A stretch of DNA of 64,000 bases from Mobula birostris (Eukaryota): assembly GCF_030028105.1 (NCBI RefSeq), contig NC_092390.1, forward strand, positions 31,354,777-31,418,776, given 5' to 3'. A program made the translations under genes and the position numbers. The number at the start of each line of letters is the position of its first letter. The stretch's first letter is position 1. Shown in pieces: positions 1 through 64,000 of the stretch. The notes under the pieces were generated by a model, which ran no database searches, was not told the origin of the DNA, and worked only from the letters and a program-made list of their open reading frames with translations.

Positions 1-2637
1 ATGGATCCAAGCAAAAGATAGTGATATCATCAGTTAAGCTTTGAATGAGAATATTCTGGTGCAAAGACTAATGTATACTTGATCACAAAGAGCTAACAAC
101 CTGAATTTTACTCCAAGGACTGTGTGTTTGCTTTATTTAATTAATGATATGACTGAGAAGTTTAATTAATTTTTGCAATCACCCCTATTTACTTACCTGG
201 GTTAAGCTGCCACTTGCTTAAAACCAACTCAGTATTAAGGAGGTTCTGTTCCTCCTCAAAGCTAGACTGTAGTTCAGTGGTAATACAGTTTTCCACAAAG
301 GACAGGGACTACATGTTTCAGAAGAAGATCCAGGGTACCTGTTCTTTTCTGTGCTCTGCAGTGGGACTCAACCCTCACAGCAGTGCAATACAGAATGGGT
401 ACTACATTGTTAGAGCTGTTTTTTTTTGGTTAAGTTATGAAACTTTGACATCCCTCAATGGGCGTAAAATTTCCAAGGCATTCTTATGAATACAAGGAGG
501 GGATGTTACCCAAATCCCTGTGGCCAATGTCTTTCCCATGCTAACTATTACATAAGCAAATGTTCGATACATTATCATTTCTATTAATTATTCATTTTCT
601 CTTCACTATTTATTGTGGTTGCTCGCAGAGTACAAATCAGCTGCTGGATTTCCTGCTTCATAACATGGCCATACTTGAGACTGGGATATAAATGACTTTG
701 CAACATTGTGAAAGAAGATCCATGAAGCCCAATCTTACCTTCACTTATTTGATTCACCATTTTCTTTTCTAATATTTTCGTTTCCTCCAATCTCTTTGCT
801 ATCTCCCAACACTAGCTTTAATGTCTTTCTGATAAGCCTTTCATCTTATTAATTGAGGAACAGGCCAATATAAGTCATGAGTCAAGTGCTGACCCCTTGT
901 TTTTCGCATAACTATGACAGCAAGCCCATTACTAATGTGGAATGTTTTGATTTCACTTCCCAATTATATTCTGTTCCAAAAAAAATACACTGCAGAATCA
1001 GAATCAGGTTCATTATTGCTGACATATTTCATTAAATTTGTCTTTTTGCGACAGCAGTGCTGTGTGATACATAAAGTATACCATAAATTATAGTAAGAAA
1101 TATAGACTCAGAGACCACTGACTTTCTGTAAATTGACTTTTCTGTACATTTCAAAAGGCTTAATACTACAATAAAAGAGTAACAAACTATTGAAAGAAAG
1201 GCTTTATTACATCACATTTACATTAGTTTATGTACGTCTCCCTGATCAATTTTCTCATTTCCTTTACTCCTTTGCTAAGTTCCCCGCAATCCCACTCACC
1301 CACCTTTCCCCCTTATCCTCACTATTCCCTTCCGCTCTTTATCACCCATGTCCTCTGTTGCTCCCAGGTGGATTATCTGCTTAAATTGTGGCAGATTAAA
1401 TGCAGTTGTTTGTTATTTTACCGAGATGGATTAAGAATTCTCAGTCCTCTGTAACAATGGTGTTCTTAACACTCAAAATTAAATCCATTGACATGTCTCA
1501 TGTTAAAATCTTCTTTGGATTGTGTGGTTACATGTAGTTTTTCTGCATTATGACAAGTTTGCCACGCAGTGACATCTGCATGTGGGTGTTATGCCCTTGT
1601 GCATTAATTCCTTAATTATTATTTGTCATTTCTCATGTCGGGATTCAACCCATGGTCAAGGATTTGCACAAAAGTTTGCCCCTGGATATTACTGATACAA
1701 AATACCTATTAAGGCAAAAATTTGCATCCAACTTGCATTAAATGTCCATTTGTCACATACATGAAACAAACAAGAAAACTGAAGGCCAAAATTTTCAAGT
1801 GCTTTTAATGGCACTCTGATTTGTCTCCGTCTTTAAAATTTATTTGTTTCTCGTTCCAATTTTGAGCTTGACTGGTTTGATGCCACAGAAGTTATGAAAA
1901 AAAAGAGTCTATCTTGAGAACTTAAAATAGAAGTAAGCCGATATGTTTAAGAAACAGCAACACAAGTACTGGTGACCAATCCCTTTGATGCCACATGTGT
2001 GTCCCCCTTTGAAGATAAGAATCTGTGGTGTAGGAAACAGGACTTCATAGATTATGACTTCTGTGCTTATAGATTTTGCACAGTTTAGCTAAGTGCTTTG
2101 GAATTATGTGTATTAAAGGAGAGTGGTCAAAGTTTCGTACACTGCATTATTACAATGTAACTTTGAAATACACATTTAGAAGGACTGCAGTCTATCAGAT
2201 TATCAAGTACCACATTTCCACACAAAATCAACTAATTTAATAGATCAATGAGATGAATTTCAGTACTTTTAAGCCTAACTGATACTAAATTTAGCAGTTT
2301 ATACTCCAGTACTTCTTATGTAGTTTGCCTCTGTTTACCACCAGACTAGGACAAGGCATTGTTGGAACCTAACTGAATCTACAACCAATGCAAAGCCCTC
2401 GCTCCAAACCAAAAAGTAAAACAGCCCCCCTACAGCGTGACCACAAAAGGACCAGGTAACCTGGGGTGAGAGGTTATCACCAGCAGCACGTTTCTGCTGA
2501 TACGTATTCGCGCAGCTGTCCTCTGAGTGAAAGCTGACTGATTTCCTTGGGTCAAGCTGTGACAAAGCATACAGGAGTAATGTCACCTTTTCAGACCATA
2601 AACTGAGTCATATTTAAGTAAAGAATGGAGAATCATG

Positions 2638-2786
2638 NNNNNNNNNNNNNNNNNNNNNNNNNNNNNNNNNNNNNNNNNNNNNNNNNNNNNNNNNNNNNNN
2701 NNNNNNNNNNNNNNNNNNNNNNNNNNNNNNNNNNNNNNNNNNNNNNNNNNNNNNNNNNNNNNNNNNNNNNNNNNNNNNNNNNNNNN
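2638..2786. other. Assembly gap (149 N)
   Basis: Run of N characters. Confidence 1.
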
Positions 2787-4424
2787 TATGTAGTGGAGCA
2801 TTATATTGAGTGCTAAGTGTTGATCAGATAAAGTAACAGACAAAACAGAATAAAGTTAATCCCTGTTCTGTAGAGGTGTAAATCTTTCTATCACTGCTTA
2901 TGGTTCAGGGGCTTTATTTTCAGTGATTAAATTCATGCATCAGATTTTTTTAAACTTGTCATAAGGAATGAGTTTATTTCATGCCAATTCCTAACTTCTC
3001 ATGCTCCTGATGTGGAGGTTTGGACAAGAGTGGACTTTGTATATTGGAACTTTAAGGCAGAGTTCATAGAGTAATGAATTTATTTGCCTCATGACAAGGT
3101 TTGATAGCTCCAAAATAACAAAAGTATACCACCAGCTTTCTTGAACGGGGGCAGCACATGCTCCTACCAACACATAACCAGTTAATGCTGTATATATTCA
3201 GAAAGATATAGAGCAGAATAAGGAAAAGGCCATTTAATCCAACCAGGCCATTTGCCAATTATCTCCGAAGGAGGCATATCACTCCATTTCAACTGCTTGC
3301 CATAAATGTGTTCATATGTATCCAAATTCTTGTAAAACCCTATCTGCTTAATTAATCTCCTTCAGGGACAGGAATCTCACATTGTTACCTGGTCCAGACT
3401 ACAGACAAATCCAGGCCAATCAGTGTGTTGTTTCACCACTGTTGTTCACTGCACTAGCTCGGAGCGATGAGGGATAGATAATAAACACCAGCAGGGCAAG
3501 CAGTCTCCATAAGCTATGAGTGATTAAGTTTTTAAAAACTAAAGTTCTAAACTTGAACATTGGCATCGTCCTCACCTCAACCCCACATACTGGAAATGAT
3601 ATCAATCTGTGTATCGGTGAAATAAACATTGTTTTGCCTTCGGTCAAATCTCAATTAAATCTGCTATTATGTTCAAAGGTTCATTTATTATCAAAGTGCA
3701 CAACTCTGAAATTCTTCTTCTCCGGGTAGCTACAAACCCCCCCAAAAAAGAGAGCGCCAGCAGGATCATCAACCCCGAAATCCCTCAAATTGTTCAAAAT
3801 GACCCTTCCATTACCCTTCCATTTGTGAAGCCCAGGAAGCATTCTAATTCATGAAAGGCTCAATATGTTTCCTATGCCAATGGGCCAATGGGCTGGTCCT
3901 GGACTTACTTCCGTCTGGCATGGTTTACATATTATTATTTGATTGTTTGTGGTTTTGTATTGCTATGTTTGTACTCTGTTCTTGGTTGGTGCAACTGTAA
4001 CAAAACCTAATTTCCCTTGGGATCAATAAAGTATGTCTATCTATCTATCTATATATAGGATATAACACAATGTCTAATTAAGGCTTTCATGTTTCTTTAC
4101 TTTTTGCATTAAATAATAAATCTAGATTTACATTGGAATTTAGATTTACATTGGAATTGATCATCACTAGTTAGGAAGCGCAATAAAAATACTGATAATA
4201 TCATGAAAATGCAAAGCACATTAAAAGGCATCAAAAATGTTGCCGATCACTTCATTGATTCCGACAATGCTAACCTTTGTTTTATTGATTGTTTTGCCTT
4301 CTTCTCAATGCTTATCCATTGCTCCAAACATTGGAGTAGTTTAGCCTTTAAGGATGCTGCCTTACTGACAAACAGATCGTCTGCACAGATGAGGTTTGCA
4401 TGGTGAGAGGCAAAATGTGTTATA

Positions 4425-4710
4425 GGTCATTACAGCACAGAAACAGGCCTTTCAGCCCACATAGTCCATGCTAAACTTTTTTTTGTCTTGCCCCATTAAC
4501 CTGCACCTGAACCATAGCTCTCCATATCCCTTTCATTCATGCGCATATCCAAATTTCTCTTAAATGCCGAAATCGAACCCACAGCCCATTCCACACTCTC
4601 ACCAATCACAGAGCGAGGAAGTTCTCCCTCATATTTCTCTTAAGTATTCAACCTTTCACTCTTAGCCTATTACCTCTAGTTCTAGTCTCACCCATACTCA
4701 GTGAAAGTGC
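4425..4710 (-). mobile_element. CR1/HER1-like LINE 3' fragment
   Basis: Shares the 3' terminal sequence (acagcacagaaacaggcc...ccatgct) with the longer CR1 at 16955-19610; boundaries approximate. Confidence 0.7.
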
Positions 4711-4911
4711 TTTTTCCTGTCATCCTGCATTACTTTCTTAAACACCAACTATCTATTCAGCAGTTGTATAATCTGCTGGGAGTATTGTGACGGTGCCTCT
4801 TTCTAGCTTCTCAAGCACTGCTAGATTCTTTTTAGTGGTTAAACACTACACATTTCTACCTACAGGTGTTTTCAGAAATAGTTGCAGGATTTATCACCAT
4901 ATACATACATA

Positions 4912-5423
4912 CAATCAGTGGCCACCTTATTAGGAACACTTGTACACCTGCTTGTAAATGCAGATACCTAATCAACCAACCTTGTGCCAGCAACTCAATG
5001 CATAAAAGCACGAAGGCATGGTCAAGAGGTTCAATGGTTGTTCAGACCAAAGTGGTGAAAAACTGTGATCTAAGTGCTTTTGATCATTGGTGCCAGATGG
5101 GGTGATTTGAGTATTTCAGAAACTGCACTCGTCTCCTAGGGATTTTCACACACATCAGTCTCTGGAGTTTACAAAGAATAGGCAGCTGTTCTGTGGGCGA
5201 AAAATCCTTTTTAATGAGAGGGGTTAGAGAAGAATGAACAGACTGGTTAAAACTGACAGGAAAGTGACAGTAACTCAAATAATCATGCACTAAAACAGTG
5301 GTGTGAGTATGCAGTAGACCATCTCTGATCTCACAACACATCAAACCTTGAAGAGGATGGGCTACAGCAGCAGAAGAGCACACCAGGTTCCACTCATGTA
5401 CCTAATAAGGTGGCCACTGAGTG
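4912..5423. mobile_element. Tc1/mariner-type non-autonomous element (MITE)
   Basis: Terminal inverted repeats (TIRs) cagtggccaccttattagg / cctaataaggtggccactg, flanked by TA at 4910-4911 and 5424-5425. Confidence 0.85.
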
Positions 5424-6377
5424 TAGATTCCCTAGATAACTTCTAAAATCAGAAACCCAATAAGATCGAAACATAGAGTCACATCAACCTCTGCTCTAAT
5501 TTTTACTGCATTCTCTATTGTGATGTTTTCTAGAGGGTCCCATTTATGCCCGGAAGCATAGGCTTTAAAACTTGCATGCATGGACTTTTCTCCCTCTACA
5601 CAGTTAACCCACAAACCAATTAAGTAGCCGCAGACAATCAAAAGTCAACAGTAATTTCATTTACAGCTATATCATCCTGAAGTTCAAGTTAATATCCTGT
5701 CAAATTACACCCACAGCCCACTCTGCTGCTGCACTGCTCCGATCACACGTCCATAAAGAGCATAATTACTGCAATTTTCTTTTTTTTATGGAAGATGCTT
5801 CCTATCCATGAAAATCAGTTGAACAAAAATGAGTGACAGCTCATCAATTTCCACTGCTGAATTATTGGCAGTTTTCATCAAAGAAAAGGAAACAGTTTTC
5901 TAAATCTGTATTTGCTGATTTAAATTCATGACTAAATCCAAATCTATTTGCATTTGTCTGCCGTTAGTGATTTTTACAATGCAGAAGACTATTCAGTGCA
6001 CCAGTCTATCCAATTTATTCTGTCTTTTTACTCCTTCACCATAGCCCCAAAAATATCTTCATATGCACATCCAATTCCCTTTGAAGGTTACTGTTGAATC
6101 AGCTTTCATTAACTTTTCAGACCTAATATTTCAGATCATAACAGCCAGCTGCAAAGTAAAATTTCCATTCATTTCCAGCTCCCTCCTGATCATTCACGAT
6201 TGCTAATATTAATCTGTAAACACTGATTTTTAAAGAAAAACAGTTCTTGTAAAGTCAAGTCAAGCATCTCCCTGCCCTAACAAATAAGCTAATTTTTTTG
6301 CTTCTCTCTGCAAGATAAGGATTACATCTGACAGCATACACTAGGACCTACTTATTCTGCTGGCTCACTTATATTTG

Positions 6378-7066
6378 AGCAATGCACAAAATGCTGGAGG
6401 AACTCAGCGAGTCAGGTAGCATCCTGTCATGGTGTGCACTCGCAGGACAGAATCCATGTGTGGAGGTCACTGGCACTGACTCAACCTAGGTGCAGCAGAC
6501 GGCAGCCTCAGTCGCAGTAAGCACTAACAACGACTCAACCCAGGATGGAATGAATGGCAGACTTCCCATGAAGAGCTGGAAATGAGAGGTTAGACATAGA
6601 AATAGCAACAGAGCATCAGAGGCACGACCAAGCGACACCAGGAAACAGATCATTCTCTATAAACACACAATATGACTCCACTAACAGAACACAACAAGAC
6701 TCCCCCTTTAAATAATCATAGAATGTGGGGAACATGTACCAGTCACAATCACGCCAACAAGACCAAACAGAAAGCACCTGGGTTTAACAGCTCTAACAAT
6801 TAGCAAATGCAGGTGCTCCAGAAATCCTGAAGCCCAGTGCTCTTCAGCAAGCCACAAAGGCCCGCAGGATTCATGGCATATCAATGCAGAGAAATAAGAA
6901 GTCGACATTTTGGGCCGGACCCTTCATGAGTCCTGACAAAGGGTCTCAGCCTGAAACGTCGACTGTTTGTTCCTCTCCATAGATGCTGCCTGACCTGCTG
7001 AGTTCCTTCAGTATTTTGTGTGTGTGTTGCTCTGGATTTCCAGCATCTTACAGAATCTTGTGTTTA
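6378..7066. mobile_element. Fold-back Penelope-terminus insertion with two degenerate hammerhead motifs, interrupted by a solo LTR
   Basis: Inverted copies of the Penelope 3' end meet at ~6930. A tail follows the + copy. Degenerate TSD tcacttaYat at 6365-6374 and 7067-7076. Confidence 0.75.
6425..6878. mobile_element. Probable solo LTR
   Basis: TG...CA ends with short inverted termini tgtcatg/catggca. It cleanly interrupts the Penelope terminus. The 5-bp flanks catcc/tatca match only partly. Confidence 0.55.
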
Positions 7067-8438
7067 TCACTTACATGAGATGGGTGCAATGCAACCAAAT
7101 TCCTCAGAGACTCCTTCTGTCAAAGTAAACTGGAAGACTTACCAGGTGGAGGATTCATAACTCTGGTGTGGAGTATGTGGGCCACTCATTCAGCAGCCAG
7201 TGTTCTTAACATCTGAAAGGCCTGTTTCATTGTTCATTTAAAGGGGACTGCCCTGAGCAGAGCCCAATATGTGGAGCGGAATATTTGGAAAGCTACCAGG
7301 TATGTCCTTTTCATTTTAGTTCCTCAATCTTTGCAATGGCACTCACTAGAGACTCCAACCAAACTCTGTTTCCAGTCGCAATTCCCACCATTCCATTATA
7401 ATTGCAAACCCTGCACCTAATCACAAAATCACTATACTTCCCTTCCCAATGCTCCTTCCTTGCCTCTGAAGTTCCAACCTCTTCTGTGGCAAACTTTCCA
7501 GTTCTCCCCCTATCTCAAGCCCTCTTTCTCACTCCCCCAACAACCCTTGAACCATTCACTGCCCATTCACTGCATGATCTATCTGTTTTCCTTCACAGAT
7601 TTTCTCAGCTGAGCTTCAGCACTGGAATTATATGAGATCAGCTCTATAGCCCCAGGTTCAGTGAATATGTGGGCTATGGATTTACGCCAGTGAGCCCATT
7701 CATTACCGAGCTGTGCGCTGTCACTTTACTGTGCCTTTCCAGGTACTGATAAACTTCTCTGGCTCTAATTGTGAGTCTGCACCCCCAGCCTTCCTATGAA
7801 ATTCAAACAGAGATAGGCCTTAGATCCCCTGTTGTTGAGGAAACATTGAAAGAAGGCCAGAACACACTGACCCACAACTTAGCCCAGTTTCCAGCTTTTC
7901 TGGAAAAGCTCTGCCAAAGAATAGTATCTCAGTGTTCTCACACATGACACAAGTGGCCCAATATGTTTATGACGGGAAATCTGAATACGTTTTCGCAATC
8001 CCTGTTAATTCTTCGTGTCCAAGGCTTAATGAAAAAAAAATGTTAACGCTGTTGCTGTGTGTTGACTTCCTGTTTATCCAATGAAGCAACTTTAAGAGAA
8101 AGGGACATGGTCTGAATCAAAGGATCAGACCACATCACAGCACTACTGCACTATTGCATGACAGAAATATGACAAAAGATTTCATTTCCTAGCTTTGTCG
8201 CACTGATCTAAGACAGAGTGGCTTATTTCAAGTTCAAACTGCCAATACGAAAAGATGCAACTGATTTTCACCACCGCAAAATTTCATCCAAGGGCTTGCT
8301 GAGTGGGTCCTAGGAAGAATTGACACTGAGTTCAGGTTTTTGATTAATCAACATAAGAAAATAGGAGCAGGAGCTGACCGTGCATTTTCTCGTGCCTATC
8401 CTGCTTTTCAAAGTTCAAAGTAAATTTTATTGTCAAAG

Positions 8439-8723
8439 GTGGCGACCCACTTTCTGGCACCCACGAACCGGCTCACAACAGCGCGCGCAGGCAGAGGGCC
8501 AGCCCCAAAAAGGGCACCAGGCCATCTTCACCAGCAGGGGGAAAATCCCATGCGCGGAAAGGGTCTGGGAATATGCATTCCCCACAGCAGTCCCACCCCA
8601 GGGAGGGCGGGAACGGGAAGGGTTTAAAGCAGGCTGCGAAGTTTGAATAAATCTCTTTCATCGCAACTCTAACTCACCGACTCCGTGTGGTTATTCTAGC
8701 GCTGTATGTAGCACACCGCTACA
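8439..8723 (+). repeat. 5' LTR
   Basis: Direct repeat of 12516-12801 with ~12 substitutions counted by eye; lacks the terminal T; ends ...GCTACA. Confidence 0.95.
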
Positions 8724-8725
8724 AT

Positions 8726-8739
8726 TGGTGACCCCGACG
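8726..8739 (+). promoter_or_regulatory. Primer-binding site (tRNA-Trp)
   Basis: TGGTGACCCCGACG lies 2 nt after the LTR and is complementary to the 3' end of tRNA-Trp. Confidence 0.9.
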
Positions 8740-8763
8740 GCCCAAACGATATTTGGACCAGAG

Positions 8764-9468
8764 ATGACCGACGCTGCATCTGTTCACGCAGTTTCGTTAA
8801 AACTGCCAAGCTTCTAGACACTGCGACCCCAATTATGGTTCGAACAAGCAGAAGCTCAATTCCACATTCGGCAGATAACCTCGGAGTCCACTCGCTACTA
8901 CTACGTGCTGAGCTCACTCGACCAAGAGACAGCTGCACAAGTTGAGGAGTTTATACAGTCTCCCCCGGAGGACGGCAAATACACAGCATTCAAAGCCCTG
9001 CTCATAAGGACTTTCGGACTCTCACGGCGCGAACGAGCACGCCGCTTAATGCACCTGGATGGTTTGGGAGACAGGCCGCCGTCAGCATTAATGAACGAGA
9101 TGCTGGCCCTGGCTGAAGGACACAAACCCTGCCTCATGTTTGAGCAGGTGTTCCTAGAGCAACTGCCCAAAGACATATGCCTGCTGCTGTCCGACACAGA
9201 TTTCAGCAACCCCCGGGAGGTGGCGGCCCGAGCAGATGTGCTGTGGAATGCCAGGAAAGAGAGAGGGGCATCCGTCACACAGATCACCAAGCCGCGTGCC
9301 CAGCGACAGACCAGACCAGGCCCGGCAGCAGGGCCTACAAAACCCGGCGACGGGAGTGAGGAGCCCAACGAACAATGGTGTTTCTACCACCAGCGGTGGG
9401 ACACAGAGGCCCGCCGCTGCAGACCACCCTGCAGATTCCCGGGAAACGCCAGGGCCAGCCGCCGCTGA
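8764..9468 (+). pseudogene. gag: Gypsy gag (premature TAG at 8815-8817)
   Basis: MTDAASVHAVSLKLPSF*TLRPQLWFEQAEAQF... is in frame with ORF 8905-9468. C-x2-H-x9-C-x3-C motif CFYHQRWDTEARRCRPPC. Confidence 0.88.
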
Positions 9469-12420
9469 TGGCTACGGCAGTTGGCCATCAGGACAGCCTC
9501 CTGTACGTCTGGGACAAGCAGTCGGGACGCCGCTTTTTGGTCGACAACGGAGCAGAGATCAGCGTCTTACCTCCAACGAGTTACGACACCCGCAACAGAG
9601 AACCAGGACCCACCCTGAGGGCTGCAAATGGCAGCACAATACGAACCTACGGCACCCGCACGGTATGGCTACAGTTCAGCTCCAGCCGGTTCACGTGGGA
9701 CTTCACACTGGCCACCGTGGCCCAACCACTCCTGGGGGCAGATTTTTTGCAAGCCCACAGCCTGCTGGTCGACCTGCAAGGGAAGCGATTAGTCCACGCC
9801 AAGACTTTTCAAATGTTCTCCCTGGGTGAAGCACAGTTGCCAGCCCCACACTTGGACTCCATCACGCTGTCCGACGACGAATTCATCAGGGTCCTGGCGG
9901 ATTTCCCATCAGTACTGACACCGCAGTTCACGGCAGCCATGCCCAGACACGGAGTACAGCATCACATCCTGACTCAGGGACCACCCCTCCACGCCCGTGC
10001 TCGAAGGCTTCCCCCGGAGAAGCTCCGACTGGCGAAGGAGGAGTTCAAGAAGATGGAGGAATTGGGGATCATACGATGGTCTGACAGCCCATGGGCCTCC
10101 CCACTTCACATGGTGCCCAAGGCAACGGGGGGCTGGAGACCATGCGGTGACTACCGCAGACTGAATGAGGCTACAACGCCAGACCGCTACCCTGTGCCGC
10201 ACATTCAAGACTTCGCAGCAAACCTACACAGCACAAGGATCTTTTCCAAGGTAGACCTCGTCCGGGGACCCCATCAAATCCCTGTACATCGGGACGACAT
10301 CCCCAAAACAACACTTATCACCCCGTTCGGACTTTTCAAATTCCTCCGAATGCCGTTTGGTCTAAAGAATGCCGCACAGACTTTCCAGCGGCTTATGGAC
10401 GCGGTGGGACACGACCTGGACTTTGCATTCATCTATTTGGACGACATCCTCATAGCCAGCAGTAGTCGGCAAGAGCATCTGTCCCACCTCTGCCAACTCT
10501 ACTCCCGCCTGAGCGAATTCGGCCTTACAATCAACCCAGCCAAATGTCAGTTCGGACTCGACACCATCGACTTCCTGGGCCACAGGATTACTAAAAACGG
10601 GGCAACCCCGCTGCCCGCAACTTCCCCCGACCCAACACAATCAAAGGCCTGCAGGAATTCGTGGGTATGGTGAATTTCTACCACCGTTTCCTCCCCTCAG
10701 CAGCCCGAACCATGCGACCCCTGTTCACTCTAATGTCGGGTAAGGGCAAGGACATTACCTGGGATGAAGAGGCCGCAACCGCTTTCGTTAAAACCAAAGA
10801 AGCCTTGGCAAACGCCGCGATGCTAGTGCACCCCAGAACGGACGTTCCTACTGCCCTCACGGTGGACGCATCCAACACAGCGGTCGGTGGAGTGCTGGAA
10901 CAACTCATCAAGGGCTGCTGGCAACCCCTGGCGTTCTTCAGCAAACACCTACGACCACCTGAACTCAAATACAGTGCTTTCGACCGGGAGCTATTGGCAC
11001 TACCCGTGGCAATCCGACACTTCAGGTACTTCTTAGAAGGTAGGCCCTTCACCGCGTTCACAGACCACAAACCGTTTACCTTTGCGTTCATGAAGGTGTC
11101 CGCCCCCTGGTCGTCCCGCCAGCAGCGACATCTGTCCTACATCTCCGAGTACACGACGGACATCCAGCATGTCTCTGGAAAGGACAACATTGTGGCGGAC
11201 GCACTATCCAGACCTACCATACAGGCCCTGTCCCAGGGGGTGGACTATGCAGCGCTGGCAGAGGCACAGCAGGCAGACGCTGAGATCTCCAGTTACAGGA
11301 CTGCAGTCTCAGGTTTGCAGCTCCAAGACCTCCCCGTAGGCCCAGGTGAGAGGACCCTACTATGTGACTTAGCTACCGGCCAACCCCACCCCGTCGTCCC
11401 AGCAGCCTGGCGCCGGTGGGTTTTCGAGTCCATTCACAACTTAGCGCACCCCTCCATCAGGATAACCGTCCGGCTGGTCGCCAACAGGTTCGTGTGGCAT
11501 GGACTGCGTAAACAGGTCAGTGAATGGACCAAAACGTGCATGCAGTGCCAAACAGCCAAGGTGCAGCGGCACACCAAGGTTCCGCCGCAGCGGTTCGAAC
11601 CCACCCGCCGGAGGTTCGACCACATCCATGTGGATATCGTGGGGCCCCTGCCAGTGTCACGAGGAGCGCGGTACCTCCTAACTATGATAGACCGGTTCAC
11701 CAGATGGCCAGAGGCAGTCCCGCTCACCGACACCACCTCCGAATCCTGCGCCCGAGCACTGATCGCAACCTGGGTAGCCCGCTTCAGGGTATCGGCCCAC
11801 ATTACCTCCAACAGGGGCGCCCAGTTCACCTTCAGTCTGTGGTCAGGTATGGCCAACCTTTTAGGATCTCAGCTACACCACACAACTGCCTACCACCCAC
11901 AGTCGAACAGACTAGTGGAGCATTTCCGCCGTCACCTGAAATCGGCTCTCATGGCCCGCCTGGAGGGGCCTAACTGGGTGGACAAGCTTCCCTGGGTCCT
12001 GCTCGGAATCCGCACGGCGCCCAAGGAGGATCTGCACACCTCGTCGGCCGAGTTGGTGTACAGCGCACCCCTGGTAGTCCCAGGAGAGTTCATACCAGCC
12101 CCAAGGGGGCAAGAGGAAGAACCCACAGCAGTCCTGGACAGGCTACGGGAGAGGCTCGGTAACCTGGCCCCCATCCCCACTTCACAGCACGGACAGAGCC
12201 CGACCTGCGTACCCAAAGACCTGCAGAACTGTAAGTTTCTTTTTGTATGACGGGGCGGACACCGGGCACCGCTACAGCGGCCCTACGAGGGACGTTTAAG
12301 GTGATCAGGAACAACGGGTCCACGTTCGTGCTGGACATTAGGGGGAGAGAGGAGGTTTTCACGGTGGACTGACTCAAACCGGCCCATGTGGACTTGGCGC
12401 AGCCGGTCCAGGCTCAGGCA
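9441..12420 (+). pseudogene. pol: Gypsy pol (protease, RT, RNase H, integrase), frameshifted
   Basis: Protease LVDNGAEIS (DTG expected); RT MPFGLKNA and YLDD; RNase H VDAS...ELLA...TDHKP; integrase HHCC and DIVGP. Deletion/frameshift near 10615-10625 and another near 12240; end coordinate approximate. Confidence 0.93.
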
Positions 12421-12495
12421 CTGCGGCGCAGGGGCAGACCTCCCAAACAGAGGCCGATCCAGACTGTGGACATTGGGGGAGGTATCGCCGGTTCT

Positions 12496-12512
12496 GGGGG
12501 GGGGAGGGGGGG
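12496..12512 (+). promoter_or_regulatory. Polypurine tract
   Basis: G-rich purine run 3 nt upstream of the 3' LTR. Confidence 0.88.
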
Positions 12513-12515
12513 TTA

Positions 12516-12801
12516 TGTGGCGACCCACTTTCTGGCACCCACGAACCAGCTCACAACAGCGCACGCAGGCAGAGGGCCGGCCCCAAAAAGGGCGCCAGGC
12601 CATCTTCACCAGCAGGGGGAAAATCCCGCGCGCGGAAAGGGTCCGGGAATATGCATTCCCCACAGCAGTCCCGCCCCAGGGAGGGCGGGAACGGGAAGGC
12701 TTTAAAGCAGGCCGCGAAGTCTGAATAAATCTCTTTCATCGCAACTCTAACTCACCGACTCCGTGTGGTTATTCTAGCGCTGTGTGTAGCACACCGCTAC
12801 A
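12516..12801 (+). repeat. 3' LTR
   Basis: TGTGGCG...CGCTACA termini; AATAAA present inside. Confidence 0.95.
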
Positions 12802-13510
12802 AAAGTACATATATGTCGCCATACACAACCCTAAGATTCATTTTCCTGTAGGTATACTCAGAAAATCTATAGAATAGTAACTATAACAGGATCAATGAAA
12901 GATCAACCAGAGTGCAGATGACAACAGACTGTGGAAATACAAATAAAAATAAATAGCAATAAATAACGAGAGCATGAGATAATGAGATAGAGTCCTTAAC
13001 GTGAGATCATTGGTTATGAGAAACATCCCAATGATGGGGTAAGTGAGTGTGGTTATCGCCTTTTGAGAGCCTGTCTGATGGTTGAGGGGTAGTAACTGTT
13101 CCTGAACCTGGTGGTGCAAGTCCTGAGGCTCTTGTACCTCCTACCTGATGGCAGCAGCTAGAAGAGAGCAACACCTCGGTGGCAGGGTCTCTGATGACGG
13201 ACTCTGCTTTCCTACGACAGTGATTCATGTAGATGTGCTCAATGATTGGGAGGGCTTTACCCATGATGTACTGGGCTGAATCCATTACTTTTTGTAGGAT
13301 TTTTCATTCAACGGCAATGGTGTTTACATTCCAGACCATGATGGGCCAGTCAATATACTCTCCACACTACATCTATAGAAGTTTTTACAAAGTTTTGGAT
13401 ATCATGCTGTATCTCCACAGACTCCTAAGAAAATAGAGGTGTTGCTCTGCCTTCTTCACAATAGCAGTTACGTGCTGGGTCCAGGACAGTTAACACCCAG
13501 GAATTTAAAG
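12802..13510 (-). mobile_element. Rex1/Babar-like LINE 3' fragment (host of the Gypsy; its tail continues at 8407-8438)
   Basis: Minus-strand ORF SAQYIMGKALPIIEHIY...CRRKAESVIRDP is typical of the Rex1 C-terminus. The sequence is contiguous across the AAAG TSD. Confidence 0.75.
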
Positions 13511-13649
13511 TGATCATGGCTGTTCATGATCATTCAATATGATCAAGGCTGATTTGCCCCAGAGACCAATCTCTTCTTCTGTCTCTGTTCAACCCTCAGG
13601 GGAGAGGATTTCAGAGATTCACAGTCATATGGGAGAAGATGTCCCAACA

Positions 13650-14033
13650 TAGGAGGGACTTGATAGAGGTATTTAAAATTATGAGGGGGATAGACAGAGT
13701 TGACGTGGATAGGCTTTTTCCATTGAGAGTGGGGAAGGTTCAAACAAGAGGACATGAGTTGAAAGTTAAAGGGCAAAAGTTTAGGGGTAACATGAGGGGG
13801 AAATTCTTTACTCAGAGAGTGGTAGCTGTGTGGAACGAGCCTCCAGCAGAAGTGGTTGAGGCAGGTTTGATGTTGTCGCTTAAAGTTAAATTGGAGAGCT
13901 ATATGGACAGGAAAGGAATGGAGGGTTATGGGATGAGTGCAGGTCAGTGGGACTAGGTGAGAGTAAGAGTTCAGCATGGACTAGAAGGGCCGAGATGGCC
14001 TGTTTCCACGCTGTAATTGTTATATGGTTATAT
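13650..14033 (+). mobile_element. CR1 LINE 3' end
   Basis: RDLIEVFKIMRGIDRVD...TRGHELK...FFTQRVVAVWN is the CR1 ORF2 C-terminus; short tandem tail. Confidence 0.88.
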
Positions 14034-14229
14034 AGCTCACATCCAAAAGAATGTCTGTATAGCTTGCAACTATGTCACCTCATTTGTGATTCCCCCATTT
14101 ATGACATACTCTGTCTGAATCATATTTGTTAAAACAAGGGCGCCCCTCATCCTTCTAACTTTGAAAGAATTGAGGCCTATTTTATTCAGCTTCTCATGAT
14201 AGGATGACACCCTCATTTCAGGAAGAGCA

Positions 14230-14690
14230 CTGTGCATCTCTTTTGGATGCTTCTAGTGGATTGTAGACCACCCAAAAGGAACATGAGATATTGTTCTTCC
14301 AATTGCTTTTGGCATCTCTGTAGTAATGGAGTGGGCTTTGGGAGTGACAAGGAGATTTAACATGACATCCAACTGGAAGCTCAACATGGCCATTTCATGG
14401 CCATTGCAAACGATCCACAAAACACCTGGTTTCTCTATTGCAGCATCAGGTACACAGAATGCAGTATCCAAATTAAAAGTGCAGGTGAACATCTGCTTCA
14501 CTTGGAAAGGCTATTTCAGCCTCTAAATCGTGTGAGGGAGGAAGTGAAAGATCAGATATTGCATCTCCTACCACTGTAGGGGAAAGTACCAGGGAATAGG
14601 AGGGTTGGGTAGGGAGAAAGAAATGGACCAGACAAACCAAAGAGTGTAGTTCTTAGGGAAAGCAGAAAGGTGGAGAGAGATAAAGTCTCT
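14230..14690 (-). mobile_element. Degenerate Penelope-like GIY-YIG region
   Basis: MKQMFTC... and the nucleotide sequence resemble 39270-39700. Confidence 0.5.
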
Positions 14691-15284
14691 TTTGTTTTTA
14701 CCTACTCACACTGCCAATCCATCCTCTATGTAATAATCAGTGTTAGGTCCATGGTAACACACCTCACCCAATGCCATGAACTCTTGCCTTGTGCACCAAA
14801 CATTTTTGTGTCCCCCTGTAAAATGCCTTCTGAAAATCCAAGTACCTTCTGGAAATCCAAGTATACTATACTTAAAGGTTTCCCTCTTTGTTAATCCTCA
14901 AAGAATTCTACAAATTTGTCATACACGCTTTAACTTTTATAAAGCCGTGTTGTCTCAGTTTAATTGAATGATCTTCTCTAAGTTTATCAAACCAGGAACA
15001 TACTGGTGCAATTCTACAATGCCATCGTAGGGAGCATCCTGACATCAGCCATTACTGTCGGATTTGGTGCAGCATCCTCTCATAATATATGAAAACTACA
15101 GAGAACTGTCATTCAGCTGAAAATGTTGTTGGCTGCAGTCTACCATCACTGTATGTGTTCGGGACAAAGAAACAGGCAGGAAATATTGCAGACACCAACC
15201 AGCCAGCAAAATGCCTTTCGTAACAGTTCTCTTTGGAAAGCGCTATAGGACGATTTAAACAAAAATGACTCACCTTCTTAACCA

Positions 15285-16125
15285 ACACACACAAAATGCT
15301 GGAGGAACTCAGCAGGTCAGGCAGCATTTATAGAAATGAATAAACAGTGAGCCTTTCAGGCTGAGACCCTTCATCAGGACTGGATCGGGGAATAAAACCA
15401 GATTAGGAAGGTGGGGGGGAGGGGGGAATGAAGTAAGGAGCTGGGAGGTGATAGGTGAAAAATGTAGAGGGCTGGAGAAAAAGGAATTTAATAAGAAAGG
15501 AGAAAGGGAAGGAGGAGGGGCACCACGGGGAGAAGATAGGTAGGTGAGGAGAAGAGAAGATGTAAGAGAAGAGCCAGAGTGGGGAATTGAAGAAGAGGGT
15601 AGGGGGAAGGGCAAGATTACCTGAAGTTGGAGAAATCGATACTCATGCCATCAGGTTGAAAGCCACCCAGACAGAATATGAAGTGTTGCTCCTCCAACCT
15701 GAGAGTAGATTCTTCATGGCAGTAGAAGAGGCCATGGACCGTATATGTCAGAATGGGAATGGGGATTAGAATTTAAGTGGCTGGCCACCAGGAATTCCTT
15801 CTTTTTGCAGATGGAGCAAAGGTGCTCGACAAAGCGCCCCCCCCCCCATCAACTTTACGTCTCACTAAGGTAGAGGAGGACACATTGGGAGCACTGGCAC
15901 TGGACACAGTAGAAGACCCAAAAGATTGACGGGTGAAGTGTTGCCTCACTTGGAAGAATTGTTTGGAACCCTGAATGGAGGTGAAGGAGGAAGTAAATGG
16001 GCAGTCGTAGCACTTCTTCCATTTGCAGGGATTAGAGCCAGGACAGGGATTAGTGGGGAGGGATAAATGAAGAAGAGGATCACAAAGGGAGCAATCCCTG
16101 CAGAAAGGCGAGAGTCAGGTGAGGT
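15285..16125 (-). mobile_element. Penelope-like element 3' part (GIY-YIG remnant plus terminus with degenerate hammerhead), inserted in a Rex1 fragment
   Basis: Similar to 38845-39760. The minus strand reads cagtcctgatgaagggtctcagcctgaaagg at ~15352-15383. Confidence 0.75.
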
Positions 16126-16954
16126 AATCTACAACGTTTCTTCCCAGAGGCGATTAACCTGACCAACCATTCCACTTAGCTATTCCCACTCCCTCAGTCA
16201 CTGCACTGCACTGTAAACACTTTAACCACCCTTTATAACACTGTTTACAAAATAAATACATGATGGTATTTATATATTTATGCAGATTTTATTTTTTATC
16301 CATACTTTAACCTCTAAGTTTACTTTTAATACAATTCCTTATTCTTATAATTGTTGAATGTTGCTTTTTTTGTTGCTTGTTGCATCAACGCACCACAGCA
16401 AATTCCTAATACATGTAAATGCAGAAGGTGAATAAAGTTGATCCTTGATCTTTTATGACCAGCTGTTTCTTCCTTGATTATACATGCTAGCATTTTGCCA
16501 ACCCCAGATTTTAGGCCAACAAGCTGATAGTTTTAGTCTGTCTACCCACTTAAACAATGGAGTTACATTTATTGTTTTCCAATCCATTGGTCCTTTACTG
16601 AAATCAGTGAGGTTTGCAAAAGTTCAAGCAATGAGTCCACTATCTCTGCAGCTTCTTTTGTTAAAAGCCTCAGATGCAAGTTATCAGGAACTAGCATACT
16701 GTTTGCTTTTAGCTTCAAAGTTTTTCTGTTACTCTGTCCTTCATGACAGTGATTGCTCCAAGTGCATTCATGTTCTTTGAAAGTTTTGAGGGATAATGAA
16801 TGATCACACTCTGCAGGATGAGTTGTGATTAAACATCTCTCTCACTGACTGTTTGTAACCTCGTACTGTATCTCTGAATAAAGTGAATCAACCATTATTA
16901 GTTTTTTATCTTTAATTGCACTTCATAGACCAATGGCAGCCTAGGTTTGCTGTG

Positions 16955-19610
16955 GAGTCATAGAGTCATGGAAAAGTACAGCACAGAAACAGGCCCTTTG
17001 GCCCATCTAGTCCATGCTGAACCATTTAAACTGCCTACTCCCATCAACCTGCACCAGCACCATTGACCCTCAATTCTCCTACCAGCTTTGGTTTACGAAT
17101 GCCAATGTGCCAAAAGCTTTCTTTACAACTCCTACCATCTAAACTTCTCTTAAGCATTCAAATTGAGCTTGCATGCATCACTTGTGCAAACAACTCATTC
17201 CACACTCCCTCAACCTGCTGAGTGAAGAAGTTTTCCTTCAAGTTCCCCTTAAACTTTTTAACTTTCACCCTTAACACATGATCTCTAGTTGAAGTCCCAC
17301 CCAACCTTGGTGGAAAAAGCCTGCTTGCATTTACCCTGTCTGTGCCCCTCATAACATTGTACACTTCTATCAAATCTCCCCTCAATCTTCTTCATTTCAA
17401 GGAATAGAGTCCTGACTTATTTAATCTTTCCTTATAACTCAGGTTCTCCAGTCACAGCAAAATCCTTATAAATTTTCTCTGTATCTTTCAATGTTATTTA
17501 CATCTTTCCTGCAGGCAAGTGACCAAAACTGCACACAATACTCCAAATTAGACCACGTCAGTGTCTTACACAACTTCAACATAACATCCGATCTCCTCTA
17601 CTCAATACTTTGATCTTGAAGGCCATTGTGCCAAAAGCTTTCTTTACAACTCTATCTGTGACACCACTTTCAATGAATTATGGACCTATATTCCAAGATC
17701 TCCTTGTTCTACGGTACCCATCAGTGACCTGCCATTCACTGTGTTAGGTGTATCCTGGTTGGTCCCACCAAAGTGCAACACCTCACATTCTGCATTAAAT
17801 TTCATCTGCCATTTTTCAGCCCCTTTTTCCAGCTGGTCCAGATCCTGCTGCAAGCTCTAATAGTCTTCCTCGCTGTCCACTATACCCCCAATCTTGGTCT
17901 CATCCTCAAATTTGCTGATCTAGTTCACCACATTATCACCAAGATCATTAACATTGATGACAAACAACAACAGACCCAGCACTGATCACAGGCCTCCAGT
18001 CGGAGAGGCAACCATCCACCACCACTATCTGGCTTCTCCCACAAAGCCAATATCTAATCCTGTCTGCTACGTTATCTTGAATGCTGAGCAACTGAACCTT
18101 CTTGACCAACCTCTCATGTGGGACCTTGTTAAATGCCTTGCTAAAATCCATGTAGACAACATCCACTGCCTTGCCTTCATCAATTTTGCTGGTAACTTCC
18201 TCAAAAATTCTATAATATTGCCTCAACATGACCTACAATGCAGGAAGCCATGCTGACTATCCCTAATCAGTCCATGTTTATCCAAATACTCATATTTCCG
18301 ATCTCTTAATATACTTTCCAATAACTTAACCACTATTGATGTCAGACTCACTGGCCTATAATTTCCTGGTTTATTTTTAGAGCCTTTCTTAAACAGTGGA
18401 ATAACATTAGTTATCCTCCAATCCTATGATGCCTCACCTATCACTAAGAATAATTTAAGTATGGCTGCCAGGGCCCCTGAAATTTCTGTATTTGCCTTCC
18501 ACAGGATCCAAGGGAACACCCTGTCAGGCCCTGGGAATTTATCCACCCTAATTTGCCTCAAGTCAGCAAACACCTCCCTCTCTGTAATCTGTACACAGTC
18601 CATGAAGTCAATGCTGCTTTGCCTCACTTCTATAGACTCCATTTCCATCTCCTGAGTAAGGACAGACGCAAAAAATTCATTTAAGATCTTTCCATCTCTT
18701 TTGTCTCCACACATGGATTACCATTCTGACCCACCAGAGGACCAGTTTTGTCCCTTTTGTTCTTAACATATCTGTAGAATCCTTAGGATTCCCCTTCACC
18801 TTGTCTGCTAAGGCAATATCATGTCTTCTTTTAGTCCACCTGATTTCTTTCTTAAGTGATTTCTTTCTTAAGCATTTCTTACACTCCTCAAGTACCTCAT
18901 TTGTTCCTATCTGCTTATACCTGCTATGTATCTCCTTTTTGTTTCTTAACCAGGGCCTCAATATCTGTTGAAAACCTAGGTTCCCTAAACCTGTTTATAA
19001 TTTGTCTTTTATTCTGACAGGCACACACAAGCTTTGTACTCTTAAAATTTCACTTTATAAGACCTCTTGTTTACCAAGTACATCTTTGCCAGAAAACTGC
19101 CTGTCCCAATCCACACTTCCAGATCCTTTCTGATACCATCAAGATTGGCCATTCTCCAATTTAGAATCTCAACCCGCAGAGCTGAGCTATCTTTTCCCAT
19201 ATTTACTTTAAAACTAATAGCATTATGGTCACTAGATGCAAACTATTCCCCTACACAAACTGCCGTCACATTCCCTAATGGAAGATCAAGTCTTACACAC
19301 ACTATCATTGGGACTTCTGCATACAAATTATGGAAACTTTCCTAAACACCTATGACAAACTATATCCCATCTAGTCCTTTTACAGTATGGGAGTCCCAGT
19401 CAACATGTGGAAAGTTAAGATTGCCTACTATAACAACCTTATGTTTCTTGCAACAGTCTGCTAACTCTTAACAAATTTGTTATTCTAAATCCTGTTGGGT
19501 GGTCTGTACTATAGCCCCATTAACATGGTCATACCTTTCTTATTCCTCAGTTCCACCCATAAAGCCTCACTAGACAAGTTCTCCAGTTTATCCTGACTGA
19601 GCATTGCTGA
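16955..19610 (-). mobile_element. CR1/HER1-like LINE, ~2.6 kb, decayed
   Basis: ORF pieces DEGKAVDVVYMDFSKAFNKVPH, LNEFFASV, KFPGPD and RGDLIEVYNVMRG. Confidence 0.9.
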
Positions 19611-20619
19611 CTGTTCAGCAAGAATTGAATCAAAATACTGTATTTGAAAACAAATCCACAATTCTTTTTGTAATGGTGTAGCATTAATGAGTTAATGACT
19701 GCTTACAGTGTTTAACATGCATGATCAACATAATTTATGATGAAGCTGATCACACACATTAGCCATAATTAATTCGAGGTCATTTTTAGTTTTGAATGGG
19801 TGGATTTTTTCACTAAGGCATGACACCATCTCATCATTGCACAGTGGAAGTACAAACCAAAATACAGTGTATCCTGGAAGCTGAAAATAGAGACAGAAAT
19901 GCTAGTTTAAAATCCAGCAGTTTATATAATATCTGCCCAAAGAGGAACAAAATAAGTTTTTTTTAAGGAAACGATTGATGGGATCTCATCATTTTGAAAT
20001 AATCTCTCCACATACACCACCTGACAAGTTGGGATTTTCCAGCCCTCTCCATTTTTGTATGAGGAAGGGAAATTTCTAATTAACCAGGATGCTATGAAAG
20101 AAGCAGTAGTACAAGGAGTTAAGTATGAAGCATTATTCTATTTTCGACCTATGACATTAATTCCACCAACCCCTTTGCAGCCACAATTTAAAACATATAA
20201 TCTCAAAAGATAATTACAAGCAATATTTGGAACGTGTCTTGTCCTACCCAATAAAGTACCTTGTCATATGATTCTGGAAAACCTGGAATTGCATCGGAGT
20301 GTTTCCTGTTCCACCCACATCCCACCTCCTATCATTAATTTGCTTGTTTACACCTCAAAGGAGTTACAGAAGCTTTTTTTTCCCAGCCAGCTGGTTATTT
20401 CAAGAGATGCACCTGCTTGAAGATATTCCACGGATGGACCTGTAAAAGTATTTGGCAGACCAGGTGGATTTTAAGAGAGCAAATTATTCTATATAATTGG
20501 TTCAACTATACCAGTTTACATTGAAAAATATTTTTTTAATGTATTAAAAAAGTGAAAAACCATCTCCAGAGTGAAGGAAGAATGGTTGTTGAGGAAGTAC
20601 AGTGACAACAAGAGGCAGA

Positions 20620-21330
20620 CAGAAGTGTAAAAGCTGTCTCCTTGGCTAAGCAGGGGCAATGGGTGTGGTGGGAAATCACTGAGAGGAGGAAAATCAGCCG
20701 GAAGGATACATGGGAGATGGAAGCAAGCAGACTTAGTTTTCTCTTCAGAGCTGCAGATGATGTGCTTCCCTCACAAAAAAAAACTCCACCAGTGGTTCGG
20801 TGAGGACCCAAAGTGCCCTGTGCCTGATTCCAGCAAGCCCAAGCATATCCTGGCAAGCTGCAAAACCAGCCTCACACGAGGCAGATACATGTAGCGTCAC
20901 AACCAGGTCTTGAAGAGTCTGGCAGCAGCAATCGAGACCAAGAGAATAGCAACTAACTCAGTGCTCCCTAGAACGACTAACGCTCTAACACCAGCAGCAT
21001 TTGTCTGGGAAGGAGGGGAAATCTCCCTCCTAAGCCTGAAACAGGACAGATAAACATGGCCTGCGACTGGAAAACGCTGGTCGATGTCAATAAACAACTC
21101 GCCTTTCCACCGGAAATTGCTACCATCAGCCTGAGGCCAGACTTGGTTCCCTGGTCCAATTCATTACAGAGTGTCTACACTGAGGAACTCACAGTCCCGT
21201 GGGAGGGTTCAGCAGCTGAAGCAAATGAGTGCAAGCAGCTGAAACTCGGCGAGGGGGCTGGAAAACCAAAGTTTGTCCTGTGGAAGTGGGTTGTAGGGAA
21301 TTCATAACCACATCTACCATCGAATTGTTG
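20620..21330 (+). mobile_element. R2-superfamily (HERO-like) non-LTR retrotransposon fragment: CCHC plus restriction-like endonuclease
   Basis: Translated pieces KHILASCK, RHNQVLKSLA, LRPDLVPWS, EELTVPWE and VCPVEVGCREF. Confidence 0.75.
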
Positions 21331-22674
21331 TTAGTGAGTTGTTTGTTCTGTCTCTGCTCTCGCTGTGAAACAGAAACACCTCTTTTTCCCTTATTAGGGA
21401 GAGAGAGAACCTGTGGTATGTCACATTACCGGGTGAACAAGTAGTTTTTGGGGTACTGCAAATCTGTGTCTTTACTGATGCTTGCTGCACACTTGAATGC
21501 TCGGTGGGGGGGAGGGCGCTGATGCTTTTTTACTGGAGGGAGGAGTCGTTGCCTTGCTGCTGCCTGTGCATGGGAGGGGGGAGCTGGGGGGAGACTTTGG
21601 GGTTCTAATGGTTAAATGTCATTCATTCTTTGGATCACTCCTCTGATTTCGTGGATGTTTACGAAGAAGAAAAATGCGCCACACTGTTCCAGAATCTAGT
21701 GATTCTTTAAAGATCATTACAAATGCCTCTATAATCTCAGCTATGTCTTTCAGACGTCTAAGAGGACCACAATCTCATCGTGGTTTGGAGGCTTGTGTGC
21801 CTCAATGTCCCACGAGCTATAGGGCTGGAGTCAGGGCTTTATGCTTTGTATTTTGGTCGGGTCACCCATGTCAAAAACTGGAGGACAGACTAAGAGTGAT
21901 CCATCAGTCCTCCAGTTTGGTGGGGTGGGGTGGTGGGGGGCGGGGAGGTCAGCTCAGAGCTAAGGACACTGAACTGGTAAAGCAACATCATTACGGAAAC
22001 AGCAATGAAGAATCCTTCTACATCTGAGTGCGCTGGTATTCCTGAGTCTCCACCCAGGACTCGTATGACTGGCAGTAGTGAAAACCTAGAGGAAGTTACT
22101 GACACGATGAACGCCACCAGAGATGGAGGACCTTCATTTCTGCCCTAAACTCCAGCGGTGTAACAGGCAGTAAGTACCTCTTTCAGAACCGTCGGGTGTA
22201 GTCGAACCGGTCTGGGTGACTTATCTACCTTCCAACCTTTCATCTCCCCAAGTACCTTTACCCTAGTCATAGCAACTGCACTCACTTCTGCCCCTAGACA
22301 CTCTTGAATTTCCAGCATACTGCTGGTGTCTTCCACAGTGAAGACTGAAGTGAAACAACAAACTGCTAGAGGAATTCAGTGGGTCAGGCAGCATCTGTGG
22401 TGGCAAAGGAATAGTGATGAATCAAATCAATGCCCTGTATTAGGAGTTCACCACACGTTTGTTAGTGCCAGTCAGGATCAGAAATAGCAATGATGCTGCA
22501 GTGAAGTGTATTTTCCAATTACCAACCTCAGGTCTCTATTAGCTGGGGTCTTTATGGCTGGAAGTGAAAGTATGTTAATAATATCTCTCCTACTCTCTCC
22601 ATTAATAACCTTAACCCCACATTTAGCCATTCAACCTGGGTTTAAACACATATAACAGTACATTTCTTTATAAT

Positions 22675-24010
22675 CAGACTAGTAGCAGTATTAGGCCATT
22701 TGGCCCGTCGAGTCTGTTCGCCATTTCATTATGGCTGATCCATTTCCCTCTCAACCCCAATCTCTGTCTTCTCTCAGTAATCCAAGTATCCGGACCTGCC
22801 TCTCAGTTTGTTTTTGCACTACCTTACTTCCCATTCTTCTATTTTCTATTTATGATTTATAATTTAAATTTTTAACATTTACTATTTTTAACTATTCTTA
22901 ATATTTTTAATATTTAATATTTGTAATCCAGGGAGTGTGAAGCACAGAATCAAATATCTCTGTGATGATTGTACGTTCTAGTACCAATTGTTTGGCGACA
23001 ATAAAGTATAAAGTATAAAGTATAATCCTTCATGTCCTGACTAATCAAGAATATACCAAACTCTGACTTAAGTATACCCAATGACTTGGCCTCCACAGCC
23101 ACCTGTGGTAATGAATTCCACAGATTCACCACTCTCTGAATAAAGAAATTCCTCCTCGTCTCCATTCTAAATTGACATTCCCCTATTCTGAGGCTGTGCC
23201 CTCCAGTCCTAGACTCCCCCACTATATGAAACATCCTCTCCATATTCACTCTATCTAGTCTTTCAATGAGATTTCCACCACTCACCCACACTCATTCTTC
23301 TGAATTCTTTTTTTTTGTCATTTATTTTTTATTGAATTTCATCATCTAACAAGCATTTCCATAAGATGTATTTCAGATACTGTACATATATATCATGTAA
23401 TCATATTTGTCACAAATCTCTACATAATATTTATCTGAGGTATACATTTATAGGAAGGAGGGGAAAGAAAGAACAATCGAAAGAAGAAAGCTATGTACAT
23501 AGTAGGGAGTGATCTTTTTTTTACAACATATTCACTGACTTGTGAGAATAAAATCAGGCCTATGAGGTGTTATGTAGTTAAATCATTTTTTCCAGTATGA
23601 ATAAAATTGTTCCAACTTATGATTAACAGATGCTGTTATCTTCTCCATTTTGTAAATGTCCATTGTAATTTCCATCCATACATTTAAAGTTGGGCTCTCC
23701 TATGATATCTATTTACTGGTAAGGATCTTTTTACCAGCCACCAGCAGTACATTCATTAAATATTTATCTCTTTTCAACCATTCTTGAGGTATATATCCAA
23801 AATATATGGTTATTCTTCTGAATTCTAATGAGTACAATCGGTCCTCATCTGTAAACCCTTCCATTCAGGAAACATTCTCATGATCCTCCTCTGAACCCTC
23901 TCCAATATTAACACATCCTTTCTGAGATAAGGTGCCCAAAACAGCTGACAATACTCTAAATGAGGCCTCATAAAGCCTCAGCATTACATCCTTCCTCTTC
24001 TGTTCTAGTT
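22675..24010 (-). mobile_element. CR1 LINE 3' fragment with two nested insertions
   Basis: RRNFFIQRVVNLWNSLP and RKDVMLRLYEA; interrupted at ~22785-23020 and 23309-23811. Confidence 0.8.
23309..23811 (-). mobile_element. L1/Tx1-like 3' fragment with poly(A) tail
   Basis: Poly(T) on the + strand; 15-bp TSD attcttctgaattct at 23294-23308 and 23812-23826; minus-strand remnant IYFGYIPQEWLKRDKYLMN. Confidence 0.8.
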
Positions 24011-24819
24011 CTCTCAGCTTGGATACTTGCTGAGCTCTTAGTGTTTTGCATTCAGTGCTCATGAATGGTCTCCGCTACATTGAAGAAACCACAAACAGAT
24101 TAGGTTTACAGTCTGCAAAATGTTTCCATTCAGTCATAAAGATGACCTTGAACTTCCAGTCACATGCCTCTTTAATTCTCTGTTTCACTCCAATTCCGTC
24201 CTCTCGGTCTTTAATTTCCTCCACTGTTCCAATGAAACCCAACATGAGTTCCAAGAATAGCACGTCATCAACCATTTGGGCTCATAACATCTATTAAGAC
24301 TCAATTCAACAATTTCAGATAACCAGCCTTTCATGTTTCTTTAATAACTGGGCAGTTGTGAGCTACCCAAAACACTAACTCAGCTTTTCTCTTTCCAACA
24401 TGTTTTAGTTCAGATTTCCAGCAGCCACTGCATTCTGCATCTCATTACCCCAACATATTTTTTTCAACGATTCCCATCGCCCTCCTTTATTTACACTCAA
24501 ACAGGCAGATCAGCTATGACTAACAAGCACTCATTTCTCTTTCTTAGGTGCCACTGAGAACAATTGTTTCAACTGGACAACTTTGGTCTCTATCCCACCG
24601 CATTCCCTTTTTCTAAGAAGCAGGATACAAGAAGATCACCAAAAATCTTTATCACCAGAGATCCCCACCACCCGGGCCATGTCACCTTTTCACAGCTTCC
24701 ATTGTGCAGGAAGTGCATAAGCCCCAAGTCCCATACCAACAGGTTTATGAATAGCCATTTTCCTTCAACCATTCAGTTCTTGGACCAACAGCACAAGGGC
24801 GCCACTCTAGCATTGCGGT

Positions 24820-25100
24820 TAGAGCAACACTCTTACAGCTTGGGGTGTTCCAAAGATCATAGGTCAATTGTGATGACATTCTGTAAGGAGCCTCTATACA
24901 TCCTCCTTGAGGAATGCGTGGGTTTTCTCCGGGTCCTCCAGCTTCCTCCCACAGGCCAAATCATACCAGGTTGGTTGATTGGGCATTGTAAATTGTTCTG
25001 TGATTAGGTCAGGGTAAATTGGGTTTGTTGGGACCTGCTGGAGCAGTGTGCCACAAGGACCAGAAGGGCTTACTCCACACTGTATTGCTAAATAAATAAT
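24820..25100 (+). mobile_element. HE1/V-SINE-like SINE within a Rex1 fragment
   Basis: Core gtgggttttctccgggtcctccagcttcctccc and a (taaa)n tail. Confidence 0.6.
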
Positions 25101-28100
25101 CCCTCATTACTACCTGAGTACAATAGCACAATGATCTGTTTGACCATTTGGCACCACAATTGACTTTGTTTTTGTTATTTGTATTAATTATTGCATAATT
25201 TATGTTTTTCTTGTGGATGTTGTGTCTCTAATGCTATGTTCCTGTGATACTACTGCAGGTAAGCTTTTCCCGTGCACTTGTGCATATGATGACAAACTCG
25301 ACTCTGACTTTGAAGGGCCAAACAGCATCTGTGATGGCAGAAGTTGTGTCGATGTTTCAGGTTAGGACCCTGCATCAGGACTGAGGGGGAGGTGTAATGG
25401 ATCACAGGGTTGAATGGAGGCTAGTAATTGATAGGTGAAACCAAATGGGGAGGAAGGGAGTGATGGGAAGATGGAATGTTTTGGGGGAGTGGATGGAAAA
25501 AGTGAACAAAGAAAACTAGAAGGACAGGTGACAGTGTATGGGAAATCTAATTTTTGTCCCAGATTTCAGCATCTGCAGTCTCTTTTCTGTACTCTTTGTT
25601 TCCTCCAACCCTGAAATTCTCAGCAACTTAAGACTGCTTGTTTTTATCACTTTTTCCCCCATTGTGCCCCACCATAGATGCTGCCTTACTGCTGAGTTTT
25701 CTCCAGTATTTATTTTTCAGCACAACAGAAGATTTTGGATGCTGATCCTTTCCTTTGAAAAAAAAGAGAAAAGTCTGAAACTATGCTTTTGCAAGGAGGT
25801 TTGTTCCAGCCTTCCCTTCTTTAATAGCTTCCTGATGAGAATCAGAAGAAAAGTAGTTTTCTTTTCCCCTCTTAAACGAGTACTAATAACCTGTGAGTGA
25901 GTAGATTTATCAGGAAAATATCCAGAGGCCATTTATTGTAATGAGATGGCCTTGGCAGTATTTCTCTTTATTTCCTGTCAACAAGGCAACTGTGCCTGGG
26001 CAGCCGTCCAGTTAATGTGAAGCCTCAAATGAAATGACAAATAATCGGTACTCTAGGGCCCACTACTCCCGCTCTCTCATAGCATTTCACGGATTCTTAA
26101 TATTAATCTTGGTTTTTAATCAATCTTGTCACAATTTCCATCATTCAGGAATGAGTTCATTTGTTTTCAGTCTGGCAATGGAAAGTCTGTGAACCTTAAA
26201 TTAATGTTATCTATTGCTTTACCAGAGAATCCAAGCTAATCTGATTTAATGGACCATCCAAGCACTATAAGACTAAAGCACACAGGGCTCTGAATCCTCA
26301 GCGAAGCCACAAATTCCATTCAACTATGGTGTTTGAGTGTGAGGATTTCTACTTGCAGAAATACACAGAAAAGTGACTAAATTAATGTGCCATGAATCTA
26401 CATGCAAAGTAGAAATGAGCCCATTCACTGTCTTTTATTATTGACAAACGTGAGCAAAATATATGTGCCCTGTACTCAGAGTGAGAGAAAAAGCAGGTCA
26501 AAAGGTTGATAACTACTGTCATAGGACTTTTCTTTGGATGCTGCCTTTTTTTCTTGATGTTGATCGTTGCCACCGGAGCTGAAATAGTTTTAATCAGGTA
26601 GGGCATTGACAGATTTAGATACCCAGTTGAACTGTTGCTCAAACTTGTCTGTTTCCCTGCTGAGATCCCTTGGCTCCTGGCAACCGTGTGCCAGAAATGT
26701 TGTGTTTCCAGATAGGCTAAAAATAGCTCATTACAGAATCCAAAATTTGGACTACAACAAAACATAGCTCAAGGGCCTGGTGGAAAATCATAGTGAAAAC
26801 ATGAGGCAGAAATGGACAATACAAGGAGGCATAATTTTAAGGTGACTTGAAGAAAGTATTGGGGGGAGGGGATGTCAGAGGTAAGTTCTTTATGCAGAGG
26901 GTGGGGGGGTGCATGGGATGGTGGTAGAGGCAGATACATTTAGGTCATTTAAGAAGCTCCTAGGCACATAGATGATAGCAAAATAGAGAAGTATGTGGGA
27001 GGAAAGAGTCAGATTGGTCTTAGAGTAGGTTAAAAGGTCAGCACTACGTCGTGGGCTGAAGGAACTGTACTGTTCTATGTTCTATGTTTACTGACGCAGA
27101 AATGCCTATTTCTATGTACTAAAAGAGGAGACCCACTGTGTCAGTGGAGCTGTTATTTGCACCTACAGTCTCAGGAATGGAGTGGGTGTGCCCAGCACCT
27201 CCATTTTACCTTTTCATTGCACCCACAACAGCATCCGTGCCCAGCGAATGGGCATTCAACACCTGCATTTTCCATGCATTTTATGCACTGACCGCAGAAA
27301 TGGGAGGGAAACAGTGTGAACAAATGAGAAGTGTAGATATTTGTGACTGCAAGCAGCAGTTTTTGTAGCATTGATCAGCACACTGTCTGTACTCTTGGTC
27401 ACTTTTTGAACAAATTGCAGCAAACCAGTAAGAACAAAAACTAAAAGAATATCAAAGAAACCCTTCAGAAATGATGAAAGAGGAATGTCAAATATTGAGG
27501 TAAAATTTGTAACGGATGTCTATAGTTAGTCAGTAATCTTATTAAAATACAAATAAGAATTCAAACTTGTGATGATCTCTAATGCTTCACATGCTTCTGA
27601 AACCATAGCTGTTGAAAACTATATAAGTGCCTAGCCATTTTTGACATCTCAGATTTCAAGCAACGACACACGTGTTTAAGTTCTTGACTGCAGGTATTTG
27701 AGAAGGAGCGGGGCAGGCTACGTAATGGTGTTGGTGCATCAGCCGTTATCTTCAAAACCATTGACCCAAGGTGAGAGCATCAGGAATTGTCCTGGGAAAA
27801 GCAGGCGAGTTGGATTCACAATTTCATTATGTAAATTGAGTCCCACCATTGAGGGATGTCTTCAAAAGGTGATGCCTCAGAAAAGCAGCATCCATCATTA
27901 AGAATCCCCACCATCCAAGACCTGCTCTCTTATCAATACTATCATCAGAGAGGAGCCTGAATACACACACTCAACATCTGAAGAACAGCTTCTTCCCTTC
28001 TGCCCGAAGGAGTTCTGAACAGACAACGAACATGAACACTTCCTCAATGATTTTCCCTCTCTTTTTGCACTACCTACTTAATTTATTTACTTTGCATATA

Positions 28101-28577
28101 TTTCTTATATAGTTTATACTAGATTTCATGTAATGCACTGTACTGCTGCCACAAAACAACATATTTCATGACATGATTCTGATTCTGAAATTGCTGAATT
28201 TCAGTGATTTTAGCATGAACTTGTAAGTTTAATTTCTTCTGCACAGGCTTCCCCAACAACTGATGAAAACAATGGGAAAAGTGGCTTTGGAAAGCATGGA
28301 AGAGCAGATTATTAAGTCTTTTTACTTTGTGATACAATCTTACAGCAGATTTCTCTGCTTTATTCACCCACAAGGAGGCTAAAGAGAGGTCTGTGGGTGA
28401 GAGTGATGGTATTTGTTAAATGAATGGATGGAAAATATTTGCTGAAGTTGCTCATGAAGCAGAAGTATGGCACTGCAAAAGGATAGTGAGAGGGACAGGA
28501 AAAGATGAACCAGCACAAAGGGAAGGGAATATAATGACGCTTAATGCATTGGAGTATGCTTCAGGTAGAGTGAAAGA

Positions 28578-28868
28578 TTAAAGATAAAAATTAGCTTTAC
28601 TTGTCACACGCGCATAAAAACATACAGTGAAATATGTTGTTTTGCTGTCAATGACCAACACAGTCCAAGGATTGCTTTGGGTGCAGCCCACAACCGTTGC
28701 CATGCTTCTGACACCAATATCGCGTGCCCACAACTCACTAAGCCTAATCCTAACCACACGTCTTTGGGATGTGGGGGGAAACTGGAGCACCCGGAGAAAC
28801 CCCACACGGTCACAGGGAGAATGTACAAACTCCTCACAGACTGTGGTGGGAAATGAACCCGATCAGTG
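28578..28868 (-). mobile_element. HE1/V-SINE-like SINE (continues at ~30152-30200 beyond the Rex1 insertion)
   Basis: Core ggaaactggagcacccggagaaaccccacacggtcacagggagaatgtacaaactcc. Confidence 0.7.
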
Positions 28869-30151
28869 ATCATAGTCATACTTTATTGATCCCGAGGGAA
28901 ATTGGTTTTCGTTACAGTTGCATCATAAATAATTAAATGGTAATAAAACCGTAAATAATTAAATAGTAATATGTAAATTATGCCAGGAAATAAGTCCAGG
29001 ACCAGCCTATTGGCTTAGGGTGTCTGACCCTCCAAGGGAGGAGTTGTAAAGTTTGATGGCCACAGACAGGAATGACTTCCTATGACGCTCTGTGCTGCAT
29101 CTCGGTGGAATGAGTCTCTGGCTGAATGTACTCCTGTGCCCAACCGGTACATTGTGTAGTGGATGGGAGACATTGACCAAGATGGCATGCAACTTGGACA
29201 ACATCCTCTTTTCAGACACCACCGTCAGAGAGTCCAGTTCCATCCCCACAACATCACTGGCCTTACGAATGAGTTTTGATCCTGTTGATGTCTGCTACCC
29301 TCAGCCTGCTGCCCCAGCACACAACAGCAAACATGATAGCACTGGCCACCACAGACTCGTAGAATATCCTCAGCATTGTCCGGCAGATGTTAAAGGACCT
29401 CAGTCTCCTCAGGAAATAGAGACGGCTCTGATCCTTCTTGTAGACAGCCTCAGTGTTCTTTGACCAGTCCAGTTTATTGTCATTTCGTATCCCCAGGTAT
29501 TTGTAATCCTCCACCATGTCCACACTGACACCCTGGATGGAAACAGGGGTCACCAGTGCCTTAGCTCTCCTCAGGTCTACCACCAGCTCCTTAGCCTTTT
29601 TCACATTCAGCTGCAGATAATTCTGCTCGCACCATGTGACAAAGTTTCCTACCGTAGCCCTGTACTCAGCCTCATCTCCCTTGCTGATGCATCCAACTAT
29701 GGCAGAGTCATCCGAAAACTTCTGAAGATGACAAGACTCTGTGCAGTAGTTGAAGTCCGAGGTGTAAATGGTGAAGAGAAAGGGAGACAAAACAGTCCCC
29801 TGTGGAGCCCCAGTGCTGCTGATCACTCTGTCGGACACACAGTGTTGCAAGCACACGTACTGTGATCTGCCAGTGAGGTAATCAAGAATCCATGACACCA
29901 GGGAAGCATCCACCTGCATCGCTGTCAGCTTTTCCCCCAGCAGAGCAGGGCGGATGGTGTTGAACGCACTGGAGAAGTCAAAAAACATGACCCTCACAGT
30001 GCTCGCTGGCTTGTCCAGGTGGGCGTAGACACGGTTCAGCAGGTAGACGATGGCATCCTCAACTCCTAGTCGGGGCTGGTAGGCAAACTGGACGGGATCT
30101 AAGTGTGGCCTAACCATAGGCTGGAGCAGCTCCAGAACAAGTCTCTCCAGG
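28869..30151 (-). mobile_element. Rex1/Babar LINE, 5'-truncated and relatively young
   Basis: 284-aa RT ORF 29263-30117 (DPVQFAYQ, DFSSAFNTI, GAPQGTVLSP, FSDD) with the frameshifted C-terminus in ORF 29007-29249; near-TSD gatcaStg. Confidence 0.92.
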
Positions 30152-30854
30152 GATCACTGGCATTGTAAAATAATACACCAATTGCCACACTACCTGCCTC
30201 CCCCATGCTACCGTGCTGCACAATTAAGCAATTCCTTTTAGGTATTTTTAAGTATTAAGTAATATGCGCAACAGGATCTATCATTTGTGCTTGCATTCCA
30301 GGCCTGATTATTTCACTTAATCATTTGCAGCAGGGTATCTAGGAGCTTGATGCCTGACTCCTGTTGCTAAATTCCAAGGCAACGTTCATTCTCACCTCAA
30401 TCATAGGGTGAACAAGCTTTGTCCTCCCCTTAACAGGGAAGATGATATCCCTGCGGGCCCCAATACAATTTCATGTTTTCCAGAGTCCCACTGATATGCC
30501 GGGGGAGGGGGGTTGGGGATGGGGTTGTTCAGCAGACTGAGAGAGGACCTTCTTTTCACATATTGAAAGTAAGACCCAGCCACTCAGCAAATAAATCAAT
30601 GATGGCAACACAGGCAACCGCGGCCACATGTAAAATATCAACCATGCCTTTGTCTTCTCAGCTGCTTAATCCACAGAGTTCTTCCAGCAGTTTATTTTAT
30701 TGTCTGCATAATCCAGTGACTAAGGTTTGTTGACATTGGTTTTGGGGAGCAGTCACTATTTTCCATTAGGTAGAAGGAATAGATATACTCCTGCAACACA
30801 CATCAAAGTTGCTGGTGAACACAGCAGGCCAGGCAGCATCTCTAGGAAGAGGTA

Positions 30855-30892
30855 CAGTCGACGTTTCAGGCCGAGACCCTTCGTCAGGACTA
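30855..30892 (-). ncRNA. Minimal type I hammerhead ribozyme motif
   Basis: Exact reverse complement of the + strand motif at 30959-30996. Confidence 0.75.
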
Positions 30893-30958
30893 ACTGAAAG
30901 AAGAGCTAGTAAGAGATTTCTTACTCTCTTCAAATCTCTTACTAGCTCTTCTTTCAGT

Positions 30959-30996
30959 TAGTCCTGACGAAGGGTCTCGGCCTGAAACGTCGACTG
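30959..30996 (+). ncRNA. Minimal type I hammerhead ribozyme motif
   Basis: UAGUC-CUGACGA-AGG(GUCUCGG)CCU-GAAA-CGUC^GACUG: complete catalytic core, stems I and II, palindromic ACGU stem III. Confidence 0.78.
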
Positions 30997-31171
30997 TACC
31001 TCTTCCTAGAGATGCTGCCTGGCCTGCTGTGTTCACCAGCAACTTTGATGTGTGTTGCTTGAATTTTCAGCATCTGCAGAATTCCTCGTGTTTGTGTTAT
31101 TATACTCCTGCAGGAGCTTTGTCAGTGACGAGGTCAAAGTTATGATGAAAAGGATTTTGTGGCAATGAAGT

Positions 31172-32290
31172 TGTCATGGTCCAGTCTGTGGGACCCGCGT
31201 TCCGGTTCACGTCCCGGTCTGTGGTTCCTTGTTCTGGGCTTTCTGGTTTTCCCCAGGTTCTGTTGTAGGCACATGGTTCTCGTTTTGGGGCTGAGACATA
31301 AATACCTCTGCAAAGCAGGGATTCCCTGCTGGACTGTTCTGTTCCCCTCCCTGTCTTTCCCCCCCACCTAACTCTCTGCCTGGATACCTTGCCTGTATAC
31401 CCTGCCTGTATCGCTGAAGTTTTACCGCTGGAGCAAGACCGGAGCCTTTTTAGGTCAAGATAAGAAACTGTCTTTTGTTGTGTGGAGTTGTCTCTCTGTG
31501 TCCACGCCTTTGCTAGGTAGGTCCGGCCGTTTGCCACTACCCAGTGTTGGGAACTACCTCTGTGTCCTCGCCTTCGCTAGGTAGGTCCAGCCGTTTGCTA
31601 TCACCTTGTGTTGGGATCTGTCTCTTCATGTTCAGCATTCTGTGTATGAGCCCCGGCCCTACATCCTGTTCCCAAGGAGGGGTCCCGGCTCTGTGTTCTG
31701 TGTTCCCGTCTCTTCTAGTCCAAGGCTCCATGCTGCTATCTCTTCTAGTCCAAGGCTCCATGCTCCTGAAGGCCCTCGTCCAGTCTGTGCCTAGTCCAGT
31801 CCTATCCGAGTCCTGTCCTTGTGTCATGCCCTACCCAGGAGTTCCTCACCCAAGCCATGTCCAGTTCTATAGCCTCATCTTGTCCTCGCCTAGTTCTGGA
31901 GTCCGCGCTTCAGTCAACTCCCAGGCTGTGGGTCCTTGCCCAGTCTCTGGCTCAGAGCCCAAGCCTCAAGGCTCAAGACCCGAAGCCTGTCTCCAAGCCT
32001 CAAGGCTCAAGACCCCAAGCCTGTCTCCAAGCCTCAAGCCTCTGGACCCCAGCCTCCAGTCCTGACGTCATGTCATGTCCTTGCCTGGTTCTGGGGCCCG
32101 AGCCTGAGGCAAGACCCAGGTTCTGGGTCCTTGTCCAGTCTCTGGCTTGGGGTCCAAGCCCAAGTCTGTGTTCTTGTCCCTGCTCCTTGTCTGTATCCTG
32201 TCATGTCCCTACTCCAGTCAAGTTCTGTTCCTTGTACTTCAGTGACTGTGCCTTGCATTTGGGTCCATTCCCAATGCCCCCCATGTGACA
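31172..32290 (+). mobile_element. Solo LTR (~1.1 kb)
   Basis: TGTCATG...TGTGACA ends, exact 5-bp TSD GAAGT (31167-31171, 32291-32295), internal tandem repeats. Confidence 0.85.
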
Positions 32291-32295
32291 GAAGT

Positions 32296-33300
32296 AGCCT
32301 TGCAAGGTCATCACTACCACCGTCATGGAGCTTCAGTGTGTGGATGGCAATGCCATCACAGCACACCTTAAAGAAGACCTCCAATGAAACCTGAATGCTT
32401 TTGCTGAGGCATATAGGGCCCTGAGTTTTGTTTTGAATATTACAAAGATGCAGGTTCTATATATCATCAGCTGCCCAAGCAGCAATTTATCCAGTCGTCC
32501 CTCCAGAAAAGTTGGTGATACTGCCATTGAACGTAAACCACCTTCCCTACCTTGGCAGCATTCTCTCCTCAAAAACAAACATCGACTCAGAGGTCAAACA
32601 CCACCTGAGTTGTGCTAGCCCAAGCAAGATTAAAGAAAATGCTTTGAAGACATTGATGTACAGGTCCAAGCTAAACCTTTGGTCAATAGACTAGTTGTCC
32701 TTCCTACAAATTGCATAGAGCTGAATCATGGACCACTTAAAAGACCCTTCTGAAGGATTTGAAAATCAGCTGGAAGGACAGGCACACTATCACCAGTGTG
32801 CTGGAGGAGGCCAAAATGAACAGCATTTCCACCATGATAAAGCAATACTAACACCAATGGATAGGTCATGTCATCTGGATGCCTAACTCATACGTCCCAA
32901 AAACAGATCCTTTACTCCCAATTGAAAGAAGGTCAGGGAGCCCCTGGTGGACAAAGAAAATGCTTCAAAGATAACATCAAAATCAGCCTGAAAAAATTCA
33001 ACATTACATCTAAAACTTGAGAAGATGTTGAACTCAATCGGTACACCTGGAGGAAATCTGTTCGACAGAGAGTCATGCTACATGAGAGCGACCTCCACTG
33101 AGAACAATCAGCAGCTGATTAAGGGGAGACTGAACAGCCAAAAGGCCCAACCACTAACCACAGCCACCATTTACTCTTGTCCACACGGCACCAGAATATC
33201 TGCATCCCAGATCCGCTTCTACAGCCACCTGAGGACTCACCAATAGACAACCCTTTAGGAGAACCTTAATCCAGTCTTCACTGTGATTGGCTCTGTCCTA
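32296..33300 (+). mobile_element. RTE-clade LINE 3' fragment
   Basis: HLPYLGSILSSKTNIDSEVKHHLSCAS, WIGHVIWMP and C-terminal YSCPHG...YSHLRTH. Confidence 0.75.
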
Positions 33301-33460
33301 GATCCCTTATATAGAACCACAGCTTGCATGCCATTGTGAAGTGACATGACAAACTTATAAGCGAACATGTGTTATAGTGTAGTTCCTTCCAACTGTTGAA
33401 GTATAGCTTTGGCAACATTGATAAGGCTAACAGTTGTGTCTGCCCACTCTGCCTGTAAAT

Positions 33461-33540
33461 TAGGGGCTCCCAAACTTTTTTATGCCATGGAGCCCTACCA
33501 TTAACAGAGGGGTCTGTGGACACCAGTTTGGGAACCCCTG
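33461..33540. mobile_element. hAT/Charlie-type 80-bp MITE
   Basis: TIRs taggggctcccaaact / agtttgggaacccctg; partial 8-bp TSD. Confidence 0.7.
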
Positions 33541-34479
33541 CTCAAAATGGACATAATCTACAAGGTCAGGAGATGGCTCTTTGGTCACTTGTCGGGTGGT
33601 TAAGGAGGAATGACTTTTCCTGTGGTAGACAGCAGGGAAACCTCACTGCGATTACCAGTCTACCTTCGTGAAAATACTCATGACTGCAACATCTCTGCTG
33701 CCTCCTCATATATCCTCCTCTTCCCAACTGGAGATGATGACATTATAAATTCATCTATTAACGGAAGGATAGAGCAGCTCTACTTCCAAAGGAAGCTCAT
33801 TTGTGGTGAGATGCAAAAATCGTGATGAGCAAGATTGAAATAAGTGTGGGTGCACTGAAGTAGCCATGTTCAAAACCAGTTTTTGTTGTGATTGGCCCTA
33901 CTGTTAAATCATGGCAAGAGATAATGTTGCAGGCAGAGTTTGGGTTCTTTTGACATTAGGGCCAGTTCTATGGCACGAGAAACATTGTCAAGGTGGGCAT
34001 TTTGCACCAAGAGAAAGCTGGGACTGAAATACCTCTGGGCAGGTTAACTACTGCTGGAGGGTCGAGTTCAAGCTAATTTGGCAGAGGACTGGCCACTTAC
34101 AAGAGACTTTTAGAGTAACTGTATTTGCTGGGCAAACCAGAACATTAAACTGGAGAACTCTCTCAGCATTATTAAAGCTAAAAAAAACCAGAGTGAATGG
34201 GGGAATTTCCACAAAGAACAATGATCATACTGTGCACTAGTGAAGCAAATGTTGCATACACAGCACTTCTTAAAGAAAGCTATCTGAAATTATCTTTCCA
34301 AATCAAATTGCTCTTTGCTTTCCTGCTCAGTTCCATGGGTACCATCTGTTGCCATCTCACATTACATTGCAACCAATGACAAGTATACTCAGCCCTGTGT
34401 TCAAATACTCCTGTGGCGTATGGTGTGAAATTTGGCAGCTTAAGTTGGCACAGTGCTGCCTGTTTGTGCTTTGTTTCAG

Positions 34480-35120
34480 GTGTACAGAACCTGACCTACC
34501 ACACCTTTAAAGTGATTTCCCCTGTGAAATGCACTCAATGGATTTCACGGACGAACTGCCCAGATTTTGGAAGGCACTGAATCCTGCTGTACGTGCGTTG
34601 GAAAAGAACAGTGCCCACCTCCTCTCTGAATACCCCTTTGCTGAAAACTGTGGAGAGCGATGCATCGGCATCTATACAGAATCATCCCCAAAAGGACTCT
34701 CGCTGGTCCCAAGGGATACACCCCAAGATAGATATCAGTTGCTGCTGGGTGGCCATCAATTAATTCAGAAGAAGGGAGACGCTGTGGTCAGTCTGAAATC
34801 TACTGATCTCCCAGTAGAAGGATCCCCCAATGACTAAGTGCTGCTAACACTCAGAAGTCCAAGGAATAGGTGCTGTGGAACACTCTCAAACAGGCGTGAC
34901 TTATGCAAGAGTCCTGTGTGGGAAGACCAGTATGTAATTGCACCCTACATCAAGCCTCCATTGCATAGAGCTTGGAAGAGGGGGAAGACTCTGCAGCATT
35001 CCCTTTCAAGAATGAATTATATTTATACCTTCCAATGTGTTGGCTGAGCATCTGTAGAACTATACTGTTGTTTGTGTGAATTATGTATATTTGTGCATTC
35101 TAAAAAATAATTTTCACCGA
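34480..35120 (+). mobile_element. Highly degenerate L1/Tx1-like ORF2 C-terminus
   Basis: EKNSAHLLSEYPFAE followed by frameshifted LWRAM resembles the ETxxHLxxECPFAxxxW zinc knuckle. Confidence 0.4.
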
Positions 35121-35397
35121 AAAAAATTATTGATCTTGCCTGTTAGCACATCCAAGACTGTTCGCTCAGCTGTGTGAGCTGCTTTCAGCTCCCCCCCACT
35201 TGGCCTGATGCATCTGCAAGGAACGTTATCCCAAGAAAGCAGTGTGCATCACCAAGGACCACCATCCAGTGCACGTTCTCTCCTCATTACTACTATCAGG
35301 CAGTGGGTACAGGAGCCTTAGGTCCCTCACCACCAGCTTCAGAAAGTTATTACCCTACAGCCATCAGGCTCCTGAAAGAGCGTGGATAACTTCACTC

Positions 35398-36653
35398 TGT
35401 CATGGTCTGGATCGGAGTCCCTTTAAATTTAGCTTGTTTATGTTACGATCTGGACCGTTGATTCCCTGTTTTCCCGTGTTCCTCGACTTTGGTGATTAAA
35501 GGCAATTAACACTGGGCTGAACCGGTAGTTTATAATCTCCGGCTTTCAGCCGTTTGGCGCAGGAGCGTCTGCAAAGGTACGGTATGCCAATGTCATCTGG
35601 CCGGAGCAAGCCTTGTCTCCGCCCGAAGTGAGTGCCGGTAATTCGCCTTTCCTCACCAGAGCAATCTTGTCCAGTTACCTCGCTGAAGCGAGCCTGTAAA
35701 GTTTCCTCTTCAAGGTGGGTCCGTCAGTTTACCCGCCAGAGAGAATCAAGAGCCGCTGTCTACTGTTCCCGGGCCGAGTCGAGAGCTCGGCACTACCCGG
35801 AGGTTCCAAGCACCACGTCCACGTCCTGGCTCTGGCAGCATCCAAGTACCACGTCCACGTCCTGGGCCTGGTGGCATCCAAGTACCATGTCAAGTCCTGG
35901 CCCTGGCGGTCTGTGATACCTGTCCTACCCCCTTGTCTGAATCCCTTCTCTGCCCCTCTCACCTCTAGCCCTCGTCTGCAGCCTCACCTGCACTTTGGTC
36001 TAGTTCTATCACCGGAGCTAGATAGGTACCGTCTGGTGTTCATTCGTGTTGGTCTTGTCTTGTCTTGTCCTCGCCTCAGTGGGGTAAGTCTGGCCGTCTT
36101 GCCGTTGCCCCGTGGGGTGTCATGTCTTGTCTTGTCCTGTCCTCGCCTCCGTGGGGGTAAGTCAGGCCGTCTTGCCGTTGTCCCGCAGAGGGTCATGGGT
36201 CATGAGTCATGAGTCCCGGCCCTATGTCCTGTATCCAAGGAGGGGTCCCAACTCTGTGTTCTGTGTATGTGTCCATGGTTCCATGTACCTGCTCTCCCGA
36301 GACCGAGGTCCTGTTTTCCATGTTCCTCCTCTCCCTAGCCCATGTCATGTCCATTCCTGGTTCTGGGGTCCGAGCCCAAGGCAAGACCCAGGTACTGGGT
36401 CCTTGCCCAGTCTTGTGCTCAGAGTCCATACCCTAGCCTCTTCATGTCTCCTCTAGTTCTGGGAGCCGATTCCGAGTCCTAGCCCAGACCCTTGGTCCCA
36501 GCCTAGTCGTAGTCCTGAGTCCTTATCCTGTTTGCTATTCCTGCTTCTGTCTTTCTCTCCTGGTATCGTACAATAAACTAAACCTAAGTAACCTCTCAAG
36601 ATGTGTCTTGCATTTGGGTCCACCCTTGCTCCCAGTGCCCCGCCATTGTGACA
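35398..36653 (+). mobile_element. Solo LTR (~1.26 kb) inserted in a Rex1 tail
   Basis: TGTCATG...TGTGACA ends, exact 5-bp TSD CACTC (35393-35397, 36654-36658), AATAAA near the 3' end; shares blocks with 31172-32290. Confidence 0.87.
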
Positions 36654-36886
36654 CACTCATTTCAACTCTGAACTGACCCCACAGCCTAAAGACTCACTTT
36701 CAAGGACTCTACAACTCATGTTCTCAGTATTATTTATTTACTTATTATTACAAACGTTTGTATTTGAATAATTTGTCTTCATTTATGTATAGTAACCATA
36801 CATTCTAACACATTTCTTTATTTTCCTGTAAATGCCTGCAAGAAAATGAATCTCAAGGTAGTATACGATTACATACTGTATATGTA

Positions 36887-37202
36887 AGTAAAGGCATCCG
36901 TTAGTCTTGCGAGACCATGGATCTGCACCTGGAAAGTCTTCACCCTCTAGGGTGCAGGCCTGGGCAAGGTTGTATGGAAGACCAGTAGTTGCCCATGCTA
37001 CAAGTCTCCCCTCTCCACAACACCAAAGTTGTCCAAGGGAAGGGCGTTAGGACCCATACAGCTTGGCACCAGTGTCGTCGCAGCGCAATGTGTGATTAAG
37101 TGCCTTGTTCAAGGACACAACACGTTCCCTCGGCTGGGGCCCAAACTCATGACCTTTAGGTAGCTAGTCCAATGCCTTAACCACTTGGCCACGTGCCCAC
37201 AC
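36887..37202 (-). mobile_element. tRNA-derived SINE
   Basis: tRNA-like head gtggccaagtggttaaggc on the minus strand; 12-bp TSD actgtatatgta (36875-36886, 37203-37214). Confidence 0.8.
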
Positions 37203-37679
37203 ACTGTATATGTACCTTGATGATAAATTTACTTTGACTTACGACCTTATAATGGTACGCAGCTCCACATACCTATTGTCTTCACTCTGTACCAACAACA
37301 CATAGATGGAATATGGTTAACACCAAGGAATAGACATCACTAGACCTCTGCCAGCATATCAGTATATTGTGCTTGGTCAGTGAAAAGGTGGCTCTGAACC
37401 TTTGCAAAGTTGACATCAGGCTAAAGTCGAAAAACATCACCAGAACCATTCAGGTTTTGAAGGACATCAGAATGCATGTTGAGCCGATGGGAATGTACAA
37501 GGAGGATAAAAGCTCTTAGAAATAAATTAGGGCATGGCATTGATGAGAATGCTTGGAAGACCTTCATAGACTCAATTGGTCAAATAGTCTCCTTCTTTCC
37601 AAAGAAGAACCCAAAGTCTGGCAACGGAAATGGGGAAAGGTATCTTTTCCAGTGAAGGACTCAAAGGAGCTATGTGGTG

Positions 37680-38262
37680 ATCTTCCTTCACTTTCTCCCA
37701 TAGTCTCATATCTTCCCCTGACTTGCCCATCACCCTCCTTTGCTGCCCTTCCTCCTTCCCTTTCTACCATAGTCCACTGTCTACTCCTATCAGATTCCCT
37801 CTTCTTCAGCCCTTTACCTCTTCCACCTATCACCTCCCAGCTTCTTTCTTCGTCACCCCTCGTCACCCACCCACCTTCCCCCTCACCTGGTTTCACCTAT
37901 CACCTGCCAGCTTGTACTCCTTCCCCTCCCCTCACCTTCTTATTCTGGCTTCTTCCTTCCTCCTCTCCAGTCCTGATGAAAGGTGTGCCCTGAAATGTTG
38001 ACTGCTTATTTCTCTTCACATATGCTGCCTGAGTTCCTCCAGCACTTTTTGTATGCTTTCAAAGATTTCTAGCATCTGCAGAATCTCAACCACAAAATAT
38101 TCTGCAGATGCTGGGGTCAAGGCAACACTCACTGCAAGCTGGATGAACTGATGAAGGGTTCCAGCCCAAAACGTTGACTGATCATTTCCACGGATGCTGC
38201 CCGACCTGCTGAGTTCCTCCGGCATGTTGTGAGTGTTGATCTGCAGAATCTCTTATGTTTAT
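37680..38262 (+). mobile_element. Penelope 3' terminus with a second mini Penelope nested in its tail
   Basis: Degenerate hammerheads at ~37968-38004 and ~38147-38180; 14-bp TSD atctgcagaatctc (38074-38087, 38239-38252). Confidence 0.7.
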
Positions 38263-38399
38263 GCAGTTTGACCAAGTTAACAGAGCATATTATGTGACAA
38301 CAGTCCACTTGCTCTGTAATTATTGCCAGTAAGAGGTCACCAATGTTTTGAAATAGTGTCTATTCCAATACTCCCCAACATGTACAGTTTAAAATCGCA

Positions 38400-38841
38400 C
38401 CCTAATGTCTGCAATCAATAAGGAGGGGCAACAATCGCTCCAGCATGATTATTCTCAAGATTGATACCCCACAAGATTGTGCCCTCAGCCCCCTACTCTC
38501 ATCTCTGTGTACTCATAACCGGGTGGCTATATTTTGCTCTAACTCCATTTACTAGTTTGCAGACACCACCATTGTGAACGATATCCCACTATGAGTCAAG
38601 GTACAGGAAGGAGTTAAAGAGCCAGTCCTGCCAAAGGGTTTTGGCCTGAAACATCAACTGTAATTTTTCCCATAGATGCTGCCTGTCCTGCTGAGTTCCT
38701 CCAGCATTTCGTGTGTGTTGCTGAGACAGAGAGTCTAATGACATGATGTCATGACAACCTTTCCCTCATTGTCAGCAAAACAAAAGAGCTGGTCGTTGAC
38801 TTCAGGATGGAGTGGGTGGGTGCAGTGCACATGCTCTGTAT
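38400..38841 (+). mobile_element. Rex1-like LINE fragment (continues at 42060-42710)
   Basis: RT remnants (PQDCALSPLL, FAD, KTKELVVDFR) that continue after the Penelope TSD. Confidence 0.65.
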
Positions 38842-40177
38842 CGCACACAAAGTGCGATTGGAACGCAGCAGACCAGACAGCATCCATAGAAAGAAGCACA
38901 GTCGACGTTTCAGGCCGAGACCCCTCATCAGGACTAACCGAAAGAAGAGATAGTAAGAGATTTGTAAGTGGAAGGGGAAGGGGGAGATCGGAAATGATAG
39001 GAGAAGACAGGAGGGGTGGAATAGAGCTAAGAGCTGTAAAGTTGATTGGCAAAAGGGATACAAGACTGGAGAAGGGAGAGGATCATGGAACGGGAGGCCT
39101 AGGGAGAAAGAAAGGGGGAGGGGAGCTCCAGAGGAAGATGGAGAGCAGGCAAGGAGTTATAGTGAGAGGGACAGAGGGAGAAAAAAGAGAGAGAAAAAAG
39201 GGAAAAGTAATAAATAAATAAATAAATAAATAAATAAAGGATGGGGTAAGAAGGGGGGAGGGGCATTAACGGAAGTTAGAGAAGTCAATGTTCATGCCAT
39301 CGGGTTGGAGGTTACCCAGACAGAATACAAGGTGTTGTTCCTCCATCCTGAGTGTGGCTTCATTTTTACAGTAGAGGAGGCCGTGGATAGACATATCAGA
39401 ATGGGAATGGGACGTGGAATTAAAATGTGTGGCCACTGGGAGATCCTGCTTTCTCTGGCGGACAGAGCATAGGTGTTCAGCGAAATGGTCTCCCAGTCTG
39501 CGTCGGGTCTCACCAATATATAGAAGGCTGCATCGGGAGCACCGGGCACAGTATATCACCCCAGCCGACTCACAGGTGAAGTGTCGCCTCACCTGGAAGG
39601 ATTGTCTGGGGCCCTGAATTCTGGTGAGGGAGTAAGTGTAAGGGCAGGTATAGCACTTGTTCCACTTACAAGGATAAGAGCCAGGAGGGAGATCGATGGG
39701 AAGGGATGGGGAGATGAATGGACAAGGGAGTCGCGTAAGGAGCGATCTCTGCAGAAAGCAGAAAGGGGTGGAAGGGAAAGATGTGCTTGGTGGTGGGATC
39801 CTGTTGGAGGTGGCAGAAGTTACGGAGAATTATATGTTGGACCTGGAGGCTGGTGGGGTGGTAGGTGAGGACAAGGGGAACCCTATCCCTAGTGGGGTGG
39901 CGGGAGGATGTGGTGAGAGCAGATGTGCATGAAATGGAAGAGGTGCGTTTGAGAGCAGAGTTGATGATGGAGGAAGGGAAGTGCCTTTCTTTAAAAAAGG
40001 AAGACATCTCCCTCGTCCTGGGATGAAAAGCCTCATCCTGAGAACAGATGCGCTGGAGATGGAGGGATTGTGAGAAAAGGATGGCATGTTTGCAAGAGAC
40101 AGGGTGGGAAGAGGAATAGTCCAGGTAGCTGTGAGTGTCCATAGGCTTATAGTAGACCTCAGTAAATAAGCTGTCTC
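38842..40177 (-). mobile_element. Penelope-like element, inverted 5'-truncated arm
   Basis: RT C-terminus (VYYKPMDTHSYLDYSSSHP), GIY-YIG endonuclease (VIYCARCSRCSLLYIGETRRRLGDHFAEH), intact hammerhead at 38899-38936. Confidence 0.92.
38899..38936 (-). ncRNA. Minimal hammerhead ribozyme motif
   Basis: Minus strand reads UAGUC CUGAUGA GGGGUCUCGGCCU GAAA CGUC GACUG. Confidence 0.72.
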
Positions 40178-40189
40178 TTATCACTAGAT

Positions 40190-42046
40190 AAGCTTCTCAT
40201 GCTCTGGATTTTTTCAATGATTTTAAGTTCCCTGGACCCCACCACCTTATTTTCACCATGGATGTCCAGTCCCTATATACCTCCATCCCCCACCAAGAAG
40301 GTCTCAAAGCTCTCTGCTTCTTTTTGGATTCCAGACCTACCAGTTCCCCTCTACCACCACTCTCCTCCATCTAGCGGAATTAGTCCTTACTCTTAATAAT
40401 TTCTCCTTTGGCTCCTCCCACTTCCTCCAAACTAAAGGTGTAGCTATGGGCACCCTTATGGGTCCCAGCTACGCCTGCCTTTTTGTTGGCTTTGTGGAAC
40501 AGTCCATGTTCCAAGCCTATACTCGTATCCGTCCCCCACTTTTCCTTTGCTACTTTGACAACTGCATTGGCACTGCTTCCTGCACGCATGCTGAGCTCGT
40601 TGACTTCATTGACTTTGCCTCCACCCTGCCCTCAAATTTACAGTACCTGGTCCATTTCTGACACCTCCCTCCCCTTTCTTGATCTTTCTGTCTCTATCTC
40701 CGGAGACAGCTTATCTTCTGATGTCTACTATAAGCCTACGGACTCTCACAGCTACCTGGATTATTCCTCTTCCAACTCTGTCTCTTGCAAAAATGCCATC
40801 CCTTTCTCGCAATTCCTCCGTCTCTGCCGCATCTGCTCTCAGGATGAGGCCTTTCATTCCAGGACAAAGGAGATGTCTTCCTTTTTTAAAGAAAGGGGCT
40901 TCCCTTCCTCCACCATCAACTCTACTCTAAAACGCATCTCTCCCATTTCACGCACATCTGCTCTCACCCCATCCTCCAGCCACCCCACTAGGAATAAGGA
41001 TCCCCTTGTCTTCACCTACCACCCCACCAGCCTCCAGCCCCAACATATAATTCTCTGTAACTTCTGCCACCTCCAACGGGTTCCCACCACCAAGCACATC
41101 TTTCCCTCCCCCCTTCCTGCTTTCCACAGGGATTGCTCCCTGCGCGACTCCCTTGTCCATTCGTCTCCACCGATCTCCTTCCTGGCACTTATCCTTGTAA
41201 GCTGAACATGTGCTACACATGCCGTTACTCTTCCTCCTTCACCACCACTCAGGGCCCCAGACAGTCCTTCTGGGTGAGGCGACACTTCACTTGTGAGTCG
41301 GCTGGTGTGATACTGTATACCGCATCCGGTGCTCCTGGTGCGGCCTTCTATATATTGGCGAGACCCAACGCTGGCTGGGAGACCATTTCGCTGAACATCT
41401 ACACTCTGTCTGCCAGAGAAAGCAGGATCTCCCAGTGGCCACGCATTTTAGTTCCATGTCCCATTCCCATTCTGATAAGTCTATTCATGGCCTCCTCTAC
41501 TGTCAAGATGAAGCCACACTCAGGTTGGAGGAACAACACTTTATATTCCATCTGGGTAGCCTCCAACCTGATGGCATGAACGTTGACTTCTCTAACTTCC
41601 ATTAATGTCCCTCCTTACCCCATCCCTTATCTATCTATCTATCTATTTATTTATTTCCTTTTTTTCTCTCTCTCTGTCCCTCTCACAATAACTCCTTGCC
41701 TGCTCTCCATCTTCCTCTGGTGCTCCCCTCCCCCTTTCTTTCTCCCTCGGCCTCCCGTTCCATGATCCTCTCCCTTCTCCAGCCTTGTATCCCTTTTGCC
41801 AATCAACTTTCCAGCTCTTAGCTCCATCCCTCCCCCTCCTGTCTTCTCCTATCATTTTGGATCTCCCCTTCCCCCTCCCACTTTCAAATCTCTTACTATC
41901 TCTTCTTTCAGTTAGTCCTGATGAAGGGCCTCGGCCCGAAACGTCGACTGTACTTCTTCCTATAGATGCTGTCTGGCCTGCTGCATTCCATCAGCACTTT
42001 GTGTGTGTTGCTTGAATTTTCAGCATCTGCAGATTTCCTCGTGTTT
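40190..42046 (+). mobile_element. Penelope-like element, forward arm (RT plus GIY-YIG, decayed)
   Basis: TMDVQSLYTSIPHQEG, GVAMGTLMGPSYACLFVG, FLDLSV, KNAIPFSQFLRL; frameshifted GIY-YIG; terminal tail. Confidence 0.92.
41913..41950 (+). ncRNA. Minimal hammerhead ribozyme motif
   Basis: UAGUC CUGAUGA AGGGCCUCGGCCC GAAA CGUC GACUG. Confidence 0.7.
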
Positions 42047-42754
42047 ACATGCTCTGTATGTTGACAGGATTTGAATGAATATCACCAATAATCTGCCCTG
42101 GTCCAACCATATTGATGTCTTGACCAAGAAAGCTCACCAGCACCTCTACTTCCTCGGGAGCCAAGAAATTTGGCATGACCCCTTTCACCTCATTGATTTT
42201 TAATTGATGCAGCAACAACAAGCATTCTACCCAAATGTTTCTAGGCCTGGTATGGCAACAGCTCTGCTTGTGAGCACGAGTTATGGACACAGCTCAGCAC
42301 ATCGCAGAAACCAACCTCCCTTCTATGGACTCTGTCTATACTTCTCACTGCTCCCAAAGGCAACCAGGGTAATCATAGGCTCCACCCAGCCCAGATATTG
42401 TGATTCTCCCTCCTCCTATCAGGCAGAAGATAGAAAAATCTGAAAGGGCGTACTGTCAGATTCAAGGATAGTTTCTGTTGAGCAGTTCCCTGGTACTGTA
42501 ATATGGTCTCTGGACCCTCACAATCTACCTCACTGTGACTTTGCATGCTACTGTCCACCGGCACTTTCTCTGTATCCTAACACTTTATTTTGCTTTCTGT
42601 AATTATGTACTCCTAATTAGCTCAATGTGCTGTTGTAATGAACCGATTCGTATTTACGGTTTGCAAGAAAAGGTCTTCACCGTACATGTGGCAATAGTAA
42701 ACCAATTTAAATAATAAATCAAATTTATCATGTGATTGTCACTGTTGTCACATC

Positions 42755-42760
42755 TTTATT
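42755..42760 (-). terminator. dkk1: Probable dkk1 polyadenylation signal
   Basis: AATAAA on the minus strand ~360 nt after the stop, in an AU-rich 3' UTR. Confidence 0.7.
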
Positions 42761-43116
42761 TCAATTAAAATATAAAGAATTTATGTTACATACACTCGTT
42801 AGCAATAATATAGAAGAATTTACAACACTGGCTGAACTGGGAGAATGGCCTTGTAACATTTTTGACAACACTGGTTAGTCAAGTATTTACAGCGTAAGTG
42901 CCAGACTGAATCTTTTACAACACAGTAATTTACTGCAAGCGTTACAGTCTACATAGTTCCTGAAAAGGAACAACAAATAATGCACTTCGAGTTCTGAAAG
43001 ATGCCGGAATACTTCCACTCTAAAGCCTGCAAGAGGGAGTGCGGCTGGCGGCTGGTCGCGAACCGAAGTCTTGACTCCATTAGAGGTCCTTTCGTCTCCG
43101 GAGGTGGGGAAGAGGG

Positions 43117-43367
43117 TCACTGACAGGTGTGCAGCCTGGAGCTCTTGCCTTGGCCGGGCCCTCCTCCCTTCTGCATCCGACACGATAACCCCTGGGCGCA
43201 GTCGCACCTCTGAAATATCTCCAGGCCGTGCGACCCTTTGCGTTTGTGTTTGGTGCACACCTGACCTTCCCTCAGCACCGGCTTACAGATCTTGGACCAG
43301 AAGTGTCGAGCGCAGCACAAGCCCTGCGCGCAGTCGGACGATCGAAGGCACACATCGCCTTCTTGAC
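43117..43367 (-). CDS. dkk1: Dickkopf-1 exon 4 (colipase-fold CRD2, stop)
   Basis: [55 protein letters not shown]...LHTCQ*; acceptor cttttccttccag; 10 Cys. Confidence 0.97.
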
Positions 43368-43469
43368 CTGGAAGGAAAAGAGCGAGAGCGAGCACCATAA
43401 AGCCTCATCAGCAAACCACTCACAACTATTTCCCTTTGAATGTGCCTCATCATTTCGCTCTCAACCTAC

Positions 43470-43601
43470 CTTTCACCTGGTGAGGCCTGGCGGCGAGCGT
43501 CGTCTTCCGTGGATGCGCGTCCACAGTAGCGTCCCAGGTCTCCAGTATGGTCTCCTCGATTTCGCCCTGGATATGTTCCCCATCGTCCGGAATACACATA
43601 C
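43470..43601 (-). CDS. dkk1: Dickkopf-1 exon 3 (linker)
   Basis: GMCIPDDGEHIQGEIEETILETWDATVDAHPRKTTLAARPHQVK; tgcag acceptor, gtaggt donor; phase 1-1. Confidence 0.95.
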
Positions 43602-44263
43602 CTGCATGCAATAAAATCCAGAGATCCAGTAAATTATGAATTACTATCGGAAGAGGAAACACCCTCCGTCACTGCCATCCGCCCAAAAGGAAACCAGATA
43701 ACTTGATCAAAGGGGTTTCGCTTCATCAAAAACCAGGGGTAAAGTGGGTGTTGGGCGAGGTGATCGTTGACTGGTGTTATAGTGGTAAAATTAATCGATA
43801 TAGTTTCTATATGTTTCTCTTTTCTGCTTTCTATCGCGTTGTGACTTCTACATTTTTTCATGGATGTAGGATTAATATTAGTCGTTCTGTGCCGCAGCCG
43901 TTCACCTATCCTGAAGGCATACTGAATGTCGGTCAAACCCTCCCCCCCCCGGGACCCCACTTGCTGAAATAGTTCACCCTACTTGCCCGCCAGGTCAGAT
44001 TATATTTGCCAAAGGAAGCTAGCTACTGGAGGAACTCAGCGGGCCAGGCAGCATCTGCGGAGGGAAATGGGCAGTCCACCCTTCATCTAGCCTGGATGTG
44101 TGACTGTGTAAATTAGATTACTATTTATAATATAATTTAAACTCATAAAGTTTCGCTTAGACCTCCAGGCTCTCATCGCCCTTCCGCACCCGCAGTAATC
44201 CCGCTCCCTCACTGTCTCCCACTTTACAGGTTCGCCCCTCCCCGCGTCCCTTCCTGCGCTCAC

Positions 44264-44414
44264 CGTTGTTGCAGCGAGTCCCCGGGCAGCACATTGCGTT
44301 CCGGGCGCAGCGTTTACGACGTCGGCGACAATTCAGGCAATGCTGCGCGCCAGGACGAGAACCGGAGCAGAACTGGTCTGCAGAGCAGTCCTGGTCATCC
44401 AGGCAAACAGGGAA
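44264..44414 (-). CDS. dkk1: Dickkopf-1 exon 2 (CRD1)
   Basis: FPVCLDDQDCSADQFCSGSRPGAQHCLNCRRRRKRCARNAMCCPGTRCNN; ctttccctcag acceptor, gtgagc donor; phase 0-1; absent from the supplied ORF track. Confidence 0.95.
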
Positions 44415-44813
44415 CTGAGGGAAAGGAGAGCAGAGTCAGTCCAACTCGTGTACAGCCTGGCATCCGCTGTAACTCGGGGGAAATCCATAACACAGCAGCC
44501 CAGACACACAAAACCCTGTGACCTGCACACACTAACATACATCCTGCAAAAGAAATCATAAGGGAGACGCACATCAGATTCTGCAGGTAATGCGGGGCTG
44601 ACATGCACCATTCAGAAAGGAACGCACGGCAAAACTTTTAAGTAAGGAAGCTTCATTATTGAATTGTTCTAATTTAATCGAATTTACTAAATTGAAAGAA
44701 AAAAATACTGAAGGTACCAAAGTGACCATTCCAGATTGCATAAGGTCTTCGGACTTGCTGTTGTCGACACTGCGTTGGAAGCAATGTCAGTGTTTTCCGT
44801 GGGAAATATTTAC

Positions 44814-44978
44814 CTGGAATTGTTCAATGGCATGGTTCTTGGCTCCGTGGTGGACGGAGATCTGAGGAGTGACACTGGCCGGGTGAAGCGCCCCGCTGCC
44901 CGTCTTGATAGCGTTGGAATTGAAGGCGCTCGCTGCACCGTAGAAGCAAGCAGTCAAGAGAACCACTTCCAAGTACAT
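44814..44978 (-). CDS. dkk1: Dickkopf-1 exon 1 (signal peptide, NxI motif)
   Basis: accATG in good Kozak context; MYLEVVLLTACFYGAASAFNSNAIK...IEQFQ; donor cag|gtaaat. The four exons total 699 nt, giving 232 aa. Confidence 0.93.
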
Positions 44979-45142
44979 GGTCAGCGCTTCAGTCCGCCCC
45001 GGCAACCGGAACAAAGTGACCGTCGGCAAAACACGAGCGTCAAAATCGGCGATGTATAGATCCGTCCTCCGACAAGTTGAGAGATGATCTGTTCGGAGCA
45101 GAAAACTTTCCCTCTGTTGACCCCACCGAGCTCGGCAGCGGA

Positions 45143-45220
45143 TTTATAGTTGCTGAGGATGTTTGTATTCCCGCCCCTTTGCCATGTGTGACAAAGCCCT
45201 GGCTGAAATTTCAAATGCTC
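45143..45220 (-). promoter_or_regulatory. dkk1: dkk1 core promoter (TATAAA at 45143-45148, GC box, TCF-like sites)
   Basis: Minus strand reads TTTGAAAT...GGCTTTGT...AAGGGGCGGGAAT...TATAAA, ~165 nt upstream of the ATG, within a CpG-rich region. Confidence 0.75.
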
Positions 45221-45665
45221 GGCTTTAAGGACGCTCCCGAGAATCTGCAAACCCCGCAGGGACCCTCCTGCCGGAGATGTAGAGTGTTAGGACCCTCCCG
45301 ACTGCCAGCACATCATAGAGAGCTGCCTGATTACAGGCCAAGCACCACTGATAACTTTACTTCCTCTTGCCCTCTCCTTCGCCCCGCGTCTCATTCTAAT
45401 TCCCCGTCATCTAACTCGCAGTACGCAAATGGAATAAACTGCATCAGCAATGGGTTCTGAGTACAGTAGTAAATGCCGAGGTGCGAACGGAGCCAACGCC
45501 TATTTCCCTACACAGCACCATCCCAGATACGGCAGGGGGATTCCGTTTGCCGCGGTATTCGTCCTTGTAACGAGTTTCGTGCCTGTTTGTATTTATTTTG
45601 AAGCCAGGGAGAGTTTCGAGATCTGCACCTTGCCTGGATGGGGAACAAAAGCGGTCGAATATTCC

Positions 45666-45830
45666 CGGAGGAACTCAGCAGGCCAGGCAGCATCTATGGA
45701 AAAGAGTACAGCTGATTTTTCGGGCCGAGACCCTTCATGAGAATTCAGGATGCTGCCTGGCCAGCTGAGTTTCTCCAGCATTTTGTGTGTGCTGCTTGGG
45801 TTTCCAGCATCTGCAGATTTTCTCTTGTTT
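45666..45830. mobile_element. Fold-back Penelope mini-insertion upstream of dkk1
   Basis: Inverted terminal copies plus tail; 15-bp TSD with 2 mismatches, gcggtcgaatattcc (45651-45665) and gcggttgaatcttcc (45831-45845). Confidence 0.8.
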
Positions 45831-46479
45831 GCGGTTGAATCTTCCGATAATTTTCGGTCCATTTGCAGCACCTGATCCGTGATTGTAATTGGCTAACTTT
45901 GAAATCCACTTGATTAAACACACCGGGGAGATCAAAGAGACCATGGAAATCCACGACAGAACAGTTTACATAATGAATTATCATGCTGCTTCGGTACAGT
46001 TAAGCAAATACAGACTGCTCAGCACTTAATGATAAGCAACTGAAAACGGCTTCTCTGAACTGCTGCTGTGGGCTTTACCTTGCGATATCTGTATTAGTAC
46101 CCGTCCAGTGCTTTAGCTGGGATAGATTTAAAGTGAGTCGGAAAGATAAAGGGAACAAAATCTTTCCAAAATTCTTTTCCTGTGGGAACAAACATCTATT
46201 ACAGAACGCAATGTGCTGTTTTGATTTCCTAAATTTATCCATTTATTTTGGGGTGGAGGTGGGGAATTGATTTAGAAAGCATTTTCAAAACTTTTTTTGC
46301 TTTATATCTTCAGATTACTAACATGGAATTTCGGGACTACATTGGACAAGATTCTCGAAACCTGAGGACACTGGAAAAAGAGGACAAGGAAGAGGAGGAT
46401 AGTGCTTGTGGGAGATTGCAATTAATATTCCTGTGCCACCTGGAGTGCTAATGGCCTGGAAGGGGCAAAAATTGTGGGG

Positions 46480-46842
46480 TGCATCCAAGACAGTTTCCTC
46501 GCACAATATACAGAGGAACATATCCCCCCCACTTGTATTTCCCACTCTGACCTTCTCACCTGCCTATATTCCTGAGTCCCCACCTTCTCCCTTTCTCCAA
46601 TGGTCCACTCTCCTCCCCTATCATATTCTTTCTTCTTCAGCCCTTTACCCTTCCCACCCACCTGGCTTCACTTATCACCTTCCAGCTAGTCTCTTTCCCC
46701 TCCCCTCCCCTCCCTACCTTTTTAATTCTGGTATTTCCTTCTCAGTCCTGAAGAAGGATCTCGGCCTGAAACAGCGACCATCTATTTGTTTCCATAGGTG
46801 CTGCCTGACCTGCTGAGTTCCTCCAGTATTTTGTATGTGTTG
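46480..46842 (+). mobile_element. Penelope 3' terminus with degenerate hammerhead
   Basis: Pyrimidine-rich UTR, then cagtcctgaagaaggatctcggcctgaaac at ~46743. Confidence 0.7.
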
Positions 46843-46849
46843 ATACAGA

Positions 46850-48880
46850 GGAACTCTTTGGAAGGAGAAATACTGGACCTCCTCTTAGGGAATAAGGTGG
46901 GCAAAGTAACTGGAGTGGCAGTTGGGGAAAACTTTGGGTTCAGTGACCACAATTATACTAGTCTTGAAAGAATTATGGAAAAGATAGAAATGGTCCATGT
47001 GTTACAGTCCTTAACTGGGGCAGGTCAAGATTTGAGAATATTAAGTAGGATCTAGCTGGGGTCGACTGGGTGACTCTACTTAAAGGCAAATGAACAGTTG
47101 TCAAGTGGGAGGCTTTTAAGTCATTCCAAGGGGCCACTGTTAGGGTGAAGTAACATGCTGTACCTGGACTCTTGCTATGACTCTTTCATACTCCAGGTAC
47201 TCAAGGTAGTACCAAGTTCAGTGAACCTTGGCTGATGAGAGATATGAAGATTCATGTAAGGGAGAAGAATAAAGCATGCATTGTACATAGACAGCTGATA
47301 CAAATGAATCCCTTGATGAATATAAGAAGTTTAAGGCCAGTTTTTAAGAGGGAAATCAGAGGAACAAAAAGAGGGAATGAGATGGATTTGGCAAACAGGG
47401 CTAAAGATAATCCCAAGATGTTCTTCAGCTATGGTTTTCTCTTAAAGACCATGAGGATTGTCTATGTGTGAATCTGTAGGAAATGGCTGAGATTTTTAAT
47501 GTCTATTTCTCCTCAGTATTTACAAAAACAAATATCATAGATGCCAAAGAAATGAGGGTTGATGTAGCGGAGTCTTGGATCATGTGCACATTATGTGAAA
47601 GGAGGTATTTGCAGCCTTGAAGCACCTCGTGCATAAGGTGGGCAAATCCCCAGGGTAACCCCAAACCTGGGGATGTCGGGAAAAATCATGGAGGCCCTTG
47701 TAGAAATATCTGCTTTGTTGTTAGCCACTGTCAAAGTTCCAGAAAACCAGGACGGTAGTTAATGTTGTTCTATTGTTCAAGAAGGGCAGCAAGGACATGC
47801 TAGGGAAATACATTCTGGGGAGCCTGACTTAGTTGTTGGGAAGTCTCTGGGAGGAATTCTGAGGGACAAGATCTACTATCAAAGGCTAACTAGTAAGCAC
47901 AGTCAGCAGAGTTTTGTGTTTGAGAGTTCATGCCTGACAAATCTATTGGAGTTTTTTGAAGAGGTAGCTAAGAGGATAGTTGAAGGTAGGGCAGTGGATC
48001 TTGCCTTTGTGGAATTTAGTAAGGCTTTTGACAATGTTCTGCGTGGATGATCTGGAAAATTAGGTTGCAGATTATTCAGGGTGAGTTAGCATGGTAGATC
48101 AGAATTGGCTTGATGATAGAAAGCAGAGGGTAATGGCTGAAGGTCAATTCCATCTGAAGACCTTTGACTAGAGGGGTGCTGCAGGGATTAGTGTTGGCAC
48201 ATTTGTATTTATTATTTATGTAAATTATTTGGATATGAATGTACATGGCCCGATGAGCAAGTTTGTTGATGATGCTATACTGAAGCAGATTGATAGTGAA
48301 GCAGATTACAATGAATTGCACCAAGATCTCAATTAGTGAGGGAGATGGGCTGAGGAATAACAAATGAATTTCAACTTATATAAGTGTGATCTGATGCATT
48401 TTGGAGAGTCAAACCAGCGTAGGGCTTATATAGTGAATGGCAGTGCACTGACGAGTGTTGTGCAACAGAGCAACTGGGAATACAAGTGTAGAGTTTGCTA
48501 AAAGCAGCCACACAAGTAGACAGGGTGGTGATAAAGCCTCTTAACATGCTGGCTGTCATTAGTCAGGGCACTGAGTTTGGGAGTAGAGACATTATGTTGT
48601 AGCTATATAAGTTGTTGGTGAGGACTTACTTGGAGTATTGTGTACTGTTTTTGGTCATGCTGTTATTGGAAAAACATTGTCAAGCTGGAGAAAGTATATT
48701 AGAGATTTATGAGGCCTGGGGGAGTTTGCCCACACTTGATCTTCATTCCTGTAACACAGGAGAATGAGGAGTGACCTCATTTAAGTATATAGAATCATGA
48801 GGTGTATGGATAAGGTGGACGTTTATAGTCTTTTCTCTGGGGTTCAGAGTCCAAACCTAGAGGGCATAGATACAATATAA
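46850..48880 (+). mobile_element. CR1 LINE, old and decayed
   Basis: ILDLLLGN, SDHN, KGSKD..GKY, CLTNLLEFFEEV and FSKAFD remnants. Confidence 0.85.
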
Positions 48881-49459
48881 TAGACCATAAGACATAGGAG
48901 CGGAATTAGGCCACTTGAAACTTTACCGTTCCCTGGAATCTGGTTCACTACACAACACCCAAACCAGAACTGCTTTTCCACTAGTGGGCACAACCACAAG
49001 CTGCACTAAAAAGCCATTTCAAAGGCATTCTACAAATTCCCTCTCTTGGGATAAAGCACCAACCTGATTTTTCCTAATCTACCTGCATATTGAAATCCCC
49101 CATGACTATCACAACATTGCCCTTATTACATGCCTTTTCATTTTCCCATTGAAACTTATATCCCACATCCTGGCTGCTGGTGGGTGTTCTGTACCTACAC
49201 ACAACAGGGTCTTTTCACCCTTGCAGTTTCTCAACTCTACCCACAAGAATTCTATGTCTTCTGATCCTACTTACATCACTTCTTCATAAGCATATTGATT
49301 TCATTTCTCATATGGCCATCTACCTGATCGGGGAGCTTGGCAGGTGCTACACCTTGCCCAAGGGTGATGTGGAGGCAAGCAGAGGGAAGGAGTGCCTTAC
49401 ACCTGCTTCGGTAGAAACCGCATCACCATCCCACCACCCAAATTTACAGTAGGATGGTG

Positions 49460-50467
49460 TTACCTGGCTGATGCACAGTATTAGATTTATGCCTCATGAA
49501 CTGCTTTGTGTTGAGGCCAAAAAGTTCCACTTTAGTCTCATCCGACCACAAGATCTTCTTCTACATCTTGACAGTATCTTCTAAGTGACACTTTCCTAAG
49601 TCTTTACAGGCAAGGATATGCTTTTTTTTTAGCCAGGACTTCTTCCTTGCCTCTCTTTCATAAATACCCTTTTTGTGCCGGGCCTTAGACATTGTGGAGC
49701 CATGAGCTTCATCTCCAGTTGCAGCCATTGACTTTTGTAGCTCACTCAGAGGGACCACTTGTGTCACAATAGCCTCTCTTACAGGAGCCTTTTTTCTCCA
49801 CTGACTAAGTTTAGAGAAACAGCCTGACCTAGGCAGTATGGCTGTAGTTTCATATTTTTCTGCTTTTTAATGATGGACTCTCCTGAGCTCCGAGGTGTTT
49901 AGTGCCTTTGAGGTGGTCTTGTACCCTCCCCCAGATTTGTGTGTCTCTATTAGAATTTCCTTGACTTGTCTTGAAAGCTCTTTTGTTCATTTTGGTTTGG
50001 TCCATTAAAAATCTACTGTACTGTTGGACCTTACAGAGAAAGGGGTATTACACACAAAATGCTGGTGAATGCAGCAGGCTAGGCAGCATCTATAGTCGAC
50101 ATTTCGGGTCGAGACACTTCGTCAGAGAAAGGGGTATTTATTCTTGTGAATTCACTTAAATCAGGTGATTCTCCAATTTTCTACAGTATCTCAACAAATT
50201 GGTAAATTTATATGGTAATGCAGTGTATTGCACCAAAGGAAAGTTAGCGTAATAATTACAAAGGGGATAAATACTTTTTCAGCCTTACAATTTTGTTTTT
50301 AAATTTTTAATAAATTGTTGATAGGTTTTGGAATTTTTCTTTTGATTTAACATGATGTACAATGTTCCATAGATTAGCTCAAAAATCCTACTATATCTTA
50401 AATTTAGAAAATGGGACAGTAAAATATGAAAACATTTGTGGGGTCTGAAGACATTTTCAAGGCACTG
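49460..50467 (-). mobile_element. Tc1-like transposon 5' half
   Basis: TA|cagtgccttgaaaa terminus; transposase remnant ARKKSWLKKKH...KKILWSDETKVELFG. Confidence 0.8.
50050..50122 (-). mobile_element. 73-bp Penelope terminus inserted in the Tc1
   Basis: 16-bp direct repeat cagagaaaggggtatt at 50034-50049 and 50123-50138. Confidence 0.75.
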
Positions 50468-50554
50468 TATGCTAAAATCTGTGCAGCCAAACCTTGTATC
50501 TGATTGTCTTGGAACCCTTTGTCATTGGCCAAGATTTCTCTTTTAGTGATTTAA

Positions 50555-51110
50555 TTTTATTATTTATTTATTGAGATACAGTGCTGAATAGCTCCGTCTA
50601 CCCCTTCGAGCTGCGCCACCCAGCAACCTTAGCCTAATCACAGGACAATTTACAATGACCAATTAACCTACCAAACAGTAGGTGGTTGGACTGTAGCAGG
50701 AAACTGGAACACCCAGAGGAAACCCACGCTGTCACAGATAGAACATTCAAACTCCTTACAGGCACTGGTGAGAATTGAACCCATGTTGCTGGTACTGTAA
50801 GGTATTGTTCTAACTGCATTACCTTGCACCCTTTTATTTAGAGACACAGTGCAGAACAGCCCCTTTTGGCCCAATGAGCTGCACCGCCCAGCAACCCACC
50901 TACTGAAAACTCCCCTAATCACAAGACAAGTTACAATGACCAATTAATCGACTAACCGATATATCTTGGGCTTGTGGGAGGGAACTGAAGCACCTGGAGG
51001 AGACACACACGGTTCACAGGGAGTACAAACTCCTCGTAGATGACGCTGGAATTGAACTCCAAACTCTGGAACGCCCCAAGTTGTAAAAGCACTATGCTAT
51101 GTGGCGTCCC
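50555..51110 (-). mobile_element. Two tandem HE1/V-SINE-like SINEs
   Basis: Repeated ttta-tail, ctaatcacaggacaatttacaatgaccaattaa and ggaaactggaacaccc cores. Confidence 0.7.
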
Positions 51111-52236
51111 AGTAGAAGTGTTAGTTGGTGTGTTGTGATAAAGCTATATTAAAGTAGTTCATGTCTGGGCATCTTTCACAGACCAGAACGGAATGAAAGC
51201 AAGATCCCAATGGACAACCTAAAGAGGAGAGCAAGCTTGCAGGAATTTACAGAGTCTAACTCAATATTACAGACCTCCTTTAATAAAAAAAATGGAAAGC
51301 CAGTTTAGATTCCAAAACAATAATCCTCATAATACTATGTCAATTCACTACTTTATGTTAATGACAATTTTGACTGAGTTTAAAAAAACATTGAAGCAGT
51401 GGAAGTGACGACATATTAAGATGACTCAAAGGTGGTTTAAGAATGTGTAGGATGGCAGGCACCAAAATCCATCAGATTCGCTCCTAAAATTAGCTCCTTA
51501 AATTGAAAACAGAAATGTGTAATTAGATACAGAATGATCTACAGAACGCATACCTGTCAATGAAATTTTCAATCTACACCATTATGCTTTGACAAAACTT
51601 GAATCAGGGAAACATATTTCTTCTATGTTTCACTGAGGATTTTGGACAACATATTGGTCAGGAGTTAATGAGAGGAGATGTGTGTTTGATGTACGCCAAG
51701 TAGTTTTGTTTAGCTATTACTGGCATCAGTAGGTAGTGATTCAAGCCATTCATGCGAGTTGGCGATAGCCCCCCAAGGTAACACCAGCGTGGTTGAAGTG
51801 AGTGAGTGGAGTAAAATCAATAATTGGATACTTTATGTCTGTTTGATGAATGGAATGAGCCTAGCATGTTGAATGACCTTTGTATTAATCCATGTTAGTC
51901 ATAGAACTTCATGGTTTGTGGATATTTTTTGACAAGTAAAGTCTTGTATGCTGACTAATTGAATCAGTTAGGTCTTCAATCAGAATGATCTTGCCTGCAA
52001 TCTGGTGCATTCCTAAAATATTTCTAATCTAAGTCATTCTCCTGAACAATGGATTCTCCTTCACAGGATTCCAGTAGAGCTACTAAATAGCATTGCTGGG
52101 ATTCTAACTGAAGTCCTTCTCTGTTGGAACTGCACACGTTGCTAATGAATTCACAAAGGCTAGTTTTGCCATAATTCCAGTACTTGTGCCACCTCGAGAT
52201 GGGTAGACATTTAGAGTAATGCAGATATAAAGGTGT

Positions 52237-52546
52237 TAAAAATAGGCATCCGTTAGTCTTGTTGAGACCATGGATTTATGCCTTGGAAGGTTTCCAGGGC
52301 ATAGGCCTGGGCAAGGTTGTATGGAAGACCGGCAGTTGCCCATACTGCAAGTCTCCCCTCTCCACGCCACCGATGTTGTCCAAGGGAAGGGCACTAGGAC
52401 TGATACAGCTTGGCACCGGTGTCGTCGCAGAGCAATGTGTGGTTAAGTGCCTTGCTGAAGGACACAACATGCTGCCTCAGCTGAGGCTCGAACTAGCGAC
52501 CTTCAGATCACTAGACCGATGCCTTAACCACTTGGCCACGCCAATC
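52237..52546 (-). mobile_element. tRNA-derived SINE (same family as 36887-37202)
   Basis: Same head and tail; TSD ataaaggtgt (52227-52236, 52547-52556). Confidence 0.8.
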
Positions 52547-55500
52547 ATAAAGGTGTATGATTGGAAAATCATGGTGTGACACAATTGCTGATCCAATGGT
52601 CTCTTGATTAGTCTCCCCATTTTAACCTTGTACAATCTTGAGCTCAATTAAACTAACCCAACTCCCTCCTATATCTTAAAGCTTACCTAATCCCATTTGT
52701 CCAGGAGTCTTCTAACTTACTTTTCTTCCTGTTATGACAAGGCTTCAATTCAATATTCTAAGCCTTGTTTTCAAATTTGTTCCTTCCGCTTACATTATCT
52801 CCTGAAGATTTGGAAATGGTTTGGTTTGGAGCTGAATTTCCAGATTTTGGACTGAGCTGGCAGAAGGTAATAAGTTGTATAGTCATAGAGTCCTAGAAGA
52901 TAAAGAGTACCTTTATTTGTCACAGGTACATCAAAACTTCCTGACATACAGAGATATATGTTATTTTGTGTCAATGACTAACACTGTCTGAGAATGAGCT
53001 GGGGGTAGCCCATAAATCTCAACATGCTTCCAGGGCAACTTAGCATGTCTGCAACTTGGAAATAAGATGTTTATGCCACCAAGTTCATGCTGTCAACTCT
53101 ACCTACCTACACTAATCCCACCTGAGTACAAAACTCTTCCTATCTAACCATCTCTCATTCAATTCTGAGGCCTCCTTTGGACGGGGTCGACCATGAATTC
53201 TGTGTCCTAGCTGTCTAGGTATGCAAAGCCAGGACAGTACAATATGGAGAGCAAGCTCCCCCCTCTTCATGCATCTGATGAAACCAAAGGAACGGCAGAG
53301 ACTGATACAGTTTGGCACCAGCAGTGTCACAGGCGTTGCCAGTCAGTGTTGAACTCAATGTAGGACTTCCTTAGGGACTCCCACTCCAGATGTTTCCCTT
53401 GGGGCTTATGCCTGAAGCCTTCCCCATGAGTGGGTATATCTGCAATGCAGAGGAGGTTTGAGATGAGAGTTTTCCTTCTCTTAGATGAGCTTCCAACCAT
53501 GGCTGACAAGCCCCATTTGCTCAGAGACTGGTTTTAAGTTGTCAGTAACCTGCCTTTGCCCCTTCTCCAGTCGGTAGGAATGGTTCCACTGGGCTTAGTA
53601 GCTAAGCCACATCAATAAAAGTAACTGATATCTCCACAATTTTTTGACTTGAAATTTACAACATATTTTATTTCTGGCCTTAGCTATGATATAAATAAAC
53701 TCTGCTGGTCTACAAACCTAAATGTGTAAATTATGATTGTAGCAACATGTGAAAGGTTTGTATTGCGTTTTTGAGAAACCTTTTGTATTGATCTGATTGT
53801 TTATTAATTGTTTGACTTTTACTTCATAAGAATGAAACTGGAAGTGATCACTTGATAGGCAGGTTGATAGTGAATTTGGGGCATTTTAGGATCAAAAACC
53901 AAATTTGCATTGTATTTTTAAGGGAAAGTAACAAAATTCTCTTAGAGATAACAAAGAACATTAAAAACATTTTATTGATCCTTGTACCTTGCTGGAGTAT
54001 TCTGAAATTACATGAAATAAACACAATTCAACCTCTTAAGTTTTGAACATTGAAACTAAATTTAATCCTTATGGTGGGGCATTTAAAATGAGAATGCATG
54101 ATCAAAAGTTTCCTTTCGTTGCACAGAAGGGGGAAAATTAACATGTAGTTCATTTCAATTTAATTGTGTGTTGCCGCAGATCCAAGTCTGTGGTGAACTG
54201 GGGACAGGTTTTATTTTAACCAGCCAATGTGGGGAGTGGTGTGAAAAGGAGGTTGTTTAGGGAGCTCTTTGATGAAGTGAGATCAAACAGAATTGTCAAA
54301 CCGAACTAACCTCGTGTCTTAATCAGGCTTTTGGGGACATGTTGTTTACATAAACACGCCAGATTGACTTAGTTTCTTCCTACACTTCTATAGACTGGAA
54401 CTGAGTATAGCGTCAAGCTAGGTACATCTAATCCTTATTAAGAAGCCTGGCTGCCAAACTAATCCATTTAGACTACACTGGCTGCTCACGTGAGCTCTTG
54501 AAATACACGTCGACTTTGATTGAAATTGACAGGAAAAAAAGTGTCAAGATTTGAAGCTGCACACATTGGATTTCAAGCAAAAGTAAAAGCCTGACGCTAT
54601 CTTGTGGATTCCAGTGCGATGCCTGTTGAACTAGTAGAGTAGTTCTGAACCAAATGCACAAACTATGATTATTCATGAGTTTGACCCATTCTTCTATTTA
54701 TGTGTATTAAAGCAGCATGAGATGATCAGAGTATTGCTTATTGTGTCTTATCCACTGACGTGCCGGTCACCTAAGTGATTTATTTTTGTCACTTACTAGC
54801 AAGAAAAAGCACTTCTACGGAAGGAAGATCTCCTCAACACTGACGATTGCTATGATTATCTAATGTTGATGTAGTTGCCTTTCTTTATTATGTCACAACA
54901 TAATCTCACAAAACAAAAATCCACAAGGCATTTCTCCCCCCTTGGAGAATGTGAGCATCAACATTACTGATTTTAGTTGATCTGCAGTGACATACAGTGG
55001 CACAAAGCTGGACGGCACTGACGCACGGACAGCTTCTACCCTGCTGTTTATCACCCTTCAATGGACTTTTCATATGTTAAAGTTGAATTCTTGATTAGCT
55101 AGTTTATCTCGATACCTTTCTACATTTTTGTTCCCCTGCACTGAATTTTCTCAATGGCTGCAACACTATATTCTACATTGTTTTCTTTTTACCATCTCGA
55201 TGTACTTTTGTTAGCATGATCTGCCTGGATGACGGACAAAGTTTTTCCACTGTGTCTCAGTGCACGTGATATTAAACCAATACCGATTTAAAAAAAATAC
55301 AGTAGCAGTTGCTTTAAATGGTAGTTAGCTCCCCGTGTGTTATGCATTTGAAAAGGAATTCTCATCACAATCTTAATCTGTCTCCCCTTTTATCTCTTAT
55401 GTTTTCTAACTTCAAAACATCAAACCAATTCAAAGAAAGACGCGGCAGTCCGAAACGCGGGTCTAACTTCAAGTTTACCTTAAGCGAGGCGTGCACATAT

Positions 55501-55639
55501 CACGTGGTATCGTTTTGACGTATGCAATCAACCTATTTTTACATTAACCCATAATGAATTATTTTAAATGAACAAGAATGCATAATCAACAATATATTTA
55601 CACGATTACTCAAAATTACCGAAATATTAAATACACAGT

Positions 55640-55990
55640 ACTTCTCCACACTCGCCCATCACTCCCTGTGGTGCCCCCTTCCCCCCTTCCCCTCATGGTC
55701 TACTCTTTTCTGCGATCAGATTCCTTCTTTTCAGTCCTTTACCTTTTCCACCTTTTACCTCCGAGCTTTTCACTTCGTTCTCCCCTCCCACCTACCCACC
55801 TTCCCACCTTCCCCCTTATCTGACTTCACCTATCAGCTGTCAATTTGTACCTTTTCCTTCTCTCCACCTGCTCATTCTGTCTCCCACCCTCCAGTCCTAA
55901 TGAAGGTCTCAGCCCAAAATGTTGACTGTTTATTTCCCTCCGTAGGTGCTGCCTGACCTGCTGAATTCCTCCATCACTTCGCGTGTTGCA
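55640..55990 (+). mobile_element. Penelope 3' terminus with degenerate hammerhead
   Basis: cagtcctaatgaaggtctcagcccaaaatgttgactg at ~55892. Confidence 0.65.
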
Positions 55991-56075
55991 TCATAATCTT
56001 AATCCAGGAAGAATATTTACCCATAGTTCAAAAGGAGTAAACTATGGAATGATGCAAGACTCCCGGAGCATTTAG

Positions 56076-56888
56076 CAGACATCCCACCCTGCAAAAACTC
56101 ATTTCAGGGAGGTCTCAACCTCATAGAAGTCTGTGTCAATGAATTAGCCTCCCTAATATGTTGTGGTCCCTGAAAGAAATAAAAGCATAAGGTGTATCCT
56201 TATTATATTGTCTTATGCAAAAAAGTGACATTAAAATATGTACTTAACATTATCATGGAGTCATTTTTTAAATTCTATTCCAACTTTAAGCAAGTCTACA
56301 GGGAGTTTGGCCTCATCATGTAGGACATCAATAGAGTAGCTCCTGAGCAGCCAGCCAGCTAGTTTAAATAATGTTAGCTATGCTAATGAATGAATGACAC
56401 ATGTTAAACTCACCTCAACATGTCTTTTACAGTCATTTAACCCACCAGGGACAATAGAAAAGTCACTGTGGCAAACAGTGTAGTGAGCAACACTGTCATT
56501 ATTTTTGACCCCTGTTAGACAGGGGTGCACTTTGGTCTGGGGCAAAGTACATTTCATATTTTCTTTTTTTTTGGAACACCCTGCCATGGCACTGCAGGAC
56601 ACTAAAATGAACTGATGGACAATGAAAGGGAGAGAGAGGTCGACTGTAAAGCCTGCCCACAGAGAAAACTGATAGGTCTACTCAGCACAAAGGGAGACCA
56701 ATCAGGATGCTCTCTCTGTCACTCTCTCACTACACCTGTCACTCGCTCGCTCTCTCTCTCTTTCCCTCTCACTTGCTCGCTCTCAAAAAAATGGATTTCC
56801 GGGATATTGTATATAATTTGCGGGCATCAGGGAGCTGCTATCAATATGCAGGAGACTCCCGGAACTTCCGGGAGAGGTGGGATGTCTG
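56076..56888 (-). mobile_element. hAT-like internally deleted DNA transposon
   Basis: 13-bp TIR cagacatcccacc / ggtgggatgtctg; 6-bp TSD atttag; zinc-finger remnant AHYTVCHSDFSIVPGGLNDCKRH. Confidence 0.75.
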
Positions 56889-56894
56889 ATTTAG

Positions 56895-57822
56895 TGGCCG
56901 TTTCAAAGCAGTGACTAGTGGTGTTCCGCAGGGGTCAGTATTAGGACCATTTTTTAATGTGATATGTCAGCGATTAAGATGACAGAATCGATGGTTTTGT
57001 GGCCAAGTTTGTAGATGATACAAAGAAGGGTGGAGGGACAGGTAGTGTTGAGGAAGCAGGGAGCCTGCAGAAGGACTTGGAAAGATTAGGAAAATGGGCA
57101 AAAACATGGCTGATGGAACATAGTGTAGGGAAGTGTAAGGTCATACACCTCGGTAGAAGGCATAGACTATTTCCTAAACAGGGAGAAAATCAAAAAATCA
57201 GAGATGCAAAGCAACTTGGTATTCCTTGTGTATGATTCCCTAAAAGTTGAGTCAGTGGTAAGAAAGGCAAATGCAATGTTATAATTCATTTTGAGAGGAC
57301 AAGAATATAAAAGCAATGATTTAATGCTGAGGCTTTATAAGGTTTTGGTCAGACCACACTTGGAGCATTGGAAGAGCAGTTTTGGGTCCTGTAAGTGAAG
57401 ATACACTGGCATTGGAGAGAGTGCAGTGCAGGTTCACAAGAATGATTTGGGGAATGAAAGGGTTAATGTATGAGGAGCATTTGATGCGCTGGGCCTGTAT
57501 TTGCTGGAGTTTAGAAGAATGGGGGTGGATCCCATTGAAACCTATTGAATATCGAAAGGCCTTGATAGAGTAGATGTGGAGAGGATGTTTCCTCTAGTGG
57601 GTTGTTTAGGACCAGAGGGTACAGCCTCAACTGAAGGACATCCATTTACAACAGAGAAGAGAAGTTGATGGTTCTTGATTAATCAGAGTGTCAACAGGTT
57701 AAGGGGAGAAGGCAGATGAATGGGATTGACAGGAATAATAAATCAGCCATGATCAAATGGCAGAGCAGACCTGATGGGCTGAATAGCCTAATTCTACTCC
57801 TATGTTTTATGGTCTTATGGTA
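56895..57822 (+). mobile_element. CR1 LINE 3' fragment
   Basis: VTSGVPQGSVLGP, AKFVDDTK, LQKDLERL; (tatggtct) tail. Confidence 0.88.
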
Positions 57823-60213
57823 ATCAAGTCCCATAAATAGCAACAAAACAGGGGTTGAGATAAAGTGGATTTAAAGGCTGGATGTTGTTGAACATGTAGT
57901 TCCATTATAAAGTTAACACAGAGTGCGCCACACCTGAACCTTGGTGAAGTTCTGTCACAAGGATCCTACTGATACCAAGCATGTTAACATTCAAAGGGAA
58001 CATGCTCAAAATGGAATTTGAAGAATTTTGGAAAATATAATCTGCAACACCTCTCCAATACACATTTGTAGATTGTCTTCCCAATGGCAAAACAGGAAAT
58101 TTAGTTTCAAATACTCCATAATTTTAATGATGCACTTATTCAAGCACTTCCACCCCAAGTCAAAGTAGCTCACAATGGATTCACATTGAAGTAAGAGATG
58201 CATTTGCCCCTCAAAATGTTCACATCTCCCTGTTGGCAGACCTTCCACTTTGAATTTGCTTTGGGTACAGTATAACTCATGACTCCTGCAAAGCTACATT
58301 TCAAAAGCACAGCCATTGTGCTGGAAATTCTGTAACCTTAATCCCAATTTTCCTCAAGCTTAAAATGGCTGAAATGAAAACAAAAAATGCCAGAAACACT
58401 CAGCAGGACTGGCAACAGTAGAAGAGAAAGAAACAGAGTCAATGTTTCAGGTCGAATGTCCTACTGCTTGAATTATGTCTGGAGCTGTTTGTTAGTATGA
58501 ATCATGTAAGATAATTCTACAGACATTTTGTTCAGCAGAAGTTGGACACTGAGTAGTACCTGAACTGAAACTGCAGAGTAGACAAAAATGAATGGAAACA
58601 GCAATGGACATCGGTAAGTGTCAGCAGTGGAGCCATGCCATCTGGGAACATGCATTCATCAGAAATTCATGCATGTGTTATATACTTACCGTGATTTAAA
58701 CTAATGGTCAGAAAATTATGTGCATCCCATTCACAAATTTCCAATATGGTATGCATTAATATTTCTAATATTTGCCGCTGTTGTGCAAGTTTTCCTTTGG
58801 GAACAGCAAAACCATGATGTCATGCAAGTCTATTTCGATTTGCTTTGCTTTTAGTTTTACTCATTTGATATTGCTTTCAAATGAATAATTGTCTTGATTT
58901 AGGGCTGTTATGATTCTTTTTTCATAAAAAGCAAAACAAAGCTTACAGTGTGAATATCGAGATGTTCCACAGTAAAGGTGGGAATACTGGTTTGTCAGTA
59001 ACTATAACAAAATAGGGGAAACCTTTATATTTCTTGCGGCCTTTTCCTCAATGAAAATCATTTCTGCTTTGCATCTGTTGCAGGGGAATTAAAGTTGAAT
59101 TTAACGTAAATCTATTTAATTTTAATTCACCCATGCAATTTTCAGTTATGCTATGTTGTCTTTATGCCAATACACGATTCTTAATTCACAATTTTAAAAT
59201 CCTGATTTAAAAGGTTATTTAAACAATTTAATAAAATAATGGCTGAACATCTAGAATTTTCATAATTCTCTTTGCCTGCTGATTCATAAGCCAATATCCA
59301 AGGAGTGACAAGTCTTTAATATCATGTATTGCTTTACAAAGAAACCTTACCTCTATCTTCTCATTGTTTTGCATTCAATAATGTGATTTCAGAAACAACG
59401 TGTTGCTGTCCATCCAAAACCAACAATGTAAAGGAACAGCACCTTCTCTTCATTCAACCACAAGGCAAAGGTCCATGCTTTTGTTTGCTGTGGTGATTGA
59501 GCCTATGGCAATGGCAATTGGATCTCGTCCTGAAAATAGTGGCACAGACTAGAGGAAGTGGAAAAAAAACATGTGCATTTGCACTGACATAATCTGTGCT
59601 TTATCTATGTTATAGCAGCTGCTCACTCCTGTGAGTAATTGGATATAGAATACACTTGGACTTACTGCAATTCTGTTATGGAATCCTTTGTGCTGCCTTC
59701 TATTGGACCTGTTGCTAAAAAAACAGGACCAACACAGGAATACAGCACAGCACAGGAACAGATCCTTTGGCCCACGATATCTGCAACAACTATCTTACAT
59801 CTCAACTTACTTTCTGTGCATTCGCCTCCACCTCCACTTTTCTAATTCCAGCACTAGCACAGTCATCTACCAATTTGCACATCATTGCGTCACGGAAGGA
59901 AACCAGGGCAAACTCTTGAAATCACAGGAAGAGTGTTCAACCTCAAGGACAGGTCAATCGTTGGAGCGGTTAGACAGCAGCTTTACCCACTGTGTCATCA
60001 TGCTCTCATGTGGAACCATTCCGTGATCTTTTGATTTTGGGCAGCAGGCTGCTTTATTTGCAGACATGCAAGACTGCAGATGCCTGCTAACAGTAAGTCA
60101 GCAGCTCAAGCAGCATTTGTGGGAGGAAGGGAATTGTTGACATTTCAAACTGAAACTCTACATCAGGAACTGAACTTCTACAATTCCTTTCCTCCCACAG
60201 ATGCTGCTTGATA

Positions 60214-61034
60214 TAAGAACATAAGAAATCGGAGCAGGACTAGACCATCTGGCCCGTCCAGCCTGGTCCACCATTCAATAAGATCACGGCTTATCTGGCC
60301 ATGGACTCATCTGCACTTATCTGCCTCCCCCCCCCATAACCCTTAATTCCCCTACTATACAAAAATCTATCCAACCTTGTCTTAAATATATTTTCTGATG
60401 TAGCCTCCACTGCTTCATTGGGCAGAGAATTCCATAGATTCACCACTCTCTAGGAAAAGCAGTTCCTCCCCATCTCCATCCTAAATCTACTCCCACGAAT
60501 CTTGAGGCTATGGCCCTAGCTCTAGTCTCACCTACCAATGGAAACAACTTTCCTGCCTCTATTTTATCTATTCCTTTCATAATTTTATATGTTTCTATAC
60601 GGTCTTCTCTCATTCTTCTGAATTCCAGTGAGTACAGTCCCAGGCGACTCAATCTCTCTTCATATTCTAAGCCCCTCATCTCTGGAATCAACCCGATGAA
60701 CCTCCTCTGCACCCCCTGCAAAGGCATTGTATCCTTCCTCAAGTAAGGAGGCCAGAACTGCACACAGAACTCCAAGTGTGGCCTTGCCAGTACCCTGTAC
60801 AGTTGCAGCATAACCTCCTTGCTCTTAAATTTAGTCCCCCTAGCAATGAAGGCCAACATTCCATTTACCTTGCTGATAGTCTGCTGCACCTGCAAAACAA
60901 CCTTTTGTGATTCATGCACAAGCACTTTCAAGTCCCTCTGCACAGAGGCATGCTGCAATATTTTATCATTTAAATAATAACCTGCTCTTTCATTTTTCCT
61001 TCTAAAGTGGATGACCTCGCATTTACCAACGTTG
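60214..61034 (-). mobile_element. CR1 LINE 3' fragment
   Basis: ORF 60440-60958: LYRVLARPHLEFCVQFWPPYLRKD...ERLSRLGLYSLEFRR. Confidence 0.9.
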
Positions 61035-61504
61035 ACCCACTAAGTCAGATTGTTTGACGTTGCTTTTCTTGTTTGGTTATACCGAATTAAGAGTTTGCAC
61101 TAAAATTATTTTATAATTTTCATAAAACATAACATCTCACCTTAACCAACATTTCCCCAGAGCATAATGCAAAATAATCATTTACTTTTGTCAAAAGTGA
61201 ATGAAAGTTCAGAGGAGTTTTTAAGAGTAGAAAATATGATTAACATGAAAAATATGCAATTTTTATGTGTATTCTTCTGCTTTTAAAATGTTTTGGAGCC
61301 TCCTCAATTCTTTCCAAATTCTTCAGCAAGTCTTGCTATTCCCCTTGTAGGGTATCACTCTGTTGTGCAAGTTCCTGTTCTCTTCAATAACTACACACTT
61401 CATTATTTCACATATTCTGCACATGTTCTCTTTCCAATGCCTCACCACACCAATCTGGCCTGTGAGGTTCATGAAGCCATTTATTCATTGAATTGTGAGG
61501 GGAA

Positions 61505-62278
61505 TCTTAATGATGAAGACATACAGGAGTGAGGGAGGTCAGCTGGTTGAGTGGCATTGCAACAACAGCCTTGCACTCAACGCCAGTAAGACCAAGGGAA
61601 TGATTGTGGGTTTCAGGAAGGGGAAATAGGAGAGCACAGACCAGTCCTAATCGAGGGGTCAACAGTGGAAAGGGTGAGCAGCGTCAAGTTCCTGGGTGTC
61701 AGCATCTCTGAAGATCTATCCTAGACCTACATATTGATGCAATTACAAAGAAGGCATGCTAGCAACAATATTACATTAGAAGTTTGAGATTTGTTATATC
61801 ACCAAAGACTCCAGCAAATGTCTACAGATGTACCATGGAGGACGTTCTAACTGGTTGAATCACCATGTGATGTGGAGGCACCAATGCACAGGATCTTAAA
61901 AAGCTCCAGAAGGTTGTAAACTCAGCCAGCTCCATAAAGGGCACCAGCCTCCCCACATTGAGGGCATATTCAAAAGTCGATGCCTCAAGAAAGTGACATC
62001 CATCTTCAAGGACCCCCACCACTCAGGACATGCCTTCTTCATATTATTGCCATCAGGCAGGAGGTACAGGAGCCTGAAGTCAAACAGTCAAAATTGTAGG
62101 AACAGCATTTCCTCCACTATCAGATTTCTGAATTGTTCATGAAACCACTATTCTGCTCTTTCTGCACTACTTACGTATCTTTTCTATTGCTTATTGTACC
62201 TTATGGTTTTTTTAAAATGTACTGCACTGTTCTGCAGCCACAAGACAGCAAATTTCATGGCATATGTTATTGATAATA
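61505..62278 (+). mobile_element. Rex1-like LINE 3' fragment
   Basis: NNSLALNASKTKGMIVGFRK, VKFLGVSISEDL and LPSGRRYRSLK remnants. Confidence 0.75.
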
Positions 62279-62309
62279 AGCTGCATTGAAATATGAAGAC
62301 AGTACATGT

Positions 62310-64000
62310 ATATTTGAAAAGTAATTATTTTTATTTCAGCTCTAGAAAGTATATAACAGGCACTCTGCATCAATAGCTGCAGGGAAATGCAAGACAAATC
62401 AGGAACAATTAAATATGTAAAAGTTAAAAATCTACAACCAAAGGAGTGCAACAAGCCTGTGAACAGCATTCAGTGACAAAATATACATTCTGACAAATTT
62501 GCCATGCTCTTTTACCAAAACAAAAAGCGCTCTTGGGAAAGATTCCTAACAAATAGTTCATATAAATTTATAAATATTCAGTGAGTTTTAACAGTTGATG
62601 GTAAACTTGTTAAACAGAGACAGGAAATACAGATCAAAATGTTGTTATCGGCTACATTAAATCAACATTTGAACACCACAGTCTCGTTAAGACAAAATTT
62701 TACATTTATCCCGAAAGGTTTCAAATTCTGTCAGCCAGGGTTACATTTATTGCAATTCGATGACTTTAAGGAGATAACTTCATCCAAATGTTTGCAACAC
62801 AGGTATATTAAAATAAGATGAGTTTGCATATACAGTGAAATTACCTAAAGCAACGATAATTACAGTCATGTGACTTTTTTGTTGCACGTTCACACATTTC
62901 ACAGAAATGATGCATTACATCATCATTGGTTTCACAGTTTCCCTAATACTGAATATAATTAAGGGTACCAAAGGATATTTTCTGTAAGTTGTACAATATA
63001 TTAAAAAAAGGTCAATTTAACCTTACAGAAGAGAGAATTTATAGAGAAGCCACCTAAGAAAGACTGATTATTGAGGTTCACCTGTTTTCTTTATTTTTAA
63101 ATGCAGCATTAGGCCAAATTCATAATTTTATTTTGGATGCCATGTGTTTTAAGGCACTTGAGACAATGCCGAACCCAGTCTAACCTATGGGAGAAATTAT
63201 CTTTACAATGTCCTAGAAATTTTATTCAGCAAACCTTATTTTTCTTACAGTTCAACAGTGTCAAAATATTTTATAACAAAGATAAATGGAGTGACAATAT
63301 GGCAAATATTTAAAGTCAGCAAAAAAGAGGTTAATTAACAAAAACAGTCACAATACCCAAGGCATATCTGCTTATTTACAGTAATATGGAGCTTGTGGTC
63401 CTATTAAATAAAAACAATAGATATTACAGTTTAATAATATACAGCTATAAATATGTCAGAATTCTTTTGACCCACAGGCTTTACAAGTGTTTGATTTAAT
63501 CTTGCATGAGATTGTATTTGGAGCTCTCTCCTCACTTTTAGTAAATACATTGCTCCCTTCCTCCATGCATTATTTTTATATTCAATTTCAGGATTTCAAC
63601 AGAAATATGATTATCTTCATTCACTGTATCATTTGTAAGGACAAACAGCCTGCAGAGCAGTGCAGAGTTATCCAGTGGTAGATGCAGTAATTAGTAAGTG
63701 TGGTGAAGGCTACTTAAAGCATTAGTTTCAAATGTATCATAAATTTGTACAATCTATGAAGGGCTGGTGTTTTCTGGGGAAGTATGCAGATTTACATATC
63801 TTCAGATTAAGGATTTTTTAAAGGGTATGCTAAAGTATATTCTAAAGCATGTCCTAATATGGTAAAGTGTATCTGTAGTGTCTTTATTACACATACAATA
63901 TTTATGTTCTTCTGTGGAACACATTTCTTCGAATAATGAGAACATTAAATTCAAAGAGGATAGTTTGTTCACATGGGTATAGTGGGCGAGCTCTGGGTTG
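62310..64000 (-). other. Possible 3' UTR of the upstream neighbouring gene (PRKG1 by synteny)
   Basis: Repeat-free AU-rich 1.7 kb with minus-strand AATAAA at 62330-62335. No coding sequence is seen, so the identity is inference only. Confidence 0.3.

Follow-up and report, generated by a model that had tools for sequence, protein, structure and literature searches.

Penelope-like elements (PLEs) that carry an endonuclease (EN+) have been described as inserting in a head-to-head inversion, with a tail on one end only, a target site duplication (TSD), a hammerhead motif in the pLTR and strong 5′ truncation (PMC8557442 Fig. 2; accessible part of PMC3846280). The tail measures 30–40 bp, and the origin of the tandem and inverted structures has been termed unresolved (PMC8557442). 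The minimal hammerheads of metazoan PLEs have a short helix I, an unpaired base before helix II, no helix III and a palindromic 15.2–16.2, and pairs of them lying 100–700 bp apart on opposite strands have already been reported; single motifs of this kind gave no cleavage and dimers little (available portion of PMC4209133). For PAc, a Poseidon PLE of the lizard Anolis, the accessible text of PMC11167929 describes a protein that cuts and extends both strands in vitro, a reverse transcriptase (RT) that starts at two sites bracketing, and thereby defining, the tail, and a hammerhead that required protein for cleavage and without which insertion in vitro still took place. Finally, the non-LTR retrozymes are short, non-coding and PLE-related, and carry type I hammerheads, two on the same strand, in head-to-tail tandems (bioRxiv 10.64898/2026.07.22.740005, available part).

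Comparison of the window (the whole 64-kb stretch of DNA analysed) with itself recovered a perfect inverted repeat (127/127), with arms at 30793–30919 and 30932–31058 around a centre of 12 nt; a chance origin of such a repeat is far out of reach. The second arm is separated by 42 nt from the right copy of a 12-bp direct repeat (30784–30795 = 31101–31112, plus strand) that flanks the unit. The geometry given in the first-pass annotation, namely exact arms of 127 bp, a 12-nt spacer, a tail and a 12-bp TSD, was thus reproduced at the same coordinates. Because the first 3 nt of arm 1 (30793–30795) double as the last 3 nt of the left TSD copy, where they also match the element and offer a possible priming microhomology, the insert proper spans 30796–31100, a palindromic unit of 305 bp. 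Arm 1, on the minus strand, is an inverted, untailed and 5′-truncated PLE end, and its 3′ end coincides with an internal end site of the family (+91 to +94 from the hammerhead core). Arm 2 together with the 3 nt before it (30929–31058, plus strand) is a forward 5′-truncated PLE end. It alone carries the PLE tail of about 36 nt (31059–31094, plus strand), which is in keeping with the length described for EN+ PLEs and is delimited by the clusters of family 3′ ends seen in public contigs at 31059–31063 and at 31094. A further 6 nt (31095–31100, plus strand) lie between this usual family 3′ end and the TSD, as judged from the window sequence and contig ends. The first 9 nt of the centre (30920–30928) are foreign to the PLE, since the loose ends of contigs put family upstream sequence before 30929, whilst 30929–30931 are still element sequence. 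This 9-nt insert reproduces two stretches of the adjacent arm in their original order, omitting 2 nt between them, and a match of this type arises in a random 9-mer with a frequency of 0.0015 (uniform composition) to 0.007 (local composition). The pattern resembles a templated insertion made during end joining, or re-priming by an RT. Joined without the insert, 30788–30795 and 31113–31116 would make up a target site that is itself palindromic over 12 bp, with its centre of symmetry 2 nt from the TSD end.

On sequence grounds, the unit represents the pLTR, or 3′ end, of an EN+ PLE of Neptune/Nematis type, as RT and GIY-YIG sequence is found in a 3.2-kb copy of the same subfamily. A BLAST search of the window with the unit gave, apart from the two arms themselves, 14 matches at E under 0.001. 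The best were to both ends of this decayed insertion, which lies about 8 kb away at 38842–42046 (91.6% over 166 nt, between arm 2 and 41883–42046, and 88.5% over 104 nt). It has the same anatomy as the unit, with an untailed inverted arm of about 1.3 kb, a tailed arm of about 1.85 kb and a 13-bp TSD (38829–41/42047–59). Its frames are broken yet match Mobula and Hypanus proteins at up to 84% identity, as well as sea-urchin proteins bearing weak RVT_1 and GIY-YIG matches; its relatives reach an E-value of 5e-84, and tblastn with protein P0008, which has weak RVT_1 and GIY-YIG matches, gave 7e-61. To judge from these protein matches, a myliobatiform ray is the probable source of the window. The GIY-YIG match of the copy itself is weak (E 0.013, below the Pfam cut-off), and an initial Pfam scan of four broken frames returned no family at E 0.01. 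Its translation contains two cysteines between GIY and YIG, and upstream of these a linker, CX4CxxC, of the CX2-5CxxC form defined in PMC8557442. This is the Neptune/Nematis linker, whereas PAc belongs to another clade (accessible part of PMC11167929). The RT and GIY-YIG coding sequence is found in this sibling and is absent from the palindromic unit, which holds the features of an EN+ PLE insertion (hammerhead pLTR, inverted 5′-truncated copy, one-sided tail and TSD) but differs from those described in consisting only of two pLTR stumps, with no ORF and with arms still 100% identical. A PLE origin, with an inverted truncated end joined to a tailed end, had been proposed for the locus beforehand and is borne out by the copy of the same anatomy. 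In alignments with the unit, the two arms of the long copy have 11 columns in common, with 3 and 13 private to one or the other, and the shared columns fit a single source element per insertion. Head-to-head arrangements are already described for PLEs, and in this respect the unit is an ordinary one, one more copy of a very abundant element.

Eight insertions within the 64-kb window were mapped onto the long copy, with positions counted from the hammerhead core. Five of the arms have their 3′ end at +129 and six at +88 to +95, and there is one outlier at +72. These two sites of the ray family match the two RT start sites of the lizard PLE, as given in the available text of PMC11167929. Four head-to-head pairs are bounded by TSDs, which measure 12 bp in the unit, 13 bp at 38842–42046, 14 bp at 38.1 kb and 15 bp with 2 mismatches at 45.7 kb. 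All four combine a tailed with an untailed arm and no two share a centre, and in two of them the untailed arm reaches further 5′ than the tailed one (by about 55 nt at 38.1 kb and about 45 nt at 45.7 kb). Moreover, two solo untailed copies bear TSDs of their own, of 16 bp at 50.05 kb and 12 bp at 46.5 kb. TSDs in the window therefore range from 12 to 16 bp, as against 8–10 bp in rotifer examples (PMC8557442; accessible part of PMC3846280). The TSD script found no convincing duplication for fragments at 6.9, 38.6 and 44.0 kb, and these were for that reason left out of the pair count. Four short PLE copies (38148, 45741, 50120 and 38624) have 5′ ends between −3 and +6 of the start of the hammerhead core, and none of the four starts at the predicted cut site (+28). 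The position of these ends suggests that the template ends, is spliced or blocks the RT immediately upstream of the ribozyme. Stem I of the hammerhead is preceded by a pyrimidine tract that ends in AG. The pair at 38.1 kb (38074–38252, 150 bp, 14-bp TSD) is itself inserted in the tail of an older PLE copy (37969–38260).

We favour, with a probability of roughly 0.7, the reading that the unit is a single, heavily 5′-truncated EN+ PLE insertion in which two copies of the element's end were joined head-to-head, probably through priming at both ends of the cut. The PLE protein would cut the two strands 12 nt apart, and the 3′ end of the top strand, aided by the 3-nt match, would prime cDNA synthesis at the internal start site to give arm 1, whilst that of the bottom strand would prime at the end of the tail to give arm 2 with its tail. 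RNA from one source element would template both cDNAs, each of which would stop after about 125–170 nt, and repair would then join them through a 9-nt insert copied from neighbouring sequence. The product would be a passive genomic scar, and a transcript running from end to end, if made, is predicted to fold as a 127-bp hairpin in which the ribozyme is buried. Priming at both ends would account for the TSD, the one-sided tail, the fixed outer ends and the variable centres, and also for the solo untailed copies and for untailed arms that are longer than their tailed partners.

Two observations count against it: the truncation points of the two focal arms are no more than 3 nt apart, and 4 of the 15 contig joints listed are exactly symmetric. 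Such symmetry is not what independent truncation would lead one to expect, and it needs either a common 5′ end or block on the RNA, or a fold-back. In the latter case the identity of the element would be the same, but a single cDNA would have snapped back and copied itself, with the tail left by endonuclease resolution. Such self-priming explains the symmetry better than priming at two ends does, and pairing between the centre and the terminal part of arm 1 is feasible (predicted −8.7 kcal/mol as DNA). Furthermore, self-priming on an antisense template has been proposed for head-to-head Penelope junctions (accessible part of PMC3846280), and resolution by the endonuclease as the origin of tails (PMC8557442). 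However, in 2 of the 4 pairs the untailed arm extends further 5′ than the tailed arm that would have served as its template, and the solo untailed copies finish at the same internal site, which, as they bear TSDs, must be a primary start. We therefore regard a fold-back as unlikely, whilst giving it some weight. Two-ended priming, for its part, should also produce tailed/tailed and untailed/untailed pairs, given that neither start site of the lizard PLE showed a strand preference in the available part of PMC11167929, but none was seen among the four. The in vitro mechanism data concern the Poseidon clade, whereas the ray element is of Neptune/Nematis type; the pair census is small and comes from one window, and some contig joints lie near 30 times single-copy depth, so that some centres do recur. 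A two-ended model for inverted PLE pairs was not found stated in open-access main texts, although older Penelope papers may hold it, and no paper on PLE inversions by twin priming was found by title or abstract start. The value of the unit is that of a clean fossil of PLE integration, and on its own it is of little consequence. Ray genomes hold very many such junctions, however, and counts of the tailed/untailed asymmetry could separate two-ended priming from fold-back.

Four public runs, out of 8 holding at least half the words among 24 listed, were compared at the level of contigs. Both outer junctions are crossed with 0 differences by two runs of one sample, which may be the source of the window. 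In one run of a second organism label the left junction is crossed, with 2 of 286 bases different, both in the flank, and the right junction is without cover. The outer junctions found in public contigs show the inverted arm to be real DNA, and the left junction common to both labels indicates that the insertion predates their split. No empty site was seen; the second organism carries the left junction, and its uncovered right side proves nothing. Among the 32 pieces listed (168,783 more exist beyond these) none spans the centre, and its letters are therefore those of the window alone. Three DNA runs each contain one contig, at single-copy depth, with A in place of the T at 30930 of the window; it may represent this locus or another copy. 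The perfection of the arms, the unspanned centre and this mismatch count in favour of the palindrome being a fold-back artefact of assembly or library preparation. Nevertheless, the 12-bp TSD, the one-sided tail and the 3-nt microhomology are biological hallmarks, and together with the junctions recovered from public contigs and the diverged pairs of the same anatomy in the window they render an artefact highly improbable.

The shared left junction also bears on age. The unit had been called very young, which needs moderating: the insertion is young, yet not private to one organism, since the second shares the left junction with a flank differing at 2 of 286 positions. At 0.35% change per lineage the probability that the arms remain identical is about 0.41. 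Their identity thus requires no special cause, and gene conversion, considered as one, is unneeded.

Summed contig depth reaches 3–6 million in the arms against 7–11 in the flanks, a figure that is not a copy number but indicates a very abundant family. The depth at 30930 is far lower (at least 69, 149 and 243 in three runs). Contigs contain at least 1,301 different arm-to-arm joints (15 listed and 1,286 more), counted with sides under 30 nt at 92% likeness, and joints of this kind often come from repeats. The exact symmetry of 4 of the 15 listed joints is to some extent imposed by the alignment, since in other subfamilies the match breaks off at equal positions in the two arms.

These counts bear on the earlier proposal that the 305-bp palindrome is a non-autonomous mobile unit, retrozyme- or MITE-like, that is copied whole by PLE machinery. 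It retains the tail end that the PLE protein would need, and non-autonomous PLE derivatives exist (PMC8557442; available part of bioRxiv 10.64898/2026.07.22.740005). Moreover, some other centres recur at high depth. In organism A the symmetric joint 30841–31010 has depths of 199 and 249 against single-copy values of 6.9 and 7.3, a ratio of about 30, and in organism B its depth is 17.5, about 1.6 times single copy; it may reflect amplification of a palindromic unit or carriage within another repeat, or else be artefactual. By contrast, the centre of the unit itself has no second copy in the 64-kb window, and its depth at 30930 is minute beside that of the arms. All other pairs differ in their centre, no tandem array is present and the right inverted repeat is not terminal. 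The exact centre matched 0 metagenome loci; as the family hammerhead pattern also matched 0, this blank is uninformative. With different centres in 4/4 window pairs and at least 1,301 different contig joints, a separate non-autonomous family is not upheld, and a unit of this kind is in our judgement very unlikely. Membership of the retrozymes was rejected, as the unit is head-to-head with one core per strand instead of head-to-tail with two on the same strand. MITEs have inverted repeats at both termini, directly abutting a TSD of fixed length. Membership of this class was likewise rejected on the terminal-repeat criterion, given the 42 nt between arm 2 and the TSD and the 12–16 bp TSDs of the relatives. 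A broader and distinctly speculative idea, to which we attach little probability, is that some head-to-head PLE stumps in rays have been re-mobilised whole by the parent protein, yielding palindromic ORF-less mini-elements that seed dispersed sources of hairpin RNA and of which the unit would be a founding or low-copy member. The hint of re-mobilisation comes from the joint whose depth relative to single copy is about 30-fold in one organism as against about 1.6-fold in the other. If this were true, the hairpin RNA of palindromic mini-elements would act against the most abundant retrotransposon of the genome.

A hammerhead core is present on each strand, starting at 30964 (plus) and 30887 (minus). 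The plus-strand motif (30960–30995) comprises stem I (30960–63/30992–95), the core (30964–70), an unpaired A (30971), stem II (30972–75/30980–83) and GAAA (30984–87), followed by a C-G pair with no loop before the U-C site. Helix III is absent, and the cut is predicted after C30991, in agreement with the position first proposed. The minus-strand motif (30856–30891), with coordinates computed from the palindrome, mirrors it and has its predicted cut after 30860. With a CUGANGA and GAAA core, helices I and II and an NUH site but no helix III, both are minimal type I motifs and resemble those of metazoan PLEs, although helix II has 4 bp with two G-U pairs against 7–8 bp in Schistosoma (accessible part of PMC4209133). 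The 'intact hammerhead on each strand' claimed previously is therefore intact as a minimal motif. Rfam gave 0 matches at the gathering threshold across the window, and a scan by E-value gave sub-threshold microRNA-hairpin matches only, caused by the palindrome. Stem positions are paired in 88% of cases over 13 window copies, against at most 50% in slid controls, whilst covariation amounts to one compensatory change, with a score reached by 83/500 shuffles and thus not above them.

In predicted folding the whole unit forms a single hairpin (minimum energy −270.6 kcal/mol), and forcing the hammerhead within it carries a penalty of 74.6 kcal/mol. The pair probabilities of the hammerhead stems are predicted to be about 0 in the whole unit and 0.39 in the isolated motif. 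The two copies, unlike the motifs described in the available part of PMC4209133, are perfectly complementary on opposite strands; each transcript holds one sense copy, so no dimer can form in cis. Whichever strand is transcribed, the antisense core emerges ahead of the sense core (offsets 85 and 172; 127 and 214). Self-cleavage, which had been put forward for the unit, is therefore unlikely, as the hammerhead costs about 75 kcal/mol, the antisense arm is transcribed first and helix III is lacking. The minimal ribozymes are predicted to be locked inactive within the hairpin.

Lastly, Pfam was run on 148 of the 213 frames of at least 75 aa in the window, and detected mobile-element domains together with two Dickkopf exons (43.1–44.4 kb, minus strand). 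The 3′ end of the Dickkopf coding region faces the unit at a distance of about 12 kb, and a LINE RT fragment is found about 0.6 kb from the unit. On the evidence of these frames the unit is probably intergenic, though short exons may have escaped. In a presumed RNA run, family contigs are present and the unique flanks are uncovered, which speaks neither for nor against transcription. Penelope inverted repeats are already described as yielding matching siRNAs in transformed Drosophila (accessible part of PMC3681739), and by analogy dsRNA or siRNA may in principle be produced from the unit. This precedent and the perfect 127-bp stem could be taken to mean that the locus has been co-opted as a hairpin-RNA source or a self-cleaving regulatory cassette. 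Yet the nearest host exons detected by Pfam in the 148 frames scanned are those of Dickkopf, about 12 kb off, the identity of the arms is expected from age alone and the ribozyme is buried in the predicted stem; we give co-option almost no credence.

The Dickkopf exons (DKK1/2/4-like, 43120–44435, minus strand) have a PLE fragment between them at about 44030–44085, and the N-terminal cysteine-rich exon has the inverted PLE pair at 45.7 kb about 1.2 kb upstream of it. Beginning 60 nt to the right of the focal TSD, the sequence is repeat-rich (31173–32300 and again at 35700–36450), with internal repeats of 30, 34, 64 and 195 bp; high contig depth at 31213–31398 marks it as a separate repeat family. 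An N gap of 149 bases occupies 2638–2786. A Gypsy-like LTR retrotransposon with long gag, RT, RNase H and integrase frames is found at 8818–12250 on the plus strand.
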